From Chrysomallon squamiferum (lineage: Eukaryota > Animalia > Mollusca): 64,000 bases of DNA. The position numbers and the translations under genes were made by a program. Below are positions 1-64,000 of the stretch, piece after piece. A model generated the notes under the pieces. The model saw nothing but the letters and a program-made list of their open reading frames with translations. It did no database searches and had not been told where the DNA came from. The stretch's first letter is position 1. The number at the start of each line of letters is the position of its first letter. Location of the stretch: positions 12,958,001 to 13,022,000 of the forward strand of contig CM022672.1 in the NCBI GenBank assembly GCA_012295275.1. The letters are read 5' to 3'.

Positions 1-3000
1 GTCTAAAATGAAAGAAAAGTAGACATGAAATGTGTTCTGAATGTGGAAGAAATTAATAATGATGTAAGATAATATAAACTGATTTCTTGATTTCATGATT
101 AGAATGATATTTTTATGGAATAATTAGTTTTTATTAATTTAATAATTAACAATAACTGAATGTTTTGAAACTATTTTAGCTTTAGATTTCCCATACCTCT
201 GCGACCACACCCGACTCTGATGGACAGAGGGAGAATGAAGTTAAGAAGTAGATTCATGACTCTGTCAGCTGACTGAAAAGCTGCAGGTCCTCCACAGATC
301 TGTTCAAGGGAACACTGATCCTGTTGAAAAACAAAAAGATTATTGTATCATAAATTAAGAAAAGCAAAGTGGTACTTGAAATTTAGATTGCATTTGTGGA
401 CAGTCATTGAAAGAAATATTTATTATATTTAAAGAAAACCATAAAATATAAACTCTGTTCAAGATACCAAATTTACACAAACATGCACACTTACTATGTT
501 TCTGCATGCATTTAATTCATGAAACAGTTAAAAACTAGCTTCTCTAACACTGAATATTTTTCACTTAATAACCATTTTTTTCAAAATCTCAAATACTATT
601 TCATAAAATCTCATTTCGTATAACATAAAATCTACTGTTTTTATTTTGGAACAGACTTTCATACATTTAAAAAGTTCAGCTTTGCCAAGAACTAATAACA
701 AAAATTAATTTTTAAACCTACCCCTAAAGCCATCATCTGCATGGCAACAAGCTTAACAACAGAGGAACAGAAGATGGGTGGAACATCTCTGTAATCTCGG
801 CCGGTGTGGACATTGCCCATGTTGTCAGTGTAGACACCTCCAGACAGCAGAATGCTGATCAGAACATTCACTAGAGTCTGAAAACAAAAGTTGATATGGG
901 TTTAAAATCACTGAGACAAAACTGATATTATCTTACAAATAGTTATTCCATTATTTATATATCCAATGAAATTAATCAACTGAATGAGTGCAAAACTGAA
1001 AATACCCAGTGGTAAAAGATTTTGGTCTTCATTTAGTTAATACGAATAAATCAAGAAAATTTCAGTTTCTAATTTCTGTTTGTATAGATAATAATGAATA
1101 GAACAATAAACAAATTTGTTTTTGTTAGGATCATTAAAAAATTTTAAAACTTTAAAAATTATAATTATATGTAGGTTATACATAACAATTTCCAAACACC
1201 TTAAAATTTTAGTAAATACCTTTAGGTGAGGTAGATGAGCAATGTACAGAAATTTTCTCAAAGTTAAATAAACTCCTAAAATGTAAAATAAAACGTGAAT
1301 TAAAAAAAAAAAAATAAAACATTTAAATCTTGATGAACAATCATTCAATAATTATTTTCTTAACTGAACACCAAGTGATGGCCTATCAGGTGAGTTAACA
1401 TTAAATTTAAAGTTGTCATTTCATTAGAAACAAATACTAGTGTTTAAGAAATATATTGTATATACTAGTCTTTAAAAAAGAACGCTAATGTTTTTCAACT
1501 TATTCAAATTATTTTTATTTAAAAGCAAACTGATTATGCATTCATGAAATCATAATCTCAGTGTTTTTTTTTCAATATACATAGTTTAAAGTATAACCTA
1601 AATAAGATGTCTTATTTTTCTTAACACGTAAAATGTAATATATATATAAATTATCACTTTACCTCTGAGAATCTCAGCAGCTGCTTCCCAGTCAACTTGT
1701 TTCTAGAAAAAGAAAATAATAATTATTTCAAAAAAAAAAAAAAAATGTAAGTATTATAGCTACATCATTCAACAGTACAGAAAAAAACATTTAAAGTTAA
1801 TACCTTGTTTCAGTAAATAAATACAATTATTAACAGAGAAATTAAGATTATAACATCAAAGATTTGTTTCATCTTAAACACATATCTCATAATCTCAACT
1901 TCTCTGTTAATATCTGTGTACATCAGAATATGTACTATAAAATATACAGACAGGCAGAAATAAGAAAGGAATTTATTAAGCTTTTTCATTTATGTAATTT
2001 TCCACAGAGTCAAATTTAACTTGATTAAATTGGAATTTCTTCTCAAAATGTATGTTAGAATGTAAACATGTATCTAAATACAGACACTTTTGAATGTTTT
2101 AATTTTCTGAGCTAAGTATAATTCAACACTTACACGCAGTACTGATTTCTTGTAGACCTTTGTGAAGAGTCGATCTAAACGCCTCAAGATGAGATTCAAC
2201 GCTGGTCTGATGAGTTCCTGAGACCAGTCAGTGGTTGGTAAGATTTCTGTCATGTATCTGTGAAAATTAGAGTTAAAAAATCCTCAGTGTAAAAGCAATA
2301 AGTTTTGTGTAGTAGTAATAATACAGTTATATAAAGTATCTTAAAAAGGATTTTTAAATTATCTTATTATAAAAATGAAAGTCAAGATGCTGAAATTTTT
2401 AAATTTTAATTTATCACGAAAATGTAAATATACTTGTTTTCTCATTATTGACCACAAACAACAAAAATGTTGTGAAAACAACACAATCTGTACATACATT
2501 GTTTCAGAAAATAACAAGTCTGTATTTTAGTGATCACAACAATCAGATATCAGTAATGATATGTCATATGTAAAAACACTATATATATTAATTGCTTATA
2601 CTTATTAAAATAAAATAAAAAGAAGATTTAGCCTTTAATTGTGTTATTAAAAGTATTATAAAGACTGCCAAGTATGATCTAGAGTAAAAAGTAAATTTTT
2701 AAAGAATAAGAATGTTTTGCCTCTGTAATCCTGTGCAAGCCATGGTCAGTGGATCGTACGGTGCAAGTTTCAGCATTGTGTGTGCTATTTCAGCTAGCCT
2801 CTGAAAAATTAAATTAAACAATAACAACAAGAACATTAATTAAAGTCATAAAGTCTAAATACATAATTTAAAATATCACATGTAATATTTTCAGATCATT
2901 TCAAACCTATTAAAACTTGAATAACAGCCATATTAAATTCAGTTTATATTGTACTATTTTACATAGGCAAATATTTTTTTTTTGGTAAAAGATATACTGT

Positions 3001-3959
3001 ATCACAACAAAATACACAAAAGAATACAATTTTTTAAAATGTCCAAATTTAATACACTTTAACTGTTTATCACTTCAAACAATATAATTAATTCAACTGT
3101 TCTTTTATACAAAGCTGACATTTGTACTGAAAATATATCACAGACAGCCAATCTGCACACAAAGTAAAACTGTAACAACAGAACTGTACACTTACATTGT
3201 GTGTTTTGTAATCAAACAGTTCTGGAGGTCTGAATGACGGATCAGCTAAGATCTTGCGAATTTCTTTAAGTCGATTCACACAGGTGGTGTAAAACTCAGC
3301 CAGAATAGCAAGAAGAGAGTCACGTGGTTTGCGGAATTCATTCCGAAGTTCAATGTCGTCTGGATCAGGAGCAAATGTTTTTCTTCTCCCTTCTTCCATA
3401 TGTCTTGTGTAACTATTATGAAATCAGTGTGGAAAACATTTTGCAAACACTGTTTGTTAATTTTACACAAAGACTCTTTTACTACTAATTTAATATATGT
3501 ATAAGTAACAGAAAAACAGAGACTGCAAACAGTAAATTGACACCTACATATCTTTCCTTTTTCTCTATCAGATATATATGCACATTTTCAAAAATAGTTT
3601 TAAAAAAGCACAAACACACACACACACACACACAACACACAAATTTACAAAAACACATTACAGATATGTGTAAAAATATTAATAACAAGATGATTTAACT
3701 GAAATATTCAAAATATTTTTAGATAAAGAGAATAAAACATTATACCTTGCATGTGAATCTTCACGGTCATCACCTGTCAGTGAATGCACACTGTGGTTCT
3801 GTACTGGTTTCAGATTTGAACTCACAATATCCAGCGTTCTCTGTGGCAAAGCCATGTTTCTAAAACAACAAGAATAATTGTAAAACACTAAATATATGTA
3901 CACACACAGACACATAATCTATATATTTATATATCTCTATATATATATCTATATATATT

Positions 3960-4021
<62 letters not shown>

Positions 4022-7000
4022 TTACTACCAAGAGGAGGTAAAGTTAGTGTACCTAGTGAAGTATTCACAACAGCTGATCAAAGCTTTCAGACTGGAGGCA
4101 ATGCTGGTGATGGTTGCTATCTCGGCTCTAGCAGAACTTGGGTTGTCTCTCTGTGTCGTTTCCTTCTTCAGATTCTGTAGATACCTTGGCACTATCACCT
4201 CCAGTATTGTCTTAAATATGAGAATATAAAATAATTTCTAAATGCAATTAAGTCCATGAAATTACCAAATAAAATGTATGAAAATCTAAACTAAACTGAT
4301 TGTAAAAAAATATATAAAATTAAAAGGATGGAAAGGATTTTTTTTTAAATAAAATGTCCAGATATATCTTTTGATCATTCATTTGGCCAATTCCAAGAAA
4401 TTAATATTAATTGTTATTAAAATATTATGAAAGAAAAATAATCTTTGTTACATTTTAATTATAAAAATTATTAACACTGTCACCTTATATATTGTTTATA
4501 TTTTCTGTTACTTTTAAATGCTTTTATTTTTTTTCACTGAAACCGTTATTGTTTTATCATAACAGACATTTTGGATATCAAAATTAATATTCAGTAAAGC
4601 TATTAATATAAGAGAAACATGGGTTCAGTAATGAATACCAGTGAGAACAAAACTATTTACTAACCAACATTTGACTGCTCCGATATGAGTCTGGTGCATA
4701 GGCAATCACAGTTATACACATATTTATCATATCCAACATGTTGAGAGTGTCTGGGTCATTCTCATAGCAGAAATCCTACAAAAAATTAAGAGAATGAATT
4801 AAATATATAATACAGATAACTTTTAATACAAAATTCCCTTTCCTAATTCAAATACAGCAAGAACATCAGAAAACAAAATGATTCCATTTTACTAAAAAAA
4901 AAAAAAGTGTATATATACACACACACACACATATAGATATATATATTTTTATAAATAATAACAATGACAGTAACAAAAAAAATTAAAAAAATTATGTCCC
5001 TTTCATGGCTTATGTTAAAATTTAAAGTGAAAATACTAGTCAATACTTCTAAAACATTTTATTAATACTATCTGAACATCTATATTTGACTTGTAATTTT
5101 ATTCTTAAAAAAACACTAACCAGTGCAGAAAGAGGCTTTGGTCCTTTAACAAGATCTAGCAAGCCAAGATTGTCAGGACAGTCCTTCTCCAGTGACACCA
5201 GCAGCTTAAAGAATGCATTCGGCTGAACCTACATAGAAATTGTAAATACATGTAAAATTTTATAAATTTTCACTGTATTACTTGACACAAATAACAAAAT
5301 ACACATATCATGTGTTGATTAAGCTAGAGTTACAAATGGGAAGATAAGTCTATGAATGTTAAAATATTAACCAAAAAACCCTGCCAAAAACCAAGAAAGC
5401 AAGCATTTAATGAGGTAGGGTTTTATATATACACACACACACACTTTATTTTTGTTTTTCATCTATTTATTTATTATTTTTAATAGTATAGTATTTATCA
5501 TTACCATCATTTTTATCATTAGGAGTAGCAGTAGTAGCAGTAGTAGTATTTACCATCATCACCACCATTATCATTGTCATTATTATCAGTAGTGCTAGTA
5601 TTTAACTTTTGGGAGGGCTCTACCTCAAACAAAATCTTAAAATATTGTAATAAATGAAAGTTTATTTAATCTATTCTATTTAATATTTTTACATTAGCTG
5701 TGTGATTTTTTGAGAGCAGAAATCCAGAGTTGGCAGAAACATCAGACTCATCTTATCAGTTAAAAACAAGGAATATTTTATAAGCAATTTGTCAAGAAAG
5801 TATGTAACTAGGGCCTTTGATACCCAACTTAGGAGGTCTAGATGGAATGGATACATACGTGCTACAACAGAATTGATATTTATTTAGTAGTTCTTACTTT
5901 GTTACAATCAATAATCCCACTGGCAGCTGATGTCATATCAAGAATTGGTGCCACACTTCCAAACATCTGCAGTATGAACGGTTTCCTGTGAAGGATGTAG
6001 AACTGACGACATACAAAGTGGATGGCTTTCTTCAACACTAAGTTAGGCTGGTTGTTGCTGTATACTCTCAGCAGAGTTGGCATCACATACAGAAATCTGT
6101 AATAAAAAAGTCCACTGGAGAAGACTGTTTGTAATTATCTACTAAAATGTATTTGCTGCTTTAATATGTATCAATGTGCAATCAGTGTACAGCCAATGTA
6201 TTTGAATTGTTTAATATATGAAACAGTATTAACCATGAAACAAATGCATTGCAAAGTATTATTTAGAAATAAACATCAAGAAGCAAATTAGTTTTAAAAA
6301 AACAAACAAACAATAAAACAGATAATGAACTAAAATAACTATTAAAGGAAAAAACAAAACAAGATCATTTTATCTAACCACAACACTGAAAATGACATTA
6401 TTTTTTGAAAGTTCTACTTATAAGTCCGGAAGAACATTTTTATTTTTATAAGAAACTGTAGATTGTTTTGGGGATTTTCTTTTTTCATATCTTTTAATTA
6501 AATCCTTACCCATTTGATGAAAATATGTGTTTGAAGTGCTTGGATGTGTTAATAATGGAAGCCAGACAGTATCTGAGAATTGCAGTGTCTTCAAACAACA
6601 ACACTATGGTTCCATTGAGGACATTCAGAAACAGAGGTAGATCATTTGACCAGGCAAAGGTGCTAGACATTGAGTTAAACATCGTTGTCATCAGCTGAAA
6701 AATAAAAATTCTTATATAGAGGATTGGCAAAATAAAGATTATTAAATGAGGTTATTAATTAAAATAAACTGTTGCATATTGAAAAATGCATTTCTGGGAT
6801 AAATATAATAGAACATCTGGAATAAGAATATACTTTGATTTTTCATATTCATGGTATCTACTAACACTAAACTGATTTATAAACTTTTGATGTTTTACTT
6901 TTATTTTTATTTGACTATTGGCCATAATTGCATTAACCCTTTTTATTTTAATATTTTAATTAAATTAAAATACCTTTGCCCATGAATACTTGTGGAGGGT

Positions 7001-10000
7001 ATCCAATCCATATAGTTCCTGAAAAATAAACAATATAAAATCAGTATTCTATCTTATTATATTAATTATATTAGTTATAAAATAACTGATAGTGACAAAG
7101 GTAATATTTTTAAACAATTTTTTTCTTATTTATATTATGTTATGTTATTATATATGTAACATTATTTTAAGAAAACACATTTTAAAGGGCAAAACATTCA
7201 AAGAACAGTAATAATAATGAAATGATTACTTGAATCTTTGTTTCTAGTTTTCCTGTGGTACTTGGAAAGATTTGTTTTCTTCTTTTAATTTATTTCTTTA
7301 TTTTTGCTATTAGTATTATTTAAACTTTTAAAGGATTGAAATATTTTATAAATTTTACAAACATTTTAGCAGTAGATAACATCTTTGAAAATCACTGTTC
7401 CAATTTTAAAGATTTTGTGTGTTTAATTTGTCCAAGCCCTATTCTTTTTGGTTTTTTTTAAGAAATTCTATTTTTCTAACACAACACTTAAAACTTTCAG
7501 ATAAATTATTATTCGAGGTCTAACATTACCTTGCCCCATTCTCCTTGATACAAATCAAATTCTGCTTCCAGTGCTTTGCGAGGGAAAGCTGGATGTTTCA
7601 GAAATTCTTCATGCAGAAATGACACATGATTTTGTAGCTGAAATTACAAAATTAAAAAGAATTATTAAATTATTTATCAAGTCTAAACATGTAAAAAAAT
7701 AAATGTTGATTAAAAATCTGGATATATCATTGCATAATATAAGAATTTAAAAAACAAAATGTATTGACGGTCACCATTAAATGAATTAATTATTTATAAT
7801 CATAAAACAGCTATGTAAATGATTTCAAATTTCATGGAATATGCTTCAAATACAGAAATGTCGACTGAACAAAAAAACTTTTCATTTACCTGGTGGCTGG
7901 GGGTACTTTCCAGAACAGTGGATGTGAAAAGAACTTTTCCTACTTCAACAAACTTCAGTGTGAAAACCTGCAAAAGTAAAATAAAAATAAATGCTGAATG
8001 AATGAATAAATACTTAAAGAATGTTTAAAGATACACTAGCACACAAAATTGGGTAGCTAACCAGTAAATGTTAGCTACTTGTACCATTTTAATGTACAAA
8101 TTATAAAGTATATTAATATTTAACCTTTTTTATAACACTGTTATTAACAGTACTGCTCAAATAAAAATATGAATAAATTATTTAATGAATGTTTAAAGCT
8201 ACACTAGCACACAAAATTCTTCAGCTGTTGGGTAGTTAACCAATAATTGTTCAAGTGTTTCAAATACACTTATTAAATAAACAGTTTATTAATAAAATTT
8301 CAGCCACAATATTAAAAATAAAGAAAATGAAAATTAGGATACATTTAAAACCAAGAAACACACTGAATTTATTTCTACCATTTTAACTTACACATTATAA
8401 AATATATTAATTTCATAACAGTAATGCTAAAAGAAAAATATGTTTATAAAAATGTATTATAAACACATTATCATAAACTATCATTCAGTTGTCCTGTCAT
8501 GCCAAACTAAGTAGATAACATACTCTTTTCTGCAGAGCCAAGGATGCTGTCTCTGGATCCATGTGCACCAAGCTAAGCTGAGGGTAGAAACTACGACGGA
8601 AGAAATAGTAGTCTCTCACATACGCATTCATATTCTGTGGTTGGTCTGCAGTAGAGAAAAATTCATTTTTTTTCACAGTAACTACCACCATTATTTTCAT
8701 AGTATACCAGTCAGTAAGGAGTAAACAGAAATTTGACTTTTAGATTACCTTGAAATGTAAAATGGTCAAATGATATATATAACAATAACAGGAGTAATTC
8801 ATTGCATGTCCTTTTATGAGATTCCACTGGTGAATGTTTTTCAAAACTGCTACTGGTAATGTAACAATATAGGCCAATAGTTCATTTTCAAATATTAGTG
8901 AAAACAACTGAAAACAACATAATAACAAGTCTAAATTCATCCCAATCATTCTGAAAAAAAAAACTATCCACTGAAAAATGTATTCAAAACTTAAGGAAAT
9001 TAAAAATACGCCTAGTTGTTGTAATTTATATTTACATATTACACTGAGACCTTTGCAGAAACCACTTATTTAGTACTAAATTAATAAAAGAACCAGACAA
9101 AACTTCTTCTACATCTTGTTAGTAAAGCCATTGAAAATTATATTCAGAGCTTCAGAAGGATAAAAACTAATCCTAGATCTTGTCATTTAACATGTAAATA
9201 TATTTAGAAATATATAAAAACAACCAATTTACAACTAAAATAATACTGACGAGTTTTTGTGTCCACTAAGAAATGTGTATCATGTTGGTCCTCTGGAATG
9301 TTGAAGAACTCCAAACTTTCCTGGAGAATGTGACTGAACTGAGTATCCTAATAAATAACAATAAAAATAATTATTTAATGTACACAAACATTCAGAAGTA
9401 CTAAATTCACATCTTTGTAAATAACAATCTCATAAAGTAAATAAACAAATACACAGATACACAGACAAAGATCTACAGGATGTTGTTCTTGTTTTGTTTT
9501 GTTATTTCACTTTTATAGTCAACATTAAATTCAAAATACATAAACTAATAATAAGAAATAATAAATAAATACATAAATAAATATATATGTATATATTTAG
9601 GACAGCTAAGAAGATTTCATTTTACAATAAGTGAAGTTTTCTCCTCACCTCGTGTATGGGCAGCTGGGATGGGATACTGGACAAATCAGGTCCATGTACC
9701 AGAATCTTTTTGGCACAAGCCACATTGGCTGACACCAACAAATATGGCTAAAAAAATTATTTAACAAAATGAAAATTATAAATATTATTTACATAAATAC
9801 ATTTGGAAAATACAGTATTTTAAACATCAAAATAAAATATTTTAAAGATTAGTTCAGCTTTAAGACTGGGCACTGACTGTAAACCAAAACCAAATAAAGA
9901 CAGACATACATCATTCAGTATTTTTAATTTTCAGAATATGTCAGACTTAATTATGTTAGACAGAAGTTTGATAAGTCTCAAGTTATTGATCTTTCCAAAT

Positions 10001-13000
10001 CAATGGGATATTAAACTGTATACTATTCATTCTTTTCATCTAAAATAAATAAACAAATGAGGGAAATTCTAGTTTTTCAGAAAAGTGGAGGCCATCAATT
10101 TAACAGGTCTAATTTACTAAACAAAATGAGCTTCGGTCTAATAAAAGATTTAAAAAAAAAAAGAAATAATAATAAAATAAAATAAAATCAGGAAAGAAGA
10201 CAACAAATGAAGGTAAATATAATGGATACTCCTCGTGGATCTGTATGCTTATGAGCCTATTCACACACTTACATCACACTGTTCCTTTTTCAGAGTCTGT
10301 TTCAAGTCTTTAAAATAGATTCCCTCAACACATGGAGTCACCTGCAGAGATAAACAATACACTATAAGTTATAAACAATTAATTATAACTGACTGAGTAA
10401 TCATTAAATAGATTAAAATATTATATGTTTCAACTTTGCTTATTATTACAATTTTTTTTTTTTTTATTGTGTATTTTTTTTAAAAACAACAATAAATTAA
10501 ATAATTTATAAATGTTAATAATTGAGCAAATAAATCAAATGTATGCCTCCTTTTTATTTTTTAAAGCAAATCCCTGTTCAATGATTAATGTGGAGTTTTT
10601 TTTAATAAATTTAATTCAGTTAGTGTCATACCATTGAAAGAAGTGACAGAGCTCCTGCTATGGCTTCTTGGCCTCCTTCACAGGGAGATCTCACATAGAA
10701 CATCACATAGCCAATCTGAAAACACAAACCACATCATCTCACAAGACAATGAATTTACAATAACAGACTGAAATAGGTTTACTGAAATTATAGTGAGACA
10801 AAGAAATAAGATACTGAAATAATGAGACATCATCTCACAAGACACTGAATTTACAATAACAGACTGAAATAGGTTTACTGAAATTATAGTGAGACAAAGA
10901 AATAAGATACTGAAATAATGAGACATCATCTCACAAGACACTGAATTTACAATAACAGACTGAAATAGGTTTACTGAAATTATAGTGAGACAAAGAAATA
11001 AGATACTGAAATAATGTGACATTGATATTGTAAGTTACTGAAATGATGAGATAATGAAATATGACTCTTGAGGATGAATTTATGACACACTGGAATAATA
11101 ACGAGACACTGAAATATGGTATTGAATGTGTGAGACACTGAAACTGCAATAATTTGATGTGATACTGAAATGGTGAGATATAGAAATAAGACACTGAAGT
11201 GTAAACTTTTGATTTGTATCAGTACTTTCAATTCAATATTTATACATTAAGTTAAAAAAAAAAAGATATTTAATTTTGTTTTTTTCATATACCAAGGACA
11301 ACAAAATAATGGCTAAATGTTTTACCAAGTAATTGAACATGGAGTGAGCTGTCTGTGCAGGTAGCCGTCTAAAAAACAACACAAGTTTCCTCAAAAGAAA
11401 CAACAGTTCTTCCTGTAAAAGATTTTTTTGAAATATAAACATTTAGAAAGGAAAAGTTATATCCAATAATATTTTAGACACAACATATAGAAATCTGGAA
11501 ATAAATGATGTTAAAAATTAAACAGGTAAAAGAAAATAATTTCTATGATTAACATATATTCTTAAATAAAAAATTGTTTAAGGTGTACCACTGACCTGTT
11601 TGTCTTTATTTGTTAATTTCTCCAGGAAATGACGAAGAAAGAGAATGGGATCCTCCACAATACATCCCCAGATAACTTTTGTGGCCACTTCAGAAACTGA
11701 AAATACAAGCAAGCAATTAATAATGTTTGTCAAAAAATAAATTTCAGTGAATATTGATGCGACAGTCTAAAACAAGAATTACTGTTGTACTGTTTCACAG
11801 ATATCAGTGAATAAAGAAAAATAATATAAAAAATATTTTAAAAAACTAGGACAAGCTTTGAATGACAACTAAGAAGAATTGATCCCATAATATTAAGTTT
11901 TAAGGTATTGCATACATGAACAAAAACAATGGTCTACATAATATGCTGTATTATTTCAGTAACTGCTTTTATTTTATAATTTTAAGTAATATTTCTGAGA
12001 TATTTGAAACTAACAGAGTGAAAAATGCTTCTCAAACAAATCTGTGGTTTACATTTAAATATTTTAGTTTTTTCTGGTTAAAGAACTACTGCAAAATAAG
12101 TCTCAACCAAAAATATTTATATACAGTAAATGTCAGTGGGAGGTTTTCCTTTGTAACCAGATAGAAAGTAGAATATCAAATAATACACATGTCCAAAGAG
12201 TTATTACCACTGTTTCATAATTTTCATAAAATGATTAGCTCTAAGTTAATATGCTCATAAAAACAATACTAAAGAATGAAATAAAAATTTAATGATGCAC
12301 TGAACACTATTTTTAATCTTCAGTTATGTAACACTATACAGTCAAAGACAATACAAATAATAAGAGGAATCCTGTTAATCATTTATGAATAAGCAGCAAA
12401 TAATCTTTTACATGAATCTTTACGCAGAAAACAAAGTACATGATGCACTTTGAAAAACAGAGCACTGGTTGGAATGGGAAACATTCCAAGGAAGCCCGAA
12501 CATTCATATATTAATATTAAAAATAAAGAATAAATTTAAAAATTAAAAAACTTTCTGTCATTACCTGCAATACCATCTTCATTGACATCCTGGTCCACAA
12601 GGAGGTGCAGGATTGGTAAAACAGTGGCACAAATGCACGATGGGAAAAATGTCTGTGTTATATGCAAATGATGGCCGTGATCTATACGATCTTCATCACC
12701 TGAAGAAATTCATAGTCAACAATAACAAAGTATCCTTTGTTAAATATAAAACATTTACTTATTAATAACTCTAAAAAGAAACTGAGCTTTGTCATTTATA
12801 CATGTGAAATATGGAGGTGTAAATATATGTAATAACAGATTATTAAATATAAAATATATAATAATAGGTTATTAGATATAAAAATTTAAAAAATATAACA
12901 TTACATATCTGACATGGTTGTGTCAGTTAAAAATAATTTAAGTTTAATTTCAAAATACAGTAAGTAAAAGCAACGTACTCCATTAAGGTAAAAACAAGTA

Positions 13001-13824
13001 TAACAAAGATGTATTTTAGGAATGAACATGTTTTCACAACACCAGAAGGATTCTGTGCAGCAATGTTTACACAACAGGAGGAGACAACAAAAACACAAGA
13101 GAACAAGAGTGCTGCACATACCAACAGCATTTAACAAGTCTTTTTAACAAATGTAACTGCCAGTATCAATTCTGTCATTCACAGATTCTTAATTTGTCTA
13201 CTAGCTTAATTACCAGTTTTAAAATCCCTAAGTTATTTAAAAGGCAACATAAGGTTGCAACGTTACCGAATAAAATGAAAATAAAATTGATAAATATTGA
13301 AAAGATGTAATACATATTAATGTAAAATACATGTATATATATTTAAAAGTAGTAAATGCTAAGTGACTAAAGCTAAGAGAACATCATTATATAATAATAA
13401 ATAAATAAATAAATAAATAAAATAAAATTAATAGTAACAACATCAATAATTAAAAATAACAATAATACATTTTTTTCTCTCTTTAAAAACAGAGATTACA
13501 AAATTCCTAAACAACTTCTACATAAACAAAAAAACAAAAATATATATGTATATCTGCAACTAGTTAGTTAGATGTTGATGCATGCTGTAAGATTAGTAAT
13601 TTCATTTACATATGCAAGACAAATTAGTTTCAAAATTCAAATTTTAGTAGTTTGCTATGCATTGCAAAACCAATGTTCAAGTGCACACATCTATGAGTAA
13701 ATAAAATTAAACAGTGTTTATAGTCAGGTTATATTCATACTTCTATTCGAATAAATCTTTCAGACAAAAAAGACCATTTTCTTAGTTCTTAGCCTTTTCT
13801 TTATTTTCCTTTTTTTTCTATCTT

Positions 13825-13861
<37 letters not shown>

Positions 13862-16800
13862 CATTGTGGGGGATGTTAGCTTAATTGTTGTTTCTCTGCA
13901 AGCAACATATTAACTTGTGATTCTTTAACTTTTAGGTTTATATAGAGGACTAGGTGAATTTGATATTTCATCATGATGACAATTAGCTATTTCCACTTTT
14001 TTTGTTGCTTCATAGGATTCTGGATTTTATTTTATTATTATTATTAATCCTAAAGAAACTATCCAAAGTATCAAAGAAAAACTAAAAAACTGCCTAAACA
14101 TACATTTAAAAATTAGAGAAAAAAAAAAAAAAACTTGTTTAAAAAGCCAACTACCACATGACGACTATCTATTACATGACTACTACATTACTTCAGATAC
14201 CTTCATTGCCAAGTCGTCCCCAATGCAAGCTACCATTTCTCCATGACATGCTACGACTTTGGATATTTGCCCGATTGACGGGAGCAAGGGACACACGTCT
14301 GGCAGCCAGGTTAATTTCTTCTTGTGTTGCTAGTGTGGTAGGAAAGCAGTGCAAATTACACAAGCATACATGTAGGTCCTGTGAGAACGATCGACACACG
14401 ACTGTGTAGTTGTCGACCAGTCACACAGCACCACAAACAAGAGTACAGGTTATTCATACAGCGACACCATGACAACAAGGGGAAAAATTAATAATAAACA
14501 AAGTACAATCTGCTTACTATTTTTGTTCAAATTACAGGATAATAATTTTTTTTTTTAAATGTCATTTAAAAAGGATAAACAGATATGCAGTAATTTTCTT
14601 CATTGGTTATTTTCTTCCTTTTTTTTTTTCTTCTTTATTTCTCCCATCCATTATATTATTTTCTTTCTTTTTATTCTTCTCCTTTAATTCTTTCTGTTTC
14701 TTCATTTATTTAAATATTTTGATTTTTGTTTAATTTCCTAAACATATAATACATTAAGATACACAGAAAATAAAATCTATTTTCAAAAAAAGTTGCAAAA
14801 AAGTGAGATTTTATAATTAAATCATTTTGTCAAGTTATCTAACAGTAAAAACAAATAACAAAAACACCTGTCATCATGGTATCGCAGACATTAAAAGGTT
14901 AATAGAAGGTTAGATCGCATGTCTGAACATTTACTCAGTGCTGAGGGACGTGTCACAACAGCAGAGTGAAACCAGGGAATGGGGCACACAAAAATGCCAC
15001 AAAAGAGCATGCACCTTAATCACACAGGTAGGTAAATATACATTGTTGTTTTCCCATTACAACTTCAACTCACATTTTGTTTTAAAAATCATAAATTACT
15101 TTAATTCTTGCTTCAGTTATCAGTTAAAAACAAATTTTAAACATATATTCTTCAATTTGAATTAAATTTTAAAAATGAAAAGTTCATATTAAATGTATTT
15201 TTAATTTAATTGTGATAGTTGTTTGAGTAAATGAAAATGTAAAAAAAAAAGAATTTGTAAGAAGTCGATGATACATTGAGAAAATGTCCTGCACACTGTG
15301 TTAATATTCAGACATGTGTATTTGGAAAACAACAAATGGTGATTTGTTATAAAAATTGTAAAAATATCAAAAACTACTACAGCATCAGAAGTAAGTAATT
15401 CCTCTAATTTCAATTTTGATTATTATACTTTTGTAGGATCATGTGCAAGTACAAATGTAATAAAATTTCTAAAATACTATTTCATTTCACAATGCAATAA
15501 CAAAATGTAGTATTAAAATCTAATTCAAAATTATGATGAAACTGCTCAATATTTCTAAAACAAAACTTTAAAAAATGAAAATAAAAGTAACTTCCATTTT
15601 CAGATAGCCAATAGTAATATTACTTTTCTCATTCACATAAATTTGTAATGGCTGTAGGATACACATACATTATGCAACATTAATAAACAACAAAATTAAA
15701 GCAATAGTCGCTTGAAACTTTTGATTTAATGAATTAAATTTAGTTCCAAAGAGATTCTTTAAAACCAGAATGTTGCTTTTTTGTTACATACATTATTCAT
15801 ATTATTAATATTTACATTATGTTATTATTATTATTATTATTATTAATATTATTATTATTATTATTTTATAACTTTGACTATTGCTTTTCTAACAGGCAGC
15901 ACCATCTGACTTCCCAGCATGAGGTGGTTGTGTTCGAAATGCCATAACCAACCACATCTGGCCTCACTTAACAACATGTAAACAAGTACAACCATAATAA
16001 AAGTTTGTTGTGTAAACAAATGTTCGTGCATACCACAAGTTTACTGATGAATTATATTGATTGGGCTTCATTTATAATTTCTTTTTTTTCTCTCTCTCTC
16101 TTATTAAAACGTATCTTTTATTTTTGTAAAGTATCTGGTGACAATCTTAAAACTTAGTTTAAATCATATATATCATATTATTATTGGATGAACTTTTGTT
16201 TCTTTTACCCATTCTTTTTATCAACAAATACAGAAACCCTTTCTGTTTTTATTTCTCAAAGTTTTTTTTTTTACTGTTTTCTACGTTTTAACCTATTTTG
16301 AACTTTTATGACCCAAAACATTACTGAATTCTTGTTTGTAACTGAAAGTATTGATTTTTTTTCATACTGCCCATGTTAATTTCATTAAATGCAAGATGCC
16401 ATCAATGATAATGTTAGTAACTAATTTAGCATCACTTTACATAACTGACAGGTAAAATTTATAAGCTTTAAATGCTGTTTTTCTTTCCTCATTATTTTAT
16501 TCTGCTTTTTTATATAAATTAATTTTGGGGACAGCCTTAAAACATCTGTGTATCATTTAGTTTAATTATTAAATGAAATTCTGCTCCAGGTAATAAAATA
16601 TTTTTATAAATTTTATTCTGTTAAAATGTGATGAAACATGCATAAATGGACACTAAATGTGCTGAGAAAAATGGTCAGAGAATTCATGTCTTTGTGTCAA
16701 ATTTATTTCAATATCCTAATAATCTTAAAATATGAGACCATTTAGTTAGTAAAAATCATTTAGTTTTAAAAGGAATATTAACCAATATTACCAAAAAAAT

Positions 16801-19800
16801 AATAACTAACTGTTGGAAATGGAAGAAAACAATATAATTAAATTTTTCAAAACAGTTTTGTGTCGGCATTTTAATCAAAATTAAATAAATTGTCTGTAAA
16901 TGAAACAGCAGTTGAAGCTTTAAAATTTAGCTCTATAATCTACACATCAGTTGTTAGCCATGACTACCTACTTCTATACTAACCTAACTACTTCTGTATG
17001 TCTACCAATGCCAAGAAGAACTGTCCTTTATTCTCAAAAAATATTTAAATTATAATTTGTTTTACCTCTGTAAGAATGTTATTCATGCAATTTGATAAAA
17101 ATAATAATAAAAAATCTATAAATCTACTTAAAAACCCTTTTGAGGTTATGAAAATATAGAAAATAAAAGAAAAAGTCTTGTTAGCGCCACCAAAGAAGAT
17201 TATCATACTACTTAAACATAATTTCATATATGTACAAGTGCCACAACTGTATACTTATTTTCTTTCTCAGTTACTTGATCTTACTTTTTTTTTTTTAATT
17301 CTTTTATTTCTTATTTCTTTAAATTATTTCCAACACTACTACTACAAATTTTTTTTTTTAAATAATACAAATCACATATATTATTTTGTATATATATGTA
17401 AACAAATTATGATTTATCACTACACTTGTGACACCAGTTATATACTCTAACACCTATCAGTTTGATTCAGTAGCAGCTCAGTTTGAAAAGATAAGGGACA
17501 TTTTCCTTGGCAAGTAGACGGCGCTGCTACTGTTATTATTGTTAAGTGACTGACATGATCCCCTGTAGCCGTGGAAATGCATTCGTTCCTGAGCTTCAAC
17601 CTTTGTACCTTCCTCATGATCTTCTGTTGCGTGGTGCAGTGCAGGCTCGTACGCAGCCAGCTGAGTGACCGGTACGGATGTCATGGGGAAGTTCTCCCGA
17701 CCAATGCGTTTCCGCTCTTCCTCTGCCTGGAAAGCCCTGCGAATCATCTCCTGCTGCTGCTTGCGTCTGGTCGTGGTAGCTGTTACCAAGGATTTCTGAT
17801 AATAAAACATGGACGTTATTAACGCATGACATTTAGTTTTTGCAAATAATAAAATTTAAAAAAAAAGTAAATTTAGTTCTTAAATAATTATGTTTTAAGA
17901 AAAGCTGTCTTGTTAAAAATAAAAAAAGTTCGGTTTCTGAAGCAAATTTGAATATAATCTCAAACAAAACAATCTGCTATATAGCATCTGTGATTGTTTA
18001 ATGAATATTTGCAAACTTTATGGAACCATAGTTGATTCCAATCATTAAAACAAAGCTTTTCAGTGTGTGATGCACAAATCATAAATAAACTTACAGAATC
18101 TTCCAGGTTCAAAGTGACTTCCTCAATTTTGGCTTTGAAATGAGGCATCCAGGGAGGATCGACAACTGTCAGATTGGGTAGACCAATTGTAGGCGATGGC
18201 AAAGTGAAGTCAATCCCTGGTGGAGGTACCTGTTGTAATCATCAATATTTAAAATTGTCATTCTAAATCATGATTTACATTAATTAACTATCAAAAGCAG
18301 AATCTCCAGTTTTATTTGCTCTAAAAAAACAAATTGTTTTAAATAATGTCTTTCTTTAATAATTTATATTAAAGCATGAGAAACAATTCTGTTTTAAACA
18401 AAAAACAGGAGAATTATGAAATTACTATACTTATAAATCATGTGCTTCCTTGATGTGAACACACAAATATGAAGTCAATGAACATTTTTACCTGTCATAT
18501 TTAAACTGAATACTGACTGTCAAGAGTATAACCAATCAAAACAATGTGTACAAACACTCCACAATTATTAAATCTTTTACATAACAAACAAAAACAAAAA
18601 AAGAAGAAAAAGTAATTTTACCTTAAATAACATGTTGGCACCATCTTCCATTCTTGGCCACACCTGATATCGGAACCTCCACAAAGCTCCAAATCTAACA
18701 GTAAGCAAATAATTATTTGGTTAAAATCATAATTAAGTGTCTATGAACTGAACAGTGTTACCTCTTATCACTATATAATAAATAAATGGAATGTATATTT
18801 TTTAAAAACAACAAAACTCATTTTCAAAGGTATCAGATTTTGTTTTTCATATTTTATGCTGCAACTGTGGTGTCTCTATAGACTAATATTTTAAATGCCA
18901 AGTAACTTTTGGCAACAATAAATAAAATTAGTTATATATTAAAAACACTTTTTATTAAGAATTTTATTTATTTTTACTTTGCTGTTGTTGGTTATTTTAT
19001 TTGCAAATTACTTATTTTTACACTAATAGATGAAACTAATATATATATATATATATATATATCTCTCTCTCCCTCCCTCCCTCCCTGATTAATCTTTAGC
19101 TAACAATATTTAAATCCTGTTATGAGATTAGTCTCCATGTTAGCTATTTTACAATGCATACCTGCAAATACAAGTTCCATTTAGATATGTGTCACAACAT
19201 AATGGCCTGACTGCAGAAAGCAGTTCCAGTATCAGTCATCATTTAATTTTCAAATGACACCAAAATCAAAAACATTTGGTGTAATAAATATTTATCTTAC
19301 TTGAGAATGGCATTGATTCTCTGACTGGTCTCTTCATGTTGCAGCTCTTTCACCATCATGTTACGTGCTTTATCTGGTGACTTCACTGATGACAGCAAGA
19401 AAACTGTGGCTACAAGTCACAAAAATCAAACAACTTGTAATAATAGTTAATAATAATCATCATCATCATCATCATCATCATTATTATTATTATTAATTTT
19501 AAATTCAAAACATTTTTGGTAGTAAAACTAAGATACAGATCGGAGAACATTCTATAAGTCTTGATAAAATGTTCCTTCAGGAGCAACAATTCACTAGATC
19601 TATTTTCCTCGGTACATCCACACTGTTATTTCCTAATTCAGACAAAGCCATGCAGTCAATGCCAAAATCATTGCTTTACAACCTACTGGAAAATTCTTAC
19701 AGAAGATCCATTCTGTGGTCTGGTAACATCAATTTTAATAACCTTTAAAATAAATATCTCTGAACTATCAAAAAGGAAACATTCTTTCATTTATACATCC

Positions 19801-22800
19801 ACACAAACATACAAAGTTCCTAAGTCTGTATTGTTATTTATTATCACTGTGATTAGTTGTTTTACCAGCAGCTGCAGCAAGTTCCTGGTCACATTCCAGA
19901 AGAAGTTCCCAGGCAACAGGCATGATGTCAATGAAGTTTTCCACTCTTAAAACAGGAGCTGCCTTTGTAAGTATAGCCATTGGGCACTGAGTGAGTCGCT
20001 GAGCCTGCAGAAATACAAATATAACAACACTAAAGCTTTACCCCCAAATCATGAGCTGTATAATGTTTTAATTGTGATTTTTATTTATTTATTTTTAATT
20101 TTTTTCTAAACATATTTCTAACTTTATAAATAATATTCCATTTTCTTTACATTTTCAAGAAAAAAAAATTATAATTAACCTTTTCACATGATGTTTTGAT
20201 GTTATTTTTTATTTATTTTATTTATTTATTTATAATTTATTTATTTATTTATATTTATTTGAACTTTATTATTTTCATTAAAATCATTAAAACAGATGTG
20301 TTTTATTGATCATATAAGGCAACCATTGTGAAAATCATAAGAGGATAATCTTTTAAATACAAACTGGTTAAAAATGAAAAAGAAGAAAGAAAGAAAGAAA
20401 TGTAATGGATGGCAGAAGATAGGAAAAATACACATGGCAGACTAATGAAATTGAACTAAATGACGAGACTGATGGATGGAAAGATGGATGGATGGGATAT
20501 AATGGGATATTTAGATGGATGGATGGATGGATGGATGGATGGATGAATGGATGGATGGTATGGGATGGGATGGGAAGGGTGAATGGATGGACCTATTATT
20601 GAGATTAGATTAATTTGATGATTTATTCTAAAGGTGAACAGACAAATGGACAGACACTGTGAAAGAATACTTTGACAGATAAAAAAAAGTACGGTTGGAT
20701 GGAAAGACTCAGATATGGACAGACAACCTGTGATGTGAGGTATTTCAGTATTGGTGGGTCATCCTTGACCTCCTTTGGTTGTTCCTCTTTCTTCCAGGTG
20801 GTGTTCAACTTGAGTTTTGTGATGGACACGTCAGTTTTGATTTTTTCAAGCAGTGGAGTACTCTCTCTTCTTCGAACCGGTGATGATATCTGGAAGATGG
20901 ATTCCTGTTGAAAAATAAGTCAAATGCTTCCTAAACTACTTAAGCTACAAGGTAGTGGATGCAGGAGGTGGCAGCACAGGTTAATATGGTAAATCATTAT
21001 ATTTTACAACACACATGCAAACGAACAATATTTATTTTATTTTTAAATGTTACATTTTTATGTAACAGTGTTTTGGTTTGACATCTTGCTCATGGAAACA
21101 AAATTATAATTATTTAAACAATTTTATTTTGTTATTAATTTTTTTTATCTACTTTATAAAATTGGTGTATTTTGACTAATTACAACTTTTTTTTTTTTAA
21201 ATTCTTTTTTACAAAATTCAATATCTGCTGCACAAACATTTAATGTACCTCTGGGTTACTTTTTTATTATGCTAAAATATAACTTTATTTTTCACATATA
21301 GTTTTATATTTAATCTAGGTAAAACATTCAACAGAAGAATACTAGTAGCCACTGATGTGAAATGGATACATGGCAAATGAATAAATGTTTATATTATTTG
21401 AAAACTTATTTTCAGTTATTTATTATTATGGAAGCCTAAATGATTAAAAGAGTTTTTCTTAAAATTAAAAAAAATTTAACAACAAATTAACTTTATTAGT
21501 AATGCACTATACATGTCTATTATATTTAACATTAAAACTATGCTAATTAACTACTATTCTAAAATGGTAAAAATAAAAATTGAACATGCAAACTAGCATT
21601 TCAGGTGTTGTACTATAATGCAAAGTAATGATAAATTCGTAAAGCTGCATACAAATATAATAAGGGACTATATTTTGTGTCAAACTTTTGAGTTTTAACA
21701 CAAGCAGTTGGTGGTTAATTAAAGCACTACTCAATCTCTAATTTTATTTAACATTATAAAGATGAAAGAAACAAAATATCACTAAAAAAAATGTTTTCTT
21801 GGAATCCATATTCAAATGATCTTTTTTTCTATCTAAAATACCAGAACTATTTGTAATATTCTGTTCTTAACTAATAAAATAGTCTACTATGAGAACTTTC
21901 ATTTCATAAAGAAAAAGTAAATGAATAAAAATATCACTGATATTCAACAACAGTCTATTTTCTCTAAAAAACAACAACAAATAAACAATAATAAACAAAT
22001 AAATAAATACCAAATTATTAGTTTAAAATATATATGTAGCAAGAAATAATTAAATAAATCTGTTAAGAATATAATGTAACAAGAAATTTTTCATTTTGGT
22101 ATTGTTTCATATTATCAGTATTATTTGAAATTATTTTTGACTATTTTTTCCAATGGAATCACTGATTAATTCTGTTGTTTTTTGTGGATTTTTTGTTAAT
22201 TCAAAACCAGGAGCATACGCATCTATTCAGCATGCACACATACCCTTCTTTTCAGCTTCTCTCTGAGGTTATCTTTTTTATTTTCTGACTTCTGAACTTC
22301 CACTTTTTCTTCCTCTGTTGCCTCATACACTTTTCTCAGTGCTGTGATAAGACGTGAACAGCTTCGACGCTGTCTTTCGTAGCAGTTGGGATGACAGTAG
22401 TTGTCATGGTTACAGATGAAATTTGACAGATTGGCTAGCTGAATTACCACCTGAAATAAAACAGTCAATAGACATTTTTCAGTTTTTTATATTTTCTTAA
22501 GATGTTGATTAATCTTAAATTTAAGACATTAAGAGATAATTGTGGAATATAAAATATCTGTTCTATTTGTTTTTTGACTTCTACAACAAATAAATATTTT
22601 TATTTTGTGATTTATTCAGAAGACCTATTTTGTTTTCAAATCAGATATTATTTTTGAAATGTCTTATTTTCCTTCATTTTCTTATTATGTTCAATTGCAA
22701 ATAATAATAAAAATAATTTAAAAAAAATAAATAAAAAAAAATATACTTTTTTTAAAAACAAACACACAAATGAGTCTATAAAAAAGAAAAATAATAGGAA

Positions 22801-24134
22801 GTAAAAACTTGCCTTGATCCATGGTAGATTGGTATACAACTGTTCGTCTTCAATTTCTTGTTCTTTTTCTCCAGGACTCTCCTGTGTGTCATCACTCATC
22901 ATCATCACAGATTCTGTGTCTTCTACTGTTGGTTCCTCCTCCACAAACTTACTTTCAGACTGCAGGGACTGGCTGCTCACTTTTCTAGACCTAATACTGC
23001 CCATCTGTTTTATGCCTGAAATATCACATAACAGAGTTAAGATATAATTTTGAAAACTTTATATTATTTTTGAAATTTGTATAGGTCTGACTGCTAACTT
23101 TTCTAATCTGAATAGCAGACATCTGTTTTATCCCCAAAATACCTGACAGAAAAATATAACCAAACTTATTACATTAAAAACCAGATAGGAAAATTAATAA
23201 AAATCGTAAGAGAAACCAGTTTTAATTTCCAATCAGAGAAAACTGGTTAAAAATGAGATATTAATTTGTAAATTTAGATATATTTACGTACTTCCCCCTC
23301 CTCCTTCAGGTCTCTTCAGCTTGAAACTGCGATTATGTCTGAAACTAGAATTGTGTTGTCCTGATCCGCGTCTGAAATGACGCAGCAATTTTTGCCGTCC
23401 TTGAGCTAGTCTGCGACCTGTTATAATGAAATCAAAATTGTTTTAGAACCTTTTTTTTTTTGAATAATGTTTACAAACGACACTTTGGTTTTAAGGTAAT
23501 AAGATAACAAATAACACAGCATGTAAAAAAAAAAATAAAAATAAAAAAAGAGAGTAAAAATATGATACATTTGAGACATTTAAACATCATAAAAAAAGCA
23601 CCTGCAATCTTTAATGAGATTCTTTGTCAGTTATTGTGATTATAAATTACTTTGCTTTTTATCAAAACACAATATTATTTATATTTTGATGACAAGAAAA
23701 AAAATAAATTGGCTTAATGAAAAATGAAATTCCAAAATCTTTTTAAGTGTGAAAAATTGTAATGATCTTGCCTATTTTTAAAAATATTACTGGTGTGAAA
23801 TTTTATTTTTGTGCAACTGAACAACAGAAAGAAAAAAAGAAAGAAATAGGCCATTTTAATAATTTAAATTTTTTTTTATATTTTACCCCTCTCCTTTTTC
23901 TCATCAGTCTGTCCAGGATCTAACACAGAGATTGATGTTGTACTGCTGTGAAATGAGTCAGATCTCTCTGTTAGCACTGCAAAACTAATTTTCCTGTCTC
24001 CTGGACTGCCAACTTAAAAAAACAAAAGTAATATTAATTATTAGTTATAATTATGGGGTTTGTTTCACCAAAAAATTGCACATTTGTTGAATAGAAATCA
24101 CTAATATATCAATTTTTTAATATATATATATATA

Positions 24135-24177
<43 letters not shown>

Positions 24178-27100
24178 ATTACTTTATATATATTTTTTTT
24201 TTTTTTTTTTACCTGGATTTTTCAAGTCATACCATATTGTGTGTAAATTTGATTTGTTTAAATTAAATTCATTTGTTCTGATATATCACACTTCCTTCAA
24301 ACAATCTTAAAATAATTTTAACAATGAATATTCCTATCAAGACAAAATTCTTTTGCAAACTTCTTTTACACTTCTGGCTTTATTTTCACTCACACCATGA
24401 CTTAATTAATTCACAGTAGCTAATTTCTGTCAGAGAAAGCTGATATTACCTGTACTCTGCTGCAACTCAGCAACATTACTTTCAGAACTTTTATCTGAGT
24501 GACCTGGACTGCTGACAATACTACTGAAACGTCGGGATGTCATTGTTTTCTCCCACAAGTGCTCCCTCTTCTGGGCACGTGACTTGGGCAAATACTGAAA
24601 TGTCTCTCTCAAAAATGTGGTTATTTCCAAGAGGACAAGACAAGCCAACATTTTAAGAGCATAAGGACATTCTCTTCCACTGTGGTTGACAGAAGCTGAA
24701 AAAATCATTAATATAAGAAATTTCTTTTTAACTAAAAAATCCCTCCAACCCAACTGCTGTTTGGAAATATTGTCAAGATAGCTCTGGACTATTTAATGCT
24801 CTGCTGCAAATTATTTTTCAGTATGGTTAAAATCCTGAGTTCAAAACATGTTAACAATAAAAACTGTTGAAAAAAATATTTTTCCCTACCATTTGTTTTG
24901 CCATGGTAAATTCTGATAATTATCTAAGATAAACTGGTCAAATAAAAGTTCTAACATTACATAAAATTAATTAAAATATCAGTTTTCTAAATTCTCCTTA
25001 AATGATATAAAAGATGTTTTTCAAACATTGCTTTCAGAGAATAGTAAATATCCTGATTTTTCTGAACAGGAGGTAATTTGTTATTTATCAGAAATACTCT
25101 GAATTCATCAAGCATAAGAGCATTTTTATGGATAAGATAGTGAGAAGACAATGTTTGATGCTTATTGCCAAATTTTTGTTTGAAATTACCTTCATCAAGA
25201 AAATCTTCTTCTTCATCTTCTGTTCTGAGTTCTTTCTTCTTTGCTTCATCCTTGATATCATTGATTATGTCGAGTTTATCTGTGTGTTCCTTAGCCAAAA
25301 TATATTCCATTTGATTGCCTAGATTCTGCCAAAACAAATATTACAAATGTTTATAAATTAAAACTAAAGCAAATATGTCAAGTATACTGAACTTATACTT
25401 TCATACCAAATAATAATAATAAAACATGGGTTATAACATCTACCAACTCATTATTAAAGTAGTAGACATAATTTTTATAATTATATAAAATATAGTTTGT
25501 AATAAAACAAGACAATTGATAATATTAACTATTTGAATATGCTCTCTTAAAAGGAAAAAATAAGAAATATTATATTCCAATAATGTATAATGTATCTTCC
25601 TAAACATTATCACAACTTTTCTAATCTGGAAAGTTTGGACACTGCAGATATTAAATGAAATGGATTAATAACTGACATGGAGATAAATTATGAAATTAGC
25701 TGCACAAATCTACAAACCTCTGCCCAAGAATAGAAAAGTCTTCCTGCAGCTCTCTGCAACATGAGATTTCTCCTGTATCCTGATGGTTGTCCCCGGTTCT
25801 GAAGTGCAGACACAGTGTAGCGGAAGCTCGGCAAGTTCAGCTTCATCCAGTTAGGCCAGTCTCCACGGTTACAGCGATGAATGAACTGGGAACACTCTAG
25901 CAGCACAGAAGCTCTTGCAGCAACTGGTGCTTCCTGAATTAATAGATATAAATATGACTATTACTGGAAAACAAGCATTGTGACACTTTCAAAACAGTCG
26001 TTATTATACTAAATGTGCATAAACATTTGGGTTTTCTTTATCTAAACCATCTGAGCTTTTTATTAAACATTTTATACAGACAAGTTTTACAAACAGGCTG
26101 CATACATGAAACTTAATTCTATCATTTATAATGAAAGAGAGGAAAATGTCGGTAATTTTGAAGTTAAAACTCACTAAATCTAACATGGCAGCCACAAGAT
26201 GAGGATCAGGGAAGGATCCAGGATGACAACATTCAAGTAAGAATGAAAAGCGCAGCATTCCAGATTTTATTATGTATTTGTCAACAAGCTTCTTTTCACG
26301 GATAAGCGGAATGGCAGTTTCACGAGTCATTCCAGTTTTTGGACAACGAATATCTGAAACAAAAATTATAATTGTTAACATAATGTAACAAATTGAAATA
26401 ACAGTGACAAGAAAATTATTATTATTTCAATATACTGTGTAAAAAAAAAAAAAAAAAAAAATTTATAGAACTCTTACTTGTATGATAATATTAAAATATT
26501 AAAAATGTTATATATCTATAGTTAAGTGGAAATACAAACATATTCAGAGGCAGATCAAATTCTTTTTTTTTTCAATTTTTTTTTAATCTTTCATGTATCT
26601 AGGTTACAGAATGTGAAATGTGATTTCTGTTATACATGCTGTTTTTATAATTACCCAGACAGATTTTTATGTTTTCTTTTTAAACTGAATACAGATGAAA
26701 TTTTATTCATACAACTCTCACTTAAACCTGAAAGAACTTGAAATTTTCTGCTAAATAACACATTTGAATTTGATTATATTTATTCCAATTACCATCAACA
26801 CTGTCTCGTCTGGTTATTCGCTTTCCCATTGTTTTTGTGCCGTCTTCGCATCTTTTCCTTGCACTAAGGAAAGTCAAGGTTGCGTGACTGGCAGCTTTGA
26901 AAGACATTCGGCCCCTGCGCTGGTGGACATGCATCTCACTCTTGCTTTCTCGCCTGTCTAGAGGAGGAGGCTCATTTGGTCCATCGTCCTCATGATCTGA
27001 GCGAGTTGCTCTTCTCCATCCTAGAAACCAGTTTACATTTTCTTTTATTTCAATATATCATTCTTCATTTCTTATGGATATTTTGTTGTCAGATGTTATT

Positions 27101-28298
27101 GTCTTCTGGTTTTATTCAATACTGAACAATAACCTTTGCTTATCTGAACAATTATGATCATGTTTTAAAGTTCTAACAAATTAAATTTTAACTGACTGAA
27201 GAACGCACATCAAGAAAAAAAAAAGAAAAACAGTGAAAGAAATTTGAGTGGATTGTGAAAACTTTCAGAAACAGTTTAATTTTTCCAGTTTGTTGGTAAG
27301 TTGTCACACACATAATCATATCCTAAGAATAAGCTTAGAAAATTTTATATTTATTATATATATATATATATATATATAGTAATAATTTAAAATATAACAT
27401 TCGTAAGATATATCTTTACCTTAAACAAAAAGATAGTTACTCCACTAAAAGCAAAGCATTTATTAAAACAAATTATTTCACAAGATAACTGAATTATTAA
27501 GCTTAATATGATCACCTATGTTGAACTTGCTGAAGCGACGTCTTGGGGTGCTGGTTCTAGATGGTGAGTCATCTTCAGCAGCAGATATGCTTGTCCGAGG
27601 ACTGAGTTTGCCATGTCCCAGATCATCTACAACCTCCGAGTCACTAGCAGCATACTGAAACATCAGTGACTGGAAAAAACATAAAGAAAATACTGTTAAG
27701 AACAATAATTATTATGAAACAAAAACAATCAGAGATTACAGATTTTAAAAAATTACTTAAATACAACAAACAGATATATTTAACATTGCTAAATTAAAGC
27801 TTCAAAATGTCAAGAGTAAGAAGATTTTAAAAGATTTTTGTGTAAGTGTTTGTATCTAACAACAGGTGTATTTGACTGATTTATCTATTAACCTTTTTGA
27901 TTTTCTTTCTGAACAGTGATCTTCGTGACTTGCCACCTGTATGATGTTCCTCAGAGGTAACTATTCCAGGTGATCTCAACTCATCCCCACTTTCAGATGT
28001 GATGGAAGTAGCTCTACTGAAAAACAAATACATATACACTTCATACATACACATCCACATATATAATGACTAGTAGAAATTGTTTTGTTTGTCTTTTACC
28101 AATTTTTTTTTTTATATATATATTTCTTCAAATAGTATAACATTACATTAGTATGTTACTATCAACAAATGTGAACATTTCTATTTATTTTGATTAACCA
28201 GATACAGGTCTCCAGGATATAAAATTTTTGCTGTAAATGTACCATTAAGAAATACAGTACATATTTTCTTTCTAAAATTATAAAATATTATGTATGTG

Positions 28299-28361
<63 letters not shown>

Positions 28362-31300
28362 ATTCATGCATTCATGAGTATTTCTAATCACCTGACAGGT
28401 TTCACCAGTTTGGTTCTGATGTCTCTTTCTTTTTCCACTTGACGCCGTTTCAGCTTCTGAAGAGAATCCAACAAACCACTCAGAGCAATTTTGCGAAACT
28501 GACCTCCATGAACTTCCTTGATGTAAGACATTAACTGACGAACATCACAAAACAATCCCTGAAAATAAGCAAAGAAAAAATTAATTAAATAAAACAATTA
28601 AGTTTAATCCATTGAATGGTTTCAAATCCAAAACTTGTGCTATTTCAAAAACATCATGTTATAATGAAAAAAAATTAAAATGTGTGATGTATCATTCCAA
28701 AAATGTTATAAGAATAATATGTGCAAATTTGCGGTCACTAAATTTATGTTTTGTTAACTTTTATTTATTAATAATTTGTCTACTTAAAAAAAAATAAAAT
28801 TTTGAATCATGAATGTTTATTCAATGTTATCAATGTATGAATACATGACTGTAATTAATAGAAATAATTTAATTTTTATCAGAAATATTTTTGGTGCTAT
28901 TTTCACATCTTCTTGCAAAACTAGAGAATTGTATACATTAATTTGTATAAAATTAAATAAAATTAAATAAAATCTAAACATACAATATTTTCATGGCCGT
29001 ATAGTTCAGAAACACAGTCAACACATCTGGAGACAAATGGCTTGACAAGATTAGCTATCAGAACACCTTCCACACCCCTGTACCCTTCACCATTTATACT
29101 GTGACCAAAATTGTTAGCATAGCCATTCCTTGGTAAATTCTCCTGAGACACAGATTTCTTCTGAGCTGTAAAGTTATATAATGAAAAGGAAAATGGTTTA
29201 ACAGTTTATCCACATTTCTAACACAGAACAGCTTTACTTATAAGCAAAGTTATTTATGAACAACAAATCCTGAAGAAAAAAATTATTTAAATTTCAAGTA
29301 TTAAAAAATCTTTTACAAAATAAGCATAAGTTGCTGATATTAATATCTTTTAAAATGACGTGATAAAAATAATAATAATAAAAAAATATAATGTCTGTAA
29401 ACAAAAAGAATAAAATTACACAAAAGTTTAAAATATTCAAGTAACACATACGTAATGGTGACTGCAGAACTGTAGTTGGGTCAATGCAGAATCCAAGGAA
29501 TGCATGAAGAGAGTCAACAGTTTCCTGCAAATGTCTGTGTTTTACTATGTCTCGAAGAAACTTGCGGAAAAGAGGTGGGTTTCTGCGATACAACTGTTGT
29601 AAACAGTTCTGTCCTTTGATTCTCAGGTGATCACCTTGTGCGCCAATTATGCCATCACCACAGCCATGTGGACAGCCAAGATGTTGATAGATCCTGAATT
29701 TAAATTATTTCATTACTGACTGTTTATTAAAGAACAAGAATGTATATTTATTACGGTGTCTTGCAAAAAGGTCATGTTTATCACAGCAAGAATTTAAAAC
29801 ATGCTGATAATAATTAATCTGATTTTTCAATTATTTAGCCTTCTTTTGTTGACTTAATAAAAACAGGTGTTCAAAGCATATGTATATATATCTATTATAT
29901 TTCTTCTCAATTTACTTACTGTAAACTTAATTCAGCCAAACTTATAAAAGTAGTTATTTGAGAACTAAACTTAAAATTACTGTAATTAATTAATATCCAC
30001 AGCATTACCTAATGTCAAGAACAACTGTAAAAAGTGAATTTAGTAAGATTCTCTAACCTGAAAAGGCTTTCCATGGCAAGACTGTGTGCTGTTATCTCGT
30101 CATGATCTTTCGCTAACCCTTTTGGAGGTGGTGTTTTACCTTCTGGTGTGTCTGCACTTTCTGGGGTGATTGGTGACTTGAGTGGAGTGCTGGATCTGTT
30201 GGATTCAATGATATCAAGGTCAAGCAGACAGTTGAGAATGTTGAGGAGAACTTCACAGATCCGTGGCGATCTCTCGTTCATAGACACAAAGTGTACAGCT
30301 CGAAGCACAACTTTGTAGTTGATGTGACCATTGTCCTGTTCAAAAGATGGAAAATAATCTACACTAGATCTCATATGACTTATGAGGACATATATAGAGC
30401 TAATAAATAAAAATGATTCAGGATTTTTTAATATTTGTGGCACTGTGAATAGTTAAATAAATGGAAACTATTTATCACTAAAACCTTATTTTAATGTAAA
30501 TTGTTCATTTTAAATATTGCTGTTTTTAAATAACCTGAAGAAAGTATGTATGTCTGCACAATATTATAAATTAGTCTAATATTAAATACCTGAATATAGT
30601 GTTTTGATCCTGAAACTTCTTGGATTTCATCATCATGTTTGTAACAGATATTTGAGTCTGTCATGCTTCGAGGTAATTCTGGTGATGATTCTTTCTTGGT
30701 TGCATTAACAGGTCCAGCAAGTTCATAGTTTGATGTTGACATAGTCTTTGGTTCTGGGCTGTGCTCAGTGATTGTGATGATGGGTTTCTTAACAATCTCC
30801 GAACGAATGTTAAGATCATTCTGTGAGGAGTTGGATGAATCCTGACCACTCTGTAGTCCACTGCTACACAAACTCTCTTTGTCTGACTGTGGCAGAGTGG
30901 GCATGCTTTTGCGCTGAGCACTGTATGCAGACACCAAACCACCATACCGTTCTTCTCTGTCCCTGGTTCCATAACTTCCAATTGCCGAGTTTGGTCGTAC
31001 CATTTCTGGTTCTGTATCCATTGTTGAGACAGTGCAAGAACTAGAAGAATCATCTCGAGTTCCTCGAGAAAAGATATGCCCACTTCCAGTAGTGTGATCA
31101 TGTTTTGATGTCTTTGATGACAAAGATCCACTTTCTTCTACATCTCCATTTTCTTTTCTCCTTAGCAATGACTTCCCTGTGTCAAAGAACTGCCTTAGTT
31201 CCACCACACGAATTTTCTTGTAAGGTGGTTCTCTCCTTATTTCAGGACTGCTACATGTAGTCATGGGTCCTGGATGACCTGAATTTGCATTAGAAGGAAG

Positions 31301-34300
31301 TTTTGGTGATGGTGATCTTGAATCAGGGCTCTGAACAGGTGTAAATCCACTTGACCGCTCATCTGGAGTGGACACTTTACTCTGAAGAACCTGCAACACT
31401 GGAATGGGAAGAGATTTGCTCCGTGATCTTTCCATGTGCTCCATGCGATTCTGCTCATCACACACTTCAAGTGTTCTTTGATGGACGTATCGTAAGGCCC
31501 AGTATATTCCATCCTCATTCCAGTTGAGACAAAAAAGACATCTTAAAACAGCTACATCAAAATAGCTGGCACTCAGCAAATCTGGAGCTTCTGGTGCTCC
31601 AGGTACTGTTCTCCCACTTGCAACAGCACTGGCCAACTGCTGCTTTACATAGTCCTTATCAACACCTGATGTCAACTTTTGGAATGCATATGACTTTGAA
31701 TCAGGAAGAAAGGCAACAAGGGAATCCTTCTGGCCACATTTGCATATCATGGGACCATCACTGGTCTTCAAGGGCATCACAGTGTTGCAGTTCTCACAAA
31801 GAACTTCCATTGTAGCTGTCTGAGATTCAGAAGCAGCTGCTGACAAGGCACAGATGTCACTCATTCTGGCAATGGGAGCAAGAGGAGATTGGGACTCATG
31901 GATGCTGGTTCTGAACAAAAATGTATGTATATTTCCATTAAGAATGTACCCGTTAATCTGTTTACCATTCCAGCCATTTCCCATGAATATTTAATTTATT
32001 TATTTTTTTGTTTCTTTAATTAATTCCTTTAAAAATAAAAGTAATTAAAATAGTTTATCATAAATAGATTTTATCTCAGATTAACATCTATAACATTCTA
32101 AAAAGAGAAAAGGCTTATTTTATAATTAGTAAAAGAAACTGATTAAGTATAACAATATTTTTTTTTTGGTTTTTGGTTTACCTGCTAGGAGGTTCAGGAC
32201 ATGAAAAGAAAAGATTCTCTCTAGAAGTTCCCTTTCCAATGTAAATATTTGCAGCATTTGTATTAACCTAAAATAAAGGAAAAACATTTTTAATTCAGGT
32301 ATGTATTTATATGTGCGTGTGTATATTGAAACATATGAAAATCTAAATTAAATAAATAATCGTTTACTGATACTGATATTGTATTTCAAGAGTTACAAGA
32401 TTATAATTTGCTAATGGAAAGCTATAAGAACTTACCTTCAAAAGATTCCTCTGTGCCTTCAGAACACTGCGCTGTGGTTTAACAGGGGTAGAGAAACATG
32501 GAATATCTGGTTGACGATAATCCCACAGTGGTTGCCACAGAGTCAGGCCATTCTCAAGCTTCAGAGAATCAAAATCAGAATCTTTCATGGTATGAATCAA
32601 TGGTGCAAACAGGTACACAAACAGCTGAATGGTTCCAATAGGATGCATGTAGTTCTGAGGACTGTTGGCGCGTTCTTTGTTCCTCTCTGCATCAGCATCC
32701 TCACATTCAGAAGCAGCATCCAACATTATCCAATGAAGGGTGTAGAGCAGTTTAGTCTCACTGCTACTGAAAGGCTGGTCAGGGTGGTCTTGTTTGCGCT
32801 TAAGAAGCAGATTGGAACATGCATGCATCAAGTGTGGAAAGGCTGCTTGGATTGTTTTCCATCGTGACACACTCTGAATAGCTTCACACAGGCTTGGAGA
32901 CAGACCATGCAAGATATTCTGCACAACAACTCTTTCGAATGACTAGAAATGTAACATACAAAAAAATATTTTAAAATGTTTAAAATATATTGATTTACTT
33001 TAATTTAACAATTTTTTTTTTGGTAAAATCAGCATCATTTTCTTTTCCTATTTTTTTTTCCTATTTTTTATAATAATAATAATTATTATTATTTTTAAAT
33101 TTAATGAAACATACTGAAAATTAGGTTTAGACTTAAAGAATCGTTATATCAAAATCTAGGAATAAAAAACAATCCTGATCATCACACAGATCTAATATTT
33201 AATAGTGTACTGAAAATGGGAGTTTTTTTTTTTTTTTTTGATTTAACTGTTGAAATATCAATATTTATGTTTAAATTTTTTTTTTTTTTAAACATCCAAA
33301 ACCTCACCTGTATTCTTTACATAACAAAAAAAGTGTCATTTACATTAATATAAATGCAAGTTCTTCAGAACTAATTTACATGCAGGCTTTTGTTTGGTTA
33401 AACAGTTCATTTGTGTTTTATTTACATATTTTGTTCAATTACTAATGTAATTAATATAATGTATAATAAATAAAACTATTCTTGGACAATACTCAGTATT
33501 ATAGAACAGTTCAGTATAAAATTAATGTGCCTAACTTTTATGATTAAATAACAGTATGTGTATGTATATATCTATATATGTATGTGTGTGCATGTGTTTG
33601 TGTGTGTATATATAATTTGTGAATCCTAAAATAATGATATTTTTATCTATTTTGTAAAATATGATTTTTTTTCTTTTCTTATGTATGATACATTGATAAT
33701 AAATGTTTTTGCATAAAATATCAGTTTGCATTATCACTGTCCTGTCCTTGGCACTAAATTTTTCAGAGAAAATAAACAGTAACTGCAGACATTGTAACAA
33801 GACCAATGCTGATGAGTTGGTAGAAACATTGATCTGTGCAGTACACAGAACTAACTAATCAATACTGTGGTTTATTTTGGAGACTGGCTTCAGACAAGAT
33901 CCATAAAGCTGACAGCACCTCACTGGACTTAAGTAACTGTTCCCATGGCAACCAAAATTATATAACACTACATATTAAAAAGAAACCTTTACAAAAAAAA
34001 TCTTTCTGTAGATGGTATTACATATTATAATTGCTCTTTGATTATTTTCTTCTTTGCCCATGAATTATTTTGTGAAGGTTTTTTTATTTGTTTTATTTAT
34101 TTAAATTTTATTTTATTTTATTTTAATATTTTAAAATTTGTTTATGTTTTTCAAACTAATTTAACTGACAAAAAGTTTTACTGATTTAATTTAAAATCCC
34201 TTAATGTGGATTTAACTGGTTTCCTTGTGATTTTCTAGTTGAATATTTCAGTTACATTGCAGATACATGATTAAGGTGTTTTTTGATTTCATAATACATA

Positions 34301-34354
34301 CACTGTTTTACACTGCAAACATTTTCAAGTAGAAAGCTTGAACAATATTTTATG

Positions 34355-34417
<63 letters not shown>

Positions 34418-35151
34418 AGTAGTATTATAATGAACCATAAAGATATATGTACAACACACTGTTTCACACATTTACTTAATAGGGAATTCTTTAAAACTAG
34501 TTATTTTATAACAAAATTTAAAAAATAAGAAATACTCTGACTGTTTTTTCTCCTCACAAGAAGTGAATGTTAAAAATATACATTATGGTACAACAGCTGT
34601 ACTACTTACCACACAAGAAGCTTCACACAGATTAGCCTGATTTGGTCGGATGAATGGACTGAAAAACAATCAAATATAATTTTTATAAATCATCAATAGC
34701 ATTGAAGAAAACAAATTAGAAATTTTCTTTACTAAACAAATAAACAATTAAAATATATGAATGCAAAAAATGTATAACACGGATTAATTAAATGATGAGT
34801 GTTTAATCACAAAGTTTTCATTCCTTCAGCAGTTTTCTACCTTCATATTTAATTTCTCAGTTCATTTATTTCTGTGGCTTTCTCTTCTTTCTCATTAATC
34901 AATTTAGAAAACTGAAATGTCCCTAGTGCTGAATTGTTAGTATGTTACAAACAGTAATGAACATTTTTATTTCTTTTAACCAGACAAATACACATTCCCA
35001 GACTGTAAAATGGGGTGTGTTTGTTGTTGTTGTTTTTTTAATTGTTATTTGATTTGTCATCATTATTTTTTTTTTAACATTTTAATATATACATATATAT
35101 ATATATAAAATTATTTGTATAGTTTACTGCATTAACAAACATGTTATATGC

Positions 35152-35183
<32 letters not shown>

Positions 35184-36553
35184 ATATAAACAAATTATTT
35201 TTTTTTAATTATCTAACGGAACCCCTTTTGGAACAATTTATTTATTTATTTATTTGGCAAAAGAGAGTTGTTGTCATTTGTTTTATTTAGTTGCTTTTTT
35301 TTTGGGGGTTGTTCCATATTCAACTTCATTAATGTAAATAAGTACATATTTGACACAAGAAACCACCAAAATGATGTCATCATAGAATTAACCTTTGTAA
35401 TTTATTTAACACTGTTCATCATTTGCTTATTATCAGATTTACTTAATATCCTTTTCAGCTTTTCACCATTTTGTTGTGTTTAACTTTGTTTGACACCCAA
35501 TAGCTGATATTTGTTTTTGTGCTGGGGTGTTGTTAAATATTCATTCATTCATTCATTTCTTTTCAGCCTGTTCATGTTGGTTCTATTTCATTTCAATTGA
35601 AATCCCTTTAAATTTCATGTTTTGCCCAGAGCCTATTCATATACAATCAACAAACAAGTAATAAAATTAAAAATTAAAAATTAATAATCTGCATGTTTGT
35701 AGACTGATCATTTGAACTCCCAAAATTGTGCATCATTATAAATAATACCACAAATCTGAGATCCTCAGATTAACATGACAAAAACTGCCCATTCAGATTG
35801 GTTGGTGATGAGGATCACATGACCAAAATGGGCATTTTAGATTGGATAGTGAAGTGGCTTAATTTCAGTGAAAATAAGAAAGCAGGATCACTTGCCAAAA
35901 ATGGATGCCTCAGATTGGTTAATGATTACTAATGTTGGTAAAAAGGAATTAATTTTGTTAATGTTTGGCATAATATGTTATGGGGGATATTCTTTTATTT
36001 ATTTATTTATTTATTTATTTATTTTTTTATTATTATTTTTTTTTTTTTTTTTTTTTTTTTAGTAGAACCATTTAAATGAATTTTTTTTGGTGTGGGGGGC
36101 GAGTTGTTAGTATTATTTTCAACCGTGCTAAGTAGTTCCTTTGATATAGTCTAAATATAATATAATCTTTATCACACCTTGAATTAAACGTCGATCAGAC
36201 CTTGAATTAAACGTCTTAACAGTTTTTCATATGTAATATGCTTAAGTCAGAAATCAGTTTTCACCATAAATAGGTTATATAATTAGCAAAAATAAATTGA
36301 TTATTAAAAAGAAGCAACAGGTTGATTATGGATATCCGAACAAGACACATCGATAAAAAAAATATATATGTATATAAAAATATGTTAAAAGATATTTTGA
36401 AATTTAACATTCAAAGTATTTACATACTATATTTACAAATAATAATTATAAAATAATTTACCTGGTTTGTCTCCAGAAAAACGTTTGGATTGGAAGAGGC
36501 ACCGACTGGTCCCCTTCCATATCATCTCCACCGAGTTTCTTTCTCTTCGTCAT
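1..36553 (-). CDS. unc80: Protein unc-80 homolog (NALCN channel auxiliary subunit), multi-exon, 3' end beyond window
   Basis: Spliced translation starts [65 protein letters not shown] and contains UNC80 hallmarks ([91 protein letters not shown]). Coding exons in transcript order, all phases compatible: 36462-36553, 34610-34658, 32436-32942, 32182-32267, 30590-31910, 30058-30335, 29452-29693, 28984-29165, 28392-28558, 27893-28016, 27516-27669, 26793-27020, 26175-26353, 25718-25933, 25190-25325, 24450-24695, 23887-24012, 23292-23417, 22813-23015, 22244-22450, 20728-20904, 19866-20004, 19301-19409, 18622-18694, 18095-18229, 17609-17795, 14201-14329, 12565-12699, 11596-11696, 11326-11412, 10632-10715, 10273-10341, 9649-9747, 9251-9347, 8524-8645, 7890-7967, 7530-7637, 6974-7018, 6510-6694, 5898-6096, 5121-5228, 4665-4775, 4053-4210, 3746-3859, 3196-3412, 2721-2800, 2134-2257, 1663-1702, 1220-1275, 722-877, 197-320, then an acceptor at 3-4. 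Confidence 0.97.
2258..2720 (-). other. GC-AG intron in unc-80 with weak donor
   Basis: TTACAGAG|gcaaaa ... tcacag|ATACATG gives [15 protein letters not shown]; no GT donor nearby. Confidence 0.75.
3959..4021. repeat. (GATA)n(GACA)n microsatellite
   Basis: Direct reading. Confidence 0.95.
8019..8460. repeat. Degenerate local duplication in unc-80 intron
   Basis: GAATGTTTAAAG[AC]TACACTAGCACACAAAATT at ~8019 and ~8187; TACCATTTTAA...ATATTAAT...AACAGTA.TGCT at ~8082 and ~8377. Confidence 0.75.
10731..11020. repeat. 96-bp minisatellite, three near-identical copies, decaying into ACTGAAAT subrepeats to ~11200
   Basis: Units begin ACATCATCTCACAAGAC at 10731, 10827, 10923; explains the 32-aa periodic ORF 10678..11022. 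Confidence 0.95.
14201..14329 (-). CDS. unc80: unc-80 symmetric phase-1 exon, probable cassette exon
   Basis: ccacactag|CAACACAA...AATGAAG|gtatct; 129 nt; [43 protein letters not shown]; frame is preserved whether included or skipped; resembles the RRLSVSP...RRGSVW segment I recall at this position in vertebrate UNC80. Confidence 0.8.
14935..14940 (-). CDS. unc80: Candidate 6-nt microexon of unc-80 (CACTGA)
   Basis: Minus strand ...gtgcatgctcttttgtggcatttttgtgtgccccattccctggtttcactctgctgttgtgacacgtccctcag|CACTGA|gtaaatg; frame-preserving between phase-1 exons, no in-frame stop. Confidence 0.55.
   Translation of the reverse strand, partial: H
20471..20590. repeat. (ATGG)n-rich microsatellite
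   Basis: Direct reading. Confidence 0.9.
22451..22812 (-). other. GC-AG intron in unc-80
   Basis: TGGATCAAG|gcaagt ... tttcag|GTGGTAATT joins NLPWIK to VVIQLAN; strong GC-donor consensus. Confidence 0.88.
24138..24176. repeat. (CA)n microsatellite
   Basis: Direct reading. Confidence 0.95.
28303..28360. repeat. (TG)n microsatellite
   Basis: Direct reading. Confidence 0.95.
30590..31910 (-). CDS. unc80: unc-80 largest coding exon (exon 5, 1321 bp)
   Basis: Inside ORF 30491..31984; canonical AG/GT ends; contains [28 protein letters not shown] and [11 protein letters not shown]. Confidence 0.93.
32436..32942 (-). CDS. unc80: unc-80 exon 3 (UNC80 N-terminal domain)
   Basis: [37 protein letters not shown]...[17 protein letters not shown]; canonical splice sites, 169 codons. 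Confidence 0.95.
34356..34414. repeat. (CA)n microsatellite
   Basis: Direct reading. Confidence 0.95.
35481..35560 (+). mobile_element. Fragment of a SINE-like interspersed repeat with (TTCA)n tail
   Basis: GACACCCAATAGC...GCTGGGGTGT hairpin followed by TTCATTCATTCATTCA; resembles a high-copy gastropod repeat from memory only. Confidence 0.45.
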
Positions 36554-36809
36554 TTTGAAGAATATTTAAACACAAACCAAATCAGAAAAATATCGTGCCT
36601 GTGCACCAGTAACACCAAAATTCCATCCCCGTCCCATCATAAATACAGGGAATGATATTCTTCGTCGATTAGGTTATTTCACATCTTCTACTGTGTTCAT
36701 CCTTCCGTATCGAATCTTCATCTTCATACAAACTACTTTCTAAAAGCTGTATTGTCAATAAGCGGCTGTTGACGTCCATCGGTATTCTTAGTTATTTTGG
36801 ACATATTTC

Positions 36810-36867
<58 letters not shown>
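36810..36867. repeat. (TAA)n microsatellite just upstream of unc-80
   Basis: Direct reading. Confidence 0.95.
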
Positions 36868-36869
<2 letters not shown>

Positions 36870-36989
36870 TGCAGTCAAATGTCAGTTTTAATTAATATGT
36901 TTGTTTGCTTATTTATCATAATAATGAATATTTATTTATTCATTTATTTATATACTTATTTACTTGCTAACTTATCTGTTATAATGATG

Positions 36990-37021
<32 letters not shown>

Positions 37022-38175
37022 TTTCCTATCGATTTAAAATAGATTTTAAAAAGAATAATAATGACACCACTTAGATGTTGTTGTTGTTCTTTTTACTGCG
37101 AAAAATAATACACCGTAAATTTCTCAATTTTTAAATTTATGTAATTTCTAACAATAATAATAATAATTTAAAAAAAAAAAAAAAAAAAAGAAACAACAAA
37201 GAAATATTGTGATAGGCGCACTCTTAATCGATGCAAATGCTATTTTGGTACAAAAAAATGAAGAAGAAGGAATAATGTTGTCGCGGATGTTATTGTCATT
37301 GTTGTGTTGTAACACTATGTTCAATGTGTTTTTTTCTTTCTTACTTACTTTCTTTTTTTCTTACTTACTTTCTTTCTTTCTTTCTTTATTTATTTCTTTA
37401 TTTTATTTTATTTATATATTGTTTGTTATTATTTTTTTTTTTTTTCCAATATAAATAAATAAATAAATACATTTTAGTTGGGCGCATCCTTTTAATTTTT
37501 CTCTTTTTTTTTTTTTTAATTTAATTTTTTTCAGCTTTATTCTTTTTTATTTATTTATTTTATTAGTCATTATTATTATTATAGAGTTAACAAAAATCAG
37601 TCCACCGCAGGGATAGCTTTTCTCTATTCTGTAATGCTGAATTCGTTCCGAACTGTAGAGGCCACTACAAACAAAAATAGCATAATATTAAAAAAACTGA
37701 AATCATGTTTATCCCTTAAGAACAACAATAACAAAAACAACAGCAACAACAGCAACAATAACAGCAACAACAATAACAATAATAAGAAGAAGAAGATGAT
37801 GATGAATTTAGTATAAATAATCAGAAAAAGAGAGAAAATACGCTTGGAGGTAATTTGAATGAAACTTCTTATTAAATTTCTTTCTTTCTTTTTTAACGAT
37901 TTTAAGCAAAAGTGTATAAAAGTTCTAACAGATACCCTTTGAAATGATGTTTTTCATCAAAAAGAAAGAAAGAAGTAATTTTAAAAATTATATTTTTATT
38001 GTTATTATTTTTTAAAAGGAAAAGAAAGAATAAAACATTCTAAAGACTTAAAAATATTGTACCTGTTATTATTATAATTTATGACATACACACAACATAT
38101 TCTTAGAGGAAAAAAGAAAAGTTCAGAATTAATAAATATTAATTTTACAGAAATTATGGAACTATTTTTGAGAAC

Positions 38176-38210
<35 letters not shown>

Positions 38211-40394
38211 ATATATATATTTTTTTAATAGTCCGTTATTAAATCGATATGTCTAACCATAAATAATAATAAAAATAAAAATATGAATTCATTTATTTAA
38301 AAAAAACACAAAAAAAAACAATAACAGTTAGCCTAAGGGAGATTCAATCCAATGCGATGCGATTTATTTGTAAAACAGAAGTCGGTAATAGATAACACAA
38401 CCCTGTTTAGCATTATTTAATCATCCTCCTAGCAATGTTATTATTTAAATATAAAAAAAAAAAAAAATAGTGGTTGATCGATGTGTGGTGTTTTAAAATA
38501 GCAGCCGAAGGTAATTTTAGAAACGGTAGAGATAATATTCAGCTTGGGCACCTATGCACCCGAGAATTAATATAGGGTGCGCAAAATACTTTAGAAAATC
38601 AACCTGGAACCGTGTATTATGTTTTGTATATGTCGTTTGGTAAATCTACTGAATAGCACGTTTTTCTCTACGAGCATGATTATGTATATTGTGCGAATAC
38701 ACTCTATGTCTGTTTTTTAGTGTTAACATCCTTTTATTGTTCAGATCCATAAAAGTATATATATAGATACATTTGTTTTATATCTAGCATTAACTTAATA
38801 TGCGTCTGGCATATAAAAATGGAAAGTGTCGTAACTCTTAATTCAAAATTGCCAAATGCAAAGAAAAAAAATTATTTATTTATTTATTTATTTTTTATTA
38901 ATATATATTTTTTTTATTTTACTTTTTTATTATTAATATTTTTTTTTTTTTTTTTTTTTTTATGGGCCAAACTGTAAACATATTTGTTTCTTAAACGTGT
39001 CCTTTAATGTAGAAAAATGTAAAGATGTAAACACACACATACACGTACATCTGTATTCCATTACCGATTTCAGTTTTCAGTAAGCTGTATATTATAATTA
39101 TACATTATTCATCAATAAACATATTTAAAAATCCATCAAGAGCTAATGTATTGTGACATTCCAGCTTATAGATATTTCGTTGGCAACATGCGACAAAACC
39201 AGTGAAAACATTTTGCCTAATTGTTAAATTAATAAGAATAAGAAAGAAAGAAAGAAAGAAAGTCAAAATACAAATTAAAACAGATACTAATTATCTCTCT
39301 GTCTCTCGCTCTTTACATATATATATTAATCCATTTATTGAAAATATCGGTACAGTATACATCGTATAGGATAGCATTATTTTATGAGCTGTTTCTTTTT
39401 CTCAGTGATACATTTATACCAAGTTATGTCTGTACGGGTTGATTAATGTACCATTTACATTATCTGTTAACTTTTGCTTTCTTTATCCAAAAGGATATTA
39501 CTACTTTCTATTTAATTATATATGTAGAAAGTATGATATGCAATGATGGAAGGACTTTTCGGTTTACAGCGTATGCTTAAAATTTATATCAGCATGGCGT
39601 CAGAGACGTTTACTAAGTATTCTTTGTCAAGTTTCTAGCATTTAAAATTATTATTTTCCTTCTCTAATTATATGTGCATATTTTACTCAGCTCTTATAAG
39701 CAACATATGTACGAAGTTATTTTTCCATAAATAAATTTCTTTAATTAATTAATAGCTTGTACAAGAAGGTGATTTAGTTGGTAGTCTCGGTAAATCGGTA
39801 CGTACTGCTGCAGTTTTGAAGAGCGTGTGTAATGCGTTATTTCCGTGTAAGAGGCCTTTATCCACTGAGACTTATTTTTGGACTTGCTTATCCTTAGTTT
39901 CTAAAACCTATTTCCATCACTGACGATACGATTCGTATACAACATGACAAGAAAAGCATAAAATGCTTGTGTTATTCATTTTTTCTCATTACTAAATTAA
40001 TACTGTAGGCGTACTAATATTTTTAGTCCAACTGTTTATGGTTTACGCATAATTCCTATTACCGTTTCATTTCTTCATCCTAGTCAGTAGTTGATTGTGT
40101 ACCAAAATCAGATTTATTTCGTAAGTAATTAGGATGTACAGTTATTAATAGCAAATGATAAAAAAAAAACCTCCGATATGCTGTATATCACGTTTAAACG
40201 ATCAGCCGAAAACCTAACATTCGCAAATACATTTAACAAATATATTCAAAGCGGAATCACTGACACTATATTATCATTAAGTGATATTCTGTGGATGCCA
40301 GCTGATCAAACTATGCAAATGATTGCAGTCCGCTAGGCTACAGACGTTAGAGTAATTCCATAACATGAAATAAACGGTTCTCTCAGTCGCAAGG

Positions 40395-40465
40395 CCCCGT
40401 GCCGCCACTATGGCGCCATTTCTCCTTCAATCCGCCAAAACGTCTTCAGTGTATTCCCGCCAATT
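40395..40465. promoter_or_regulatory. E2F/YY1-like motif cluster
   Basis: TGGCGCCATT (40411), TCCGCCAAAA (40431), TTCCCGCCAA (40454) in a short GC-rich patch. Confidence 0.4.
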
Positions 40466-42258
40466 CTTTCGTCTGCTTCTCCTGAAAAAAAAAAAAAATA
40501 AAAAAAAAAAAAGTTATAGATAAAAAATTGGAAAAAAAAAAGAGAGAGAGAGTGAGAGGGAAATGAAAAATGTTATAATATTTAATATATGATCATAACT
40601 AGCAGTTATTGATTAATTATATATTTTAAAGCAAGAATTAATTGTAGTTGTCAAATGTGCACAAAGGAAAATGAGGATTTTTTTCCATAATCACCAAGTG
40701 ATCTCACTCTTCATTTAAAAACCAAGCGGCATTGAGTGACAGGGTATACATTTTTCCTTTCTTATTTATTGATAATTTATTTCTAATACAAAAGCAATTC
40801 AAATACATTTTACACATTTCAACGATTTCTGAACGAAAAGTAAATACGTATGACGAAATTATGGTTTACAGTACAACTGTAAGAACGAACATGACTTCAC
40901 ATCTGTTGAGACGAACTATTACCGATTCAAAATAGTTATATATTTATTAATTCAGACATCAAGAATAAAAGAATGAAGATAGTGACCCAAACAAAATTGA
41001 AGACGTTTCCAAAACCTTTTGAAATGGATTTTTTTTTTTTACAACATATCGCTACCACAAAAAAAAATAATGCTATCAACTTCGATCGCGAACTGTCAAC
41101 TTCTAGATGCTATTAGGCCGTCATACAGATTTATTACTGCTTTTCATCTATAACTGTTTTTCTTTCTTATTTTTTTATTTTTTATTTTTTTTTTTTTTCC
41201 CTACACTCTGCTTTTCTTCTTGAAGTTTTTACAAATGGGATTTATTTATTTATTTATTTATTTATTTATTTTGTTTATTTGTTTATTTGTATACTTATTT
41301 CTTTTCTTTTTTATGGTCTATTTTTCCGTGTTGAACTTCTTTTTATGCAACAAGGACACGAAACATAAAAAGAAATACAAAAAATAGACGCACAAAAAAT
41401 AAACAAAACAAACAAAAGGAAATATTTGTCGAGTGCATGTCGTAACTACCTTATTCACACATAATAAACCAATGAAAATGGAATGTCTGCAGGCGCCATG
41501 TTGGCCGTTTCAGTCAGTCGGCGCTTAAATACTTTAATATGCAAACATAGTTCTTTTTCTTAGGAAACGATTGAAACAACAGCATATGAAGTAGACATAT
41601 AGTTGTCTTTACTCGGTTCTTTAAGAATAAATTCTTCTACACTTAACCATTGTTGTAATGCCGACTTTTAAACGTATTATTTTATTATTTTTTCTTCTTT
41701 TAAATGTCTGAAACTTAGCTAATCTTGTGCTCAGTAATTAAGACTAATCTTACTATGACGTACATTAATCCCTGTTTTCAAAAGTTGTCTAATTAAATTA
41801 ACTTTAAAATAAAATTTAAGTACCATTGTTTGGTTAACAATGGGAAGAAATGTAGACAATTATAATTATTTCTACGGATAACTAGTTGTGTCCTGCGCAC
41901 TAAATAGCCATATTATATGTCATCTCTATCCTACCTTTCTTGGCAAGGTCGTGTGATTAATTAAATTGTACTGTCGCTTTCACCAGTGAATAAAAAAGTG
42001 AAATAAGTATTTTTTCAGGTGCTGACACACATAATAATATAACAATAGACTTCATTCAGTGACACCAAATGATAAATTTCAACCATTAGACTTTACACAC
42101 TTAAGTAGACCGAACAAATTCACATGTACTAACACATTTAATAATATCCAAAATGTATGTATGCATAGATTAAAAATATATGTGTGTATGCATGTACATG
42201 TACTTATGTACTTATGTACGTGTACATGTATGTGTGTATGTGTATATATATATAGACA

Positions 42259-42291
<33 letters not shown>

Positions 42292-42509
42292 GTTTTATTT
42301 TTTATAAATCTACATTAATAATATACTACACTTATAAAAGTCCTAATAAAACTTATTTTCATTGTGGGAATTAATTTTCATCTTTAACAGTTGTTAAAAT
42401 AGTATTATGTAAATACGCAATAATCATTTGAAGAGAATAAACATAATAAAATGTTCATGAATGCACTTGATCTTTTTTGTCTACGCGTCCTTGGTTTAGC
42501 TTTCACGTA

Positions 42510-42520
42510 TGCGCATGCGC
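42510..42520. promoter_or_regulatory. NRF1/Ewg-type palindrome
   Basis: TGCGCATGCGC, matches the NRF1 consensus, within a CpG-rich patch. Confidence 0.45.
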
Positions 42521-42852
42521 CTTTTCGATTGCGCGTCGCATTAGAATACTGTTTTGTTTTTGTGTCCTTTCGTGTGTGTTTCTAATTACTTTCAGTTTAG
42601 ATTTAATGAAAATTTGTAGTATTCTTCTTTTTCAATTATTATTATTATTATTCGATAATGTGCTGTATATATTTTTATATTTATATTCATTCTGATAACT
42701 TGAATAAACCGATGTTTTCAATCCTGTTTCATTCTCTCTATTTCTTTTTTTGTTTACCGAATTAAAATTTTATGAATTAATTATGATAATTATATATATA
42801 AGCTCAATGTCAAAGTGCTACGTACTATCATTAAATATAAATATATATATAT

Positions 42853-42856
<4 letters not shown>

Positions 42857-42937
<81 letters not shown>
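42857..42937. repeat. (AG)n microsatellite
   Basis: Direct reading. Confidence 0.95.
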
Positions 42938-42941
<4 letters not shown>

Positions 42942-43188
42942 AATGTATCAGGTTCCATCGTACGCAAATTAAATATGATATTCCAGTGGAGTTAAAAGAT
43001 ATATGTGCAGTGTTGATACAGCTGCACTGTATTAATTAAATATTTGTTAACTACCGTTGTCATCAAAGATCATGTTTCAAACCAAGGATTTCGAAAAAAG
43101 CCTGAACCGTGTGACAACTATTAATATATTACTCTGGCACCAATGGCACCGAAACCTATCCGGTTGACAAATTTTATTTTATTTTATT

Positions 43189-43243
<55 letters not shown>

Positions 43244-43592
43244 TTTTTTTTTTTATTTTATTTTATTTATTTATTTTTTTATTTATTTTTTTTTTTAACT
43301 CTTATGGGTTCATTAACTATTCGGCCACTAAACTGAGTTAGCATAAATTTTTATTTGTTCATAGTAAACCAAAATTTTAAAAATCAAAATTATTTATGTA
43401 TTTTATATTGAAATTTACAAGAATTTTTTATATATTTATTTTTATCGTTATGTTAAAATAGTCACCATTTCTTTCTTTTTCTATATCTTTTAAATAAATA
43501 AATAATAATCCGCTTAATTTTCACTGATGACACGTAACTATAAAGTTGGCGTTTTAACTCCCTTGATCTTCTGACACAATATCTAGCTTTTG

Positions 43593-43606
43593 CCGATAGA
43601 TGGCGC
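43593..43606 (+). promoter_or_regulatory. Putative CTCF site
   Basis: CCGATAGATGGCGC, one mismatch to core CC[AG]C[CT]AG[AG][GT]GGCGC. Confidence 0.35.
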
Positions 43607-44677
43607 CATAAAGTCGCCTGTTGCTATCGATTCCTAAAGCAAGAGAACAACACAAATATATCAAAATGACTATTTTGCATTGAGTATTGAAAAGAAATCG
43701 CAACCATTAAGATATAATTAATAATCCAGCATGGAAATATATAAAAGGGAAGACTGAATTATCAGATCATTTCATTAAGAACATTTTAAATGGTGAGGTG
43801 AAAGAAAAACGAATAAATCGGTGTTTAACGATGCATTGACATTAAAAGACAGACGATTAAGAAAATTTTGCAGACATCGTATTATTAATAAAGCAAAATG
43901 CTAAACAATATTATGTTGTTATAATTATTTTTTTTTATTATTATTATTTCTAAAACGAAAATAACACTTTTCTGACATCATGTGAGTCAGATGGAAAATA
44001 GAGTCTGTATGAATGTGTATACAGTTATTCCGGCTGACTGTTTTATTTCTTTCAATTAACCAGTCCTCATTAGTGAAAGAAGTATACATTTTCACATAGA
44101 ATTTCCATACGAACAAATGTGGTATGTGCCTCCGTGTCTTGGGGAAGGTACAAGTGAAATAACAACAACAACATCCATAATAATAGTAACAAGAACAATA
44201 AATTATAATAATAACAACAGCAACAACAACAAAAAGAGCAACAACATCACCACCATCAACAACAACAACAAATAAACAAACAAACAACAATAATAATAGT
44301 AATAATAATTCCTTTCTTCTAATCGGGAAGTAATGGCATCATCGGGTTTTTTCTGTAATAACAGATTAGCAAAAAAACAATAATAATAAAAACGATTATT
44401 CTCCTGGGTTTACACACAATGTGTTGATTCATTCGTTCAGACAGGAGATGAACAAAGCGAACGTCATTAGTAGTGGAACATTAGCTAGAACGGAAAATAT
44501 CCCGACACGTCCATCATACGATCCAGCTTTAGATTTGACAGAGAGATTCGTTTACAAGATCGATTAAAGACGAGACGAGTACAGCTACCACTCGCGACAT
44601 GATAATAATTTAATATGCTAGTGATTTATTTGACTATTAATCATGACTTTTATGTCTCTTCGTAATAGGTTTCGATT

Positions 44678-44694
44678 TTATTTATTTATTTATT

Positions 44695-44760
<66 letters not shown>
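44678..44760. repeat. (TTTA)n(TTA)n microsatellite
   Basis: Direct reading. Confidence 0.9.
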
Positions 44761-45399
44761 TTAAAAATAAAGAAGCGAATCTAAATTTAACATTAGCAAA
44801 AATATTTTAACATTATTTTCCGAGACACAGTAGGTCTAAATATTTCTTTACATTTTGATCAAATGATTTATCTGAATTAATAAAAAAAAAAAAAAAAAAA
44901 ATTAAAACAAATATTAATCGAAAAGAAACAGAACCTCTAAGTGTTTCTACATTTTCTTATTCAATAAAAATGTTTTAATATTTAAAACGAATTTCGAAAC
45001 GTGTCCCAAGGGCGTAGTGACTTAATTCCTCTTCTAACAGATTTCCACAAACCATTAACGACATTTAATAGATTTCACTATGATAGGTTCAGAGCCCTTG
45101 TCGATCAGTTAACCACTTAAAACGTGCTTACATTAACTAAGTTAGAGTATGCCTGTCTTGCGCACATAACACAGAAGTTGTGTTTTGTTCGCCCAAGATA
45201 TATAGGCGTGAAACAGATAAATCGGCGCAGAAACTGTTAGTAAGATGCGATCCGGTAACTAACCAGGGTTAAGGTCAAGGAGTTAACAATTGTTCTACGT
45301 AGCTGGTAAATCTCACGACCATCTTTTTAATTAAGACGTTAATCACGGTCTTTTCACTGCGTCACAACTGGTTTATTAAACGTTGTGCTTTAGGTAAAC

Positions 45400-45586
45400 A
45401 TAGACAAAAGATCCCTTGTTATTATATGAAAAACAATAGATCACCGTATGGAGCCGGCGGGGGGTGTGTCTTTTTTCTTTGTCTGTATGGGTTTTTTTTT
45501 TATCACTAAACGTGAACGTCATATAACCACGGATCAAAAATAATGTATTGAGTATGTCGTTAAAGGAAGAAACGTTTCTTTCTTTC
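45400..45586 (-). mobile_element. Degenerate interspersed repeat copy
   Basis: Minus-strand TTTAACGACATACTCAATACATT is similar to TTTAATGATGCACTCAACATTT at ~59842; the rest resembles a common gastropod repeat from memory only. Confidence 0.4.
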
Positions 45587-46094
45587 ATAATGGATTAAGA
45601 AAAGCATTATAAAAAGATTATCTGAATAGTAATACAACAATAGTTAATTAAATCTTTTAACTGCACGACTGTAAATCCTTACATTTGAAAGGCGGCCACT
45701 CCAGATGAATCAAAATAAAGTCAACCGCTAAACTAACAACAGTCTTTTTGCTGAGGAGAAGAAAATAAAAGAATAAAGAAAAGAAACGATAAGAGTTTTA
45801 AGTGCACGAGACGAAAAGATGTTTTATGTTTTTAATGTTGTATTGTCTCTGATAAAATGGACCTGTGTATATGTTATCAGATATAGATTACAATCCACAC
45901 AAGAAAAAAACGAAAAAAAAAAAAAAAAAACCAAACAAATAAAATAAAGAAAGAAAAAAAAATAGATGATCATATTCAACTAAGGCATTATCTGTATACC
46001 GTATTTAATTATACTACATGTACACACATAACACATTATATCCAATCTCATCATAGCCATTTTCACCAACTGGTAATTATTCTGATTGTTACTC

Positions 46095-46612
46095 AAACGG
46101 CGCCCAATTTTCCGTCTAGCCTCTGACATCTAGCGTTGGGAGATCGGCGCCACAATGGCTGGGGGTCCCGCTGGGTGGCTTTCTGACGTCACGGAGTCTC
46201 GAGACCGTCTCGAGCGTGTCTCTCGCCTGCCGCCTCGTCGCATAACCAACTCATTTATCTTAACCACCTTGGCGCCATGTGCCGCCGCGCAGACGTCTGC
46301 ACTTCGATTTTCTTCTTCAAGCCTATCAGATAAAATGCTAGATATAGAGTTGACAAGACTGTCTGGCAAAACAAAATTGCGACTGTTAAAACGTGCAGTC
46401 TCGGTCTTCTAACAGAACGTGTTTTTAACCAGAAAAATAGACAACGTTTAAGATACGAAGTCTTATTTACGCATGCTAGCTAAACCTTCGATTTGAACTT
46501 TATTTGAAATTTTGAACAGGTTTTATTGCCTTGTAAATGTTTCATTTAGACAGAGAACTGCGAAAGTGGAAATGTTAAACCCAGCTGTAATAACTGGACT
46601 TGGACAGACAAG
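46095..46612 (+). promoter_or_regulatory. CpG-rich promoter and probable non-coding first exon of the zinc-finger gene
   Basis: Most GC/CpG-rich non-coding island in the window; perfect CRE TGACGTCA at 46184-46191, three GGCGCC motifs, palindrome GTCTCGAGAC; splice donor CAAG|gtaatc at 46613 could join the acceptor at 48723. Confidence 0.6.
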
Positions 46613-47576
46613 GTAATCACATTTTTATGTCTTCTTAACTTTCACTATTTTAACCTTTGTTCTAAAATGTGTAGTATATCTATACGCTTATAAATTAATA
46701 TTTATTATTGTTTAAAAACTGTATATATTATTTTAGTTCCTAGCTTTGCTTAGAGATAAATGCATTTCTTTAGCGTAATATGAAAAATATAACGATAGGA
46801 TATTGGTATTAGAAAATAAAAATAATAATAAAGAAAGGTACCTAATAATAATAATGAAAGGTAAAGTAAACTGCATACAATTAGTTTTTCTTTGTCCAAC
46901 GATTGTCGCGTCTGTATTTTGCTGTTGTGTTTTGTTTATTTGGTTTGTTTATTTCGTTTTTAACCTATTTGTTATATAATAAGGTCAGTGGATAAACATA
47001 ATTATATATAACAGATTGGATAAAAGTCAGCTGTATTGAAAATATTTTGCGAATCGGATTTACTTCCGCTCTACCATTATAAAGAAGCGAGCCAGTTTCC
47101 TAATATTAGTAAATAACCTTTTTTGAAATATGATATTATTGTTTACATACGCATGCACGCACGACTATTTATATGTGCGAGCTATATGTTCATAGTAGTT
47201 CATATTTGAATATATAGGTTTCAGTAAGGATTCCAGAACAACTATGCTTAACGTTACACATTACCTATCTGGATTACATATGCTTTAGATTATTTTTTAT
47301 TATTACACGGACATAAATATCTGACATTCCTATTTCAAAAATGCAGATTAAATGTAATTAGAAACTAAGATAAATAGATTACATCAGTTTGAATGGAGTG
47401 AAAAGTAAATCAATAAATCTACTATATAGAGTAAAATACAAGTATCTTACAACCAGTACATGTACACCTATATTAAATACACACAAAGATACCCACTTAA
47501 TACATCCATATTTACACGTAACCAGGTACATACATATATACATAAATATCTTAAACTAACAGCGTTATGATTTATC

Positions 47577-47579
<3 letters not shown>

Positions 47580-47620
<41 letters not shown>

Positions 47621-47711
47621 TACATATACACAAACACACAAACACACACACACAAAGAGAAAATACACAGATTAACACGATCTTCTGACAGGCGTGCACA
47701 GACACCCACCA

Positions 47712-47753
<42 letters not shown>

Positions 47754-47823
47754 AATACAAACAAAGAGAAAATATATAGATTAACACGATCATCTGACAG
47801 ACACACACACACACACACACACA
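47580..47823. repeat. (CA)n tracts interleaved with a duplicated 40-bp unit
   Basis: ACAAAGAGAAAATAyAyAGATTAACACGATCwTCTGACAG at ~47651 and 47761, each flanked by CA runs. Confidence 0.85.
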
Positions 47824-48806
47824 AGAACTCCGGATATACAACATCTGTCGCCGTCACCTGTCATTGCTTGGAGAATATATACGGGTCACGTGATAATTAC
47901 AACCTGTCAATTGTCGCACGCGAGGATAAGATCGCAGGTGACAGACGAACAGGCGCCACAGGGATTTGAAAGTTTTCACTCGCTGAAGTCAATCGATGGA
48001 GACACCTCAGAATACAGTTAACAACTGCTGTCTAGAAAGTATCATTTTCATTTGCTCTCTAATAACTGCTTGTTGATTTACGATAAAGAATAGTGTAGTT
48101 GAAAAAATAATAATAAAAAAAAGACGGTAAAACAAAAACTGAAGAAAAAAATCAACAAAAAACATAATAAAATTGATAATAGTTATTATTATGTCATCTT
48201 TAATTTAGTAATTATTTTCGTTTGGGGATGCGAAAAATCGTTAAAAAGTTTTATATTTATATTGCTGCGAGAAAAATAATTGAAATTAAAACAAAAGAGA
48301 AATGAAAAAGAACAGTTAAAAAATATCTTCTTTTTTTTTTCTTTCTTTTTTAAAAAATTATTAAAATACAGAAGTTATATAGTGAGGTGAATTTTTAAAA
48401 TTATCATAGTGGTGATTTAACAAGTCAAAAGAGATTTATAATGTGCACTTTCTAACGAATTCAGATATATTCAACTCCCATTTCTTGATCAAAATAACTG
48501 CAACAACTTAAGTTTATTTCAGTGACTGCTTGTCTGGGTGCACTGTCTAAAATCATCATGGCATATGTTATATATAAATATATTAATTACCTAGCTGTGA
48601 TTACTGGAGTTATAGGCATGTTTCAGCTGTTCTCTGATCGAAGCATATTAAAACTTCACAAACTTTACCATTAGAATCACTTATTATTGACTAGACTAAA
48701 TATCATTTTATTTTATTTTTCAGATAAAACATCTTGAACACTTCACTGATGCACAGATAGACTGTTTACATTCAATTACTTTATTAAATCTCTTTGACTG
48801 AGAAAA

Positions 48807-51414
48807 ATGTCTGAAAGTGACAAGGAATCAACAGGAATTTCAGAGAATTCGTCAAAAGAGCTCCTAGATAAATTTAAAGAGCAAACGTCCAGAACACCCA
48901 GCCCAGAGCTCAGTGTGAAATCCAATCTTTCGATTTCGGGTAGCAGTTGCGAAAACAGACCATGTCCCAAAGACTCGGGTAGTTTTATTCCAATGCAGAT
49001 AACATGTTCGTTGAATACAGACACAAAAAGTCAGAACAAATTAACAAATGAATCATCAAGTTCAAATTCATGGACTAAATCACCGAGTTCCCCTGGCAGT
49101 TCAAACCAAGACAAATATTTTCCTATCTGCGGCCATAATGAAGATATTTTGCCAGGCTCTAACAGATCACAACAAGGGATTTCTTCGGATTTAAAACCTG
49201 GCGGCGGTAATGAAAAACAGGCCGAGTTTACGGATACTTCGCGCGATACTATAAAGGGAAAAGGAAAATACAGTAACCATCTTCTGCCAACCAAAAACCG
49301 TAACAGTCCTAAGACTGTTTCAGGAACACTCCAAAAACAAGACGGCGCAACTTTCGAAAGCTGTATGAAGTTTGCTGAGATCTTGTACAAATGCACTTTA
49401 TGCACGACGTTGCCGTCGATCCTAACGTCGAAACAAAGCTTCCTGGAGCACGTTAAACAACAACATTTAAACGCGGAGACCTCGCGCTTCAGCTGCAGTC
49501 AGTGTGTGTTAAATTTCTGCATGGAAGAAGATTTAAACTTTCACGTTAAGGCCAACCATCCTCAGATTGGCAAAGGACCTCTTTCTCTTTCTGATCTCTC
49601 TGATGATTCAGATTCTAACGACAACAATGTCATTCAGGTGCAGTCACAAACGTCAAAGGCCATGTGGGCAGGCGACAAAGAACAAAAGACAAATGCTTGT
49701 AAAGTCGGTGGCTACAAGAAGTTATTTAAACCATTTCGAGATTCGCACGATTCAGTATCGGTTCGAGGTATCCAGGATATGGCATCGCTATCGCCAAAAG
49801 GACAAAGGCCTCTAGAATTACAAAGAGGAATAATGCATTCGGGATTTCATAATAAAAGTAAACAAAACAAATTGTTTCCTTGTAACATTTTTCAAAATTT
49901 AGATCAAAATACTTCAGAAATCAACAGTTACACTTCGTCAGGCATGGTGGAAATTGAAAAGCTAACGAATCATATGTTTCGACCGCAGAACCAAAACATT
50001 GGAACCATGTCGATGAAGGGCTCAAATCTTAACAGCTTTACACCAGAATTCGGTCGATATACTAAACTTGTTCGAGAGGGAGGGAATATTGTTTATTTCT
50101 GCCAAGTCTGTAACTGGAAATGTCCCGTTAAGACAATATTTCAGACCCACTGCCGAGGAATTCAGCACCAGAGCAAAGTTCAGTCAGCTGATGACAGTTC
50201 TGGAAACTCTTCCAATTCCCCTGGCCCATGTGATAACAGAAACGACAGCGAGATGCCAAGAAGGGAAAACAAACCTGTTAACCTGTGTATAAATAACGAC
50301 TCCAAAAAGAGGGATGCTGACAGGGAACTGACAGATACCTCTGAAGCAGAGAAAATATCCTCTCCTCTTGGAAACAAATCTCCGCTGAGGTCATTGCTGT
50401 CATCTTCTCACGGAGCATCGAGATGTACATCGAGTATGTTTCTTCAGAGAAATTCGTTGTCGGAAAAACAGATAATAAACGAAAATATTTCCAACGAGTA
50501 TGGCACCCGCAAAAATTTCCGTACAGATATCAATGGGTTAACAGGGAAAGATATTGGGTTTCTTAAAAGAAATTACGAATATTCTCATCCTTTTGGTACT
50601 GTTCCAAATACCCTGTATACTTCACGATTTATGACTGCTTTACAGCATTCTGAAAACGATGGTCATAGACTATCAACCAGTCGAAACAGAAGAAAACGCC
50701 CTGCTCCCGTAGCTTTGCGAAACCAATTTTCAGAATCTGATACTGATTCAGATTCAGAATGTCGCAAGAAAAACAAGGCAGATAATACAGAAATAACAAG
50801 AAAAAATAGCACGAAGAAAGAACTGTCTTCTTTTTATTCGTCTGCTAGATGTGATACTTATAATCCAAGCGATACTTCAAAATTTACTATTAATAACATT
50901 ATCGGTGAAAATTCGGAAATTCAGTCTAATAACGAATCCGCAAAACATCAAAAGATGTACATGGGAGAAAGAAAATGGTTGTCACCAAAACCGTCGGTCA
51001 CCTGCAACGGACAACCTCACATGATAGACGATCATACAGCATCAGTGAAATCTTTTTCACAAAGTGCTGTCTTCCACGTAAAGCAAGAACCAGCTGAAGA
51101 AAAAATCCAGAACTTTTCTTATTCCGAACAAAAATCAGAGAACTTTTCTTATTCGGAAGAAAAATCTCAGAACTTTGCATATGCTTGTTCCCGGTGTAGT
51201 TTTAGTACGGACTTCTTGGATTCGTACAGATACCACGTCTCCAAGGAACACGGTGCTGATTCACAGGATACGACTGACATCTGGAGATGTGGTGGATCGT
51301 TAACTTCTGACAAACCATATTGCTTCACAGGCGAACACGACGACTCGAATACCGAGAGAACAAACATGAACAGCGAAGGCTGGAAAATCGTAAAGATCAA
51401 AGGAGCACTTCCAG
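48807..51414 (+). CDS. Large first coding exon of the zinc-finger gene (869 codons, four Zn fingers)
   Basis: ORF 48807..51431; acceptor ttttcag at 48723, donor CCAG|gtaaag at 51415. Confidence 0.92.
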
Positions 51415-52972
51415 GTAAAGCTGGATTTTAAGTTATGGCCATGTTCACGTATCCGGACAGTTTATTGTACAGTGAAATTTCTCAAAACTGAACACAGCCG
51501 GTATCAATCAAAAATGCATGTTAATGAGGTTTTAAACCTGAATACTTGATAAATGACAAGACTGCTGAAATCGTTCGGTTCTAGGGGACTTCTGATTTGG
51601 AGAGAGTCCAGTTTTGAGAGGTTTCACTCTTAAGTTTATTTAAAATTAAAGTATTTCATATGAATAATATAATTATATATCAATAAAAATATTTTCTGTA
51701 ATAGTTTGTTTATAAAGTAATTTATTTTTTTTTTTTTCTTAGTCTTAGCCCTTTTATGAAAAAGAGATTTTGATAAATACTATTAACAAAAAAAAAAAGA
51801 ACAACATTGCAATAGTTGTGAGGAAATTATTATTATTATTTATTGAAATGTAAATTAAATATCGTATTTCAGAATTGAAAAATCATATGTTTGAAATGAA
51901 ATAAACGAAAAATAAATTTTAATACTTCAAATTTAATTTTACTTTTAAAGAAATAATTATTACTCGTAAATAGGTTTTGATAAGATTATTTTGATTTAAA
52001 AAAGGTCGTAACAGAAATCTTAACAACTAGCTTACATTCCAAACACTTTAGTGACGTCGCTAATTCTTTATTTTTATCCATGTGATAAATAAAAACTGTT
52101 TTATTGGAATATGTTTATTTTAAACAAATTATTCTGAAGACACATAAAATTTTAGTTGCTAACATTTAACTTTTTAGTCACATTGAAATGTACACGCATC
52201 GCTGTCTATCAAGTTAAGTCAGTAATCGAACTGCATACAGAATCACGAAGAACTGGGTGAAAATCCACAGTTATCGCATGTCAAATAAAGCTGAAAATCG
52301 TATATTCTTATCAGCTACGAGAATGACAAAAAGCATGTCTTAATAACGTTCAAATATCGATATTAGATTTCGTTTCAAAAATAACGTTTTATATATGGTC
52401 TTTTGTAGACCTCGTACAAGCTTGTCCACGTGGAAACGTATCACGTGATCTCCTTCTGCAGAAATTAAGCATCATTCTGAATCTTCCGGACGTGGTCCAG
52501 TGGGGTCCTGCTTGCAATAAAGCAGTCAGGGAACTCTTTCCAGCAAGCTTAGCTCAGAGAAAGGGAAAATATAAAAAGTATCCTTGTCTTGTTGAATTTT
52601 ATTTGCTACTTCTTATTTGTGCAGCATTAGATTATATAATTATTCAAAACAGTGTTGTTATCATCATCATCATTATCATCATCATTGAATTTATTTAGTT
52701 ATTTATTTATATTATTATTTATTTATTTATTACAAATCTTTTTACGTCAGTACAGTTTTCAAGTCAGTTTCAGATCAGAGAAAAGTCGTCTCTGTGATTT
52801 TAGACGACACACTTGTATCAAGGACTTGAATTTATCTCTAGTTATCTGATACTGCTGCTTGTCCCGGTATATCATTGCTGTTCACTTCAGCGTAATTATA
52901 ACTTTGCCGTCGACTTTCTTTATTTGCTCTATAACGTTATAGCGGGGGAATTATGTAAAGATATATGTCTGT

Positions 52973-53015
<43 letters not shown>

Positions 53016-54049
53016 CACTCAAAAAATACTCTGTTCGTCTATGATAGTCCGAAATCCCCGCCCCTTCATCATCACGGGGCCAAGTATTTTGTGTGTGGTT
53101 TATCTACTCATGTAAAGTATGGGGTATCAAATTCAATACTAACAAATACTTCTTTTCATTCCACCTTTTAGATAATGTTTGTTTCTATAGTTCAAAAAAT
53201 TGCCTTTAAATTTTTCGTTTCTTTTTTTTCATGGCCTAATTATAAAGATAGCATTATATTTGGGAAATGTTTATGTATATATATATATATATCAGGGTTT
53301 CTGAAAATGGGTTCCGCGGTCAGTTTCAGAGAAATAACCATTAATTCATATTCAGAGTTTGGAGATTAATGATAAAAAAATAATGTAAATTCCATTCTTG
53401 TTGCACTTCGTTACTATCTCTCCGAGACCACTATCGTCAGATGAACGTAAAATAAAGATATAAAAACACAAAAAAATCATTCTTTTCGAAATATTTTGGA
53501 ACTTTAGGTTTCGCAGTTTTTACAAATAGAACAAAAAGTTTAAGAATATTTAAAATAAATAAATAAACATTAAAAAAATAATAAAAAATTAATAAAAATA
53601 AAAAATATGAGAAAAAAAGAAAATATAAAAATTAAATAAAAGACAGTAACATTTATTTTATTTATTTTTTAAATTTAGTCCTTCATTTTTAAAAAAAAAA
53701 CTAAGGTGCCAAGAATATTTGTGTTACCATACATATATACGGCCAGACTAATGATGACATTAAGGATGTGAAAATTAACGTTAATTTGCCTTAACTTCAC
53801 CAGAACATATTTCTTTGGCCTGGAATACCTGGAGCAGCCGACACAAACACAAGATGACAGCAGCGACACGGAGACTGTCAATTACCAGCCTCTGCGCGAT
53901 ATGTCACGTGATCTTGACCTCATTATTCGTTTTTACCTGGTTGCTTTTTTTTTGTTTTGTTTTGTTTTTTTTTCTTTGTTTTTTTCTCTCTCAGATTGTT
54001 GTTTGTTTTCAGCTCGGTTGATTGTATTCTTTGTGTTTCGTTGTTGTTG

Positions 54050-54080
<31 letters not shown>

Positions 54081-54569
54081 AAGCAAAAAGGAAACAAATG
54101 GCATAAATACATTTTTTAAATAACGGATTAATAATAATAATAATAATAAATAATAAAAAGTTATTGGATTTACTATCTCTTCGAAACGAATAATTAAATA
54201 AAATAATTAGAAAATATTTTTGTTCAGTTATTTTATTAATTTTTTTTTTTTTCTTTTATTTTATTTTATTGTTGTTTTTTCACTAGAAATAAATATTTAT
54301 TTATTTATTTGATTAATTTATCTTGATTAATGGGTGTGTTCGATCTGTTACAGAAACAGTGTACTGGACAGGCGATATGGAGTCGGGAGTGTCACGTGAC
54401 CAGGTGCTAGAAGTGCTGGGAACTAAGATACGAGAGCCGGATATTCTTCACTGGGGTGTTCAGTGTAATCGCGCTGCCAGGATTCTGTTTCCCGACATTC
54501 AAATGAAACGAAAAGGAAAATATAAATCATATCCTTTTTTCAGTTTTTCTTTCATTCTTTTTATTGTCC

Positions 54570-54626
<57 letters not shown>

Positions 54627-56485
54627 TAATTTATATTATTTATAATACATTTATTATTATTATATTTTTTTTTAATATGTTTTATTTATTTAATATTTAG
54701 ATATATTCTTAGAACTGGATCTGAATTGGTAGTAATGAAATAGTATAAATTTGTTATCAGTTACTTATAGACTGAAAAATGATTTCTGAATTTAGCCTCC
54801 GTAATATTCTATTTTTGCAACAACAAAAAAAAAAAAAATATCAGTTAACTGAAATAGTTTTATTTATTATTATTATTTTTATAAAAACATCACCTTTTAA
54901 TTTTTATTTTTTATTTTTTAATAATATTGAGTTGTACAATACAGTCATTACCAAGTTCTAGAGATGTTTTTGTTGTTATTTAAAAAATAAAGAAAAATAA
55001 ATAAATAAATCGTGCGCATGGAATTTGATAAAATTTTGGCAGCAGCGTTGTTGTTTTTGTTGTTTTTGTTGTTGTTGTTTTTGTTAACTTAAAGGAACAG
55101 TGTTTATTAGCGGTATATTTTTGTGTTTCTAAAACCTTTTAAGTGTGTTAATGCCTAAATGATTTGCTTATTAGTAACTGTCAATCTGCATTTCTAATTA
55201 TAACCTTAACATACAAACTACAGTTTTCTACGGGGTCGAATTTATGAACAGTCTACATAAAAATGTAAGTAGCCTATTTATTGAACTATTTGCTTTTATA
55301 TGTCCATTTTAAAAATAAATAAACAACGACAAAACACATAACGTTATTTAGCCATATTTTCAAAAGGGCGTATCATAAAAGATACTATGATTTTATTGTT
55401 TAAAAATGATGGCAATGAATGGATTCATAATCTTTATTTTTATTTAAAAAATTGTATCCTATTTCTTTCTCTTAAAATTCCCTTCAGTTAATGTTTACAT
55501 TTCAAAATCTTTTAATATTACAGTTTTCAATCATGTATCTCTTGTATTGTATAATATAAAAGTAAACCTGTTAGGCAATTCATGGTCTGCTCTTTTGAAT
55601 TATAAACTATATTACCTTTTCGTTAGCTGGAACTGGAAATTAATCGACTAATGGAGGATTGATCCAGAAATTCATTATTCTCCTGTCCGACACTCGTATT
55701 TAGAAAAATAATAATAAAAAATACAGCTTTAATCTGTTTCTTATTAACTCTATAGTATAACTTAAAATTAAAATATTTTAATTTATTATTTTTTTTTTTT
55801 TTTTTAGTTGACAAGTGTTCTGAAACCAAGACAAATAAGGGGTAATTCCGAATCATCTGATGATGTCACGATGAATGAAACAGAACAAAATGTCATGCCC
55901 CTGCAAGGTGAGTAATTTTTATTATTTTACTGTTACTGTTTTTTAACACTTATTAAATTTGTAAACTTTATTATGCTTGAATTTCACTGAAATTTATTTT
56001 ATAGTTGTTAAGTTATCAAATTATAAAAAAAAAAAAAAATATTTTTGGTTAGTTCAGGTCATTCATTCGTGCAAAAGGTGAGACGAAACTCATATTTATT
56101 TATTCAATTTACAGATTTCTAAATTCATTTTCTATGCCTCAAAAATAAAATAAATTCATATTTTTATTTTCAGGCTGATCCCTGCGTGGATAAACAATGT
56201 CCACGATTTCAACATCACTGGCATAGTTCTGAAAATCAGCAAGAAAGCTCAACACAACCAGTGAATAGTGAAACAAGAAGTGTTTCACCTGGTTCCAAAA
56301 AAGAACAATCGCAGACAGACAGCATAGCAGGGCAGTGTGAATCAAACGTAAACGAAACGAATACAGAACACTTTCCTTTGAATACACCTGACCCTGATAC
56401 TAGCATGGCTTTAAAACCTTGCTCTCCTAAAAACCAGGCTTCATCTAACCTGACCAGTGGTGATGACACGTTGAGACAGATCTGA
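48807..56485 (+). CDS. Uncharacterised zinc-finger protein with two C-terminal RFX-like winged-helix repeats (putative transcriptional repressor)
   Basis: Exons 48807-51414, 52409-52577, 53804-53939, 54354-54528, 55219-55264, then uncertain terminal exon(s) (55627-55662, 55808-55907, 56174-56485). Upstream in-frame stop at 48795. Zn fingers: YKCTLC..HVKQQH, FSCSQC..HVKANH, U1/matrin-like YFCQVC..HCRGIQH, YACSRC..HVSKEH. C-terminal repeats share VSRD..W G..CN.A.R.LFP....RKGKYK.T.F.G.E. One-base frame discrepancy at the end of exon 3 (see findings). Confidence 0.82.
51470..51629. mobile_element. ~160-bp MITE, Tc1/mariner/pogo-like
   Basis: Imperfect terminal inverted repeats CAGTGAAATTTCTCAAAACTGAAC ... 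GTCCAGTTTTGAGAGGTTTCACTC; TA on the left flank; non-coding interior. Confidence 0.7.
52578..53803 (+). other. U12-type (minor spliceosome) intron, GT-AG subtype
   Basis: 5' end GTATCCTTG, branch CCTTAAC at 53789-53795, then ttcaccag; no polypyrimidine tract; phase 2; restores KGKYKK-TYFFG. Confidence 0.9.
54529..55218 (+). other. U12-type (minor spliceosome) intron, AT-AC subtype
   Basis: 5' end ATATCCTTTT, branch CCTTAAC at 55204-55210, then atacaaac; phase 2; restores KGKYKS-TVFYG. An alternative in-frame AC lies at 55220-55221. Confidence 0.92.
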
Positions 56486-57203
56486 GTTCTGTGTGAGATT
56501 TTTAATAACTCATGAACAGTGCAAGAATATTTTTTATTTAATGATGACATTATATATATATATATATATATTTCTTGTTCCTAAGTTTGTCAAGTGTGAT
56601 ATTTCTAAATATGACAGGAATATATTTTTTTCTTTCATCTAAAACAACTTTTAATTAAATTATTAAAAATGTTGATATATTATCATCAGAAACATTAAAA
56701 GTCAGTCTAGTCAAACTGCAAGTCTATTAAATGACAGTTATTTTTGTGATATATCTATACGTATTTATTGTTTCAATATTTTCCATTCAGTGACATATCG
56801 GATTTAAGGTGAACATGCCAACAGATTCGACTTTATACACTGAAATTCATTTGATAACAAACATATCCCTATTTTTAAATTCTTCACATGACCCATGATC
56901 TGAAAATTCACTGTATTATTGTGATCAATACATACCATGTTGTGTTCATGAACAGTACATACCAATAACTTTTATGACATATTTATTAACACAGATTCAT
57001 TATTTATTTTGTTTCATAAAAATACTACTAATATATAACATAACTTAGTTCACTCATCTATATAACAACACAGAAAGAGAAGTTTTTTGGGGTTATATAA
57101 AAATAAATTTATTCTGAAAGCATAATACATTTTGAAAATAATAAAATAATAAAATAGGCTGTACTAGTGATGAATAGTCACAACTCTGACTGTGTTGTTA
57201 ATA

Positions 57204-60200
57204 TTAATCACAACTTGTTTGTAATTCAGCTGATGTATTTTCATGACTGGATGTTTTGTCTAATTCTTCTGTGTGTGCACATTTTCTTTCTACTGTTTTG
57301 TTCAGATGAATATTGTATCTTCTTATTGATTTCCACAAAGCTTCTTCTTCATCTGTAAAAAAAAAAATATATTTTGCCATGAAATAAATACAAGATTTTA
57401 CTTGAATCATTTGTCTGTGTGTTTTTTATATGATTTTCCCCCCTCAAGCATAATGGTCAAGTATATTCATTCCTAAGTCATGAATTTTGCTGTCAATAAC
57501 ATAACATTAATAAAAAGTAATTTTTTTTTTTTTTTTTACTGATTTCTCATAATAAAAATATAAAAAAAGATGCAAATAAAAGCATTTCTTAATACCCCAG
57601 CAGCAATATTCTTATTTAAAAAGTACAAAAAATAATAATAATATCAATTTCAGTATTTACTATAAATTACTTTTGACTCAAATGGCATAATCACCTTTTG
57701 TAATGACACAGTATCTGTCCTCATTACCAGTAAGAACCACAAATATTTTAGGAAATTCCAGAACACATTTTCCAGTTAGGTTGTCATTGATTGATTTATC
57801 TGCTTCAAGTCTGTGAAACCTGTAAAAACAAAAAGTGTTTTTGTTTCTTTAAGTCCAAGCTCACCAAGTCCAGTAATGAATGACTTACAAGATTTTGATG
57901 ATATTTATTGTAAATAATGAAAAAATTTATATTAATTTTTCTCAATAAAAAAGAAAATTAGATTTTATCTTCTGTGATACTAATTATACATTAGTAAAAT
58001 ATATAACATTAAATTTAAATTATTTTTGTAATTTAATACTCAATACAATTTACATTATTAATTTTTGATAATATTGATCCTATTCCTGTTTTAAATATGT
58101 AACTTTGATATACCTCACTTTATTTGCTGGCAATCCTTCAACCTTCATAAACAAATAACAAGATTCCAGCCCAGCCTGGACATACTCCTGTAACTTGTGC
58201 CTTTTTATTGGATCTGAATCTGTTGGGTGTATATATTTCTCAAGTTCTTCTCCTAAGGGAATAGATTCTTTCACACTAAAAAAAATCCACAACATTTTAC
58301 TGTCATAAAAAATTTCTAAAAGCAGAATTACACATTTTATTTCAGATACAGTGATATGGATAAATAGCCTTAATTTATTAACAATATCTTTGTAATTATT
58401 GTTTTATTCATTTATGGACAATAGCATCAGATAATCTTAGAATATGCTAATATAACAAGTCCATGATGATGTATCTTAAAGTGTGATATTTTACATATAA
58501 AAATAAATCCATAACAGAACTTATAAATTTAACAAAAGATCCATACAAGGTTGATGAAACAACAACTTTGCTGTAATTTATTCTAATCAAATGATAAAAT
58601 ATCAATCTTTAATATATAGCTATATTATGCAGCTTTTAGTGTTTACTTATAATCATATAATATGTTAACAAAATCAAATTTTCTAATACCAAATGGTAAA
58701 TATATAATCTTGATCTAATTATTATATTTAACTGCTTACAGTTTGTCTGTGAATGTTTCTCCAGCCTGTGGAAAGCACCATTCAATATGCCACATAATCT
58801 GTTTTTTTCTAAAAATAAAAATAATATACTTATTTAATCTCAAAGAAAATAAAAAACATAATTTAGAATTTCATTTTCTGCTCAGAGTTAATGTTTTTAT
58901 TTATAATTAAGGATTTTTTAAATTGTTTTAATTTGTATTTATTAAAATCAAAATAATAATAATAACAATGCATTTTAAATATGAGTGTGTTTTCTTTACC
59001 AAACTGTCAGTGGAACTCATAAATATTAAATATATATCAAATTATGTCACTTAGCTGTAATTCATTTAAAAGAAAAATTAACCGTACACAGTATTTTTGA
59101 AAAAGATTTTAATTTTGATTAGTAAAACAAAATACCTGAACATATAAAATGTGGAATTAATTTTCCTCTTTGTCATGGGATATGGTAAGAGTTTTAGCTC
59201 AATACCTCGCAGCCTGGCTTGTTTAACAAGCTGGTGTAACTGAATAAAACAAAACAATATGGACATCCCTTAAAATAACACATATACGTGTGGTGTGCGT
59301 ACTGAGAAAAACATTTTAAAATATTTTTTGTTTTCAAGTTATATAAATACATTGACAGTTTAATTAAACAAAATAATCAAATTTGCTCATTTCTAGGTTC
59401 ACTTCCATCTGAGTTAAAGATAACTGCTAAAAGAACATACACAGTTCAGATTCGGAATGTCTGACACAGTTCAAATATTAAACAAACTAAAAATCACTGT
59501 TGAACCTATTTACAAATTTGGTTTCGCTCACAGACTATAGTTGTTTTATTATTGTTAATATAGATATTATAATAATGTTTAAATTATAAAAAGATAAAAT
59601 TTTATTACTCTTTTTGGTATTCGTTTACATTTTGGTAGAAAATCTCTACATGCATTGTCTGCTCTTCTGCCACCTTCTTCCAGAAATCTGTAATCTACAA
59701 GTATTTAAACATGTTTTACTACACAAAGTGAGTGAGTTTGTTTACACAATTATTAACTATATAATATCAAGCTATTTCTACTTCCTTTGACTAACAGTGT
59801 TACAAGGAATGAAAAATTAAAGGAAGATAACCAACATTTTATTTAATGATGCACTCAACATTTGAATAAATAAAGATAAAACAGAAAGAAGATAAACCAG
59901 AATTATATAGAATTAAACCATTTAAAATTATACTAATGCATTTTATAATTGAGGCATAAAGACAATATCAGTAAAAAAAAAATTAAATAATAATTTTGTA
60001 TTATTATTATTATTTCTTTTTTCATAACTACAACATGCTTTTTGGTACAGATGGCACCATGGGTGAAAGTTATAGGTCTGAAACATTATTACCATCTAGA
60101 ATTCCTTTTCTCTGTGTACATACCATTAAGGAGATGGGTGTCTGTGAAACTTTTCACTGCCACATAGCCAGTTTTATCTCGAATTCCACTACAATTTGTG

Positions 60201-60745
60201 TTTTGTTTGTGTTGTTTCACGCAAATTAGACAACAAGTTTCAACAAAACATCGAGGACAACGATACTTTGATGGATTTTCACCACACACAGAACATGATG
60301 GTGTCCTGATAGAGAAGACAGATAATTAGAAGTAACATGTAACTAACAAAGTAACATTCTGTTACATAGCCTACACATTTTTACAGAAAAATATTTTTAT
60401 CAATTGTGTTTTTTACATGTTGAAAATTATATCACCTTGAGTTAATATCACCTAGAATATGGTGTTCTCTTCTGACGTAACCTAATAGTTATATTATTTT
60501 ACTACTAGTAGCCAAGTAGAAGTTTACTAGCAATAGTACATAGTCATGATAGTGATATTCAATGATTCATTGATTCAATTTCAAGGGAAGTAGTACTTCA
60601 AGTATGACTTATTTTTAATACTTTTTTGATATTATATTTCTGCATAATTTAACAAAGTATTTCTTGTGTCAATAATCATTATAAATTACTTTCGTTTCAT
60701 AGACACATCGTCTGCCGAAATATCTACTTCTGTTTCTTCTCCCAT
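57204..60745 (-). CDS. ZNHIT6: Box C/D snoRNA protein 1 (zf-HIT domain protein 6, BCD1), 310 aa, complete
   Basis: Exons 60690-60745, 60124-60305, 59609-59694, 59136-59239, 58740-58808, 58114-58275, 57695-57819, 57204-57352, phases consistent. zf-HIT CSVCGENPSKYRCPRCFVETCCLICVKQHKQNTNCSGIRDKT followed by LLNDYRFLEE, MTKRKINST, IMWHIEWCFP, NLTGKCVLEFPKIFV typical of BCD1. Confidence 0.94.
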
Positions 60746-61445
60746 CTTCGTAATCGTGTTGTTGATATAAATTATGAAAACACGTGTGAATAAGCGTAGC
60801 AAACAAAACACAACTGCGGGATAGTCTAATGTGAAATTGACAGAGAATTAGGACCAGTTCATTAAAATATTAATGTAATAATATAATGATCCCGTTTACA
60901 TCAAATTATAAGGATTTAAGTCAAGAAGAAATGCATTTTACTTTTTTATAAACAAATAAACAACTAAATAAAAAAATGGGAAATGTTGAGAAATCATCGG
61001 AACTCTTTCCAAAAATAAAATCGTTCTTCCCGTCGCCACAGTCCAGTTGCTTTATCATGGTTCGCATTTTAAGTCTTGAATACACTAAACCGGTGACGTT
61101 TTACACAGAGAGCTGTAAAGAGTAAATCGATTAATCAATACCTTTAACAACAAACTTCCCTCCCGCATTTATTATGATGAACATCGGCCATGACATATTA
61201 CGTGATTTATTCAGCAATCACGTTTATCATAAATACAGAGTTACAAGAACAGATACATACATAATATTTTTAGCGGTAAATCTCAGTGATGTTACTGGTT
61301 GTGGTTGAAACAGTTCTGAGACCCTTCGTAAACAACTATCAAGATAATACAGCAGGTCGACCATTCTTTCGGGAGCATAGTCTTTTCTTCGAAAATGTTA
61401 TACTGAGCAGACCATAGAATGATACTGCTTTAAAATCTTATTTCG
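60746..61445. promoter_or_regulatory. Probable bidirectional promoter, ZNHIT6 / GABBR1
   Basis: Only 700 bp between divergent start codons; CpGs retained relative to flanking introns; E-box CACGTG at 60781-60786. Confidence 0.7.
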
Positions 61446-62692
61446 ATGAAAATGGCTTTAATGAACATATTCTGTAAATGTGTTTGTTTAGCATTATTAA
61501 GTTGCATGGTTCTTGGCATCAAGAACAAAACCCTGACTGTTGGAGGTATTTTCCCAATGTCAGGCAGCTGGGCAGGGGGACAGGCATGTCTGCCAGCTGT
61601 ATTAATGGCACTGGAGGATGTTAACAACAGAACTGATATATTGCCAGATTATCACTTGGAAATGGAATATAATGACAGCCAGGTAAAACTGATATATATT
61701 TCTTTGACTGATTAACATGAAAAAAAAAAAAATATATATAATAATAAAGATTTTAAAATAGTATAATTATTTAACTGTACAAGACAACATTCAAATTAAT
61801 ATACACTCTTTGTCATAAACAATCTAAATAATTATCACTTCACTGATGCACCAAAAAATAAAGCATTAAGCTACATTGCCAGATAATAATAATTAAAATA
61901 ATCATTTCCATATTTATATATATTGAAATATAATTTTGAAACCACCCCCATAAATCTTTCATAATAATGTGAATTTTTTTCTAATTATTATTTTTAAAAA
62001 TATTTTTCAGTGTATGCCTGGTCTTGGAACAAAAGTGTTATATCAGTTGCTATATGAACCACCAACCAAAATCATGTTGTTGTCTGGTTGCAGCATAGTT
62101 TCCACATTTGTTGCCCAGGCTGCCAAAATGTGGAATTTAGTTGTGGTGAGATATGTGTATTTTATTAAATATTGATTTTATATACATTTTTTAAATTAAG
62201 AATTTCATCAACCTTTTTACATTATTTATTTATTTTCGATATGAACATTTTCTTTCTCAAAAATATTATATTATCATCAGCAGAACTGATATTTGAATTA
62301 TTTAAAAGATGTTTTTAAATGTAGTTTGCATTATAATTAAAATAAATAATAATGGTAACTAAATAATCACAATATATATTTTTTAACTGTAATATTTTTG
62401 CTACTAACAGAATATTATAATATATTTCATTATGAAATGTGTTATATTTCAGCTTGCTTATGGATCTAGCTCACCAGCTCTGTCAAACAGAGAACGATTC
62501 CCTACATTTTTCAGAACTCATCCATCAGCAACTCTTCATAATCCAATAAGAGTCAAAGTTCTCAAACGATTTCACTGGACTCGAATTGCAACCATCCATG
62601 AAACAGAGGAACTCTTTTCATCTGTACGATTTCTCAGCCATTATTTCTTTATAACTTGGAAAAATGTTACATCTGCACATCTACACATGGAC

Positions 62693-62759
<67 letters not shown>

Positions 62760-63865
62760 TACACATATACATATACATATACATACACACAAACACACAG
62801 ATGCACACACTTACACACACAGAGAACATATACAATTAACACAAGTTATATATAAATTATGAGAAAGTACATTTTTATAGTTCATAGCTTTGATGGAAAT
62901 TTACATTTAGGTGTAAAAAATAATTATGGAAACATTTTTACATCATTTAAAAAAAAATATATTGTGGAACATTTACAGCTAAAAGATTACTTCAGTTAAC
63001 TTAATAGTATATTAATTACATAATATTTTCTGATTGTGATTATGATAATTTTTATAAATATGCTTATAATCACAGCAATTCCCTTTATGTATTTGTATTC
63101 AGTTTAAATGTCAAATTAAATGTAAATTTGTTACTCAAATAGGAGCATTTAATTTTTTCTTAATATTTAATTAACCTCCATCAATGATTAAAATATAATT
63201 CTATAACATTTTTACTTGGAATTATAATACCTGTTTTTAAAACTCAAAATAATTGTAAACATGCCCAGATTTTCATTTATATATAAAAATAACATTAGTA
63301 AATATTATGTATATATTGTACATATTATGCGTGGTACAAGAACTCTGTAAATATATTGATTTACAGACAATAGAAGATCTTGAAACCAGAGTGAAATCAG
63401 CAGGGATTGAGATAGCTATAAGACAAAGTTTTCTCCGAGATCCAGCCAATGCTGTCAGGACTCTGAAGGTAACTTCTGTAATAATGTCAATAGTTCTAAC
63501 ATGTTTATAAAATGAATTCTTCAGTGCTGGTTTTTTTATTATTTTTTTTTTCATCCCTGATGGAAATAGTTAATGCTTGTTTTTTGTCTTGACTAATTGT
63601 CACAAAGCATGTTTTTGTTTAACCTTTTTTCCTTATTGTGGAAATGAACACATAAATAATTCTCTATATTAGTCTGAATGTTCCTTATAAAAAAATGTTG
63701 CTTTGTCCTGTTTAATCATTGTAATTACTGTATGTATGTATGTATGTATTTATTTATATTAATATTATTATTATTATTATTATTATTTTTATTTTTCAGA
63801 AACAGGATGCTCGTATTATTGTTGGTGTATTTTATGAAGATATGGCAAGAAGAGTTTTCTGCCAG
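61446..63865 (+). CDS. GABBR1: GABA-B receptor subunit 1, 5' part (signal peptide and Venus flytrap domain), continues beyond window
   Basis: Exons 61446-61682, 62011-62145, 62453-62623, 63367-63468, 63800-63865. [57 protein letters not shown] and [21 protein letters not shown] are GABA-B1-type; no sushi domains. Confidence 0.96.
62691..62790. repeat. (ACATAC)n hexanucleotide microsatellite in GABBR1 intron
   Basis: Direct reading; source of the HIHIHI/TYTYTY ORFs. Confidence 0.95.
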
Positions 63866-64000
63866 GTGATTGTTTTGCTTCAAAATACATTTACAAAAAC
63901 ATTACATATCTTTGCTTATATTTTAAGTTTTAACAAAGGTCGTTTTAATATTTTATTAAAATAATTTTAAACAACATTACTATTTTAAATACATTTAAAT

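What the first reader, a model, noticed from the sequence alone, without database searches (positions are those of the whole stretch)
52409..55264. Twin U12 introns at the same position in two duplicated domains: one GT-AG, one AT-AC
Seen: repeat 1 ends RKGKYK-AA|GTATCCTTG ... CCTTAAC-ttcaccag|A-TYFFGLEY; repeat 2 ends RKGKYK-TC|ATATCCTTT ... CCTTAAC-atacaaac|T-TVFYGVEF. Both are phase 2, at the homologous codon, with identical 8-nt spacing from branch motif to 3' end. The preceding U2 introns (phase 1, after ..LP) also appear to be at homologous positions. Known: U12 introns are rare, genes with two are rarer, and AT-AC/GT-AG subtype conversion is normally inferred across species. Inference: an exon-intron-exon module duplicated internally and one copy switched subtype, giving an intragenic snapshot of conversion. 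Production of both putative DNA-binding modules would depend on the minor spliceosome.
Basis: partly seen in the sequence, partly recalled or inferred. Interest (0 to 1): 0.9.

Follow-up and report, generated by a model that had tools for sequence, protein, structure and literature searches.

The report
Twin minor introns, different end types
A snail gene for a predicted DNA-binding protein carries two rare minor-spliceosome introns at the same codon of two duplicated domains, one GT-AG and one AT-AC, likely a snapshot of one copy having changed its ends after an ancient duplication.

Summary
Real. Both introns have U12 donors and branch motifs at the same phase-2 codon of two repeats. RNA contigs from 3 of 3 RNA runs laid show the AT-AC junction 54528^55219 and join both repeats in frame; two extend upstream by 2996 nt, the length predicted if the GT-AG intron is also removed. 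The window has a one-base frame break in the linker exon that the RNA lacks. The gene encodes C2H2-type fingers plus two predicted RFX-like winged helices, in molluscs and Lingula, so the duplication is ancient. At the repeat-1 codon, three bivalve-like loci have AT-type U12 donors and three other loci have U2 GT-AG introns; one lacks the repeat-2 intron. AT-AC is likely ancestral, but parsimony alone ties. The split codon maps onto RFX5 K158, and RFX5 (GT) and Rfx7 (AT) minor introns also follow AA, so this is likely that intron inherited. The equal 8-nt spacing is not evidence of descent (orthologues: 9 and 10). New variant of a known process.

The parts
48724..51414 (+). Large first coding exon (ATG 48807), four C2H2-like Cys/His motifs, ends in L-P, phase 1
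   Evidence: 47.6% identical to P0003 over 921 columns; finger label from motif inspection, source names of homologues and sub-threshold Pfam hits of homologues
51415..52408 (+). U2-type GT-AG intron, phase 1, before repeat 1
   Evidence: removal implied by RNA contig length
52409..52577 (+). Repeat 1 core exon (predicted RFX-like winged helix up to the wing)
52578..53803 (+). U12-type GT-AG intron, phase 2, 1226 nt; branch motif 53789-53795
   Evidence: spliced length matches RNA contigs X2, X3; homologue P0003 is contiguous across it
53804..53939 (+). Linker exon: last wing strand of repeat 1, acidic linker, first helix of repeat 2; window letters lack one base at 53930-53934 relative to RNA
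53940..54353 (+). U2-type GT-AG intron, phase 1, after L-P, before repeat 2 core
   Evidence: RNA loose ends join the linker exon to 54354 in 3 of 3 RNA runs laid
54354..54528 (+). Repeat 2 core exon
54529..55218 (+). U12-type AT-AC intron, phase 2, 690 nt; branch motif 55204-55210
   Evidence: junction 54528^55219 in 3 of 3 RNA runs laid, unspliced in X5
55219..55264 (+). Exon with last wing strand of repeat 2
   Evidence: first 30 nt seen in RNA; 3' end inferred from GTAAGT donor
55808..55907 (+). Inferred penultimate coding exon
   Evidence: open frame and splice motifs only; not tested with RNA
56174..56485 (+). Inferred last coding exon with stop; phase of the join to the previous exon does not fit in window letters
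   Evidence: 36.8% identical to C-terminus of P0003

Best explanation
Two U12-type introns, one GT-AG and one AT-AC, sit at the same codon of two tandem predicted RFX-like winged-helix repeats in one spliced mRNA, likely because a module carrying one AT-AC intron was duplicated before molluscs and brachiopods split and the first copy later drifted to GT-AG in this snail's lineage. Shown: both introns, their phase and position, the AT-AC junction, and joining of the repeats. Inferred: the minor spliceosome removes both; the switch needed changes at both intron ends and was probably neutral; the ancestral intron is the one found in the DNA-binding domain genes RFX5 and RFX7; retention of either intron would cut off the last wing strand, so the full two-domain protein would need both events.
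For: RNA junction and contig lengths. Both repeats in one protein in gastropods, bivalves, cephalopods, a chiton and Lingula; repeats group by copy, not species. Of 40 database module ends that are not spliced, 38 read x-Y-P, the translation expected from an RTATCC donor: 13 of 15 in repeat 1, 25 of 25 in repeat 2 (69 proteins examined, 8 lacked a complete motif). Repeat-1 intron in 6 of 6 metagenome loci is at the same codon: AT-type U12 donor in L001-L003 (AC acceptor seen in L002, L003; L001 ends first), U2 GT-AG in L004-L006; L005 lacks the repeat-2 intron. RFX5 is the top structural match for both repeats (Z 10.1, rmsd 2.9, 80 aligned; Z 9.0, rmsd 2.9, 75 aligned), and end points of both alignments put the split codon on residue 158, which is DNA-contacting K158 (PMC12311785). 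RFX5 minor donor is GT-type after CAA, mouse Rfx7 AT-type after TAA (PMC6717393 supplement). AT-AC to GT-AG is the direction usually reported (PMC2831892; PMC3584512).
Against: Direction: an early switch of repeat 1 to GT-AG with a reversal in bivalves needs the same number of events; only the directional prior separates them, and PMC2831892 questions strict one-way change. Repeat-2 subtype is known from this window only; x-Y-P cannot tell GT from AT. The GT-AG junction is shown only by length. RFX link: Foldseek E-values are above 0.001, identity 12-18%, Pfam RFX score 15 bits against a cut-off of 27 in 2 of 16 proteins; the mapping to residue 158 uses alignment end points and assumes no gap in the last 11 residues; that the RFX5 intron lies inside codon 158 is recalled and was not found in print. 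RNA support comes from one study. The tree has 59 columns and unsettled bootstrap.
Confidence: 0.78

Rival explanations
1. Same duplication, but repeat 1 became GT-AG soon after it, and bivalves later went back to AT-AC; the window keeps the old difference.
For: Equal event count; the U2 GT-AG introns of L004-L006 would arise in one step from a GT-AG U12 intron (PMC2831892).
Against: Needs a GT-AG to AT-AC change, the direction reported as rare; AT-type in both a mussel-like and two clam-like loci.
Confidence: 0.15
2. The two introns were gained independently at the same codon after an intron-free duplication.
For: No direct record of the pre-duplication gene; a single-module relative (P0068, P0085) has a contiguous wing in its database protein.
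Against: U12 gain is reported as very rare; the upstream phase-1 U2 intron is also shared by both repeats; RFX5/Rfx7 donors fit the same codon.
Confidence: 0.04
3. The locus is a frameshifted pseudogene or the AT-AC intron is an assembly artefact.
For: Window letters break the frame at 53930-53934 and the phase of the last join does not fit.
Against: RNA contigs are in frame at the first break and show the AT-AC junction; unspliced contig X5 matches the AT-type donor with no differences; 75-84% identity to P0003 in the modules.
Confidence: 0.03

Closest known systems
U12 subtype switching between orthologues (36 clusters with both subtypes, PMC2831892, passages read)
   Same: Homologous U12 introns differing in terminal dinucleotides; U12 to U2 conversion and loss at the same site.
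   Different: Here both subtypes are in one gene and one transcript, at homologous codons of internal repeats.
RFX5 (GT-type) and RFX7 (AT-type) minor introns (PMC6717393 supplement rows; bioRxiv 10.64898/2026.08.20.745718 passages)
   Same: Winged-helix fold, donor after AA, same GT/AT contrast; split codon maps to RFX5 residue 158.
   Different: Separate paralogous genes with one domain each; the window protein has two modules plus fingers and only 12-18% identity.
Human and mouse genes with two or three minor introns (50 and 3 genes, PMC6717393)
   Same: More than one minor intron per gene; PAXIP1 has an AT-type and a GT-type donor on record.
   Different: No case seen where the introns are at homologous positions of internal repeats; PAXIP1 and SLC8B1 have repeated domains (recalled) and remain untested candidates for a precedent.
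Voltage-gated Na and Ca channel alpha genes (PMC6259924, PMC2831892 passages)
   Same: Internally repeated genes, most with two U12 introns in mammals.
   Different: The conserved AT-AC intron is described for domain I only; no homologous twin in another repeat is described in the passages read.

Membership tests
U12-type intron | 5' splice site RTATCCTTY-like | tested here: met
   GTATCCTTG and ATATCCTTT at exon ends; no intronIC score was run
U12-type intron | CCTTRAC branch motif close to the 3' end (optimum 11-13 nt, PMC3584512) | tested here: met
   CCTTAAC plus 8 nt in both; 9 and 10 nt in orthologues
U12-type intron | Removed from mRNA at these ends | tested here: met
   AT-AC direct in 3 of 3 RNA runs laid; GT-AG by exact contig length in 2 of 3
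U12-type intron | Dependence on U11, U12, U4atac, U6atac | not testable with these tools
   needs knockdown or minigene
Subtype switch | Homologous position with different termini | tested here: met
Subtype switch | Direction established by outgroups | tested here: inconclusive
   3 AT-type and 3 U2 loci for repeat 1, no U12 DNA for repeat 2 outside the window
RFX transcription factors | RFX-type winged-helix fold | tested here: met
   predicted models; RFX5 and RFX1 top in all four searches
RFX transcription factors | At least 40% identity to known RFX domains (PMC2873420) | tested here: not met
   12-18% in structural alignments; Pfam PF02257 below cut-off. RFX-like, not filed as RFX.
RFX transcription factors | Nine DNA-contact residues and X-box binding | tested here: inconclusive
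   only alignment end points available; residue 158 maps to Lys in repeat 1 but Ser or Thr in repeat 2; binding not tested
RFX5/RFX7 minor intron lineage | Intron in the same codon and phase as in RFX5/RFX7 | tested here: inconclusive
   consistent but the RFX5 junction position is recalled; no gene sequence could be fetched

The most novel reading that the evidence does not exclude
The subtype split is used: the AT-AC intron of repeat 2 responds to the A-type-selective factor CENATAC while its GT-AG twin does not, letting the cell tune one-domain against two-domain output of this regulator; the pair is then a natural matched experiment on why both minor-intron subtypes persist, in an intron lineage shared with RFX5 and RFX7.
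Probability: 0.12. Interest if true: 0.85.

Novelty: new variant of a known kind. Interest (0 to 1): 0.6.

Why it matters
Whether AT-AC and GT-AG minor introns differ in function is open; CENATAC loss affects mainly A-type introns (PMC8280824). Twin introns of common descent in one transcript share promoter, cell and similar exon context, so they are a matched pair for that question. The same intron position shows AT-type U12, GT-AG U12, U2 and absence across the family, the proposed decay path on one lineage. If the RFX5/RFX7 link holds, intron position gives ancestry for an unnamed mollusc and brachiopod regulator family that sequence searches do not place. Practical point: 38 database proteins read through these donors, and some named gene models are truncated there.

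Tried and rejected
No whole genome was held. Equal branch spacing as evidence of descent: rejected. Alternative terminal modules (repeat 1 or repeat 2), suggested by the frame break: rejected by RNA. E2F-like domain: E2F-DP only at rank 49, Z 4.6. Sequence searches of solved structures gave nothing relevant; Atlas blank. Searches for repeat-2 DNA: viral contigs none; prokaryote genomes one 24-residue match, L007, treated as chance. Position of the RFX5 intron not found in print (supplements gave nothing or coordinates only; the supplement of the rfx7b preprint was not seen and may show it). Precedent for homologous twin minor introns within one gene not found in searches, nor a description of this protein family in one search; these cover open-access text only, one older review on ion-channel minor introns was not held, and I read 2 of 9 parts of the minor-intron list. 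Earlier scan findings: none.

Full report
Observation. Both introns are phase 2 after GKYK, and each repeat is preceded by a phase-1 U2 intron after L-P. Such motifs occur at chance level in the window as a whole; what counts is that they lie at exon ends fixed by other evidence.

RNA. Five runs hold the large exon, four on record as RNA from one study. On the repeat-2 exon, the contigs of X1, X2 and X3 stop at 54528 and continue with window 55219 onward, so the AT-AC junction is used; upstream they continue into the linker exon; X5, of unrecorded kind, is unspliced and identical. X2 and X3 extend 2996 nt upstream, the value predicted for exons 48724-51414, 52409-52577 and a 137-nt linker; retention of the GT-AG intron would give 4222, skipping of the repeat-1 exon 2827. 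X1 is shorter (1481). This is indirect and assumes the contigs start at the exon boundary. The RNA has six letters where the window has five T at 53930-53934 and is in frame, so the window holds a consensus error or a variant allele. Contigs drop rare forms, so retention levels are unknown.

The gene. The closest named protein is from the gastropod Gigantopelta aegis (P0003; 84% and 75% in the module exons). Two-module proteins occur in gastropods, bivalves, cephalopods, a chiton and the brachiopod Lingula; the profile search of 1.84 billion representatives gave 61 hits. In a tree of 61 module rows the repeats separate by copy, Lingula included (90/98; 59 columns; bootstrap not settled; one long unnamed row falls with repeat 1). 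Predicted models of both repeats are winged helices with RFX5 and RFX1 on top, but identity and Pfam score are below RFX criteria. It is RFX-like, not an RFX member; DNA binding is inferred.

The intron across the family. Of 69 proteins examined, 40 module ends are unspliced read-throughs and 38 of these read x-Y-P, so both U12 donors are widespread. DNA of 6 metagenome loci shows the repeat-1 intron at the same codon: AT-type in mussel-like L001 and clam-like L002 and L003, with AC ends and 10 and 9 nt spacing in the latter two; U2 GT-AG in L004-L006, whose animals are unplaced; L005 lacks the repeat-2 intron and has another intron inside repeat 2. The GT/AT contrast is thus not conserved at repeat 1, which favours drift over function. 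A late AT-AC to GT-AG change in this lineage ties in event count with an early change plus reversal; the reported directional bias favours the first.

RFX5/RFX7 link. RFX5 and RFX7 are minor-intron genes (preprint passages). Their donors are GT-type after CAA (human and mouse RFX5) and AT-type after TAA (mouse Rfx7); TAA cannot be an in-frame codon, which fits phase 2 in a lysine. Both structural alignments end 11 residues after the split codon at RFX5 residue 169, placing it on 158, a DNA-contacting lysine. That the RFX5 junction lies in codon 158 is my recall, not a call. I put the shared descent at about 0.75.

Mechanism. Shown: two introns, homologous position, different ends, one mRNA. 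Inferred: duplication of a module with an AT-AC intron before the mollusc-brachiopod split; later change of both ends of copy 1, perhaps through an AT-AG step as proposed in PMC1557818 (passages); removal by the minor spliceosome; loss of the last wing strand if either intron is retained.

Known and new. Subtype switches are known between orthologues and evident between paralogues; 53 human genes have two or three minor introns, and PAXIP1 has both donor types. I found no report of homologous twins with different subtypes inside one gene, with the limits given under Tried and rejected. Papers were seen as search listings, found passages or supplement rows, none in full. Verdict: real, a new variant of a known process, useful as a matched pair for subtype-selective splicing; interest 0.6.

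Noticed in passing
window 55808-55907 and 56174-56485: Donor at 55908 is phase 1 but the conserved last exon needs phase 0: a second possible consensus slip or another splice site.
   Followed up: partly
window 12730 (+): A third GT-type U12 donor-like site ends an open frame that looks coding; no acceptor sought. Sites at 35446 and 39498 (-) look intronic, 50355 is inside the large exon.
   Followed up: no
window about 61400-64000 (+): Exons resembling a GABA-B receptor subunit (name recalled, no call).
   Followed up: no
window about 3000-33000 (-): Several open frames of a long gene resembling UNC80 (name recalled, no call).
   Followed up: no
window 30494-31990 (-): A 499-codon open frame in a G+C-richer patch, possibly a mobile element.
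   Followed up: no
window about 57200-60300 (-): A gene appears to lie tail to tail with the finding's gene; the 1337-nt downstream overhang of the X2 contig may reach it.
   Followed up: no
L004 about 650-760: The repeat-1 intron holds a partial duplicate of the acceptor and exon start.
   Followed up: no
L004 1284 and L005 4484: An extra U2 intron inside repeat 2 that the window lacks.
   Followed up: partly
P0068, P0084, P0085: Unnamed finger protein with a single RFX-like module: candidate pre-duplication or reduced relative; a search with it found nothing further.
   Followed up: partly
P0026 and P0037: The Pinctada gene is annotated as two proteins, each ending or turning at a U12 donor read-through.
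   Followed up: partly
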